From: Amphiscolops sp. MND2022
Lineage: Eukaryota
Direction of reading: 5' to 3'
Assembly (NCBI GenBank): GCA_964187785.1
Contig: OZ076409.1
Span: 44,270,001-44,334,000, forward strand
Length of the DNA: 64,000 nucleotides
Below are positions 1 to 64,000 of the stretch, in pieces; position 1 is the stretch's first letter; each line of letters starts with the position of its first letter. Below the pieces are notes generated by a model that searched no databases, was not told the DNA's origin, and saw only the letters and a list, made by a program, of their open reading frames with translations. The position numbers and the translations under genes were made by a program.

Positions 1-757
1 ACTTCTTCGAATAACCAACACCACACAACCTATTGCATTACTTGAAACCATCAGAAGGGCAGACGTAGGCGACACAATCGTTCGCACCATAGAAGGCAAT
101 TCCATTATTTCCATTTTAGTAAGGAAGCATGAGCTGTACGGTTTCTCGCTTCTTGCCTCCAGACAAGGGTTGAAGGATGTGAAGACATTTTTGCACCAAC
201 AAACGAAGAAGCAAGTTGCAAAACAGATGGAACAGTTCCTGAAAACGATTGTCCCAGAAGCATTGAAGATCATTCAATCTGTTTTCGATAATGACACGGA
301 AGTTCTGTTGGTTCATGGTGAAATACACGCTATCAACGAGCAAGAAGAGGAAGTATCAGTCATACTTCACTTTCCGAACGATGTCGTTGACATAAACCAA
401 CCTATCGACCCGGATTCAGATTCCGAAATTGAATTCGAGACACTTTTTGACGCAAATGATACTGACAACTTTTCGGACGCCAGTACACTGCCAGCGAACG
501 ACAGTGATGCAAACGAAGAACAAACGACATTTTTTCACTTCCGAAGCCTGAGGAATTCTATTTCCGACTACTCGAGTTCCAACGAACAACCTTCAATAAG
601 TCGATCTCCATCTCCACCCCGGAGAATCGTATCTCCAACACAGCTTACCAGCCAAATCAGACAACAGACATTACCGCAAAACACTAGAACAAACAAAAGA
701 CGGATAGTGCCTTTACTTTTACATCAGAAACTTTACGAATTTGAGTCAACACCCTAG
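1..757 (+). pseudogene. Partial duplicate of the 2581-3480 ORF (truncated by the window edge)
   Basis: Near-identical to 2724-3480. Confidence 0.85.
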
Positions 758-2044
758 TTACAATAGTAGAAGCGATTGAGCATTATTATTATACATTGTG
801 TCCTTAATCAAATGCTCAATGCACTCATGTTGAAAGCGCAAAATAAATGAAACCATTCTTTCAGTTGCATAAGCGATTGAGAGCTTTACTCAAGCATTGC
901 TTCAATAATCAATCGTGCTCTGTGTTTAGTCTTCATTTTGCTGAAAAAACATGCCTTCGAACATATCCACTGGATCTTTTGGTCGCGAAAGCGATTGGAT
1001 GCAATCTTATGTCATTGCTGCCTAATCCATCGTGCGCCCTCCTCGCTTTGGTTAACAAATAAAAACAATTTCCCTTCATTCCACGAACTTCTTGCTTCTT
1101 CACGAACAACAAACACGATTCTTGCATTCTGAACTTTAAATTTTCAAACCCTTTATCTATCTTTTCCACTTACATATTTAACCACATTTCATTAAAATTC
1201 TTGGGTTCTAATTCATTTTATTATTCAATACACTTGATAAAATCTCATTTCTTTCATTAGTGTTGTTACATAAACAACTTCTATTAAACTACTCATTACC
1301 TTACAACTTTTTACAAATGACCATTCACAACTTCATTTCAACTATTTGCCTCACAATACTTTTACCGCTTAAACGTATTGAAAATTCCACTCAATCCTTC
1401 ATTGATTCGAATTAAACAATATTCGTTGTACTTTATTTCTTTGTGTATTCTTGACACCTTTTGAAATGCATCTCACAAAGACCCCTTTTCCAATGAACTG
1501 GAATTGTCTATATAACGAGACCGTTTATGCCATCAGAAGTATTCGCCTACTCAACCAAAATATCGAACTCACATTACATAACGCCCAAGTAGTAGACTTT
1601 TAATATATGAGCCCACGTTGGATCGAATTCACTTTGTATTTGCATTCAACTAACTTCCGCAAACCAGCCTTCAACATGTGGGTAGAAGTCCGCTTTCAAA
1701 CTTTCCAGTTTGAGCTCATGAAAATGTATTAAGCCCCAACTAATTTTATCCGTGCTGCACAATCCGGGACCGAATAAAATGAGCGAGTGCTCACCCCGCC
1801 CTGCTGTGGCATCCCTGGCTAGACCCAATGAAAGAATAGTCAGGCTCGAAACCAATTTTACACGAAAGGGTAAAAATTACTTTAATAATTACAGCCCGCC
1901 TCATACTACAAATACTCCCAACCGCCAGTACTAACTCCCAGACAGCCGAAACGAAACAGGGTGTCATCTTCAACTTGGAACAACAAATATTGCTCACCGA
2001 AAAATTTGTGAAAGTTCGACATTCTTTTCTTTTTCCTTCATACG

Positions 2045-2572
2045 AAACCGAAATGGCTACCGCTTTATCGTGTTGAAAACGTTCTCACCAACTCGAACTA
2101 CATTGTCCGCAAAGTTGTCACCAACGAAACTCAATGCTTGCACCGAATGCGTCTTAGACCTTGTCAACCTCAATTTGATGTCGAAGACTAGCCGTGTATT
2201 AATGAGCAAAATTTCGCTCCGGATGGCCCTTTGACGAATGAAAATACAGAAACTGAGTTTTTCGACAATGCAATAGTTCAACATATCTTCCAGCAACGGA
2301 AGACAGCTTCTGATCCAGGAATTAACAAAAACAGTCAATTTTCCTCGGAACGTAGTGTCATCACCTTCCAACCTGATTCTTTACCAACAAGTCCTATCGA
2401 AACAACATCAGAACCAACCTTTCACGACTCCATTGACCGTGAATCTTTTGTGGTGGAAGGACATGTCCCAACTCTGATGGAAGACGGCCCGAAGTCATCG
2501 ACACTACCGATTATCGTATTGACAACCCGGACGAAACTTCTTCCGATGATGCGAGATATGGCGCCACTCTGA
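2045..2572 (+). pseudogene. Gypsy integrase C-terminal (GPY/F-type) region plus low-complexity tail
   Basis: Translates KPKWLPLYRVENVLTNSNYIVRKVVTNETQCLHRMRLRP, aligning with RWVGLFIVQKVLPNENYIVRRLNTNIT*NLHRIRI at ~63265. In frame with ORF 2231-2572 across one TAG. Confidence 0.85.
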
Positions 2573-2580
2573 GGTACGCG

Positions 2581-3480
2581 TTGCGACGCGACGATCGTTT
2601 CGCCCTAGCAAGACAGTTCTCAATGTATATCTCTATCAGTCACCTGCAGCAACATTTGGAGTCAACATGCAACCCAACGTTTGAGACTGTCTTTTGCATA
2701 TCGCAATGTTTAGCATTGGAGCAACTTCTTCGAATAACCAACACCACACAACCTATTGCATTACTTGAAACCATCAGAAGGGCAGACGTAGGCGACACAA
2801 TCGTTCGCACCATAGAAGGCAATTCCATTATTTCCATTTTAGTAAGGAAGCATGAGCTGGACGGTTTCTCGCTTCTTGCCTCCAGACAAGGGTTGAAGGA
2901 TGTGAAGACATTTTTGCACCAACAAACGAAGAAGCAAGTTGCAAAACAGATGGAACAGTTCCTGAAAACGATTGTCCCAGAAGCATTGAAGATCATTCAA
3001 TCTGTTTTCGATAATGACACGGAAGTTCTGTTGGTTCATGGTGAAATACACGCTATCAACGAGCAAGAAGAGGAAGTATCAGTCATACTTCACTTTCCGA
3101 ACGATGTCGTTGACATAAACCAACCTATCGACCCGGATTCAGATTCCGAAATTGAATTCGAGACACTTTTTGACGCAAATGATACTGACAACTTTTCGGA
3201 CGCCAGTACACTGCCAGCGAACGACAGTGATGCAAACGAAGAACAAACGACATTTTTTCACTTCCGAAGCCTGAGGAATTCTATTTCCGACTACTCGAGT
3301 TCCAACGAACAACCTTCAATAAGTCGATCTCCATCTCCACCCCGGAGAATCGTATCTCCAACACAGCTTACCAGCCAAATCAGACAACAGACATTACCGC
3401 AAAACACTAGAACAAACAAAAGACGGATAGTGCCTTTACTTTTACATCAGAAACTTTACGAATTTGAGTCAACACCCTAG
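2581..3480 (+). CDS. Retroelement accessory ORF or frameshifted pol extension: degenerate TARG1/OARD1-like macrodomain, then acidic and Ser/Pro/Arg-rich tail
   Basis: 299-aa ORF. The pattern TVFCISQCLAL...VGDTIVRTIEGNSIISILVRK...GLKDVKTFL...IIQSVFDNDTEVLLV resembles TARG1-class macrodomains, but the Gly-rich ligand loops are not recognisable. Confidence 0.45.
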   Translation: MRRDDRFALARQFSMYISISHLQQHLESTCNPTFETVFCISQCLALEQLLRITNTTQPIALLETIRRADVGDTIVRTIEGNSIISILVRKHELDGFSLLASRQGLKDVKTFLHQQTKKQVAKQMEQFLKTIVPEALKIIQSVFDNDTEVLLVHGEIHAINEQEEEVSVILHFPNDVVDINQPIDPDSDSEIEFETLFDANDTDNFSDASTLPANDSDANEEQTTFFHFRSLRNSISDYSSSNEQPSISRSPSPPRRIVSPTQLTSQIRQQTLPQNTRTNKRRIVPLLLHQKLYEFESTP

Positions 3481-4173
3481 TTACAATAGTAGAAGCGATT
3501 GAGCATTATTATTATACATTGTGTCCTTAATCAAATGCTCAATGCACTCATGTTGAAAGCGCAAAATAAATGAAACCATTCTTTCAGTTGCATAAGCGAT
3601 TGAGAGCTTTACTCAAGCATTGCTTCATTAATCAATCGTGCTCTGTGTTTAGTCTTCATTTTGCTGAAAAAACATGCCTTCGAACATATCCACTGGATCC
3701 TTTGGTCGCGAAAGCGATTGGATGCAATCTTATGTCATTGCTGCCTAATCCATCGTGCGCCCTCCTCGCTTTGGTTAACAAAGAAAAACAATTTCCCTTC
3801 ATTCCACGAACTTCTTGCTTCTTCACGAACAACAAACACGATTCTTGCATTCTGAACTTTAAATTTTCAAACCCTTTATCTATCTATTCCACTTACATAT
3901 TTAACCACATTTCATTAAAATTCTTGGTTTCTAATTCATTTTATTATTCATTACACTTGATAAAATCTCATTTCTTTCATTAGTGTTGTTACATAAACAA
4001 CTTCTATTAAACTACTCATTACCTTAAAACTTTTTACAAATGACCATTCACAACTTCATTTCAACTATTTGCCTCACAATACTTTTACCGCTTAAACGTA
4101 TTGAAAATTCCACTCAATCCTTCATTGATTCGAATTAAACAATATTCGTTGTACTTTATTTCTTTGTGTATTC

Positions 4174-4455
4174 TTGACACCTTTTGAAATGCATCTCACA
4201 AAGACCCCTTTTCCAATGAACTGGAATTGTCTATATAACGAGACCGTTTATGCCATCAGAAGTATTCGCCTACTCAACCAAAATATCGAACTCACATTAC
4301 ATAACGCCCAAGTAGTAGACTTTGAATATATGAGCCCACGATGGATTGAATTCACTTTGTATTTGCATTCAACTAACTTCCGCAAACCAGCCTTCAACAT
4401 GTGGGTAGAAGTCCGCTTTCAAACTTTCCAGTTTGAGCTCATGAAAATGTATTAA
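4174..4455 (+). CDS. Small ORF of unknown function upstream of env
   Basis: 93-codon ORF (first ATG a few codons in) with protein-like composition; the duplicate copy carries a GAA>TAA stop at 1601. Confidence 0.35.
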   Translation: MTPFEMHLTKTPFPMNWNCLYNETVYAIRSIRLLNQNIELTLHNAQVVDFEYMSPRWIEFTLYLHSTNFRKPAFNMWVEVRFQTFQFELMKMY

Positions 4456-4589
4456 GCCCCAACTAATTTTATCCGTGCTGCACAATCCGGGACCGAATAA
4501 AATGAGCGAGTGCTCACCCCGCCCTGCTGTGGCATCCCTGGCTAGACCCAATGAAAGAATAGTCAGGCTCGAAACCAATTTTACACGAA

Positions 4590-6838
4590 ATGGTAAAAAT
4601 TACTTTAATAATTACAGCCCGCCTCATACTACAAATACTCCCAACCGCCAGTACTAACTCCCAGACAACCGAAACGAAACAGGGTGTCATCTTCAACTTG
4701 GAACAACAAATATTGCTCACCGAAAAATTTGTGAAAGTTCGACATTCTTTTCTTTTTCCTTCATACGAAGCTGTCATTGAACAGCGCTATAAGGACCTTT
4801 CGAACGAAATTGAACAAATATGGACATATAAAAACTACGGCTGTCCGTTGAATTTTGCCAATCTCGAGGACCACTCTTACGGTCTAAGATGGATCACCCA
4901 TGAGGTATTACAGCAAAACAAGGAAGCACAGGGCGGCATAAAAAACCTGGCTGACGAAATTGGGAGCCTGTTGAGACACTCGGGGACTGACTCTGCCCAA
5001 CTACATAGGTAGACGAGGGGTTTACCTGCAATATTGGATGGTGCCGCTGCAGTTCGAGGCGTGGGCATTGCCGGTTCAAAGGTTGTTTGTGTACTGAAGA
5101 CATTATTTGGTGGATACAATGATGGCAGGATCAAACAAAATCAGAAGAACATTGACGCGGCATATCAGTACATGAACATCATCACTGATGAAGTCAAAAC
5201 TATAACGAGTGAGCAAAATGATAATTTTTTTACGGTCGCGGGGGAGTTACGTGATGTTCGAGCAAAGCAACAGGTCATTATTGACACACAAAACAAAAAC
5301 AGGGAGGCAGCTTGGAAACATTTCGCTATCACTTGCAATAATACCAATGAAATGCGAAATTGTTTACAATATCTCTTTACTCGCCAGCAGACCGGACATC
5401 ACTCAATCATGTTACAAAGTATTTTTCAAACCTTATACACCAACATTAAAAGTCGCCGGGCAGCCTGTATGCTTTTCGAATCAACGTCCTAAATGCTCTT
5501 GCACCACTCATCAACCAGTATTTGCCCATCTCTTTGGTTCCTCGAGAACAATTGAGACATATCCTGACCACTTTTCATCTTGGCGAATCCGGAAATGCTG
5601 ATCGCTTAACTTTGGCTATACCACCACAGGAAATTCTTTCATGTTACGAATCAAAACTTGTTACGAATGTTCTACCTACAAAGCCTGGTTTAATGCTTAC
5701 ACTTGCGATCCCAATGGCATCAAGAACTACTGTGCTAAATGTTTTACACATAATACCAATACCGATGCATGATGGACAGTCGGGGAGACCCGAAGCAAAA
5801 TACCTCGCCATTTCGATGGATAATCAGTTACTTGCTCTCATCAACGACGAAGATCTTGACTTGTGCATCGGTTCAACAAGGTATTCAATTTGCACCAACG
5901 CCATTCCTAACGTTACGTCTAAACATTCATGTCTGGCCACTTTGTTTTTTCACAGTGACCACATGATGGCAATCGAAAGGTGCAAGATGGATATTATCCA
6001 ACTGCCGAGGGTAGAAAAAGCGAAAAACATCGGCTTTGGACGTTGGCTCATAATGGCAGCTTTTTCGAAGTGCAAGTTGGCGGAAACTGCCAGTAATGGC
6101 AGCAATCCGTTAGAAAAAATCGAGCACCCTGGTTGCAGGGTTTGCATTTTAACATTGGCATGCGGGCAACAACTGGCAGGAGATAACATCAGACTACGCT
6201 TTGACTTATTAGCTTGTGCGTTATTACCAAATATTCGTTTGGACGTGACCTTACCCGATCCTTTAGCAAGCATTTTCGAACTGATTCCTCCACTGGAAGA
6301 ATTACCACACTTCAGTTCGATCGCGGAAGCGCAACCGCAAGCCTTTGATGACATTCAACCGAAATTTCAATTCCTGGAAACTTCCGCACCGGATCAGGAA
6401 GCTTTAAAAAAACTGGCTGCACCTATTGCTTCAAAATTACGCCCTATGAAGCCTGAATTTGTTGCAAAGTTTGGGCAGTACATTCCCTGGAAATGGTCTT
6501 TGTGTTTTGGGTTATTGTCTTTCTTCATTAGCATCGCACTTCGTTGGGGCTATTCGCATCTTATCCATAAATGGAATAAAATACACAAAAGAGTTCCTTT
6601 TCGAACATTACATGAGGGGCGTAAAATCAAAACTTTGCCGGTATCTGTAGTCAAACCTGAAGACTATGATTTTATCCAAGCACATCCTGATCACCCATTA
6701 CATAAATGTGCATTAGTCCTACCCTTGGAAATTCAATCCGATTTCAATGAAACAGCAGACAAAAAGTCCACTTATACATTCCTGAGGCAGTATTCACCGA
6801 GGCTGAGAAAACAAGATCAAGAAGCCACTGAGCTCTAA
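4590..6838 (+). pseudogene. env: Envelope (class I fusion, F-protein-like) gene, disrupted
   Basis: Hydrophobic N-terminus; R-*-T-R|GLPAILDGAAAVRGVGIAG is a furin-type site plus fusion peptide (TAG at 5010-5012); heptad-like region; LTLAIP...LHIIPIPM; Cys-rich block; C-terminal TM WSLCFGLLSFFISIAL. A 1-nt frameshift near 5465 joins ORFs 5034-5492 and 5522-6838. Confidence 0.8.
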
Positions 6839-6839
6839 T

Positions 6840-6845
6840 TTTATT
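6840..6845 (-). promoter_or_regulatory. Candidate polyadenylation signal (AATAAA) for the JmjC transcript
   Basis: TTTATT on + strand, ~66 nt past the JmjC stop and right after the env stop. Confidence 0.4.
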
Positions 6846-6911
6846 CACGGTCCACTTTGCATGCAGGAAGAAAACAGAAAAATACACGAAATTCAAAACA
6901 AAAAAGTGTAC

Positions 6912-8135
6912 TTAGTCTGATTCCACGAAGCACCTGTTACAACGCTTCCTTTTCTTCGATTTTTCACTGCTGTTGATGGGTTGAATCTCGTCTGGAGTCG
7001 TTTCAAAGCCTCTGCGGAAATCACAGCGCATGGAACGCATCAATCGTTCCCGGTCGACACCCTCAATCCATCCGATGTACCCAGGCAGAAAGGTCCAGCA
7101 ACTTTGATCGCCACCGGGGGGCATGGTAACAACCAGATGAACTGACCCAGCAGGCAGCAACACAGTCTCTTCGGGTCTCTGCAGGCACCAGCGGAACCCA
7201 TTGTACCGTCTCTGAGGTCCACTTGAGAGGAAATCTAGAAAAGAATTGAGAGTGAGGAAGGAGTTCACGCGAGACGGGCAGTCCTCTCACAATTGGTGGT
7301 TAACCATAACTTGAGAAAAAAACAAAATTTCTTGTACTGACCTGTTGGTCGTGTCTGCTCTTTTTAGAAATACACAAAAACCGAACCTTTTGACCATCAC
7401 CAGAACACTGCAGTTGACTAACACTCTCACCCATTGCTGGTTCGAAATGGGAGGCAGTATACCACCAGCCTCTTGTCGCAGTGAAACTTCTTTCCTGTGA
7501 CCCTCCGAAATTCTGGTACTGGAACATGTCCTTTCCAGCGGGCAGGTAACTTTCAAGGAAGATGGTTGAACCAGGCAGCACAGGGCACGCTCGCTCTCCC
7601 TTGTCTTCTTCTACAATGACCTTGTTCAGAATCTTCCGTCGGGTGAGATTCTTTTCTTTTGATAGTTTTTCAAGATCTGGCGAAGGCTGAATAACATTCC
7701 CTCCGATCACCTTCGTTGGAGCACTTGGGAAACATGGTAATTCTTCCCCTTCTTGCAACGTGACAAGGTCAAAAGAGGGAAGATGCAGACGGAACATAGC
7801 AGAATCCTCACGTAAGAACTCCCAAATGTCTTCAATGCGTTTTGGATTGAAGTTATGCAACGCACCATCCTGTTCTGAGAACTGAGATGCGTCAGTAACG
7901 CTGTAAGAAAAGAACAAAATGATGAAATTCGCAACTTTCAAAGTGAACGCCCTTCAATCTGACTCTACATATGACTTTGAAAATTAGTTCACAAAAATCT
8001 CCGAACGAAACTCTTTATGCTATGGAACCATATTTTTGAGTTTCATCCTAGATGTTTCCCAAAACTCGAAAAGAAATGAACAACTCACTTGAACAACTTC
8101 ATCGCGGTGTGCCCTGTAATCGCGGGAAGCAGCAT
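6912..8135 (-). pseudogene. Spliced JmjC-domain Fe(II)/2-oxoglutarate dioxygenase-like gene (exons ~8135 or 8102-8089, 7900-7387, 7309-6912; one frameshift near 7269)
   Basis: WYTASHFE (T-x-x-H-x-E; HFE at 7449-7441). Removing GT-AG intron 7386-7310 creates GQK|LWL. CLQRPEETVLLPAGSVHLVVT supplies the distal His (7139-7137). C-terminal KSKKRKR. Upstream intron 8088-7901 has GTGAGT and a long pyrimidine tract ending CAG, in phase. Confidence 0.78.
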
Positions 8136-8360
8136 CAGCAATACAATACGTACTAGTCATTGTTAAAGCAGTTTGGATTAATGCAATGCAGAGCGTGGCA
8201 GTATGCATTCATATCCTGAAAAGGTAGTACTGGGCTGTAGCGATACCTATTCCAATCGCGCTAAGCCTTCATTACTCATTCAACTTCACGTGAACCCAAC
8301 ATACAGTGATGCAAAACAACAAAATGTAAGCGACAAAATCAACTAAACAAGTCATCTAAA

Positions 8361-8717
8361 CTAAACAAGAAAATGATGTTCGGTGACAACTGCATCATTT
8401 TGAATCTTGTTCTGGCCAATTCGAGGTCGACTTCGTTGAAGCGGGGCCTTCAGCAAAAATAGGGCGACAAGCCAGCCTGCTTTGGCGACATCGCTTCCCG
8501 CTTCAACTCCAGCAGTTGTAACTGGCGGGCACAAATCGCCCCATTCATCAACATAGGAGGTTCGAACACCGTCCCTGAGGAGAAACGTTCCATTTGGACA
8601 ACATATGGCTTCCAAACAACCCTCAGCGTCAACCTTGACTTTCACGCAAGCAAACGCCACACAACAGAAAACCAACATCAGCAAAACTTTAGTATTGCGT
8701 GTTCTGAGATTCTCCAT
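8361..8717 (-). CDS. Small Cys-rich protein with signal-peptide-like N-terminus and a second short hydrophobic segment
   Basis: 118-aa ATG ORF: VLLMLVFCCVAFAC; GCLEAICCPNG...DLCP; AGWLVALFLL. A recognisable paralogue lies at 9.75-10.13 kb. Confidence 0.55.
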   Translation of the reverse strand: MENLRTRNTKVLLMLVFCCVAFACVKVKVDAEGCLEAICCPNGTFLLRDGVRTSYVDEWGDLCPPVTTAGVEAGSDVAKAGWLVALFLLKAPLQRSRPRIGQNKIQNDAVVTEHHFLV

Positions 8718-9751
8718 ACCCCTATAAACTTTGTCAATTTATGGGTTCATGACCGAAAAACAAACAAGAGGTCATGTTCGTAAAAGCAAAAACCCAGTAG
8801 CAAAGAAAATTGCTTATCCCTTCATCCGAACAAAGTGAGTCCTCAAACAATCCCGAAAATTCAACTTCAAATATTCAAAAACCAATTACTGGAGCCAATG
8901 CCCTCAAACAAATCTTTTTATGTGCATTTCTATTCCAAAAACTCATTACCGAAATTGACTGGAATCAGCAAAGTTGATCGAAGAAGGAAGAAAATTGAAA
9001 GAAATCATTACTTTAAAAACCAAAACCCATTTGTGAATCTCCACATCTCATTATTCAAAGTATATTCAAATGACCTAAAAGTTTTTGGGAAACAAAAAAA
9101 TGAGATTTTCTTTTCGACTGAATGAAGCCAATTGTGCTGAAAAGTTTTCGCCTAGTTTAAAAATCTTTGACCGAAACCAAAATCTCGAAAAAAACTACTC
9201 TAAAAAGCATATGCATGCTCCCATGACTTCCAGGTGGACTGTGACACAATTCAAAACTTTTGCAGAAAAGTTCAAATTCGCTAGATGGTACCGCTTTTTC
9301 AAAAAACTGCCCGACTGTGATATTCATCATGAGAGAGAGAGCGAAAGAGAGAGAGAAGAAACCAACTGATGAGAGAGAAAAACGAGATTAAATTATTTCT
9401 CCTCCTAATATAAATCAATGTTCATCCATTATTTGTCATTGTCTGAAATAAAACATCAATAAATGAATGGAACCTAAACGCTTTAGCCTAGAAAACCACT
9501 CGAGCTACTTTAAATCACGGAGTCATCAATACAGTAGGTAGTGTTCATTTTTGCAACACACTGCAAAGATGTCAATGAGTGACGCATGAGTTCCCATTCC
9601 AACCATAAAATGCCCATGCAGCGCTGTAGTAGAAGCCAATCCAAATGCGACAAGACTCTATTTCTCATCCAACCTCAAGTGAACTCAACCTACAGTGAAA
9701 TAATATACCAAAATCAAACTACAACAAAATGAACTAAACTATTCACCTAAA

Positions 9752-10126
9752 CTAAACAAGGAAATGAAGTTCGTTAGCAACCGCATTACCCCGAATCTCC
9801 TTGTTTTGCCACATTCCAGGGTGACGTCACTTCATTGGAGCAGGGCATCCAGCAAAATTAGGCGACCAGTCGGCCTGCTCTGACGACACCGCTACCAACA
9901 CCAACTGCAGCAGTTATACTTGGGGCAAAATGTATCGGGCACATATCGCCGCATCCTTCCACATAGGAGGTGCGAATGCCGTTCTTGAACAGAAACGTTC
10001 CTTTTTGACACAAATGACTTCCAAACGACCCTCAGAGTCGACCTTGACCTCCACTAAGCAAACATTATACAACAAAAAACCGACATCAACAAAACTTTAA
10101 GCATTGCCTGTTCCAAAAATTTCCTT
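9752..10126 (-). pseudogene. Decayed paralogue of the 8361-8717 protein
   Basis: Translates KVLLMSVFCCIMFA* and GTFLFKNGIRTSYVEGCGDMCP (vs GTFLLRDGVRTSYVDEWGDLCP), with frameshifts and stops. Confidence 0.75.
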
Positions 10127-11014
10127 TTCCGTTACGAGTTTTGCAAAATTTTGGGTTCATGACTGAACAAAAACTAGAGCTCATATTCACAAATGATACA
10201 ACTTGTTAGCGAAGAAAATTGCTTAACTTTTGTCCAAACAAATTAGTCCTCAAATAATACAGAAAACCTCAACTTCAGCTTCATAAAAACCAAATATTGT
10301 AGCCGATGCTCTCAAACAAATATCTGAATCTGCATTCCGATTCCAAAAACCTATTACCGAAGAGGACTGTACTCAGAAACGTTGATTAAGGAAGGAGCAA
10401 AATTGAACAAAATCATCACTTCTGAAACAACAACACAATTAGTGCATCTTCATATCTCATTATTCAAAGTATATTCATTCGACTCAATAGTTTTTGGACT
10501 GTGCTAGTTGAACTTTTTCGTATTGATAACAAAATCCCCATAAAAACATACGTCCAAGCTCCCATGACTTTCAGATGAACTGTGACTAATCTCAAAAAAA
10601 ATTGTGAAATAATGGTTCAAATTCCCTAGTTGTTACCGCTTTTCCGACAAATTGCCCGACTGTAATCTTCATCATGCCTTGTAATGATTCGGACGAAGAT
10701 ATTCAGACACAATTAGTGTTCTCAAACAAGACTGGACAAAAAACTCTGGAAACATGCAAACAACCAACAAAAAACAGAAGAAATCAATTCTCAAAAGAAA
10801 AGGGGGAGTTCGTCTGAAAAGAGAGAAAACGAAATAATGAAAATTGTGAAGTATTTCAACTTATATTATGTATCAAGGTTCATTTATTATTTTGTCAATA
10901 TGTGATATAGAATACCGAAAAATGAATTGAACGTAAATGCTTTCGCCTGGAAGAACAATCTGTCCTACTTTAAAAGAGTACAAAAAAATGAGCGACACTT
11001 TTTTTTGAAGAGAC

Positions 11015-11034
11015 AGCGAAAGAAAGAGAAAGAG

Positions 11035-11065
<31 letters not shown>

Positions 11066-11081
11066 TAGAGGGGGAGAGAGA
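11015..11081 (+). repeat. (GA)n microsatellite (a shorter one at ~9331-9358)
   Basis: Visible dinucleotide run. Confidence 0.9.
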
Positions 11082-11549
11082 AACAACTGTGTGGATAGGA
11101 AAACGAAGATGAAAGAAGTTTGAATTATATGTTCCGAATACAAATGAATAACCTTTCATAACTGTGTCTTTGTATGAAAAATTTAAAAAATGAATGTAAT
11201 GAAAACTAAACATGAAAAATGAAAGCTAAACATGCCGCCTTGATCAGCTCTTTGACTGACCTACTTTAAAACATGGTGCCAAGTAGTCCTTTTTCATTTC
11301 TCCGCAATCAACGCCAATGATGAAACAACAGCAGGAACCAACAATAAATTCCTTTTTAAAGTTGACTCAATCACAATACTCATCCTTTTTAAAACTCAAC
11401 AAAAACATCAACAATCATTACACAACCATAGAATCGGACGTTCTAACAGACAATGCAAAAAATTTCATTTGGTCACTCGAGCTGATTTGACCTCGAAAGA
11501 ACCTAATTATTGACAAAATATATAAGACTGATGCAACAGTTCAGTTGCT

Positions 11550-12470
11550 TTTACATCAAGTTTATAACTAACGTACAAACACTCTCGTTCTCACTTGGGA
11601 ACTTGAGTTTGGGTCTTACAACTACGCCACGAATCGAAGAGGATCCGGAGCATGCTGTGATTTTTGTCTTTCCAACTGCTTGCCTCCAATTTTCTCGATT
11701 ACGCCAATTTGACATTTTGAGATACGAAAATCCCCATTGCTCTGCCACCAGATGAAACAGTGTACTCCAAAACCCCAAAGTCACTGAGCTACCTTCTCTA
11801 TCCTCAGTGAGCTTTGTATAAATTGTATAAGCTTTCGCTACTTTCGATTTTGAAGCAAAAATCATCATCATCACAACCCACAGCAGGCAAATGGAGTTGA
11901 TAATAGCCAGGAGGGTTGTTTCATCAGAACAAAATGTTGCAATTTACTCATCAACAGAATCCTGTAACGGTTGCAGTTTATCAAAACAAAATAAAAAACG
12001 TACCTTCTGCAAATTGTTTAGTGTCAAAAGATCCTTACCTATGGTAGACAAAATTGTAGACTGCCGAATGGAATTGTTTTTGACAGCGATAGAAGTTTTT
12101 GCTCCACCAAGAACAAACTGATGCAACGGTTTTGTGTTTTATCCAACATTTCTATTATGAGCTCCCATCAAATGTTGGTTTCAATAGTGGATTTTAGTAT
12201 CTGAACTTGATAAAGCGTCACCTTTTAAAGTCTCTGCAGCGTTTCGTTAGGTTGTCATTCTTCAAGTGTATAGCGGGTTATATTCGCTTCTTACTTTTCC
12301 GACACCAATTTCGCGCCTAATGGAAAGTAGGTTTTTTGTTGCAGCAGGTACATCGATAGACAAGTATTTCAAAGCTTACAGTAGCGAAGTCAGCACGTTT
12401 TACTTTCTTTACGAACATCTCACCAATTTTGAATTAGACCAAGGAACTTCAACTCCCCCAGGTGTATGTT
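11550..12470 (+). pseudogene. Polinton/Maverick-type protein-primed PolB relic: Zn-finger-like region and exonuclease part
   Basis: ACLQFSR...PHC upstream of AFATFDFEA (ExoI-like, ~11831); FVAAGTSIDKYFKAY...FYFLYEHL matches the pPolB 'SLDxxLKAY...KGxFPYE' region. Many stops and frameshifts. Confidence 0.65.
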
Positions 12471-13379
12471 TCTAAACCTCAGTGGAAAAATGAAAACGTT
12501 TTAGAGAGCGAAACAACCAGTTAGACCAACAACAACAACAACAAAGATGGAAGTACATCAGGACTTCACACAAACATGGGATCAGGAGGTGTTTCCAACG
12601 AAGATGGAGTGTGTGTAGTTTTATAGTAGTTGTGATGTTCATCACTTTTACAAGGCTGTGATCAAAGTGGCTCAGTTTTTTGAACAACATTCCATTGATT
12701 TGCTGAAGGTAACTGTAACATTCAGTATTTAGTTGTTTTGAGAAAATTAATGTAACTGTAATCAGTGATGAAAAAGTCAATTCAAAATTTTTTTGTGTTG
12801 CCAACCCTTTGTATTTGTCCGCTATCGATGGAAACATGCCAACTGTGCCTTTGACTCTTTACGTATGCAACAGCAGTTAAGTTTCCAAAAAAATTTTTTG
12901 AGCAAAAGGACAGTGTTTTGCTTTTTCTTTTCATCCAAACGTCTCAATGACCAAAGTTTGAACATTCCTTTCCGATCAGGTCTTTGTGTCCTGTAAAGCT
13001 TTAGGAGGTTTTGGATGTTGTCACGCCACGACTGTTTGATATTGGTTAGTTGACAATTTAAAAAAGAAATAGAATAATGAAAACAACACTGCCTCATGAA
13101 GTACTTCATACTGCTTAACGTTTCAATCGCCTCTGATTCATGCAAAAAACACCATTGAAAGTACATAAAAATGTCAAGGAGCGTAAAACATTTAACACAC
13201 ACAAATGCTGGGTTCCGTGTAATTGAACAATAGGGGTGTTAACAGGCTTCAGGGAAACGTTGACATGTCGCTCAGTATGATTGCAGAAAAATCCAAAGTT
13301 ACTTGACACAGTGCATACCGCAACCAACTCAAATTTCAAGATTTTGTTGAAGAAAGAAAATTTGATGAAAGAATCAATT

Positions 13380-13820
13380 CACCTAATTTCCGGACATTTG
13401 AACTTGTGGATGTAACAACTGCCAAATTTACCAAGGCCAGAAAAAAATTGCACGATGACCCCATTGTCGTTGGTTTTACAGTACCAAACAAGGGCAAACA
13501 AAGAATTGTAGATTTTCGTTACGTTTTTCTCGGCAGAACTTTGAGACCAAGGTCGTTTGGTGCAAACGATATGAAAACAGACTACATTGCAATGACATGA
13601 ACCAATCCCTACGATAGCTTCTCCGAGACAGCGAAATCACGAATTCGCGAAAACGCAAAGCATTATCTTCAACAAGAAGAATGCTTTGTACCAAATGCTC
13701 ACAAAAGAATTCTATCTAGAGTTTTTGTTTTAAAAAACACGGTGCAGTGGGTAATCGAGAACCTGGACTCTCCAAAATTGATTCGAAAGGAGCATACTTT
13801 TTTTCGTTAGGATCACTAAT
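13380..13820 (+). pseudogene. pPolB relic: palm motif C region and C-terminal part
   Basis: KLHDDPIVVGFTV..GKQRIVDFRYVFL...DMKTDYIA (cf. 'PIxVGFxIL..AKLRMLxFYYxFL...MDTDS') and NREPGLSKID (cf. 'RxPGLFKxE'). Confidence 0.72.
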
Positions 13821-14407
13821 GGAGTCGCCAACGGAAAGATTTTATCCGTCCTCAACGAAGGATCCAATAAAGAGTTTCGCTAATATCTTCGAACTAAGTT
13901 CACATATAAACAGAAAAACTAATATTTTTTCACTACAAATTACTTGTGCAAGCAGATGGTGTTACAACGTTCCCTACAAACGTTTGAAGTAAACATGATC
14001 GTTTTGTCGAAAAGACCTTGTTTCAGATTTCTTTGTTGATTTTTTGTTTTGAAGCTCAGCCGTTTTTCCGCAATCTCCAGCAATGGCATGACGACACCGA
14101 CTCGAAACATTTCAACTGTTTCCACTGTTCTTCGTACAGAAAAAAGGAAGGCAAGATCAGCAAACTCTGGTTCAGGTAAACTTTCGAACATTATCCAAAT
14201 TGCGGTACAATGTAGGCCAAACGGGACTTGACATTTATGAAGTTTCAGACACACCTCTAAGTGATCCCAGCACAGTGAACGAAAAGGACACGGCACTTCA
14301 AAGTGACAAACTAAAAAAGTGTTGTTTGATGAGGAATGTGATTAACAATTTGATGAGCCACAAAAGAAACTATTGAAAAATATGTTCATAAAAGATGACC
14401 TAAACAA

Positions 14408-15065
14408 CGTGTCATGGTACTTTATGACGAAGCTGATTGTATCAGCAAACCATCCACAAGTAGCTTTTACGACCGAAATATATGCTGCTTTCGATCATTT
14501 TGGTGCTTATTTTTCTTGCTGTAAAATGTCTAACGTGGCACAAGTCTAAATTCCTTTCAGAACGGAGCTTCTTGAACAGGGAGGAGCTTAAATTGCTGTA
14601 CAATCTTGAACTGCTCTTAGACATATTTTCAATGGAGACAATTTCAAATTTAGAGAACAACTTTTCTTTCTTGCCAGCTTTCAGTTCACTAATGTTTGTA
14701 GAAGTTTCATGTTTAGGAATTACAAACAAAAACTTGAACGTTTCCGTAACTGATTCCTGATCTGATTACCGGCAGGGCCATTACTAAAAACGAACATCTT
14801 GGAGACAACCCCGTGTCATGGTACTTCATGACGAAGCTGATTGTAACAGCAAGCCATCCACAATTAGCTTTTTCGACCGAAATTTATGCTGCTTTCGATC
14901 ATTTTGGTGCTTATTTTTCTTGCTGTAAAATGTCTGACATGGCACAAGCCTAGATTTGTTTCAGAACACGGAGGTTCTTGAACCCGGAGGAGCTTAAATT
15001 GCTGTACAACCTTGAACTGCTCTGAGACATAATTTCAATGGAGACAATTTCAAACTTAGAGAAAC
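14408..15065 (+). repeat. ~250-bp direct repeat (14408-14657 vs 14812-15063)
   Basis: Both begin CGTGTCATGGTACTT and end GGAGACAATTTCAAA(T/C)TTAGAG; roughly 90% identical by eye. Confidence 0.9.
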
Positions 15066-18000
15066 AACTGAAAGTAACTGACTTTTTTTGCTGCCAGTTT
15101 TCAATTCACTTGCAGCCAAAAATTTTCAATCCACATTCTTCGATATCATCTTCATCATCATACATACCGCTCATTATTATTCATTCAGTCCTGCAAAACT
15201 TCGTCACTTTGTTGAAGATGGTCCAGCCATGGCAACAAGCGTTCAAACGGTTCATCAAAATCAATGTTGGAAGGCATCAAACCATCAGCATTATCTTCGT
15301 CAAATAAAATCATTGAATCATACCTGTTGTCTGTTGCAAGACTGTCAGAATCATCGGTCACAATGTCGAAATCATTTTATTTTGTGCTGTGAATTCAAAA
15401 AAAAACACCACTGTGAACTTTCATTAACACAAACTTGTAGTGAAAATACCATTTTCGTATTGAATCACCACTTTTTTCATTTGCCGAAAGAGTACCCCTT
15501 GGACAACCACTAAGAAAGATTTTGAAAACGCTGAAGTTCAAACCTGGATAACAACAAAACCCTTTGGGACGAAATAATGCAAGAGAAGTAGGATTTTCGT
15601 AAAGTTTTTTGGTGACTAGGAAAACGACCATCTTTTAAACTCCGTTGTCGCTTGGCTCAATCGCAAAAAGCTTTCGTTTTAGTTGGTCACTCTGTATCGA
15701 AAACCAATGAAGTGTAATGATTGGTGACGTTATTTTCAACCGGGTCCAAGTTGTTTATTTTGGGCGTTCTGTTACGTCATATTGTCGCAATATTCACGTT
15801 GTTTTGGAAACCGTGTTTGGACCAAACTCCGTGACTCACTCAACAATCCCTCTCCTGCCCAAAATGCCACTTCTTTCTACTATTTGCGTACTTTTAAACT
15901 TTTCGGGAAAAAGGAAAGACGTAACAGAACCTATGCTAAAACCAAGGAAAGCGTTCGTTCAGGCTTTCAAACTGACAATCTGGTAACACTCTTTCCCAAA
16001 GAAATCAACGAATTTGAATGAAAATCTTGAAATTGCCCAAATGAAGTCCGTTTTTAATTGGTCTTCTTCTTGGGATAGACCACAATCAATCCATATCCAC
16101 AATTCCGTGTAAAAATTCCGAGTTCGGTTTCTTTTTGTTGCAAAGCAAAAGCCAACTTCGTTTCCTTTTTATCTGCTTTTGGTCTTTTCATTTGCACGTT
16201 GTTTAGCTTTGCTGGAATTCTTGTCAACTTTACATGCTTTCTGCTTTCCAGACAAAAAATGAGAGCGGAAATTGTGATGAGATGTTCAACGTTTTCATCA
16301 AAAACTGTTACAGAAGAGGCGTAAACTTAAATTTGTAATTTAAGGAAATTATGTTCAAAACATCAGCAAAGTAGTGGCTAATAGTCTCTTTCCACCAATT
16401 TAGCGCTCGAAGTTGAATGGTGAATGAAAACGGGACAGCGAGGGACTTATCTCTCTAGAAAAAAATAACAGCGGAGGCTGATGAGAATACGCATGACGAG
16501 TGACGGGTCATTTTCAAGGGCCACAATTGCTGGTTTCGAGTGGATATCAAAACCTATGACTATGACTACAGTTGTTGTTCATCAACATACATTGGTCTAC
16601 GTTTGTTCAAAAGAGACCAATGGAATAGTCAAAAACAAATTTCAGGCACAGCTGATAAACTGACGTGCTTTGAGACTTGCTTAGGCTTGGGTGATAAGGC
16701 TGCACTAGAGACTGATAACTTGACTCAAAATGAGCCTCAGCTTCCTTTCGATCTGTCGAAATTGCTTCGTGTGGGGTAAAGTCAAAGACGACACATGCGA
16801 TTCGATCTAATCCGTTGTACGGAAGGAAACACTACTCGTGAGAACGCCGTTCGAAGTGGTGCAGCCATTGGAAGCAGGCTCGGAACAAGCTCAAAGGTCA
16901 TAACGAGAAGTGTTGCTCAGGCAGCACTGTCCCCGAAGTTGGTCAAAAGTGGGTTCGAAAAGAAAGCAACATCTCTCAACAACAAGCAGACATCCACAAA
17001 TGTCGAAACAAAGACAATCGTACCAGGATCGGGTGCGACGTTGACTACCGCGTACAAACCCAAGTGGTTACATGCCAAGAAACTGGGTAGATGGTTGACA
17101 ACGAGTTGGAAAAAGATGACGTCTACATGAACATGTTCAAAAAATATGGTTGTTGTGGATATTGTTAAGGCGCGGAAGAATTGAAGATGCCTGTTTTCAA
17201 ACTCAACGAGCGTAACTTTCAAAAAACTTTCACGGGGCGTTTTGCATATAAAATTGTCTTACTTACACGTGTCTGTGGTTTGATTTTCTTTTTCCTGATT
17301 TGTAATATTCGTTTTGCATTGTTCTTCTTTTGTTCGCATAGCGTTCTCAACATGGTCTTCCATGGTGTGCCTGTTCTGCACAATGCTCATTTGGACAATT
17401 TCGTATTTTTTTTATCTCATCAAAGGTTAGTTGTCCATTGCTTGTTAAGGAGGAAATATTGCTCGTTTTTGGCTGAAAAGTGGCCAGTTTCAGACAAAAA
17501 TAATTATACAGTTTTTTCGCGGCCTGCAAAAGAGAAATCTGCTGCATGCTGCAAGTAGAGATCACGAAGTGTTTTTCACAAACATTAAAAACGTTCTGGA
17601 CAAGTGATCGGAATTTAGTCAACTATATGATAATTAGCCTTAAAACTGAGATTCGAGAGGATCTTCCGGGTCAATATAACAGAATCAGTATGATTCCAAT
17701 GCTATCTTTTTGAAGAACCCCACTCTTTTATCCCCTATTGTCTGCAGAAAGTTTGAATTCAGACTTTGTGTCCGATTTCGGAAGAAAGGCGAACTCGAAT
17801 GAGGTTTTTGGTATGAGTAATAACAGTAAAGTCAATTTTTTCAGCGAATCACTGTATACCATGGGATGGATCCGGATTGGTGGAATACAAAACAAAAAAG
17901 TTCATGACATCAAGGTATTTAAAAAACGAAAACCTGTGATTGTGAACAAAAACGAAAAAAACGAATGTCCCTCAAAAACTCTAACGATGGACATCAGATT

Positions 18001-19466
18001 GAATACATATCAACCTCAATATCTACCAGCTAAAACACCATGACTGCACTTCCGTTCAAAATAGGGAGTTTCAAAATTTGATGCCGAAAAAGTAAACATT
18101 TCCTCTATTCAATGAATGTCTCCAATTCGCGATCAAGAAATAGCACAACTGCGTCCTCAGTGAGTTCAAAATTAAAGAAAAAAATTTCCCTGTACACTTG
18201 TTTTCGATCTCAACAAGGTTTGGAATATCTTACCACAACATGTCTACTACGGCCTTTCATATACCTGCACACATAAACAATTTCATTGGTACTTCTCTAT
18301 TGTGCTACAACAACACTACAGAAAAGCACAGTGATCTTCTTTGCGACGCCTGAAATTGTCACGTAGACATTGGTACATGAGTAAAAGGCTTGTTTTGTTT
18401 TCGTCATTTTTGCTATAGATTCTGCGTTCAATTTTCTCGAGTTAAGAGTGTAATCACAAAAGACTGAACAAAGCAAACTTCAACGACGACATTTCCAGTT
18501 TCCATACAGAAAAAATAAGTGTACTGGAGGGTCTAAAAAGGATGTAAAGTGTAATCTGGGGCGAAGAAATTCAAACTGTGGAAAAATTCTAAACTCGCCA
18601 AAAAACATGTTCGAAAGATTCATCATTTCTTGGCACGGCGTTGAAACGAAAGCAGCTCGACTGTGATGTTTGGATTTTCGCTTTTGAAACAGATCAAGGT
18701 TGCAGCGATTGAGAGTTTCAGAAACATTTTTTGCAGTTTCCTGGGTCATTGAGTGGAGAGCCGATTGTGTACGTTGGATACGAGTGTGTCAGCATGTTTT
18801 GGTGAGCGGATTGTGCTACTCACAAAAGAGTTTGTGAAACGGAGCTGTTCATTGCTCACTTTGGAACTGGATTTGACATTTGGCAGATCCTAGACTGATT
18901 GTAGAAACAGTACAAGTAGTTTCAATGCGAGAACGCAAAAATTATATTGGCTCCATTCTATTTATACTTATCCTTTGATCCAAGTTCATTTCATTATTTA
19001 ACCTTAAAGAGCGAAAGAAAAAGGAGAACAAAAATCTGGAATCCACAGGCAGGCGCTCATGTCTCAATTTTAATAGCAATATACACCACTTTCATACCTG
19101 TGAAAGGAGTATATTTCCAAACTTATCACTGGCTAACAGAAACCCAGATGACCCATATTTTTTCTTCAGACATGGACCTTTTCCTCCGACATGTCTGTAC
19201 ACACTCAGCGCATTGTAAGGCGAACGAAACGTGAAACGGTGTTTGGAAAAACACACGCAGCAGATACGGTACACATCCAGAACCCTTAATTCAAAAACGT
19301 TTTGATATCTTACTGTGAATTGGACGTCAAGCTTTTGAAGGAAGGTTTTTCAGATTACCGCCGCTATTCTGGAAATGAGCTGTCCAATTTTCGTCCGGAA
19401 AAATGGCCACTGGGTCTTTGACTCATTACGTGAGCAACAGCAGCTATCTGGGTTCTAAAAATAAAA

Positions 19467-19822
19467 AACAAGACTAGAACGTCCAAAGTCGGCGCCATAT
19501 CTAAGGCTCAAAAAGCGCAAAAAAAAATTTTTTGGAAAAAAAACATGAATTTTTGAAAAAAATTTTCTTTCAAAAAAAGTCGCACAGTGCCGAAAAAAAT
19601 CCAAAGGGGGGACCCTTTGGGCACGTCCGGTTGTGTATGTTTCCTTGAAAAAGTAAAAACTGAAAGGGGGACCCTTTGGAGTAAAGTTTGCCTTCTGCGC
19701 AGAATTGCAGAATTGTAAGAAAAGTGGACCACTCAGAGTGAGATTGTCAACTGAAAAAAACAAAAAAAAAACTACTCACTGTAAGAGTCGGGCTTTTTTC
19801 CTTAAGGGAAAAGGCGCCGACT
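19467..19822 (-). mobile_element. Helentron-associated (HINE/DINE-1-like) non-autonomous element
   Basis: Subterminal inverted repeat AGTCGGCGCC/GGCGCCGACT, a partial inverted copy next to one subTIR, A/T-run flanks; same family as the 43.5-49.2 kb copies. Confidence 0.7.
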
Positions 19823-19969
19823 AAAAACAGTGAGTCGTTGCAGGCCGAACGACAGTATGTTGCCTCCTTATCAAAACGTCCTCATGATAAAAATCTAAAA
19901 GTTTCATTGTCTACACGTTTCACTAATATGCACCAGCAAAATGGGACCTCCTTTCCTCACTCTTTCTGT

Positions 19970-20720
19970 TTGTCCTGCAAAACTGGTTGGGACTTTAGAA
20001 GGTTGTTTTTATCTTTCATTGATGTTGATGTTTCTTCGAAGATGCATTGTAATGAATATTTTTGTTTCAGCCACCTTTGATATACGGGAAAATACGGGCA
20101 ACCACTTGTGAAAACGACAAGCGTGTAATGATAAGCAAGTAATGACAAATACTGGATATCGATCGTGTAAGTGATCAACAGAAGTTGAATCAGTTGAAAG
20201 GGATCCATCCCGAAGTAAAAACAGTTATTAAAATTTCTGAACTTTCTCAACAAAAGTGTGAAACGTTGGCGACTTTTCTCTTTGCCGTTTTGGAAGACAC
20301 AATCTGTGGAATTGCCAAAAATTACATCCAGATTCCAGAGCACCCAAAAAAATTTCTCAGCAAACTTCCACACATCTTCAAAACTACACTGATCGAGAGA
20401 CAATACCTTTTCGCTGAAATTCAAGATTATGCTAAAGTGTTTGGCTGAATGAAAATTGGTTGGAAGTGTCCAGTTGCCGGCTACTTTGAAGAAAAGATCA
20501 TGTTATTTACTGACTACATCAAAAGGTGCTTGGAACATCGTTTGGTTGCTATATCATACTTCATTGCAAGAAAAAGGCAAAACCTTCGCAAGAGTTTTTT
20601 GGATTTTGTAACGTAAAACATGCGTCTAGATCATGTCGTAACTCACTCAGTGTGATTGCAGAAACAACCACCGAACTCATTGGTGCATACGGTATCCAAC
20701 CCATTAAGATATCATTAGTA
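19970..20720 (+). pseudogene. pPolB relic: central region up to motif B
   Basis: IQIPEHPKKFLSKLPHIFKTTLI...YA...AGYFEEKIMLFTDY...LEHRL and VIAETTTELIGAYG resemble the pPolB 'VPxxLxxxFSxxPPIFKN...SYFxxKIxL' segment and degenerate motif B. Confidence 0.65.
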
Positions 20721-21129
20721 CTGAATCAAAGTCAAGTCAATTTTTGTGTTATTATTTGGTAAGAAATCAGCCCTTCCTTTTAGTTCATTATTGGCTTCGA
20801 TAAAATAGGAAGGAAACGCAATTCAAGCGAGATGAGGCCTTCTTGGAAATCTCATGATGGAAAAATTTCGTTGTCACTTGACTACTGTGTCACTTTACAA
20901 TTTTTAATTGAAGCATCCTACTATCCTACAACAAAATTTGTAATGGGTAAGAATGTTCCATGAAACAGCTATTTTTACAGTTGTCAACTTTTTGATTCAC
21001 ATGTTCTACAAAATACAGTCCAGTCATTTTGGATTCTTATACGTGATTAGAGAGCGAAATCGGCATTTTGGATACTAATTTTTGTCAGGTTTTGATGAAT
21101 TTTTGAAACCTGATTGTTATGCCACCTTT

Positions 21130-21438
21130 TTACCCAAGGAGAGCTTCTGACCAAATAACTAAATCGTATACAACGGCCACACCGTAGAAGATAGCTACAA
21201 ATACATAAAGGATGTAGAAGACGCGATGCAGACGGAAACTGATCTGCACGTTTTTGTAGGGCTCCGAAGTCTTCACAGCTATGAGCATCAGGGGTACAAA
21301 CACACAGTTTTGTAAATTTTGAGATAATGACGTCACGCGATCCAACACCTTGATGAATCCCTTAGGGTTCGTGATTGCGACACAGAAAACAGCAAAGAAG
21401 CATTTGATTGATACTATAGATCTCAACCACGAGACAGC
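21130..21438 (-). CDS. Amino-acid permease (APC superfamily; Aa_trans or Trp/Tyr-permease-like), last exon
   Basis: Three hydrophobic segments, NPKGFIKVL, AVVYD; acceptor TTTGAAG|GCT in phase 0; stop at 21132-21130. Confidence 0.75.
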   Translation of the reverse strand, partial: AVSWLRSIVSIKCFFAVFCVAITNPKGFIKVLDRVTSLSQNLQNCVFVPLMLIAVKTSEPYKNVQISFRLHRVFYILYVFVAIFYGVAVVYDLVIWSEALLG

Positions 21439-22269
21439 CTTCAAAGTAGGATTTTGATTAGCAAGATGGACTCAAAGGTCAAAAAGTACAGTTTTTCGAA
21501 AAGGCTGTTCTCATGTAAAATCCTGAGGAATCTTACAGAACCAAAAACACAGTGTGAGAAAACCCACTATGAGGAAACTTTTTGACCTAAGAGGGCTTTT
21601 CTTATCTCAAAATGTCTAAAAAATGAACAAAAAACAACGAAAACAGCAACCACTTTAGTGAAATGATTCTTTCTTTCTCTGTGCCAAAAAATCAAAGTGC
21701 GGACCTTTTGTAGTATCCTAGATCATGTTGAGGTAAGAAAAGCTCAAAGGGAGGACCTTTTGCCTTGGGGAGTACTCTTCAGGTTTTAAGACAGAAGATT
21801 GTAACCAGTGGAGTTGCCAGATTGGAAACTTTTATCTTTGATAAAAAACAGGAAAAAATTGCCTCATGTACTTTTTCTTACAAGCAAACATATGTACTAA
21901 ATGTGTTAAAATACCAGAAGCCCAAAAACTGATTGATAATTTTTATTTTCAAATGATTTGCAGCTCTTGTGGTTTAAAATTACTTTCTTCATTGCTGATA
22001 CTTTAGCTGAGAAAGCTTTCTTGATGAACTTTTGAAAATTATCAATTGAAAAAATAGATTTTAAAACATTTGGGCAAAAGTTTCGTTTGTATTTGAAATA
22101 GCATTTTCGCAAGAACTTATTCCATGTTCTAATTTTTCCGTATTGGGGCTACGATTTAAGCGTCAAATTAGAAAAAAAACTCTTAGATCAACTTCATTTG
22201 TGACGTGTTTTGGATGGTTTTCAATTATAAGAAGTAGAGAAATCCTGCCTTGAAGTTGAAAAACTCTAC

Positions 22270-23162
22270 TTCATTGTTGGTTGAAATTGTCAACCCCATC
22301 TTGTCGGCTATTATCTTTCCCTTGGATTCCCAGAAAGACTCCACAATTCCACTTAGCATGTGGTGCATCGCTGACCCGAAGGTCAGATATGACACAGTTA
22401 TGCTGACCATGATGAAAAACTCGACGAAAATCGAAACAACGCTATACTGTGGGTGGTGATACTCGATCACGCCACTGAGAGGAATCGTTGAGATCTCCCC
22501 TGCGTCATGTGAAGCTTCTAAGGAGACGGGGGTGCACTTCAAATCGGGTGCCTTTGTGCTGGAACTACTCATTGCCCCTTCGTAAGACTCTTTGTGACAC
22601 ATATTCTGCTGAGGTACTATTTTGAGGATGGTCCAACACCACATAATGTTGAGGAAGTAACAAGTAGTGAGTCCGAGAATAACCGCTGCGTTCAGTTTCT
22701 TTATTTGGTCAGGTCTTGGTCTAATGCGCATGAACAGAATTGGTAGAATGTTGATGATTCCCCCGATTGCAACTGTGCCCATGAGGAACGGTTCGCCAAC
22801 AGCACGCCAGTTGTTGGTATACTTGTTGTCAATTTTAGCCCCAACCAGAAATGTGATGACCACACATCCGACGAACATGCATCCTTTGACTAGGGTCATG
22901 ATGGAAATGACGGGTTGCACCATGAATTGCAGGAACACGACTACAAATGTGAGGACCAAACAGAAAATGGGAATCATAGTCAAAACATTCAGACCGAGAA
23001 TGTCGGCAAATGCCTGACTTCCGGCCAAAGCGTAGCTAATGAGCACAGACACGAAACCGAATCCAAGAACTACGTCGAAGCAGAATGCACCAATCTTTGT
23101 CAAAAACAGCTCACCGACCATGTGAAGGTTGGGTTTCACAACTGGAATGTCCAAGTCATCAG
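22270..23162 (-). CDS. Amino-acid permease, coding exon 3 (3' boundary either 22270 with a GT donor or 22249 with a GC donor)
   Basis: Acceptor TTTTCAG|CT matches the phase-1 donor of exon 2; multiple TM helices; LISYALAGSQA, PFLMGTVAIGG, GEISTIPL. Confidence 0.88.
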
Positions 23163-23764
23163 CTGAAAATTAAGAGGTATCAATTACTGCCATTGAAGGA
23201 AACATGAGAAATAGCTATGATGGAATGAGTTTTACCGTCAGAGCATGTTGATCCGATTAAACAACAGCGCTCGTAAAATTTTATCAAGATTTTGGAAACC
23301 ACAGTCGAATGAAAGTTACTGCAGTGCATAGGAAACATTTTTGAAAAAAAAAACGAAAGATTCAAACTGTATGTAAGTCTGGTACATTTTAAAATCATTT
23401 TCCTAGAACATCTATCTCTGCAGAAAAGTTTTGGGCGTTTGTTGTCTGATAGATCCATGCATTTGAGAGAACACACATGTCAAGTTTGGAAATAACTGGG
23501 CAGAGAAAGAGTTCTTTGAAAATTTTGCAAAATGGACGAACCGTTTTACTTTCCGTTGCGTAAGGAAATAAAATCAAGACAAGTTATGGTTCTTTCCAAT
23601 TTGTTTCATGTCATCTCGTATTCAAGGGTTTTTGCATATGCGGTTGAAAATTCGCTGCCCTATCGTTTTAAAACACAATGCTTTCAATGGAGTACATTAG
23701 AGTCAATTAATATTTCATAGCAAAAGTTCTCTGAGAACATGACGCAACCATGCAACTTACTAAC

Positions 23765-23939
23765 CGAGTCTGCTTTCGAAGTCAAACTCGTCTGACAGGA
23801 TAGTGGGTGCGTCTGAGTCATCGGTGGTGGCCTCGCCCGGGGCATCTGTCGCCACAGGCACTTCATTCTCCACAACAGGCAGCGCTTCGAACCCCACCAC
23901 GTTGGTCTTGCTCTCTTGCAATTTGTGGAAGAAGGCTAT
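23765..23939 (-). CDS. Amino-acid permease, coding exon 2 (acidic loop)
   Basis: CAG|ATA acceptor (phase 0) and G|GTTAGT donor (phase 1); open frame IAFFHKLQ...ESRL. Confidence 0.8.
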
Positions 23940-25294
23940 CTGCATCAGAAGAAGATTTTCGTAGAATAACTGATAAACAAGTCGGGTACGCCCCAAGTAG
24001 ACGCCCACACCAGGTTCAAAAATGCGCAATTAATTATTTTTTTAATCTAAAGAAATGTTTTTTAGAATTGCAGAATCTCAGTGTGCTAAAAAAATTCGCG
24101 GACAATTGGGGCTAGTAAAGGTTTTCCCATAACTGAAAATGACAAAAAAGGAAGACCCTTTAATACAATTTTAAAGTTGATAAAAAGTGGCAGTTGTGAA
24201 AGGGTAAAACGGATTTGAAACTAGCTCCAATATAAATTACTAATGAAACTCTTGATATGAAACTTCAAACAAAATTGATGGACTTTTTCCTCATTTTCTT
24301 TTTTTCCCAAAAGTCGAGAATTTTTCTCAGATTCTACATTACGATACATGTCCCGCAAAAGTGGAAAGTGATCACTTGGTGTAAATAGTATTTTGGGTAA
24401 AATAGTCAATTACTGTAAATTTGTCAAAGACTGTAGTAATCCATTAGTGTAGTGGTGCAGCAAAGTGTAATATGAACGCGGTGAATTCCAGTCAAAATGC
24501 GTAGTTAGTAAATGGTGTAAAACAGTCAAAATTTACAAGCTAATTTAGTAAGGTGTAAGTTAGTCAAAGTTTGATTGAATTTCACTTTTGAGGAGTATTC
24601 ATTTACAAAACTACCGAAAGGGTCAATTAGTAAGTGGAAAAAAGTCGGAGCGCCGACAAAAAATACATGGAAAACGGTCTAAACTGGCTTCAGAGATCCA
24701 GATGAAACATCAGAACGTGAAACCTCACTTTGTAAAAGCCCTTTTGTTCCTCAAATTTTGACTAATTTTGGACAAAGAGTAAGAAAAAAATGAAGGCTAT
24801 AATTATAGCAAAATATATCAAATCTCTGGCCAAGATCTTGCATATTTCTACACATTCCCGTTCACTCTTGAAAGCCTTGATAAGATTTAGTTTACTCTTG
24901 TTTCACGCAAAATTTTTCAGCTTTTATATAGGAATCTTGGTAAGTTCCAACTTTGTTTGTTTTCATTCACTTTTGTTAGCTTTTCTCTTGAAATATATGT
25001 CGAATAATTTTTTCTCACATTTTCTTGGTGCTGTTGATAAGAATCTTGACAAGATTTTCATCAAGGGTTTCACGAAAAATCATGAATTTCTAGAATTTTC
25101 GCACTGGGTTTGCATAAAAGCCAGAAATGAATCTAATTTTAATTTTGCTTCGGTTTACTTTCTGAAAAATTGCGAAACTTTCGAAGTTCAGGGGAGAAAG
25201 GCAGGCATGAATCGCGTCAAAAATGTCAATTCATACTATTTCCATTGAAAAATTTTGGTGTTTTGAAGGAAAAAGTTGTGAACAAATAAATTAC

Positions 25295-25474
25295 CTGAAG
25301 GAGTTCGGTGAAAACGAGGATGAGAATACACTGCATGATGTAAGAGCCAGTGAATGGGATGAGGAATGGCATGAATCCAGAGTGTGCCAGAGTCACAGGC
25401 AGACCCAGGATGCCAGTTCCCAGAATAGTGGCTATGGTGATGAAGTAAAACTGGATGTACAGCAGAGCGGCCAT
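25295..25474 (-). CDS. Amino-acid permease, coding exon 1
   Basis: ATG at 25474; TIATILGTGILGLPV is the typical TM1 signature; CAG|GTAAT donor. A GTGAGT donor at 25845 suggests an upstream UTR exon. Joined protein is about 518-525 aa. Confidence 0.9.
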
Positions 25475-27419
25475 CTTCACAACAAGCAGCAGGGCGAGTT
25501 AGTTATAAGGGGGATTACTATTTAAAGTAGTTATAACTGTTTAAGGTTGTTAAAATTTTCTTGGGATAAGTTGAGGCTACTTGTAAATTTGATAATTATT
25601 GTTATCAATGTTTTCTTGATTTTCATACTCATAAGCTCATAAACTCAATTATTTTTTCTAAAGTGAATGAGAAATACAACAAAACGTGATAATTACGGAA
25701 AAGTAGCAACCCAAAGAAAACAGTCAAGCTTCTAATAATTTTTTTAGAATGGTTTCTAATGAGATCTCAAGCAAGACACAGAATGTTTTTTAAATTCATG
25801 AAATTGTTTAAAAAACTAGAAATTCTTGGGGGATAGCATACTCACCCTGCTTGGACCGATTAAGGGTCTCTCTGGCTCAGCGTCAAAAAAGACGCAGCGG
25901 GAGGAAAGGCAACAATATTGTGTACTGCTGCGGAGAAGCAAGTATACTGAGCACTGAAAAAAGGGGATTGAACAAATTCTGGGGAAAGGAAGGGACAAGA
26001 ATGCAATGAAAAGGGAAAAAAGCAATACGCAAAGCAGGAAAAAAGAGGAAAAGGAGCGTGTGTGTTGCGCTTGTGCGTGTGTGTTTGTAATTTGGGAATC
26101 CGCTTTGCTTCGCTCGTTTCCTTTTTTCTTCTTTTAATGGAGGAAATGTGTATATACCTGTATACGCTGTAGTACGCAATGGCGACCATCAACGTCACAT
26201 TACTGCATATGTTTATATTCCTTCGTCACATCTATTGATAAGTCCCGATCAGCTCGAGCAACTTCCTTGCTCCCCGGGCATATATACACACAGCGTGAAT
26301 AAATTTAACACAAAAAGCGTTGTTTTCTGTTGGTGGCAGCCAGTTTATGGAGACCGGCATGAAAATGGGAAAAAGGCGAGCATTACGACGATGGGATAAC
26401 GTGGTATTTTTTCTTACCATGGTAAGCCCTCGCTCATACAGGAAGAGCTTGGTGATTGAAAAAATTGAGAAGCAAACCAATCTCTTGCACAGTCAGCACA
26501 TATGGCGTATTCCCATTACATCTCAAGTTGCATTATGCCATGTCTTAATGCTAATTTCCCTTGCAGCTACCCTTAGCTACTATATATCAACTGGTCATTT
26601 TTATATGCAAGCAACGTAACAAACGCTTACAAACCCGAAAAAGTACAAGTATTACACGGCGAGCAGGAATGACGTCTACGGATAAGGAGAAACGTCTAAC
26701 TGCAAGAGGAAAATAACTTCTAGAGCCAAGTGTTGCTTTTTCAGTGAGACATTCATTTTTGGACGTTATTCCCGAAACACTTTTAGACATTATTCTTTAG
26801 ACGTTATTCGCGCCGCTAGTATTATACATACCTTCCGGTATATGTCTGTTTTCAGAATAAGTATTCAGTAAATGTTCTTTTTAACAATGGTTGACAATTC
26901 AAGAAAGAGTTGAAAGAATTAACTGAAATGAGGTAAAAGCATTAACCTTTTAAGCTAATCGCTTTTTGGATTAGCATTCATTTTCAGAAAAAAATTTCGT
27001 ATTGCGTCAATTTTCAATATAATTTTTTTCATATTCTATGCACAGCGGGGCTGCTTTTCCACTCATAAATGGTGCTGCTTTTTGCCGATTCATTCAGAAC
27101 CAATTTACTCAACGACTTATCCTAGTATCCTCAATAACTCTGCTTGAAAAGCAAAAGGAAAAAATATCATTAGGGAGTTATAAATGAGCAGGAAACTAGC
27201 TTGAAAACGATAATGTTGAGAGCAAACGAGATAGTTGAGGTTGAGTTTGGAAAACAAATGCGGCATGCCCTCATTAAAAAATGGTGCCCTCATATATCAT
27301 GAGGTCAAACTACTTTCGCAATAACACGCACGTTCATCAACTACTAGGCCTTTCAAAATGAAAGAAACAAAAATTTGCTCTGAAACATTGTTTTATGTCA
27401 AAACATGTGCCCGAGAATT

Positions 27420-29075
27420 TCATTTGAATTAGTTCCGATTTTTCTCCAAAATATAGATGAAAGATTTTGTAGCCTTTCCACAGATTTTATAAGTTCGATA
27501 AGCTGTTGCTTACTAACTTGTAACTTCTACCAATCGGTTTAAGGGAACCCAGTGGTCATGGGTTCGAGACCCTGCTTCAGCCAGAAACTTTGCAAAACTG
27601 GACGAGACTAAGGGGTCCATTTGGTTTTTTCGGCTTTGTGAGACTTTTTTCTCCCCTTCAATTTTTTTGATATTTTGTAACAAATTGGATTCTCAAAAAG
27701 CCCAAAGGGTCAACCCTTTTACATTTTTCGGCATTATTTTCTTCGTCACATTTTTTCGCCAAATTATGTTTTCTCAGCACGCTATTTCGGCTTGACTTAC
27801 CGGAGACACTCACAAAATTTTTTTCGAATTTTGAAAGTCTCCAGTTGGGGAAAAATGGTTTTCGAGTCTTATGCGTATCTCCTGAGTTATTTTTTGTCAA
27901 TGTGAAATTGATGAAATTTTAACAAATGTGTCCTTTGGCATATTTAAAAAAACTTCACTTTTTTGAACCTTGAACAGAGCACCAAAGTTTCGGCTTGCTA
28001 TTATTTCGTCATAATCCGCTCTGAGTGGATCTGTGAAATAATAAAGTTCTAATGGCCAAATATTTCAAATGCATCATTTTTCTCACTCCAACTTTTCACC
28101 GGTCATTTCGCTCCCCGTTGGATTTTTCCCGCTTCGTTTTCCAAAAACGTGGTAGCCGTGTCAGAGTCAACAGTTCGTCATTTATCCACCAAAATGAACA
28201 CAAAAAATTTTTTGGAAGCATTCTCATGGTTTTTGACTTCTACAATACTTTTAAATATTTTCAGTCTTGTCCGTTTTTGGAGAAAAAGCACGACTCCTGC
28301 AGTTTTTTCTCCAGTAGCTTTACTCGAATTGTTGACGTCGTATCCGAACTAATTTTCGTTTCACTAAAGAGGAGGTGAGGAAAACATTGCGCTATATCCG
28401 TATTTTTGACGTTTTATCCGAACTACATTGCATTTTTACTAAGGACGAGGCGGATGTTCAAAAAAAGGGCTCCCGTTTGTGCCAGCACGCAGTATCCGAA
28501 CTTTTGACATTATCCAAAGTATTTTGCGTTTTAATAAGGAGGAAGCGGAGGAGGTTCTACTAATGGAAAAACTTACCGTTTTCTGGCGCTCTGCGACGCT
28601 TTTTCCGCAAAAAATTAATTTAGTCAAATGGTACCCCCCTTCACTCTTTCAAACGTTTTCAGCTCAGAAAAAACGTTTTAGGAAATTAGAGGGTCTCCTT
28701 TTGGATTCTTTGGCTTTATGAAAGTATTTTGATGATGATTCGTATTAGGTGTGACTTATCTGAAAACAAAGAGTCAACCAAAGGGTCAACTCAACCCTAT
28801 TGAGTTTCATAAATAGTTTCGACCTAAAAAAACGTTTAGCGTGCTTAATGTTCCCTTTTCGGTACTATTGGACTTTTATCCGGGAAAATTTTTTTGAACA
28901 AACCGCTTTGATGTTTCCCGTTGGGAAAATGTGTTTTTGAGTCTTTTGGGTATCCCTTTGGGTATTTTTACACTCAGTAAAAATTTTCGCATTACTGTGC
29001 CTTCGCATATTCAAAACACTTTGCTTTTTCAATATGCGAGTGGGACGCTGACTTTGACCGTTCCCGTCTTGTTTG
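27420..29075 (+). mobile_element. Two heavily decayed HINE-family-related fragments
   Basis: End motifs TTCGGCTTG (~27990) and GACGCTGACTTTGACCGTTCCCGTCTTGTT (29043-29073); internal sequence resembles the reverse complement of 45.5-46.0 kb. Confidence 0.45.
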
Positions 29076-29389
29076 TTTTACTGGTGCTACTTTCGATCAA
29101 AACTATCAAAAATTGCCTCCATTCAAATCAATCCAGTGCTAATTCACGTTCAAAGGAGAAAAATACCCAATGGAAAATGACATGAGAAAACGAATGAGAA
29201 CACAACTCTAAGATAAATCACACGTATTTTCGGCAGTTTTGCAATCGAATGTAACTTGAAAAATGAAAAAGCACAATTTCGTAAAATTGGTACAGTTCAA
29301 TGCCTCTACATGCCAAAGATTTTTTGACTAATTATTAGGCGGAAGTAAAGTGAAACAATTCTGAAGAGGAACTTTCCCTGGCTGCCCCT

Positions 29390-30501
29390 TGTGATGGAAT
29401 ATTTACACGATTGACCACAGCAGAACTATACTTTAGGAATGAATAAACGGTTATGCTTGAAACTTTCATAACTTTTATTCAAAACATGTACACTTTGTTA
29501 ATATGATTGTGTTTTACCCCGACCGGCCATTCAAAATTTGTGTACCCAAACATTTTGATATGTAAACGTTTCATACTGTGATAATACCTAAAAAGGAATT
29601 AGTGCTAATAGCTTTGACGTCAGATTAACCAGTGTTCGCTGCTTAACTCTGACGCACAAATCTCGCTGTTTCACGGAAAGGGCCAACTGATCACCGGGCC
29701 GGTTACGGCCCTTACAAGTTTATAGGCATGATCTCGGCGTTCGTGTAAACGAACGTGGACGCCGTGACGTAATGCTCTATTTATAGAATGTGAAGTGTTA
29801 CTTTTTTCAGAAAATCGGCCACTCAGAGGACACAATTTGTGATACAACTCGATGCTGTACAAGTTACGTTCGTTAAACTTCATAGTGGAAACCAAACTAC
29901 AGGAACAGTTTAAGTATTTCTTCCTGTACTTTCACTTGTGCCTTCCACTGGAAAACAGAAAGCTAAGGCTAGAAATTCTAGAGAAATGGATATTTTATCC
30001 GATTACGGCAACTTGGACAAAATGCTAGGAGATGGAAACACGAATTCCATAGAAAGAGAACTTGATAATGTTATAAATTGTCTAGATAGGCATCAGGACT
30101 TCGAGTCATTACGTAAGAGAGGGAGCTCATCTCAGGAAAAGGAGATCAGAAACTTTGATAATAGGAATCGCCCTGTTAGGCAAGATGGACTCGCAGGGTC
30201 GATTGAGATATTATCAAGTGAAATGAAAGCTAGATTGTCCCAAGAAATGGATTCATTAATGAACCTAATTGCAGGACGCATATCAATAGGGCCATTAGTT
30301 CAGATATAAATGATATAGTGCTGCCTAAAATGTAAAACGTAATGGGTAATCTGCCTTTTGACCAAAACGGCAGTGGGACGTGTGCGTCCCCAAATGAGCG
30401 AGGTTTCGGTAATGTTTGGAAAGATCCGAGTACAATGTTCACAAATAAGGGCTCAAGGTCCGCATGTGATTTTAGCGAAAATACGGACTTTACCCCTCAC
30501 A
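29390..30501 (+). mobile_element. Isolated Gypsy LTR containing the 5' part of the gag-like ORF
   Basis: Termini TGTGA...TCACA. The internal ORF (PSTGKQKAKARNSREMDI...RLSQEMD) is homologous to 57292-57720 and similarity ends at the CA. No perfect adjacent TSD. Confidence 0.75.
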
Positions 30502-32851
30502 GGAACTATTTTCATATTCGTTCAAAAATGATCTTTGATGTTACATTTACCAAATTTTTCTGAGATTTTGAAACATTTGACACAAAATACTTCATTGTGA
30601 TTTTGAAACAAAATACCATTTGAATCTGTCAGTTGAAGTTAGTTCAATTTTGAGAAGGCCAAAGGAACGCAATTGAAAATTACAAAACAAATAAGAACAA
30701 TTTTTTTAATCAATCAAGATAGATCACATGCAAATTTTACCATTTTTGACCTTTATAAATGAGAATAATATTGCGTAAAACTTGTTCATATGACTGAACC
30801 AAAAATTTTAGATCAGGGTTTAAATGAAAAGAATTGTGAAATGATCGTAAATATAACTGTTTTAGTTCCTCAAAAGTACCCTTTTGTAGTACTTTCAATA
30901 AACTGTTTCTAAAAAAACATTATCTCAAAAGTTGGTCCGTATTTGTCCAAATGTTAGTTAGTACCTTTCAATTAGGACCACTGCACAAACCCTTGAGTGG
31001 AAAATGCTCTAGAGCAATGTCAAAGTTTGACATTTTGGACCACCTTTTCCCGAAATTAAACGCAAAACGCGAAAAATGGCTCAAATGGTTCTAAGTATAA
31101 TTTTGCTTAGGAAAACTTTGGTTGGAAGTAAGAAAATATTCAAGGAAAACGATTTTCGAACAGTGGATTTTTGTCGGTAGTTAAAGGTTGAAGCAAAATA
31201 ATGTAAGAAAAACTGGATGAAATCAAATACTCCTTCGGAAACAAAAGCTCTTAATTGCAGTTTGTGAATTCGAAGTTTTCCATAGGTCCAAGGTTTTTGT
31301 AATTCTATGTTTCAATAAAATCATTGATGAAACGTAAATGATTTCAAGTTTGAATTCAGACGTACGTGAAAACTACGGAAAAAAATCCAGTGCGGGTGAC
31401 GCTTTTTTGAACAAATCATCAAACAGAGAGTCATTTAGTCCATCTCACATTTTTTGTCAATATGTGACTTTTTTAGTCTTCTTCTGTTCCACCAAAGGGT
31501 CCTTGTGTTTTTTGATAATCTCAGTTATGGAAAAAGAATTCAGCTTAATATGTCGCTTATCGGGTATTTTCGGCGGTGTGAGAAACGGATCCAATTGTGA
31601 ACCATAATATTTTATAAAGAAGTGTAATGTCTAATGTCTAATGCTATCAAAATGCAAGTTTGTGAAACCGAAGCTTATTCAATTTCTAAATTTTTCCGGT
31701 AATGTTAGTTCGGAAACTTTCTGTCGTCAAATTTTTCAAACATGTTGTTCATATCGCTCATGAGTTTTGCGTTTGCATTGCTCGTCAATCATCCAGGAAG
31801 GAAAATAAATATTGTTAAATGAAAGCAACTTTGGTTTATCCGAAAGTCAACAAAATTGCAGATTCTTTTCACTCAAGATGTTTCTAAACAGCTCCAATTT
31901 GAATTAAGGAGAAGATGCTTGACGTAAAACTTCAATCCATCAACAAATAACCCGATTTCAAAAACTTGCAAAACTCCCAGCCCAAAGGGCGGGTTCGAGC
32001 AGTCTATGCTTGTAACTAGCAAATCGATTTCCAAAAAGGGAGATGTTGGAACAACATGTTTTCAACTGTTGGTTTAACGTCTAAAAATGTTTGTCATAAA
32101 TAACAGTTTGAAATGCAATATCGGACTTGTCAATCATAATTACGTCATTTCGATCAAAACTGTTAGGTCCTTTCACTAGGTGAACCAAAAAAGGGAACGC
32201 GTAAAACTTTACCTCTGTTACATTTTTAAACAATACATGTACATTGAAATTCATTTTTTGTCAAACATTTAGAATGAAGATCTTGTCACGTAATCCCATT
32301 CTCAACTAAGGATGGTTCGAACTATCGAAAATAGTATATACGTCTTTACCAGTCATTTTATTCTCACTTTTAATATTTAAAAGTTCTTTCAGTTTCAAGA
32401 AAAGATGCTAATTTTAAAATTGACAACTGCGATCAAAGTTGCTTTAAAACGTTTGTTGACAAATATTTGACACTTTGAGAGCACGAAAGTTTTTATGTCT
32501 TCCGTTTCTTTGGTTCAGTTAGTAGTTGAGTAATACTACTAGGTGACTCGCAAAAAATGCTCCACCTAAATAAAAATTTCGCAAACTCGACAACATAGAC
32601 GTTTGTCAACAAGATGTCAAAAGTTTTATTGTGTCGTTTGTCAATAATTCAGAGCAAGATCGGTTTGGTGGACAACTTCGATTTGACACTTACTTCGATC
32701 TTAAATTAAGAAATCATTGTCCAAAACCCACTTTTTCGATCACAGACTTTTTGATTAACAGCTCAGTTCCGCCGTTGCGATGTTTTGTTTACTCATATTT
32801 AATCCTTTTTGAGCTAAAAAACATTACGTGCACTGTTTTATTGTGTCACCT

Positions 32852-33778
32852 CCCGTACTGAGATCCCATCGCAGTTCATCGATGGCCATCGCAGTCCCAT
32901 GGGGCCCATCGATGGCCATCAATGGTCCATCGATGGGCATCGATGAGGTTTTTCTAACGTTGATCCCATCGATGGGTCATCGATGGACCATCGATGACCC
33001 ATCGATGGAAATCGAAATTTTCCATCACAAAAATTCGTTCGACTTGGCCATGTTCAAAATTTTAACAAAACTCTGGCAATTTAGGTTTTTCATTCAGTCT
33101 ATTTAAACTTTGTTTGGGATTTCGAGGGTGCCCAAATATTTTATTCAGAAATGAAGTTATACATAGTTATCCATATTATTTACCTTTGTGAAAAACCGGA
33201 TTCTGTTGATTTTCCAAGGAAAAACCCCAAATTTTTTGATACAAAAACGTATTTTCAGAGTCAATTTTCTGCATATTTCAGATGTTTTCTTCTTACAAGC
33301 AGATGATTTTCTCAAAAATGGAAGCTCGATTTCGTCGCATTTTCATATGCATAATTGCAGTTTTGCAATCTTTTCCTGCTTTCCCAGAGAAAAACTTCCA
33401 AATTTTTTGATACAAAAACGTATTTTCAGTCAAATTTCTGCATATTTCAGATATGTTTTCTTCTTACAAGCAGATGCTTTTCTCTGCAATGGAAGCTCGA
33501 TTCCGTCGCATTTTTATGCGAACAATTGCAATTTTGCCAAGTTTTTCAACTTTTTCAAACAATTCAAGGACAAGGCTCCGATATAAGTGATTTTCAGGCT
33601 CGAGAAAGCTTGCTCAGGCTCAAAAGAAAATGAGAGTAGGTTAAAATTAGATATATTTAACCCAAAAATGCTCCACAACTGCCCCCATGCGCTGGGCGAT
33701 AATTCAAATCTCATCGGAAAAAGTTGCGATGGCCATCGATGGGCCCATCGATGGGATTGAATGGAGTCTCAGTACGGG
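32852..33778. mobile_element. Non-autonomous TIR DNA element (EnSpm/CACTA-CMC-like)
   Basis: TIR CCCGTACTGAGA...TCTCAGTACGGG; CT on both flanks; subterminal CCATCGATGG palindrome arrays; internal ~170-bp tandem duplication. Confidence 0.85.
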
Positions 33779-34014
33779 CTAGTATTGAAGTTACACTTTT
33801 TCAAGCCATGTCTGTGTAGTTGGAGATCGATCTTGATTGATTGAGAGACAAAGTCAATAACGTTGACTATTTTGTTTAGAAATAATACACGTTCGAAATC
33901 TTAAATTTTGAAACATGTTTCGGTTACGTATTATACCCGCATATTATGTAATACAGCTCGTGCTGTTAACCTTCACTGATATCGTTTGATATGAGTTGTC
34001 GCGTAGTGTTTTGC

Positions 34015-34300
34015 GGGGAGCATGGCGTAGTGGTTTCGAGCATTCGGCCTGTATTGGGGCGGTATCAGGTTCGAATCTCTCAACTCACCATTGTTGGTCC
34101 TTAAGCAAGTCCTTCATCCCTAGCTTAGTGGTATGGTTATTGACAAAAAATAACGCACTTGGCGGAGAAAAGCAAAACAAAAAGAGCAACGGTGAGCAGT
34201 CAGACCTTTGTGACCTTGAGCAAGTCACTTTGAAACCACAGCTTCAAGTCGGCTGCAAATATGGTACCATATGGTATCCGAAAGGGCGCCGACTTTGAAA
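34015..34300 (+). mobile_element. tRNA-derived SINE with CORE-like segment
   Basis: A box TGGCGTAGTGG (34023), B box GGTTCGAATC (34068), TGTGACCTTGAGCAAGTCACTT (34209-34230); second copy at ~48245. Confidence 0.75.
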
Positions 34301-35174
34301 AGCAGAACTGCCTATTCGGCGTCCACCCGGCGGTAATGGGGAAATTAACTTCTCTCTTCTCTTCTCGCCTTATGCTGCTTTTGTCAAAAATGATGGACAA
34401 CTGAGGAAATTTAATTTCCCATTTTCATTGAAAGTATTAAGTTTGCTGGCAACAATTGAAGTGTTTTATTTTTCGGGCCTATAAGTTTCGGTCCAAATGG
34501 ACATCCGGACAACTGGAACGGTCATTGTGGGATGAAGGTTAGCTGACAACACAATGACCCACACACAGTCATTTCTGAAAATTGGCGAAATCCGAATGCA
34601 ACAAAACAATCACCGAATTTATTTGCAAAAAAAAACAGATTTTGGGATGGTTGAAAATTGAGGTTTCTGGAACTTTCCGGTCAATAAGACAGACTTCTCG
34701 TACATAAATTTGATAATTGACACTGGTAGGACTTTGTGCAGCAATTGACAGTCGATCCTTCAATTTCAGGATTAATCAAGAATCAATACGGCAACTTTGT
34801 GGGTGTTTTACCATGACTTTGAGCAAATCCGATATTGCAGATGAACCGATGCACAAAAAAGTGGACATTCCAGTTCGAGACTGAAAAAAATGAAACTATG
34901 ACTAGAAAAAAACTCGTCACTGTAATATTTGCTTTTCAAAACCAAAGGCACCGACGAAACACCAAAAATTTTGGAGAAGATTTTCAATAAACAGCTAAGT
35001 AGACTGTTGATCTCTTCAATTGAAGGCCGGAGCTGCTTGCAAGTATTTTCATTTCCGCGGAAAATAGTAAATTCAATGTTCATTCCCCTGCTAGTTCCAA
35101 ATCTCAAGTAAATTATTCATTATTTCAATTTCAGTTTCTGTTTTTGCTATCATTTTCTGATTCAGATGCCTATT

Positions 35175-35472
35175 TCAATTGGCTTGCGCTCTGTGGAAAT
35201 TGGTGACCAAAGCTTCTAGTTTTTTCATCTCATCGGGATCTTGTGAATCCGGGTTGAGAGGTTCGGCCAGTTCTTTGGCGGCATCTCTGCTTCCTTTCTT
35301 ATAGGCCCCGAAGTACCTCACCAAAGGAAAGTGTAAGCGTTGTTTGTCCCCCTCCAATCGCAAATCGTACAAACTATCGAAGTCCATCTCCTTCCAGTCT
35401 CTCTGGGTCATGACGTAATTCTCCTCCAATCTTTTGGCACTCCTTTCTAGTTTTTGCTCTTTTATGTTTTGC
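35175..35472 (-). CDS. Uncharacterised secreted protein, exon 4 (last)
   Basis: TTTTCAG|G acceptor completes AGG with the phase-2 donor at 35913; open to TGA. Confidence 0.8.
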
Positions 35473-35912
35473 CTGAAAATCAAAAGTGGTTCTATGGTGA
35501 CCAGTCAAAATTATATTTGCGGTGATAGGAAGTTTTTGAAACAACGTTCTGTAAGATACAAAATTTCTGAGATTCAGTCGGAATTCCCGTTCAATCCTGT
35601 GAAAACGTGAAACCTTCCTTTCGATATAAACAACCCATTTACAACGAGCATTGTTTGAATTCGATTTTTTGTAAGGAAAACTACAAAAGACCCCTGTATT
35701 TTTCACTCCTTTAAAATCAAAAAGGAATGGATTTAAGTCGAGTGATGGGTCCAAAATTTGAACATTCGTTATTACGTTCCAACGTTTGTTCCGTTACAAT
35801 GTATCCAAATGACGTAAGCATGTAGAAAAGATAAAATCCGAATGAAAACTCATTTGGCCAAATTTTCCAGTTGAGTGAATGAGATTTTTTTGTTATTCTG
35901 ACAGTTTCTCAC

Positions 35913-36290
35913 CTTATGAGTTTGAGGTCATCAAAATTGAGCTGGTCTTTGCTCTTGGGCTGTTTTGTTCTCTTGTCCTCTATCTGGATGCGCTTGAAGT
36001 TGACAGGTCGTTCACGTGGCAGTTGGTAGGGAATTTTCATATAGCTCGGTTCTTTGTCCTCTTCTTTGTCCTTCTCCGGCTCCTCCTTCCCGCCTTTGCC
36101 CTGTTTTTCAGTCGCTTTTGAGTCTTTTCCTTCGGTCTTTTTGTTTTGTGAACTTTGCTGTTCTTTAGCAGGCGTTTTTCCGTCTTTACCGTCTGCGTTT
36201 TTGTTTTGAGCAGTTTGCTGTTCCTTAGGCGCTTTTTCTTTCCCTTTGCTCTTATCTTTACTTTTTTCCTCCGCTTTCTCTTCGTTTTCT
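35913..36290 (-). CDS. Uncharacterised secreted protein, exon 3 (Lys/Glu-rich)
   Basis: TTCCAG|A acceptor and AG|GTGAGA donor; 378 nt open: ENEEKAEEKSKDK...PYQLPRERPVNFKRIQ...DDLKLI. Not shown in the ORF track. Confidence 0.8.
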
Positions 36291-36886
36291 CTGGAATTGA
36301 AACGAAATTTTCAGTTTTCTTAATATCGAAATCAACAATTTTCTAATCCGAAAAAATCAATTATCTCGGAAATTTACTTTCATGCCCAATTTTAATACAT
36401 ATAGAAAGAATCGACTCTCCGGTAAATTAATTTTTCACTGTCATTGTCAACATTAGAAAGTTGAAATTTCTATAAATTAGATATGTTCGAGTTTTTGAAA
36501 ATAAATAGAAAATTAACGAAAATTTAATTTCGAGCCATTAAAACATCGAAAGTAGTGATCTGAAAGGCAACTTTCCATCTCAGCACAAATGAGAATACTA
36601 TTTTTGAACTTTTTAAAGATTGCTCACAGAACCTTTGAACGAAAATTCTTCAAAACTAGATGAAACTCATTTTTTTACGAAGATAAAAATTTACAAAGGC
36701 TTGCCTGAGTTCTTTCTGTGCAAATTGCACTGAAAATTCACAAGAATACTTTTGATGACTCATTAGTTAATTGGACGACCGGTCGACCGCTTAACTGACC
36801 GACTGTGCAGTTATCCGACCCGTGCGAAGTAATCATCTGAGATGACTGGATATCAGTGAAAACTGTTTGAATTTTTAATGCACCTA

Positions 36887-38910
36887 CCCAGGTTGTCTGT
36901 CATGGCTCGTTCATGGAAAATCATCCATGATCATGGATTTTTCGACACATTACTTCGACTTTCATGGAAAATCATGGATGGCCCATGGCAGGGCATGGCC
37001 CCATGGATCATCATCCATGATTTTGACCCATGATTCATCCATGATGAGCCATGTTGAAAATTTCCTTCAAAGTCGAAAATTTTTTCTTACTGTGTCAGTT
37101 TTTGTCTCTTCTTCTGTCTCTTGTTTCTGAGCCTCAGAATCAGAGAGTTACATTAATGGCCCGGGTAGCATTAAGGACGCTTTTCGGCACCGCGTATCCT
37201 GAAGCAAGGCGCGAGATAGGAAAGAGTTTCGTTAGCATTAGGTGGGTTTTTGATGGTTTTGGGGATGGTTTTTGATGGAATTGCGGAAAAACGCGTCTTT
37301 TCAGATCAATTTTAGAGAAAACGTAGAATTATTCTAGTTTGTATCTAGATCAATGCCTCGTCCGATTTCGAACTGAATTCTGCTATTATATGGTCTAATA
37401 CCTATGAATTGTACTGTAGATTTGTTTATTTAATGTCTTTTTTCAAGAAATCTTGCTACAAAACGCCTCTTTCCAATTGAGATGTTGGTTTTGGGACTCG
37501 TCGGAGGCCACGTTCTCGTCGTGAGTCCTGTCACGTGTGGTCTCTCTATAATATACCGCACTAGCAGAGAGCCTTCTACCCAGAATAAGGAGATTTTCAA
37601 TTACTGAATGGTTTGCTTTCAGTTGAACTGAATGTCCGACATTATGCTTCTAACTTCATTTTGTTTGAGCTCAAGTAATGAATAGTGGTCAAAAATAAGA
37701 CCATGTCCTTTTTTTGAAGGCAATTTTGGCTATCGGAACGGCCAGTTTCAATTTTTTTAGCCATGGCACATGGATTTCCATCCATGATTCATCCATGATT
37801 CATGGATTTCCATACATTGCCCATGTCATAGGCCATGCCATGGCGAGCCATGAATCATGGATGAATCATGGATGGCGGCCCGGGTTGACCCTCTTACTAG
37901 CATCTTGGCTGTCTTGGCAAGATCTTGCCAAATTCTTAGTACATCTTGGCAGCCATGGATCCCATGGCAAGATTCTTATTAAGATCTTACTAAGATAATA
38001 CTTATTCCAAGATCGTATCTTATCACGATGGACAAAATTTTAAGATTAATAAAAAACACTATACCTTCGGTACAAGCAGCCGAGACTCAGTCTAAAGGCT
38101 CATTTCACCCAACAACGACTATTTCTACTCGTTTTCATAATCAAAATGCTTAAACCTGCTGAAAAATTTTGCATGCAAAAATGCGTGAAAAATTACGGTA
38201 TAAGTCCTCACCTGTTTAAGACTGAGAAATGCGAATGTACCAAATGAAAGGTCATTTCAAGTGCTTTCCAAAACTTGTAATTTATCACTCCTGTCGATTC
38301 CAGAGGCGGAGAAATATGCTCTCAAACGTCCAGACCCACTATCGGAAAGTTACAAAGGAAAGACCTTAAAATCCTGAAAATTTTGTAAAAATCATATTTC
38401 CAACTTTCTTTGAGCCTGTTTAGCAGCCTTATTACTGCTAGAAACGGCGGTCATTGCTCTATTTTGGGTAATGATTCAGCTCAAGGCTTATCTGACGCCG
38501 TTGTTGGCGACAGTTTTGCAATTGAAAAAAAATCGATATCCAAATGGTTGTAAAAATCATTCAGTAATGTTGTTTTGAGTGATGTCTAGATTATTTTTTG
38601 CATAACTCTTAAGTTAATGGTTTTCTGATTCTACTTTTTCTCGATATCGAGCAGTTCGTAGCAATTTTTTTCTTGCCATATTCGGCTTCTTAGTTAGATT
38701 TTTCTTGCCATATTGGGCTTCTTAGTAAGATTTTTCTTGGAAACATGGCTCTCTTGATATAAGATCTTACCATGGCATCTTGCAATACTTGGCAATATCT
38801 TGTCACGATCTTAGCTAAGAATTTTCCAAGATCTTAGCAAGATCTTGCCAAGATCTTACTAAGATATCCATGGAGGGTCGACCCGGGGGGCCATGGCGTG
38901 ACAACCTGGG
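36887..38910. mobile_element. Non-autonomous TIR element (CMC-like), host of a nested insertion
   Basis: TIR CCCAGGTTGTC...GACAACCTGGG; TA on both flanks; CCATG/CATGG subterminal arrays. Confidence 0.88.
37879..38887. mobile_element. Nested non-autonomous TIR element (CMC-like)
   Basis: TIR CCCGGGTTGACCCTC...GAGGGTCGACCCGGG; GG on both flanks; AAGATCTT subterminal arrays. Confidence 0.88.
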
Positions 38911-40932
38911 TATAACCGCGTCGAATCAAGAGTCAAATATTCATCAAAAACTTGTTTGTGACATGTTTACTATATAAACAATATAAACGATACAGTATAC
39001 GATATAAAACTGAAATTATGAGAACCTAACTTCATTCTTTTTCTCAATTATGAACTCCAATTTAGATCGAATTCCACTGTTCTGAAGGTATTCAGTCGGC
39101 CAATTGCACACTCAGCCAATAGCGCCCTCGACCAATAGGCCTAGCGCATTTTTGTGAATACCTCAAGTGTATAGCTAAAGGCTTTCGGCAACCGACAATC
39201 AAATATTGAGTCAAAAAGCTGACGCCAATTGTCTGATTGGATGAAAAGTGTTCATTCAGTGGCACCAGCTTTCAAACAATACGTGCATGAAAAATCATAT
39301 TTGTCTGTTTAATGATTTGTCAGTTCAATTAACACACCACTTCCAAATCCATCAGTGAGAATGAGTTTCTACTTAAATATCGATAAGAGGTCTCCACGTG
39401 TCTTTCCCAATATTGTTCAAAGCGCTTCCACTAGAGTATATGTTTTCATACTGTAAATTTGAGGACGGTCTAGCTGACTGTTTCGCTATTTTGAAATCAC
39501 ATGGGAACAAGATGCGTGAAAGTCACCTATACCATTTTTCAATATTTTCTTTTCCTTCTTTTCCATAAAGTGATTCGATAAAATGTGTAGGCCGACGCGA
39601 TGGCAATTATGTTAGGCTTTGTTACATTTTTTATGGAACTATAACTAGAAACAAAATACATACGCTTTGACATAGCACCAAAAACATTAAGCGTTCAAAA
39701 TCAAACTGTACATTAAATCACTAACGTTTCGGCTTCCTTGGTATGGTAAACTCCGGGTTTGAATCGACTGAAACGAAAATTAATTGATTGCTTGAATTCA
39801 TAATCACTCGAAGAGGCCGTAAAGACGCACCTGTCAAAGTCCGCGCCCGGCCTGGATTGTGGTTGCCAAGAGAAGCAGTTTGGCCGTGGTCATGGATGCA
39901 TTATGAAAACTTGCAGTCTAAGCAGGCTTTTTAAATGTATGCTTTGATTACTTAATTTAATAAATTCATTGGCTGCCTGACGATGTCACGTCGTCTTTTA
40001 TTGTGGCTCAAAGGTGTTGCTCTTAACTTTTAATAGATAAATACTTGTTTATACAAAAATGAGGAAATACAAAGGATGCCGGAATGAAATGATTTGCCAC
40101 TGGGTGTTGACTAATATCAATATAACTATGGAAATAACACAAATATTGACGAAATGCTACCGCTGATCAAAACTTTGCCGCAAAATTACAGGAAGTGACT
40201 AATATCTCGATGGAAATTAAAGTACGCGAGTATGAACAGACAATGCTTGGAGGGTATATATAGCTTGTACTTGTAAAATTGTTCATTCAATTTGTAATTC
40301 AATCTGCGATCTTTCTTTAAGCTCAATTTTGTTTTGGTAAAACAATAATTTTACCGACCTCAATTCAAAATCAACAAACTTGAAAATCTTTTCATCGACA
40401 AGTCAAAAGAGAAGAAATGTCCTTCATGAAAGCAACGAAAATAATCAGGAATGTACAAAACAACGACCCTAACCGAAGTCGTAACAAGATGACAGGAGTT
40501 TTGGACCACTCAGTAAATGTTTCCAAGAAAAACGCAGAACCGCCTACCGTCCAAAGAGCGTCCCTCCAAATCGCGGATACTCTCCGCCCTGGAGATAAAG
40601 ACGAACATACACTAGTATGAGCAACGCAACCCAAACGCCAAATGGAGACTACTTGTTGACCTACTGATAATAAACGAGTTAAAATTCGACGATTACACCA
40701 ACAACAACCAATCCGTCAGTACATGGTCAGATGCAGTCCAACACTTGTCGAGGACATCGATTACCACAAAACGAGGTTCCAAAAGCTAGCAACATACTCG
40801 CTGGGGTGTTACCTTTGCCCAGAGACGGGTGAATTAGCTCACTTTGGCAAGTAAAACAAGTACACACTTCCTGAGGCTGAGATGTGCGTTCGTAAAATGA
40901 CAATGGCGTATTCTCTTAAGCAAACATTCCCG

Positions 40933-41504
40933 AATCAACTTGTCAGAAAATCTAAGCTGTGAATATGCAATGACTAAAAGGCCTTTCTGCAATTTTGTAT
41001 GATTCACAAAAACTTAATGGAACAGGGAATGTTACAAACCTAAGGGTTGTTGAATAACCAGCGGGTCAGCGTCAGTAATACGCAAATCTCCCTCAAAGAA
41101 CAAAAATGAGTCCAATTATCACTTTCCAGATCATGATCGTTTAAGATCAAATGGATCTGAGAATGACCGGGTTCAAACAGCCCATAAACAATGACGCAAG
41201 ATCTACGTCATAAATGACAATCAACTTGTCAGAAAATCTAAGCTGTGAAGATGCAATGACTAAAAGGCCTTTCTGCATTTTTGTATGATTCACAAAAACT
41301 TATTGGAACAGGGAATGTTACAAACCTAAGGGTTGTTGAATAACCAGCGGGTCAGCGTCACTAATACGCAAATCTCCCTCAAAGAACAAAAATGAGTCCA
41401 ATTATCACTTTGCAGATCATGATCGTTTAAGATCAAATGGATCTGAGAATGACCGGGTTCAAACAGCCCATAAACAATGACGCAAGATCTACGTCATAAA
41501 TGAC
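40933..41504 (+). repeat. 286-bp tandem duplication, followed by imperfect short repeats (~41540-41930)
   Basis: 40933-41218 matches 41219-41504 almost exactly; then recurring TTGACGTCA..AAAACG and GTTGGCTAATCGCTAAC units. Confidence 0.92.
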
Positions 41505-42422
41505 CAGGGTTAAAACAGCTCAATACTGATACGACGGAATTATGACGTCGACAGTGACCGAAACTAAAAAAAGAAAAATAACAAATAAAAACAGACGTTA
41601 GCAAATGCTAAAAACACAAAATTGACGTCATCAAAACGATGACAAACCAAATTGAAGTTGGCTAACCGCTAACGAAGTTGACGTCATCAAAACGAAGACA
41701 AACAAAATTGATGTTGGCTAATCGCTAACAGAGAAGAGGTCACCAAGACAGTGAGAAATAAAATAGAAGTTGGCTAATCGCTAACGAAAATGACGTCATG
41801 AAAACGGTAACAAAATAAAATTGACGTTGGCTAATCGCTAACGAAATTGACGTCAGCAAAACGTTGACAACCTTGGTCAAACGAATTAATTCATTTCGTG
41901 ACCAATAAAAACGCGACATTGGCAAAACGTCAACACCTGGATTACAAAGGAAATAAAAGACAGCTTCTACGCCTTCCCAAAGAGTGCTGTACCGAATCAC
42001 AGAGTACTGAAAATCTCACATTCCTCTAAGAAAGCGTACTACCGAAAGAATCATCTCTTCAATTTCGACAACCCCACGAGATCTCTTCGTCCCATGACAG
42101 TGGCCCTGTCACAGTCCGCATCGGGCCTGGATTGTCGTTGCCAAGAGAAGCAGTTTGGCCGTGGTCATGGATGCATTATGAAAACTTGCAGTCTAAGCAG
42201 GCTTTTTAAATGTATGCTTTGATTACCTAATTTTATAAATTCATTGGCTGTTTGACGATGTCATGTCGTCTTTTATTGTGGCTCAAAGGTGTTGCTCTTA
42301 ACTTTTAATAGATAAATATTTGTTAATTGTTGAAATATTTAGTTGTTTAGCCTCATGGAAATCAGTCACTCTCTTAGCATCATCAAAATGCCTAAATCAA
42401 GATAATTAGTCATAATTTCTCA

Positions 42423-42622
42423 NNNNNNNNNNNNNNNNNNNNNNNNNNNNNNNNNNNNNNNNNNNNNNNNNNNNNNNNNNNNNNNNNNNNNNNNNNNNNN
42501 NNNNNNNNNNNNNNNNNNNNNNNNNNNNNNNNNNNNNNNNNNNNNNNNNNNNNNNNNNNNNNNNNNNNNNNNNNNNNNNNNNNNNNNNNNNNNNNNNNNN
42601 NNNNNNNNNNNNNNNNNNNNNN
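42423..42622. other. Assembly gap (200 N)
   Basis: Run of N. Confidence 1.
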
Positions 42623-43131
42623 ATAGGTTGTACTTGTGAAATTGTTCATTAAATTTGTATTTCAATCTGCGTTCTTTCGTTAAGCTCAACTTTGTTTTGT
42701 TAAAACAATAATTTTACGGACCTCAATTCGAAATCAACAAACTCGAAAATCTTTTCATCGAGAAGTCAAAAGAGAAGAAATGTCCTTCATGAAAGCAACG
42801 AAAACATTCAGAAATGTACAAAACAACGACCCTAACCGAAGTCGTAACAGCACCAGTCACATTAGAGAAATCTATATACTATATGAATACTATTTCACGG
42901 TGAGTCTTTAAGCGTTAGTTTTGTCATTCATTAGTTTCCCGAACACTCGACGTCTTCGTTTTACAGCGTTTCAACGTTTTCATGCACAATGATCCAGTAC
43001 GGTCTGGAAGGCATTTCATTGCGTTTCACGTTAAAACTGTCGTGTCACGAACAATTAAGCTTCATATAACTTCTCTAACCTTATCTTCATGAATGTTTTT
43101 TTTAACTTTCAACAAATGTAAAGAAACTTAC

Positions 43132-43220
43132 GTATCCATTTCAAGAGATTTAGCAGGCAAAACTGTTTTGAGAGTAGTGTCTCGCGTTCTGTATGCCTCA
43201 TCTGCAATTACTTCTCCCGG
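43132..43220 (-). CDS. Uncharacterised secreted protein, exon 2
   Basis: TTTTAG|CCG acceptor (phase 0) and AC|GTAAGT donor (phase 2, matching exon 3); PGEVIADEAYRTRDTTLKTVLPAKSLEMD. Confidence 0.7.
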
Positions 43221-43546
43221 CTAAAACAGCATGGTATTTCTTAGTGATGCATAAGACGACTGAAAATGAGAGAATGGTAATTGAAAACTCCAAAGTTTTC
43301 CGTTTTACAGGAATCGAAAATTTTTATTGTAGAAGCCGATGAAAATAGCATCAATGAAAGCAATGTAAACCACAACGTTGAAATTTTTCGGCCATCTAAG
43401 ATTTCGGAGGTACCCGAAATTGTGAAAAGAAAAAACCAAGTAATAAATAAGTGTGTTCGTGAATAACATCTGATAGCTACGGAAAAAACGCAATGGTTGA
43501 CAATTTCCAGAATTTATCGAGAAGAAACACAACTGATGCGTTTTTT

Positions 43547-43877
43547 AGTCGGCGCTTTTCGTAGAAAAACGCAGACTATAGTAGTGACTTTTCTTTTTTT
43601 AAAAAACCAACAAAGTGACAGTTTTTATAAGCCTTATAAGCTGACTTGAACTAACACTAAATGCCACACTACTTCTACTGGCACTTGAGATAGAGTTGAT
43701 TAGGAGTTTTTGAGGTCCCCTTTTATATTTTTCGGCACTATGCGACTTCCCGTGGACCAAAAAAATCAATTTTTTCCTCATGCGGGTACTGTAGAAGAGA
43801 ATACTTGACACTTTGAAGTCCCTTTGCTATTTTTGAGCCTTAGATATGGCGCCGACTTGGGCCGTTCCCGGCTTGTT
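43547..43877 (+). mobile_element. HINE/DINE-1-like element
   Basis: TTTT-AGTCGGCGC...GGCGCCGACT, then hairpin GCCG-TTCC-CGGC and TTGTT. Confidence 0.8.
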
Positions 43878-44179
43878 TATACTGGCCTGAAAATATTAGA
43901 TCCAATACACCCTCAATGACCTCAACGTTCTGTTTCATAATGATAATGATGTTCGCGTGTCATTTGACAAGTAATACTGACTTTCAGTTGCATAGTTAAT
44001 CTTTTCAAATACGATATATTCTGTAGAAATATTTATACTGAAAATACATTCCTAGAGAAGCGAAAGAAAGATAACTTCAAAATTCATCGGTGGAATTGCC
44101 TCAAAAAACCTTTCCGTACATCTGGATGTTATAGTTTACAGTGTCTCCTGATTAATTTCGGCCTAAAAACAACCAGACT

Positions 44180-44512
44180 ACAAGCCGGGAACGGCACAAG
44201 TAGGCGCCATATCTAAGGCTCAAAAATAGCAAAATGACTTCAAAGTGTCAAGTATTCTCTTCTACAGTACCCGCATGAGGAAAAAAAAAGAATTTTTTGT
44301 GGTCCACGGGAAGCCGCATAGTGCCGAAAAATGTAAAAGGGACCTCAAAAAAGCCTAACTAACCTCTATCTCGATTGTCAGTAGAAGTAGTGTGGCAATT
44401 AGTGTTAGTTCAAGTCAGCTTATAAGGCTTATAAAAACTGTCACCTTGTTGGTTTTTTAAAAAAGAAAAGTCACTACTATAGTCTGCATTTTTCTACGAA
44501 AAAGCAGCGACT
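44180..44512 (-). mobile_element. HINE/DINE-1-like element, inverted close relative of 43547-43877
   Basis: Reverse-complement match along the full length. Confidence 0.8.
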
Positions 44513-44707
44513 AAAAAATTTACTGGTACACGGCCAAAGTCGACCAAAAAACCACAAATTCTTTCACACCGCATGTCCGATATTTGCTCAAAAATGACAC
44601 CAAGACAGTTAAATGCCGGTTGGAGCGATGGCCACATATACCACGTATCAAGTGATAACCCGATTTTGCGACATTAGTACTATACGGTGGACGAGGATTG
44701 AAAAAAC

Positions 44708-44842
44708 CTTTTTTGACAGAAGCGCAGCGGACAATCCGTTTGGCCCTGTGTGAGCAGAAACGCAAAAACAGCGCTCAAGATTGGAAAAAAGGAGATATAC
44801 ACCGATGAGAGCAAGAATGATTTTGAAGGCGGTCGTGTTCAT
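44708..44842 (-). CDS. Uncharacterised secreted protein, exon 1 (signal peptide)
   Basis: MNTTAFKIILALIGVYLLFSNLERCFC...; AAG|GT donor in phase 0, though GTTTTT is a weak donor. Confidence 0.6.
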
Positions 44843-45473
44843 TTTGTCCACCGCCCTCGAGAGTCGAAATATTGTTCACAGCCAAAGAAATGGTTTGTAA
44901 GGCGTCCGGAAAACAAAAGTCATTATTGGTGTATGGCGCTGTTTGGTATACGGGCATGAAATTATTGCTTGAACTCGAAGGAACGAAGATTAGGGAGAAC
45001 TAAATCAAGTTTTGCGTCACAAAATACTATCACTTTTGGATGACGACCATTTACTTGCCTTAATCCCTAGCTGTTACGCACTTTTCTGATGATGAGGCTG
45101 TAGCCATGATACCAGACTGTCAAGCCAACTCGGCGGAAATGAAACATAGAAAATTATTCGCATTTCTTGAAAGAAAAGACAAACGACATGGAATATAAAA
45201 ATATAGACGAGTAATGGACTTTTTAAACTAGAATTTTTCATAATTCTCGACGAATTTATCAGGTCTTTACTTGATTTAGTTGCAAAAGGAATAGAAGAAG
45301 TTATCAAAGCTAAAAGTTGTCCTATAAAGTACTGATAGACTCTGTCACAGTGGTACAATTCCTTTTTCGCCTGATAAAAGTTAATATTTTGTTCAAAAAA
45401 GATTTTCCTTAAACTTGCTTGATTTCCGATGAAGATAATTGTTGTTTTACCGAAACTTTCAAGAATATACTAT

Positions 45474-46595
45474 AACAAGATGGTAACGGCCCAAATCGGA
45501 GCCCCGCTGAAGGTTCCAAAAAAATAAAGTTTTTCACATATGCAAAAGGTGTTTTTTGTTTGAATTTCATCAATTCTATAGTGCGGAAACATACCTAAAA
45601 GGATACGCATAAGAGTCGCAAACCATTTCGACCCAACTGGAGACAACAAAACCTTTACAAAAACTAAAATTGAGGAAGCAATTTTCCCGAAACGTTTTTC
45701 GAAAAATTTTTATGAAGTCTCCGGTAAGTCGCATTGTACCAAAAACCCTAAGGAATGTTCAATGCTTGCAAAACGTTTCGTTTCTAGTAAAAATTGAATG
45801 GGGGTTTCGATAAGAACAATTTATAAAAAGTCGCATGTTGAAAACGATGGTCCTTCCTAAAATAACAAAATTAGGTTATAGCGTGCTGAGAAATCTGAGA
45901 AAAATTTAAAACAGAAATTTAAAAAATCTCACAAGGTTCAAATTTATCAAAGGAGTGGGGGTTGGGCTTTTTGAAAATCCAATTTGACGCGAAATATCAA
46001 AAAAGTTGAAGGGTTACCTTTTGGAGACAATTATTTTTTCTTTAAAAATTAAAAATGAGAAACTGAAACGTCTCAAAGTGCCGAAAAGGTAAAATGAACG
46101 GCCCAAGTCGGCGCCATTTCTAAGGCTCAAAAATAGCAAAAGGACTTCAAAATGTCAAAGTATTGGTGAATTTGGAACAATTTTATGTAATTTTTTTTGA
46201 AAAAAAATGTCTCACAATGCCGAAAAAAAAAGAAAGGGGGGACCCTTTCGGATTTTTCAACATCCATTCTGTCGGAAAATATCAAAAAATTGAAGTGGAC
46301 CCTCCAGTGATTTTTTTTGCAAAAAAGTCTCACAGAGCCGAAAATACTCTTAGGGAGTACCCTTTGGCCCCGTTGAGTTTCCTCGATGATGTAAAAATTT
46401 TACTTCGTAAGCTTTAACTAAGAATTGTAAGAAATTGTAAGATAGTAAGATTTGTAAGAAAAGTGGACCATTCAGAGTGAGATTGTCAGCTGAAAAATTT
46501 ACCCACTGTTATAGTCTGGCTTTTTTCCTTAAGGGAAAAGGTGCCGACTAGAAGAGCCAGTGCTTTAGTCGTCTTTTTCTACGGAAGCGCCGACT
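45474..46595 (-). mobile_element. Composite of HINE-like elements (46096-46549 nested in an older copy)
   Basis: Two starts (AACAAG...ACGGCCCAAATCGG; ACGGCCCAAGTCGGCGCC) and two ends (GTGCCGACT at 46549; GCGCCGACT at 46595). Confidence 0.65.
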
Positions 46596-46894
46596 AAAAA
46601 AGGGATATAAAAAGAACTTGAAAAGATGAGTTTGTCACATTTACACGAGAAAATTGAAGCTGTGTTAAAAAAGGACTGATATTTTTGATTTTCTGGAAAA
46701 TTGAAAATGACTCCCGCATAAAAAACTTTTTCGTACAAATTGAAGGCAGCACTGAATCTTCGAGTAACAATTTTTTTCGTAGAATTAGTCCAAAACTAGC
46801 ATCTATTTGTTTAATAGCTCAAAACTGCATCATAAGTGGGACCTTCGAATCGTCAAAAATTTTTCATATTTTTCACAGAGCTATATGAAAATTT

Positions 46895-47589
46895 AACAAG
46901 CCGGGACCGGCCCAAGTCGGCGCCATATCCAAGGCTCAAAAATAGCAAAAAGACTTCCAAGTGCCAAGTATTCGTTTACAGTAGTCGAAACTCGAAAATT
47001 TTTCGAAAATTTTTTTTTTGAAAAAATTACATACTAAAAAAATGGACCGAGTGGCGCGCCGGGGCTCGCTACCGCGAGCCCCTGGCGCGCTAACGTCTCA
47101 CAATGCCGAAAAACTGAAAAGGGGGACCCTTTGAGGTTTTTCAACATCCATTCTGTCGCAAAACATGAAAAAATTGAAGAAAAAAATTTTTTTATTTTCG
47201 GGAGAAAATCTCACAATGCCGAAAAAAACTGAAAGGAGGAACCCTTTGGGATTTTCCAACATCCATTCTGTCGCAAAACATCAAAAAAAATGCAGGGGGG
47301 ACCCTTTGCGGAAAAAAAATTTCGAAAAAAAAATCCGAAAAAAATGTCTCGCAGTGCCGAAAAAAATGAAAGGGGGGACTCTTTGGTCTCGCCCGGTATG
47401 ATATGTTACGCGGAAAAACAGGTAAATTCATTTTGGTCCAGTTCGCTAGGCCAAATGGTGCTATTTGACACCATAATATTTTGTAGAACTTTTAAGAACT
47501 ATTTTGGTCAGTTCGTGTGGATTGAAAAAAAAAAAAAAAAAAAGAAAAGTCACTATAATAGTCGCGTTTCACTTCATGAAGCGCCGACT
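46895..47589 (-). mobile_element. HINE/DINE-1-like element with internal ~115-140-bp tandem repeats
   Basis: AACAAGCCGGGACCGGCCCAAGTCGGCGCC...GCGCCGACT; repeated TCTCACAATGCCGAAAAA..GAAAGGGGGACCCTTTG units. Confidence 0.82.
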
Positions 47590-48244
47590 AAAAAACAAAA
47601 TGAAAACCACTAAAATCAGAAAGCAATGGTGTGTCCAACTTTTATCAAATCTCTACAGAAGAAAAAACAAGAATCACAGCAAAAAGATCTTGATTTCCAT
47701 ATTGGAAGGGAAATGTACTAAGTCTGAAACGTTTTTCATCCCTCTGACATGTTCCAAAGTTTAACCCAAACATAGAGTTTCCCCCACAGAACTTTAACAC
47801 CTTGAAAAAAGGTTTGTGGGATGTTTATTTTAAAAAATTTTTGAGCTTGTTCGGAAATCACCAAATTGACACCAAAATGGTCAAATGTTCAAAACGCTGC
47901 AATTTTTCAGTTTTTAATGCATTTCTTTGCATTTTTCGAAACATTTTGTGGATTTTAAAAGCCAAAGTGTTCAAAGACGAAAGAAGTACCTATTAAGCAC
48001 GATGTTGTGTGGTGAAACAGGAAATGTTGTGACATTTTTTTCCATTTTTCACAATTTTAATCTATTTTTGGATTCTTTAGAATAATATCCACAGAGTTGA
48101 AACACGAACTAGTTGGTTACTTAGTATAACTTTGAGATTCAGAGGAGTTAAAAAACTGAAAAAGCTCCTAAGCATACATTTTTAAATTGATTTTTTTCTC
48201 AAAAATTTGCAAAGAGAGCCGAAAACTTATGTTTTCGAGGATAA

Positions 48245-48500
48245 TGTTGTAGTGGTGAAATCATTAGGTCCCTGTTGGTGCAAAATCAAGTTGGAAAGAC
48301 TCTCAACTCAGCACTGTTGTGTTTTTGGCAAGTTCTTCACCCCTGGGTCAGTAGTGGTATGGTCAGGAAAAAAGGAACGGAGTTTGCGTAGAGAACAAAC
48401 ATTTAAAAAAAGCGGGGAGCGATCGGAACTTTGTGACCTTGAGCAACTCAGCTCGAGATAACAGCTTGGAAGCAAACCACGTAACTGCAACTATGATACA
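48245..48500 (+). mobile_element. Decayed copy of the CORE-like SINE
   Basis: Colinear with 34015-34270: GTAGTGGT, CTCTCAACTCA, TAGTGGTATGGT, CTTTGTGACCTTGAGCAA. Confidence 0.7.
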
Positions 48501-48767
48501 GCGCCTTGCTATGGAGATATAATAGCCGGAAAAGTACTGACTTTAAAAGTGAAAATGGGACAATCCCCGAACACGCGGAATCAGGAAATTGAACTTTGTT
48601 CCTTTTTTGCACTTCCGACTTTTATGCGAGTGGTTTGCATTTTTTGAATAATCGGGGGTACTGGATGAACCAAAAAAGGACAATTTTTTTCTTTCTTTTC
48701 AACCTGAGTTCTGTGAAGTTTTCACAGCGGGCGTCTGGCTCTGCAAACTGAGCAATTGTCGGCGCCT

Positions 48768-49221
48768 TTTGAAAAACATGCACAACTCTTACAGTGGTAA
48801 GTTTTTTCTTCAGTCACCATGAAAAGACCACTTTTATAAATATTCATGAATTCTATAAATTTCATCTGAAAACGCCCGAATTGGTGTAATGGATGAGTGC
48901 GTAGCTGCAAAGCAAGTGCCGTGGTTTGAACCCCAGGATGGGCATTTTTCCGATTTTCACAAGAAGGAAAGGGACCAAAGAGTCGCTGTGCGACTGTTTT
49001 TTTCGAAAACGTTTTTAATTTGATCAAAGGGTACCCCTTGACATTGTTTCAAGTAGTCGCTTTAGAAAAAACGTTTAACGAGGGTTTTTGAGTTTTTCTG
49101 CACCATCTACTTTTTTCAAAAAAAATTCAAAAATTTGGGTTTTTCTGATGCTTCAACTTCAAAACAAAAGCTCTTTTTGAACCTCAAGCGAGGCGTCGAT
49201 TTGGGCCATTCCCGGCTTGTT
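48768..49221 (+). mobile_element. HINE-like element, older subfamily
   Basis: GTCGGCGCC start; end GGCGTCGATTTGGGCCATTCCCGGCTTGTT. Confidence 0.65.
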
Positions 49222-50507
49222 TGTTTTGGCAGTATCGGTAAATGTCAAGCGAGGGATTTTTCCATGTCTTTCAGATTATAGTAAAATGAAGCTCGAGTTT
49301 TGCTTTAAGTTTTGTTGACAAGCATAGCAGAAGCATTTTGGCAAAACAATATTTGCTATTTGCTTCCGATTTTGATAGAAGTGATTTGACGATACCAAAC
49401 TAACCCGCAGGCCGAAGGGTTCGCATTTCACGGGATTGTGATTCTGAAACAGTATTTTTTTTCACTTCACAAATTTATTTTGAATCAATCATAGGCAAAT
49501 TTTGTTGTCATCATGATGGACTTTTCCTCTGATGACATTCAAAGTAGTGCGTTCATGGGAATCCGCACATAGTATCAAATAAATATTTCAAAAGCACACT
49601 TCAAGCAACCGGTAGCACACATTGCAACAAACGATACTTGTTGAAGAATTTCAAAAAAACACAAAAATGTATCAAAATTTTGAAGGGTGAAAATTTGTCG
49701 CAAACATTAAAAGGCGAACAAAGAACAACTAACAGTTTTCATGGCCATATCCCCTACTGATGTGTTGGCGTATGCATTCAAACTGGTATGTGTCATGGGT
49801 TGAAAGTCCGTCCTGAAAAAAAAACTTTTCGATTATGAAGCGATTCTTATTATTAGTAATTCATGATCCCCGAAAGCTCAAAAAATTGATACTAAGCTTT
49901 TGAAAATGAGGTCCTCAACCCGATTCTGTCGAATTTTGGTTGAAACAAAAAAATGGAGAACAACCAACAAACTTGAATGTTACTCAAACTTAAAATATCT
50001 CCAAAATCAAGTTTTTTTATAAAAAAGAGTGGAAAACAAATCTAGCAACCTTTCCACTTCGAGTGCCTTCATTTTGTCTTTGTGTTCATGAAGAGTGCTG
50101 CGCAGTTTGCGGTAATCTTTTTTGATCCAGCTGCGATCGTTGATTGGCTGTTTATTATTATCGCCAGTTTTCTCTGAAACAATGCGAAACCAAGAACCTC
50201 TCGCAAACTTATTACCTCTCGCAATTTCATCACTTGAATTTATGTGAAACTTCGATGAACACTTCTCGGATTCATGGAGAAGCTTCACTTCTCTGCTTTG
50301 GAGGCTACGCAAATGAAATGCGCTTTTCATGGAGTATTTTTTACATTACAAAAATGGCTAGCATTTCAATTTTTTTAACTCTGCATTTTTAAGAACAATC
50401 AATTCGTTAGTTGTCCGTCAATTTTATGGCAAAAATAGTTAGGATTGTGAGTTACATGCAAAACTTTTTGGAGAAATATTCTAAACAGCGAAGATACGAA
50501 AAGTTGA

Positions 50508-50585
50508 TTAAAAAATAGGTATCTCTAATATTTAAACAAGAAGCAATTGCTTCTTGTTTAAATATTAGAGATACCTATTTTTTAA
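50508..50585. repeat. Perfect 78-bp palindrome without spacer
   Basis: 39-bp arms centred between 50546 and 50547 (AAGCAA|TTGCTT). Confidence 0.97.
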
Positions 50586-51989
50586 GCTTAAGCGAAGAGT
50601 TTTTATTGGTTAAAAGAATGCCATCCAATTTACTTCGGGTTCAAGTTCTGATGAGTTTCTTCTTCAGGCCCTATTCTATCTCTTCTCATAGTGAATGCGG
50701 TGACTTGTATAAAAATTGGCAAGGTATTCGTCATATATACGAATATACGAATTTTGTAGATACTCGAACGAAATGTTATTTCAGGAACGTATCGATAGAA
50801 CGAAGAGAAAAAGGTCAGTTGAGAAAGGGGTTTTGTAAATACCAAACCTTGATCTGTTTCTGGTTCTTTTTGGGCATCCTGGTTTGTCTTCTGTTTTGAC
50901 GCCTGCATAAGTCACATAAGGGTAAATTTTTGCTTCAAAAACCAGTTTACAAAATTCATTACAGCTCAAACTATACACTTACCATTTGAATATAACAATC
51001 AACTTGTGAAATAGTTTGATTAACAAGAGAAACAGACAGCTTCACATGGTTTTATTATGCACGTCAAATTATGCACAAAATTTTTTGTCTTCAGACTATT
51101 TTGGCTAATAATTGTCAACTAGAGAACTATTGAGCATATCACGGCCAAACAATTGTGTTCTGTCAATTTTAGCCACGCGTTGATTTTTAATAAGTTGATG
51201 CTTAAAACTCAAGATTTTTGAATCTTTGGTATCCATTGTTTGCATGAAAACACTGTAGTGGCTACTCCGCCAATCAATAAACGTTTTTCCGGGATTTGGT
51301 CGAGAAAAGATAGCTGAGCATGGATACCCTCAATGGTACTGACCTTTTTTCTCTTCATTCTATCAATACGTTCCTGAAATAATGGGTTGACCCTCCAAGA
51401 ATATGTTGTCCAGATTTTGGCAATTGTTAACAGTACGAAAGATCCACTGGAAATATATTTCCGGTGAGTCTAAATTTGTATTGTTAACCAGACGTCTCCT
51501 GAATAGATGGCTGTTTTCCTGCCTTAATCATTTCACCAAATATGTTTTAGTGCTCTGGTTTGACCAAAAACCACGAAATTTGCACAAAAATTCGACAAAC
51601 AATTCCGACACTTTTTGATCTTTTTCTTCAGAAACGAGAAAACTTAGTTTTACCCGGGGAATTTGAAAATTTTTCCTCCCCAGTTTCTGTCATTCGGAAG
51701 TTGGTTTCTGCCGACTTGACTGGGAGGTTAACGTGGTTAACGAATTTATTTTAACATGGTGAGTAATCCTTTGCATGTAAGTGGACTCGAATCACATGCT
51801 AGGCAAATCTTGCAAAGGTACCAAAAAGCAAAGGATTCTCCTTCAGGGTGTTCCAGCACTGTGCGACTTTTTAAACACAATTTTATGTTTTTTAAGATTA
51901 TTTTTCAGGTTTAAATGAAAAGAAACTGCACTCTCAGTGAATGAATCTCGGCGATAAAGCTGGGAGCGTGAAAGCTTTACGGGAGGCAA

Positions 51990-52660
51990 AAATTTGGTCG
52001 TCAGAAAATTCGTCGTCAGAAATTTCGTTGTCAGAAATTTCGTCGAATTTGTAAATCCAGACATTTCGTCGTCAGAAATTGCGTCGTATTGATTAGAATT
52101 ACTAATCATTAGTATCAACGTTCACGAAGAGATTTCTTTTGAATTATTCAATTATTTAATTGTTAGAATGAGATCTTAAGTTTCATTTTGACACCACACT
52201 TCAGTCAAAAAGTTGATTGCATTCAGTCAACTCATCAAGACGCTTATGGAGCAATGGTATACTTTCAGTCCTACCGGCGGAACTACTTAGCTGGGCTTTA
52301 CAATACAATTTAAGCTTGTTCCTGGGTGAATTTTTGCACTTTTGTCAAAAAATTATGAAAAACTCGTTATAATTTTTGCTTTAGGTGTCGAAATATCTTC
52401 GTTTTGGGTCATAAGAAACAAGCTGTACCTGGCGGGGGGTGGAACATTGATTGTAAGGAACATGGTCCGAATTATTTTCTCTCAAAAGGTAGTCAACGAT
52501 AGCAATAATTGCACAATTATCGATAATTATTATGATTTTTATCAAGGCTCGATAATTATTAAGACTATAATAATAAGACTCGTAATAGATTACAGGAAAT
52601 GCTACGTTTTTTAGAACGTAATCACCGACGACGAAATTTCTGACGACGTAATTTCTGGTG
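51990..52660. repeat. Decayed foldback/MITE-like element with inverted 15-bp subterminal repeats
   Basis: TTCGTCGTCAGAAAT units at ~51995-52090 and their reverse complement at ~52625-52657. Confidence 0.6.
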
Positions 52661-54664
52661 ATCAGATTTAAAAAACACTGAATTCCCATCATAAAATGAA
52701 AATTAAAAATGTCATCTAAGATTAAGATAGGTAGTGTACATGTGAATTAAAAAATTGGAAATGTTAAAAAAAGAGCAAACACACATTAATTAACATCTAG
52801 TATCAGGTGCATGATTAGTAGAATCTGAACTCACGCCAACATTTTTTTATTACTTCTGCGGAATAATCAACTTCTGCTGCATATTTGTGGAGATTTACCA
52901 TCAACTCAATCTGTTTTTTCTGGGACGTTTCACTAGGGATTATTCGGAATCCAGATAATATGCACGATTCCGAATTGATGCATTGAATGGATTAGTGAAT
53001 ACAATCCATTCAGTGCAGTCATTAAAAATTTGATTCATGTGTGAAGAACGACAGCCGCAATTTTTGATGAAAAATGTAAACTTTTTGAGGATTACAATGT
53101 TGATCTGAACTACTGTTTTGATTTGTGTTGAATAGTATGTAATAATATAAAGGATCCTTTACAAACAAAACTTTTTTCCTTTAAAAAATCCTTTTAAAAA
53201 TAAAAATGCACAACACTGCCTGTAGGACTATTGAGCGTGTGATAGTTCTGATAGTTGTGTAGTTTTTCTCTACTACAGGTTCGCTGTTTCGGATTTTTTT
53301 CCACTTTAGAAAACTAGTTTTTTGAGCCTGAAGTATCACACATTTGGGTAATTTGTCATTGTGCAACTTTCTTGAGGCAATTGTCAAATATTCGGGTTGT
53401 GATATTCTTAGTCAAAAAAGAGTCTATTTTACTCTAAAAAGACACTCTTGAATGTTTCTGTCGTAACAATGTACGAAAAATATCACAGTGTCAGTGCGCC
53501 TCTTGTAGACACTTCTTTTTAGAGAACAATTGTCTGTGAAGAAAGTATGGTGAGACGCTAATTGTTTCGCTGTTTAACTCTCTGGATGTTCAAACCCGTC
53601 GAAAACATTGAAAAATCGAATAGGATCAAGAAACATGTCTTATGATCAAGAAGCATTATTTAATGTATTTTCAGCTTTGAACACATTTTTTTCTCAAAAA
53701 TGTTCGAATGGGACAAAAAACGCGACTGAGGGAACAATTTTCCCTTCCCCTATGGAACATGGGCTAAAACTAACAACGGCCACTAGGCAAATGTCAAATG
53801 AAATCTGCTGTGAAGTCAAATGAAGTCGAATGAATGAGTTGTCTGCTGAACTGGGTCAAGAACTCCAGCATCTATTATATTTAGAACTGAACGAAACAAA
53901 GTTACATAAGTGAGATCACATGCTCTTAACAATTTTGTCATTGGTGCATGACAAGATTTGACGGAGAATTGTTTTCCTCTTTCTGTAGCATTTTTGAGTA
54001 TAGTCTTTAAACTTTTGAATTGGTGAATTCAAAACTGACATTTTGTCTACAGTTTCGCGCATACGTCGGAGGAAAATGCATTTTTGTTGAAATAATTACA
54101 ACTCCTAAAATAGAAAACTTAATGAACTCTGAGCTGCAAGTAATTGTTTGATTTATATGATGTCCGTTTCATTATCGATGTGACCAATAGAATTTTTTTT
54201 CGGTTGACTGAAACATTGGTTTAGTACACTAAGGTACCAAAAAGCTGAAGACACCCAATTTGACTACTGAAAATTTTCAAGTCGTGAAATTTTTTTATTT
54301 TCATTTCACAAAAAAACTCATAAGCAAACGTCACTGAAATTTTTTTCCGTAAAACGAAGGTTTTTTGTATTGAAATCGAATCAAAATTTCAGAAGTTATA
54401 CATGTCGTAAGCTAATTAACTGTTCTGGGAGTCTAATGAACCCTACCTTTTGTGCTGATTAGTGTTACTTTGATTAGAATCCATTTTGGAACAGTTTCCC
54501 GCATTTTGCGGCTAACCTCAGCATCGGGGTTTTCCCGGCTAATTTCAGCCACAGAAAGTCCAATTTTCGGATAAATCAGTTTTCTTGCATACCTATGCTA
54601 TCTGGAAGAGATAATCTTCTCTGTAATTGCAGAATTTATAGCTTGTAGAATCTGCGAGTAAATA

Positions 54665-54842
54665 CAGTTTAACTTCAGTATTACACACCTCGTTGGGAGA
54701 AAACGCTCAAGTATGTTATTCTGAAGTGTGTGTTATAAGCGAAAAAGACCAAATGATGAAAACCAAACACGGGGGCACAAAATATGTGCGTTATTCTGAA
54801 GGTTACACTATAGTGCACGTGTGTGATACTGAAGTTAAACTG
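54665..54842. mobile_element. 178-bp MITE (Tc1/mariner-type)
   Basis: 24-bp TIR CAGTTTAACTTCAGTAT(T/C)ACACAC (23/24 match), TA on both sides. Confidence 0.9.
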
Positions 54843-56397
54843 TACTTGTTTTGATTTCATCTAATTTCTTTGACATCCGGCTAGCAATCTCAGATTTTAT
54901 CATTCTAACTGTTTCTTTAGTGACCTGTTTCGGTTTGAATTAATTTTTGGTAGTAAATTGATCCTGTTGTATTTATGTTGAATTATATTAGTTCGAAAAT
55001 ATATGTTTCAAAATATATGTTTGAAACATGAGAAATATTGCGCATATTGCAATTGCTTGAAACATGAGAGATAATGTGCATATTGCAATTACTTGATAGT
55101 GAATACTAGATCGCCAAACGGAATACTCAATTTTAACCGGTTTGTGAAACGCTTGTAAAAAATTGCCGAAGGTTGTCAGGTTGAAATCGATCACACCAAA
55201 ATGTCATGAAATGGATTAATTTCATCAATTCTTTGTGATTTTCCGAAAAGTAGAGGAACATTGAAAGCCAAAAATACAGGATTCAGTTACTTCTTATTTT
55301 CCAGAACATTCGATCAAAGCTCAAAATCTCACCTGAGTATTTCGTAGAGTTGAATGTTTTTGTAGAAATAAAAGATACTTCTGTGACGAGCTTTGCGTTC
55401 TGTTTTGCTGGAAAAGCTGTTCGGGCTCTCATTTCATTTTCATTCATCCGACGTACCACGAGTTTAACAACTTGATGGCTAGACTGATACTCAGAAGGAT
55501 TGCAGTGCAACTAGATATGGCTCGAAATTATAATCAATGTTTTTTAAATCACGTGCTTTCAGAAAAGAATAGGGTTGGAGGTTTCAACCAAGCTGTTAAG
55601 GTCAGAATATCTCAAGGTAGGAATGATTCATTGCTGGTCAGTTTTTGTGTTGGAATGCAAGTGTCTTTTCTCTGCGTAATGTACTTTGTTCTAACTCCAT
55701 GAGCCGTTGCAGTATTTCTGATGACATTCTATTGTTCTGCTTGATGATGAAGGTGTTTCCGTGTCAAACACCATGTCTTAGCTGGTCTTGATCGGTTATT
55801 AGATAATGTGTGCCTGGATTATAAAAAATATGTTCACAACTGCTGCACCTGGTGGTCAAGTTGCTGGAAAAATTTTCTTCCAAACCAATTTATTACAAGT
55901 TGAACTGGGATTTAAAATGAATTGAGCAACTTGCAAAGCAGTGAATTTTGTGAAACCTTTCGTTGTCGAAAAAAATTTAGAACGGGAATTTTATAGCGGG
56001 GTTAAGTGGGTTCAAACCACGCGCTGATCTGATTCAAGGGTCCCTGTTGAATTTCTTCGGCACTGCTACTTTTTTCAAAAATTTCTTTTTGTGTTCAATT
56101 TTCCATAACCTCACTAAGTTTTTTGAGCCTAAGGGATCCCCCTTTCGGGTATTTTTGGCACCATGGGTGTCGCAGGCTGCCGCCTGTGACGAAACCTTGA
56201 TAACAACGACAGCTAACGGCCAGGACATTGCTCGAGGGACACTTTCTACCTTTTAGAGTTAAAACTTTGTGCTTGCAGAATGTGAAACTGTTTCGTATTT
56301 ATGACCATAAATACCATTCTCAGGTATGATTTTAATGGTTTACATATTAGTCTGTTGAATGTACAATTTGGCAAATCCAAATCAAATTGATAGAAAT

Positions 56398-57868
56398 TGT
56401 CATAAGACGTGGCAAATGCAGATTCAAATTGATGCGAGTTGAATACAATTGTAAGACAGTAAAGGAAACGTGTTCAAGTGACGCAAAGTGCTTTCCGGAA
56501 ACGTCATTTAAGCGCGTAGTTGCAACCAATCACAATTCAAACTTTGTTGCTTCATTGATGCTTTCGTTCATTGAAGGCCGAATAAGGCCAATTGACACAA
56601 CGCTTCAACTCCTAAATAGCAATGTAGTCAAATGGCCGGTTCCGGCCGCTTCATGAAAGGACGTAGTTATGAAGTTAAATATACTTGTAATTAACCAGTA
56701 ATTAGGTGCTTGTATTCTACGCTTTAAATAAATGCTTCGGTGCAATAATTAACAGCTAATACCTCTGACTTGGTACTATTTGCCGAATAAGGACATTTAC
56801 CTATAGATTGTCAGTGCTTATTTGACATGAGGTAAATAGACCATTCAGGCAGTTTTAATATATTTGTTGTTACAAGTTATTTGCAGTTCATTTAGAGTAG
56901 TATAGCCTGTTAAGTCACGCGCGCCGACGCGTGCCCGCAATAAATACTTATAGTTCCTTGTTTTGTTGAAGCTTTGATGTATCTAGTACATTAACCGATG
57001 ATTTAATGGCATTCATTTGATGCCACAAAAACCTGTTGCTAGTCACTTGATACACTTTGATGCTCCTCTAATTTTGATAATCACGTGACATGTTAAGGTC
57101 GCGACCATCATGTGATTTTATTCTTAATTGGAAAATGTAAGGAAAGTGAGTGTCACCCTCTTAGGGGTGTACATACCAACACCTCTCCTGGGAATGACAC
57201 TTATTATTTTTACACGCTCTGATGAAGGTACTCTAAAAATGGTTCCACTGTTAATTTTCCAAATTCAAGTATTTATACTCGGATTTCGTCGATGCCTACT
57301 ACTAAAAAAAAACAAAAAAAGGCAAGGAAGTCCAGAGGACTCGAACTACTCCCAATTATAGAAAACTTAGAAATATTGTTAGGCGAAAAACGTTCCGAGA
57401 GGGATGAGAGTGTAAATAGCAACTCAGCTAGAAGGCTGGAAAATACCACTAGTGAAATGTTTGAGGAAAACGAAGAAAACTTGGACTTGAATCATTCAGA
57501 AATGAGACCCGGTAATAGCAACAACCCCGGGCAAAATTCAACAAGTGCTAACTCGAATGCTGAGATTAGTAGGTTGTCGATTGAACTTAATTCAAGTTTG
57601 TCTAGAGAAATGGATGAGGTGATGAACAGTGTTAATACTCAATTCCAGAGGGCAATCAGTGATGCTATAAGCAATCAGATATTGTCCCATTTACAAAATG
57701 CCCCAAGGGCCGGATCGTGACATGTGACACAAAATAGATGGAACGTTTTGGCTGAGAGACCGGAAAATAATCTCAAAGATTACCGCAGTGAGAAAACTAA
57801 AAATTACTCTAGAAGTCATTCGACACGTGATTGTCTACAGGACAATCACACAAACCAAGGTTAAGACA
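56398..57868 (+). repeat. 5' LTR (1,471 bp), followed by PBS remnant TGGTGAC
   Basis: TGTCATAA...TTAAGACA (7/8 inverted match) with TGG directly after the CA. The start coordinate is inferred from the terminal match only. Confidence 0.7.
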
Positions 57869-58850
57869 TGGTGACCTAATGGGAAAACATATTTCACCAA
57901 AGAGTCTCCGTTTCAAATTCTTTGATTTTCTAATCATGAAAATTTTTTTTTGGCATTTTACCACTTTTTGAAAATTATTTCTACTTGTTAGTACACCAGG
58001 ACAGGACTTCGCATCGAGTGTTGAACCTGTGAATCTCCAATCCCAGTTCCTGAGTTTCTCACGGGACGGATGCCATCACGAAGTCATCTGAACCAATCAC
58101 ATGATGACCTCAATCCCCGACTCGACACGACTAGTCTTTTGTAGACGAAAATATGTTAAGCCTGAATCTCAGGCAACTGCCAAACACAAATGGCACTGTC
58201 TGGTATTTGACCCGAACACGATGAAATTACCAGTTTTCTTAGAAGAACTCAATCAAGGGGCAGAGGAAGCGTTTGGGGACAATGCTCAAGAAATGTATGA
58301 CCATCTCTTGTACGCAAAACTGCCACCGAAAATGAAACGGTCAGTCAATATGGCCAGACCGGAAAACGGCTCTTATGATGAAATCGTGACCCATCTTGAA
58401 AGGGAACTAGAACTCAACGCTCTTGAGGAATCAGACGACTTGCCAATGGCAACAATGACATCCCCAACATCAAGTCTAAAACTCCTCTCTCTACTGGGCA
58501 AATGACTGATATCACCTGAATTACTGCAAGGAAAAAAACCATATGATCGAGGACTGCGAGAAATTGAAAACGAAGAAATAAAAAGATGCCCAACCAGGCA
58601 AATCGACTCAGAAGAAAGTTTACCCGGAGTGTGGGACTTGTGGCAAGAAAAATCGCCTTGAAGAGCGATGTTGGCAGGGCGCAGGTGCGCACCTCAAACC
58701 TAAGCGCACCAGCCCCGATGACTCATATGTCAATAATCTCGATTCAAAAGTACAAAAATCGCAATATAAACCAACATCGCTCAACTCGCAATCTTCATCC
58801 AAGAACGATGACTCAAAGAACTACTTTCGCCACGACTTCAATAAAAACAA
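57292..58850 (+). pseudogene. gag: gag-like ORF (starts inside the LTR; interrupted; two CCHC knuckle remnants)
   Basis: MPTTKKKQKKARKSR...; RRKYVKPESQATAKHKW...; (C)NYCKEKNHMIEDC near 58515 and CGTCGKKNRLEERC near 58630. Confidence 0.8.
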
Positions 58851-59455
58851 CTAGTATCTGTCCGACAGTACATCAAATCGGACCCTCCAACTGAAACTTT
58901 TCATAATTGTCAACGGCAATGGATTGGCTATCCTTCTGTTGTCTGGCAGCAACAGATGGAAAAAGCTATCATTAATACGTATAATAACACTCACTTGTAT
59001 CAAAAACCAATTCCTGTTTGGGATCCTGACTATACAACAACTTTCGCTCCCCGATTCAGGCCCATTCCTATAATTGACAGTTACAACTCAACGTATATCG
59101 ACCCAGACTATGACAGAGATCCCTATTGGGACACTGAGATCTATAATCAGGATTTGTTGCAATTCTAGCACGTCCTTGTTGATATCGAGCTATACCAACG
59201 AACAGTCCACGAGAAGCCTTCAATAACGCACAACAAGAAAACGAGAGCCTTGATTGAAAACTGGCAAATGAATGATGGCACCAACCATCCACTGATCCCA
59301 AACCTCTTGGGAACCGAAGACCCGGAAACATTTGGTGGAACAACTCCTCAATCATTAATAATTGAAAACATTTTCAGAATGTCGTTATTACCAAAAACTA
59401 TGAACCAAACTGTATACCACTTTCAACGAATATCAACCTCAAATGCAAAAAGTTT

Positions 59456-62400
59456 ATGTTATATTTCCCAATGGACTTTGGGGAATTGACCATGGAAAGC
59501 CTAATCGACACTGGGGCACTATCCAGTGCAATCCCTGAAATGGACCTCCGGAAAATCCAACTTCTCTCTCCACAATCTGTTATCCGGGAATGTCCGCCTC
59601 CGAATTTTCAGATCATAGTCGCAAACGGACAATTAGAAACTCCTCAAGGTACTATCAAGGTTAAGTTTGAGGTTGGTGACATAGAGTTCCACGAAATCTT
59701 CATAGTGATGAAGAAATTGACGGGACCAGTCATTGGACTAATGTTCCTTCAGAGAAACCATACAGTCTTGGATATGCGCCAAGGAATATTGTATTTTCCG
59801 TTCTTTTCAATGCAGCTCAAAACAGCTGATCACTGATACTCCAACGTATTAGAACCAATTCTCAATCCAGCAGAATTCACCAGTCCGCCGAATGATAAAA
59901 TCCTAATCAAGACAAACTCCTTACTCTACCCTGAGAATGCTGTAGCGGGAATTCCGCAACCGAGCGACCTTCTACACGAGGAAAACGACATTACCTTTTT
60001 TCCAGCTGTGGTCACTCTGAATGATGGCTATATATTGATAACGGTGAATAATTTCACGGACCATCCCTTCAAACTCAAAAAGGACTCCATATTGCTAATA
60101 TCTACGTCATGACACCACAGAACAAATGAACTATGTCAAACCGGTTGACCCGGCATTGACCTGGCATCTTTTACAAAATGACCAAGAGCAAGCAGGCCGT
60201 TACGTCAGCCTCATCAAGACGAATAAAAACCCTCAGAACTCCGAAACGCATTAGTTCCCAGCTCCAGAAAACCCAGGCAACCCAGATGAACACCCGCCTA
60301 TCCAAAAAATGATGTTACGGGAATTACAGGCCTTACAGTACCTGGAGACTCTAGACCTTACAAATGATGCAGAATGCAGGACAAAAATCCCAGAAAACTT
60401 CGACTGGAAAGACTCAACTCTTGCACCCGATGAAATAGCAAGAATTGAAGAATTTCACGACATTTTTGCGAGACACAGATTCGACATAGGCATGAACGAG
60501 GAATTCACGGTGAAACCTGAATTCACGGCCTAAAGACGATTCCCCAGCTTATAGCAAGAGCCTCCCAGCGCCAATTATTTTGAAGCAGGACTTTTTTGTC
60601 GAATTAACCATGTTACACGAATATGGTATCATCACGACCCTTCCATTTTCAAAGTAGGCTAGTCCGATATTCGCCTAAAAGAAGCCAAACGGAAAACTTC
60701 GTCTACTGGTTGACTTGAGAAAAATCAACAACCTAATTTCAGAGGATTATGTAAACAATAACCACCATGTCAAAACGCTAGTCGATGCTGCCCAACACAT
60801 GGCAGGCACAAAACTGTTTTGTAAATTAGATTGTTCGCAGGCATATCATTGCCTCCAGATGGCTGACCAACGGTCAATTGAGATGTTAGCCTTCAATTTC
60901 GCTCGTAGCATTATTGCCTACAGACGTTTGGCTCAAAGCTTTAGCCGGGCACTGTTCGCAATTGCAGGTTTCATGAGAGAATACCTTGATAAAGTCATTA
61001 AAGCGTATCAGTACGCGAACGACATAGGCATTGCAGCCAATGATGCAGACCACCTCATCGCGAACCTCAGGGCAGCCTTCAAATGCATCCAGGAAGCAGG
61101 CCTTAAATTGACAATGCTCAAAGGTCATTTTGGTGCAACAGAAATCGATTTCGTCGGACGAACAATTACCCCCAGAGGAGTGAAACCCCAGAAAAAAAAC
61201 GTGCAGAACTTCCTTGAAAAAACCGAATTCCCGAAGTCGAAAAAGGCTTTACAACGCTATTTTGGATTCTTAATCTACTATAGAAACTATCTCCCAAGAC
61301 TATCAGAACGCCTTGCTTCAATCTACAAGATGCTGAAAAGTGACGAAATTTCCTAGTATCTAAAGAACTGGTTCAACAGTTTGAGGAAATCAACAAAGCA
61401 CTCGACAAATGTTGCGATTTAGCACTACAACAGCCTCTTCGTAACAAACAAAGTGCACTAATGACAGTTGCAAGTTTTGGTGCCGCTGGATACGCAATCT
61501 TAAATAGGGATAATCCTAACAAGAAATTCACTTCACTTCGAAAGTCGTATAAATCGGTTGCCTTAGGTTCAAAAACCTTCACCCCAGCTGAGATAAAAAT
61601 GTCCAAAAACGCAAAAAGAATTTCTTGCGATTTACTTCGCATTCAAAAAATTTGGGCATATTTTCTGGGGTGCGCCTAAACCGGTCATTATTCTTTCTGA
61701 CAATAAAGCCGTAACCCGATTTTTCCAAACGAAATTTGTACCGCCAGGTCTATGGAATAATTATGACTACGTAATACTTTTCAATTTCGTTATAGCACAC
61801 ATCCCAGGAGCACAAAACACGGCAGCGGATAACTTATCCCGACTAGAAGCTGACCCGAAGGACAAACTGGTCTTGAGAATCAGAGAGGACGTACGGACGG
61901 TCCCAATCGAAACAAATGTCCAGTCAGCAGGCGTCTCACAGGAAGAACAAATCTTCTCCACAAATGATGATGATGAGGAAAACGAGGAACTCTGGGCGAG
62001 GAAAGCAGCAATTCGACACAACCCTGCCACATCAGATACAACCATCACAATTCAGTCCGTTTCTACAAACTTGATCAAACAACCTGAGATACAAGTCCGA
62101 CTACGGAAGACGAACCAGATAATTATTGAGCCATCCAAATATGAAGTATTACAGCAACTGAGGGCAAAACTGCTTCATGAGGATTACTCTGAAAATGTAC
62201 TGCAACAAGATGCCCGATATAGACATTATGCAAACAACTTGGAACTCATTGTAGTCAAGGAAGACATCCTGACGAGGCAATACTTCGATGAAACAGGGAA
62301 TGTGAAATACCATCAGATCCTTTTCCCGCGACACCTACTACAGGGACTGTTTCAGTCCCTTCATGGGACAGAACATAAGCACTCTGCATATCAAAGATGT

Positions 62401-63750
62401 TACACGAGATCGGAAAGAGGTATTATTATTCTAGCATGGCGAAGCATGTTAAAAGGTGGGTATAAGAGTGCGAACAATGCGCAAAGGGCAAACGAGTCCC
62501 CAATGCAACGATCATGCCTGAACTACTCAATTTGCCGGAAAGGGACCTTTGACCCGAAGACGCTATGCAGATGGACTTATTGCCGAATCTTCCCCCAAGT
62601 GGATAATTTGAAAACGTTCTAACTGCAATTGATATCTTCTCCCGATATCTGTTCGCCTATCCTCTTACGGACGCCTCAGCGATCAATGTAGCAGAAGTGC
62701 TCATTGACATAATGACTAAACATGCGTATTTACTAACAACGCTCTTTGTTGATAAGGGAGCTGTATTCACTTCCACGATTATTGCGGAGATTACGCTCAA
62801 ATGTGCAACGACAAAGCACCCGCAAACAGTCGGGAAATCAGAGCGGACACATACTTCACTCAAGACGAAACTCAAAACAGCATGTGACGAATACCGCCGA
62901 CAATGGCAAAAATATTTGCCATTGACAGTCCTAAATCATAATACAAGTTACCATGCCAGCATCGGTTGTGAACCAACAAGAGTATTTCATGGAAGAATTC
63001 CATACAATGTCGTGGATCACAATCTTGGAAACAATCCAAACGAACAGATCACTCCCTTAACCGATATTGCGGAAGAAATCCAAACTCACTCGGACAAAAT
63101 CTTGATCGATAAAACGAAACAAAATATCATGCAATCATACATCAAATACAAGGAGTACTATGATCGCAAAGCGAAAGCTGCTCCACTCAGGGGAAACGAA
63201 CATTGCTTCGTATTGCAGCCGAAAGCGGATCATCAAGGATCAAAATTTCCTTTCAAAGATTAACGTTGGGTTGGACTATTTATAGTCCAAAAGGTACTAC
63301 CTAATGAGAATTACATTGTACGCCGGCTCAATACAAATATAACCTAAAATTTGCATCGAATTCGCATTGAAAAGTTTGTTCCCAATCAACCGCTTGAGGA
63401 CCATTTCCGAAAGAAGCGCTTGCAGCCAGACGAAGAAATTATCAAACTGCAAGACGACTTGTACACAGTAACGTGGGAAACAAACTTCGGTGAACAGCTA
63501 GCTACACGAGGCAATCAGCCTATTTCGACTAGCTTGCCGAAAGGCGAACAGCCAGTTACGACAAACCCTGATTTAAGTGACACACACGAGAATGAGCTCG
63601 ATTACATAATATTGAACGACAGTCCGAATGCCGTCCACGACGCCGCACACAAGCGGAATGAAGGATTAAATGATGACGTCAGAAAAAAACATGACGATAT
63701 TGAAGCTGAAGTGAATGAAAACTCTGATTGGCAGAGTCCGGCCGTTTAAC
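59456..63750 (+). pseudogene. pol: pol: aspartic protease, RT, RNase H, integrase
   Basis: LIDTGALSS; KLDCSQAYH and QYANDIGI (decayed YxDD); SDNKAV and HIPGAQNTAADNLSR; HHCC remnant, MDLLP/IDIFSRY, VDKG, SERTH; GPY/F-type tail. Confidence 0.95.
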
Positions 63751-64000
63751 CCAAAAACAAAAAAAAATTTTTGCCGGATTCGTCCGAAAAACTGGAAAAT
63801 GTTGATTCGTCAGAAAAACTGGAGAAATTGGAAAAATGTTTGGAAAAAAGTTCTGCTAACGAAACCGATGCAAAAATTTCTCCAAAAAAGGGGATGATAT
63901 TATCGTTCCCGGAATATCCCAAGACGATGATAGAAATGAATGTCTGAGCCCTAGAGGGGGGAAATAAAATCACAGGCATAATCCCAATCCAAACTACTCA

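Follow-up and report, generated by a model that had tools for sequence, protein, structure and literature searches.

Histone methylation is the main way in which animals silence retroelements. Ty3/Gypsy elements of Phalaenopsis carry an open reading frame (ORF) for an AlkB-type m6A RNA demethylase (PMC9289625), giant-virus insertions in Amoebidium carry KDM4-like JmjC genes (PMC11244446), and TET/JBP genes have been described in fungal DNA transposons, SET genes in the HarbingerS and MuDR elements of oomycetes, and anti-silencing proteins in Vandal elements (PMC12730594); here and below, comparisons refer to the available parts of the cited reports. AlkB, TET, SET and viral JmjC genes are therefore already known as cargo, and what is unusual and new at the locus described here is JmjC in animal retroelements, spread over Gypsy and BEL elements. 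In the literature searched (articles rather than supplements), we found neither a JmjC gene in an LTR element nor an animal retroelement encoding an enzyme able to undo histone methylation, and the available part of a survey of env-bearing Gypsy elements makes no mention of Jumonji or demethylase (PMC13524379).

Structure of the JmjC-like gene

The window (the whole 64-kb stretch of DNA analysed) contains, on the minus strand, the motifs from which the original prediction had recognized a JmjC gene packed against env: YTASHFE (7461–7441), GQK, LWL and QRPEETVLLPAGSVHLVVT, which includes the distal His (7139–7137), followed by a KSKKRKR tail that ends with the stop at 6912, 73 bp from the env stop at 6838. 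Exon 2 (7387–7900) encodes the N-terminal part, YTASHFE with its His (7449–7447) and Glu (7443–7441), and GQK, whose Lys codon (7389–7387) directly precedes the 77-nt GT..AG intron 2 (7310–7386). Exon 3 (6912–7309) begins with LWL directly after this intron and continues through a helix insert and QRP(E/G)ETVLLPAGSVHLVVT, with the distal His, to the basic tail. The gene does not start at 8135, the limit first proposed: it has an additional intron (intron 1; 7901–8088, about 188 nt, with a GTRAGT donor, a pyrimidine tract and a CAG acceptor) and a first exon (8089–8208), and the start codon is placed by comparison with unbroken copies, the frame of which starts at an ATG matching window position 8208. 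The donor of intron 1 is GTAAGT in 12 of 14 genomic copies and GTGAGT in the window copy. Predicted splicing of the two introns joins three exons into a 368-aa product.

The window copy itself is dead. Where one frameshift had been reported, there are two frame breaks, near the first donor and near 7265 in exon 3, and 24 codons are absent ahead of the basic tail. Similar decay of the gene and env had also been suggested; both are indeed broken, but env (4596–6838, plus strand), which encodes a putative F-type-like fusion glycoprotein and shares 84–90% amino acid identity with the corresponding 801-aa frame in a young copy, has decayed no less than the gene, with an in-frame stop at 5010 and several frame breaks.

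The surrounding DNA is a decayed copy (92%), older and rearranged, of a 14.2-kb env-bearing Gypsy family that we call family A. Most of gag-pol has been deleted upstream; what remains on the plus strand is a broken 3' part of the integrase frame (2045–3413; 83–89% amino acid identity to that of the young copy). A local tandem duplication of 2723 bp (integrase tail, spacer and env start) has its first unit at positions 1–2046 (plus strand), which are 99.4% identical to 2724–4769; the duplication is peculiar to the window copy and extends upstream beyond the window. The 3' LTR is deleted internally, and its remnant (9316–9517, plus strand) starts with TGTGATATTCATCATG, as young copies do. Between it and the JmjC gene lies a small minus-strand ORF (8433–8704) of about 90 aa, Cys-rich and with a hydrophobic N terminus, which had no Pfam match; two variants occupy its site, the window form in 6 of 14 copies and a different sequence in the other 8. 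An older duplicate of the 3' end follows (9660–10975, plus strand, about 75% identical), comprising a second small-ORF region (9660–10497) and LTR.

The rest of the window yielded no further JmjC match. A short frame at 13307–13600 has a protein-primed DNA polymerase B-like motif, had no Pfam match and is probably the Polinton relic named in the original prediction; it lies outside the element bounds, so the JmjC gene is independent of it, as opposed to one outcome that the original prediction had allowed for. A broken pol (PR, RT, RNase H and IN) at 59366–63400 belongs to another Gypsy element, being 31–48% identical to the pol of family A. Ordinary repeats make up other parts of the window, including inverted-repeat elements, a perfect 78-bp palindrome and tandem arrays (43540–44502, 50508–50585 and 40933–41876).

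Accessory gene of an env-bearing Gypsy family

Family A carries the JmjC-like gene as accessory cargo, and the gene is copied along with the element. A DNA search of its own genome (1.07 Gb, 1929 contigs) with the gene gave 31 matches, and 14 places span most of the gene at 79–100% identity, so that the gene is not single-copy. When the genome was searched with the 3' part of env, 15 matches fell at 14 places, each of which adjoins one of the 14 JmjC places (13 with env near full length, one with a 130-nt piece). Paired LTRs 13.6–14.0 kb apart flank at least 10 of the 14 among the best 40 of 83 LTR candidates. Three copies were read together with both flanks; their LTRs are 322–324 bp long, bounded by TG..CA and 99.7–100% identical, and all three have 5-bp target-site duplications (CATCC, AATAT and TATAT). 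Together, these results bear out the prediction of an element-borne gene from copies other than that in the window, in which paired LTRs, primer site and duplications are not intact.

On the plus strand, the element reads LTR, primer site (TGGTGACA, after the 5' LTR), gag, PR, RT, RNase H, IN and env, and its 3' end holds the minus-strand JmjC gene and small ORF between env and the 3' LTR. In the young copy, the 801-aa env frame has a hydrophobic leader and a C-terminal hydrophobic stretch; Pfam Baculo_F matched env with an E value of 6.4e-4 at 18.9 bits, below the cut-off of 24.1, and the full frame was unmatched at E 0.05. One integrase frame (L023:3493–5538) is prolonged at its C terminus by about 350 aa, for which Pfam gave no match. 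The observed/expected CpG ratio in the elements is 1.0, so that CpG is not depleted, which weakly suggests that the elements are silenced by means other than DNA methylation.

Predicted introns and selection in family A

The intron by which the original prediction had joined the two ORFs looks genuine when copies are compared: among 14 of them, it ranges from 71 to 81 nt in length, mostly off multiples of three, while GT and AG are kept in 13. With both predicted introns removed, the 368-codon frame is free of indels and stops in 8 of 14 copies.

The JmjC exons are under purifying selection. Four old copies compared with one young copy, the reference shared by all four values, gave dN/dS ratios of 0.34, 0.36, 0.32 and 0.28 (each P 5e-5 or less), which may overstate selection because intron distance (0.08–0.10) is below dS (0.13–0.21). 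The dN/dS check that had been proposed thus came out in favour of constraint in all four old pairs. For env, the ratio was 0.27–0.40 in the three of these four pairs with alignable env, and four pairs among the old copies themselves gave 0.35–0.61 for JmjC. In five young pairs, JmjC ratios of 0.29–0.78 were all non-significant, whereas env gave 0.02–0.19 in four, indicating that recent constraint has been weaker on JmjC than on env. Because decay after insertion inflates dN/dS, selection in the replicating lineage is likely to be stronger than these values suggest.

A divergent member of the JmjC class

The family A protein belongs to the JmjC class, as predicted. Its iron triad, H192, E194 and H270 in the 368-aa product, follows the H-x-D/E...H definition of the motif (PMC5352680, available part), with a spacing of 79 compared with 68–88 in whole host cores. 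Among the 14 copies, H-x-E is kept in all, the Lys in 13 (Arg in one) and the distal His in 13 (deleted in one). JmjC enzymes bind 2-oxoglutarate through a Lys and a Thr; here, a Thr stands three residues ahead of the first His, and the GQK Lys is present, G-x-K aligning with GEK of PHF8 and GHK of JMJD6. The double-stranded beta-helix fold of the class is predicted, and with both models all of the Foldseek matches listed are JmjC proteins. Pfam JmjC (PF02373) scored family A at 14–15.5 bits, below its curated cut-off of 24 (E 0.024 for exon 3 of a young copy); family C (30–31 bits) and family D (39 bits), relatives described below, pass it. A phmmer search with the family A protein alone matched no JmjC chain, and a profile built without the KDM7-like family matched only JmjC chains (JMJD6, 9e-4; PHF8, 0.011).

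The protein is not of the KDM2/KDM7 type, the kinship first proposed. The motif F-H-I-D-F-G-G-T-S-V-W-Y of that group is absent, family A having SHFEPAMGESVSQ where host KDM7 has TDFHIDFGGTSVWY; the second iron ligand is Glu, and GGTSVWYH of host KDM7 is replaced. Pfam searches of exons 2–3 for JHD, PHD and CXXC gave no match at E values up to 10, and the one JHD match in the genome is at the host KDM7 gene. Basic tails like that of family A also occur in P0007 (a protein that falls with families A, F and G in the trees below), family B and family C.

In the better of the two models, the nearest solved structures are JMJD6 and JMJD5, hydroxylases of non-histone proteins, and the gene could accordingly encode an active JMJD6/JMJD5-like hydroxylase or arginine demethylase of non-histone host proteins, still a selected accessory enzyme. 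Its targets could be splicing or RNA-binding factors that handle element RNA or, more speculatively, arginine-methylated Piwi-pathway proteins. We consider this reading, the main alternative to a histone eraser, possible but on the unlikely side: the models are weak and rank their matches closely, the family A model (itself poor, with a pLDDT of 41 and a best Foldseek E value of 5e-3) ranks KDM6 first, and family A does not group with host JMJD6, which enters the tree as a 50-aa fragment filling 42% of columns. Sequence alone cannot separate this hydroxylase from an eraser of histone methylation.

The very divergent surroundings of the active site and the low profile scores would also suit a non-catalytic JmjC fold that acts as a decoy or shield by binding either a silencing factor or the methylated tails of histones; Epe1 of fission yeast is a parallel. 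This seems improbable, because the His, Glu/Asp, Lys and His positions are the most conserved columns among families that are 20–30% identical, which argues for metal catalysis.

JmjC relatives in other mobile elements

At least five LTR families of this genome, several of them unrelated, share one JmjC lineage, and the gene is antisense in every LTR element read. Family B (one copy read) is an env-bearing Gypsy element with 444-bp LTRs that are 98.2% identical and a CAGCT duplication; its JmjC gene, with one stop in the copy read, lies between pol and env. The same site is used in family C (two copies), also env-bearing Gypsy, with 504-bp LTRs that are 98.6–100% identical and target-site duplications. 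Family F is a Gypsy family with an intronless antisense JmjC gene inside a 3.7-kb LTR (L151:695–4373 and L152:4828–8506; also L072, L074, L076 and L122), so that the gene is present twice per element and once per solo LTR, and it does occur in solo LTRs flanked by 5-bp duplications. A full family F element has two LTRs that are 99.9% identical, a CAGAC duplication, a primer site, a purine tract, gag-pol and an env-like frame. In the RT core, family F is 27% identical to family A, compared with 54–59% for families B and C. Most of the best 92 of 313 genome matches, and most of 82 database clusters, are of the family F kind. Family G (one copy read; L153–L155, G000:C13:16.286–16.294 Mb) is of the BEL/Pao type (Peptidase_A17, E 3e-50); its JmjC frame, antisense and 468 codons long, adjoins the 3' LTR.

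Constraint extends to these relatives: dN/dS was 0.22 in family C and, in family F, 0.16 and 0.21 in old pairs and 0.55 in a young pair, so that three of four pairs in the two families fall at 0.16–0.22. Family F also shows a weak Macro-domain match (E 0.05–0.08) after RNase H in pol and a 326-aa ORF of no assigned kind after env. P0061, a family F protein, is filed in the databases under a cyanobacterial MAG, on a contig of 1.9 kb that is probably mis-binned host DNA.

DNA transposons of the same genome carry JmjC genes as well. Two families of about 19 kb (L107–L110 and L131–L134, at G000:C7:8.647–8.666 Mb and C1:25.63–25.65 Mb; L111–L112 and L135–L140) have terminal inverted repeats beginning CATTACA and, in all four copies, 2-bp duplications. 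Copies are 99.6–99.7% identical, and their cargo, a KDM7-like JmjC gene, SET genes and a BRCT gene, amounts to a chromatin toolkit on a young transposon. A further ORF, presumably of chromo-barrel type from its motif, had no Pfam match. For family D, which is of this type, 24 loci were retrieved. A very abundant family combining C2H2 fingers with a KDM7-like JmjC accounts for most of at least 147 matches among 150 scored of 599 candidates, and five were read (L163 and L164 among its loci); a SET-like motif lies near the gene in L163. Two more multicopy JmjC/cupin families are represented by L166 and L167, the former falling with the LTR-borne group in the tree.

The enzyme might also serve the host cell, through survival, metabolism or stress response, and so favour cells in which the element replicates. 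Other giant Gypsy elements bear apoptosis and ubiquitin domains (PMC6431247, available part), but we hold this to be very unlikely here, as no result points to such a target and all copies read lie within mobile elements.

Origin of the retroelement JmjC lineage

Trees were built from a 115-aa core with 23 and 22 rows, none of them human or other reference sequences. The LTR-borne JmjC rows are set apart by one branch (98/99 in the 23-row tree and 88/82 in the 22-row tree), and A, P0007, G and F fall together (91/95 and 88/93), although with long branches, and with support not starred in the 22-row tree, these values show that no host KDM was captured recently, without making the group a firm clade. 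The DNA-transposon JmjC families group with host KDM7 (86/85); family A stands apart from host KDM7 in both trees and groups with no host KDM, against the affinity that had been expected. The JmjC gene of family A is nearer to those of F and G than to those of its RT sisters B and C, and the gene therefore seems, from these sequence comparisons, to have moved between elements.

The genome also has host genes that, by their motifs, resemble KDM4, KDM5, KDM6, KDM7, JMJD4, JMJD6 and TYW5. A fragment of such a gene, gained by transduction and carried without benefit, would account for the host-gene-like introns and for weak constraint in young copies. This account is already largely refuted: at the DNA level the family A gene resembles none of 19 JmjC loci of the host or of other families, its intron 2 position is not shared with the exons read of host KDM7, KDM5, KDM6 and JMJD6, significant purifying selection acts in families A, C and F, and the gene has been retained in at least five LTR families.

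Proposed role and comparison with known systems

We tentatively favour a reading in which the family A protein is a nuclear eraser of repressive histone methylation that acts against silencing. The gene would be transcribed from an antisense promoter of its own, probably at the 3' LTR of the integrated element, as in the parallel offered by other antisense accessory genes (PMC11963269, available part). Being antisense, its introns would, on general knowledge, not be spliced from the genomic RNA and would survive reverse transcription. The spliced message would yield a 368-aa oxygenase consisting of the catalytic domain only, with a basic tail for nuclear import. In the nucleus, the protein could remove repressive methyl marks of the H3K9 or H3K27 type, with little targeting because it has no reader domain, and so keep copies of the element transcribed. 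A chromatin context for the eraser reading is provided by the DNA transposons of the same genome that carry JmjC together with SET genes, by the catalytic-domain-only KDM4-like JmjC genes of giant-virus insertions (PMC11244446) and by the recurrence of basic tails in P0007, family B and family C. The nearest structures (JMJD6 and JMJD5) and the absence of grouping with a host KDM count against a histone substrate, and the Pfam score below cut-off, the null phmmer search and the poor model count against this best explanation of family A.

More broadly, and with rather more reserve, the retroelement-specific JmjC family may be an exchangeable antisense cassette of distant Gypsy and BEL/Pao elements (located downstream of env, between pol and env or within the LTR) that erases repressive histone methylation, in parallel with the JmjC-plus-SET kit of the DNA transposons. 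If so, transposon-encoded erasers and writers would be engaged in a genome-wide arms race over histone marks. JmjC cargo suggests that the elements come equipped to alter the chromatin of the host or its defence proteins; should the substrate be something other than a histone, this would imply a hitherto unrecognized step of host control that elements gain from attacking. Young, recently copied elements keep the candidate enzyme under selection, with hundreds of gene copies over all families, and a small soluble protein makes the idea of retroelements fighting chromatin silencing testable. The presence of one gene lineage in both Gypsy and BEL elements, and its location in an LTR, are also relevant to the way in which accessory genes pass from one retroelement to another.

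Human JMJD6, JMJD5, KDM6 and PHF8/KDM7/KDM2A share with the family A protein the double-stranded beta-helix, H-x-D/E..H and the 2-oxoglutarate Lys, but in structural alignments family A is only 13–19% identical to them, has no reader or JHD domain and falls with other LTR-borne JmjC genes in the trees. Among element-borne systems, as far as the available parts of the reports describe them, the TET/JBP, SET and Vandal systems (PMC12730594) are likewise transposon-encoded chromatin enzymes exchanged among transposon lineages. Bdelloid LTR elements (PMC5408684) provide a precedent for one type of accessory gene common to unrelated retroelements of one animal genome, although their ORF3s encode a GDSL esterase, a DEDDy exonuclease or a dUTPase rather than chromatin enzymes. 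The antisense gene between pol or env and the 3' LTR, with a proposed nuclear regulatory role, has counterparts in Retand/Grande and in HBZ of HTLV-1 (PMC11963269), which are TRP28 or bZIP-type proteins and not enzymes. The Amoebidium insertions (PMC11244446) resemble family A in having a catalytic-domain-only JmjC gene with introns in a genomic parasite, proposed to counter host chromatin, but there the carrier is a DNA virus and the origin clearly KDM4, whereas here the carriers are retroelements with no assignable KDM parent. Closest in carrier are the Gypsy elements of Phalaenopsis (PMC9289625), in which an additional ORF encodes an Fe(II)/2-oxoglutarate dioxygenase that is likewise proposed to counter host control; that enzyme is of the AlkB fold class, has an RNA substrate and is found in one lineage of a plant, whereas the gene described here is a JmjC gene, antisense and with introns, carried by env-bearing elements and common to Gypsy and BEL.
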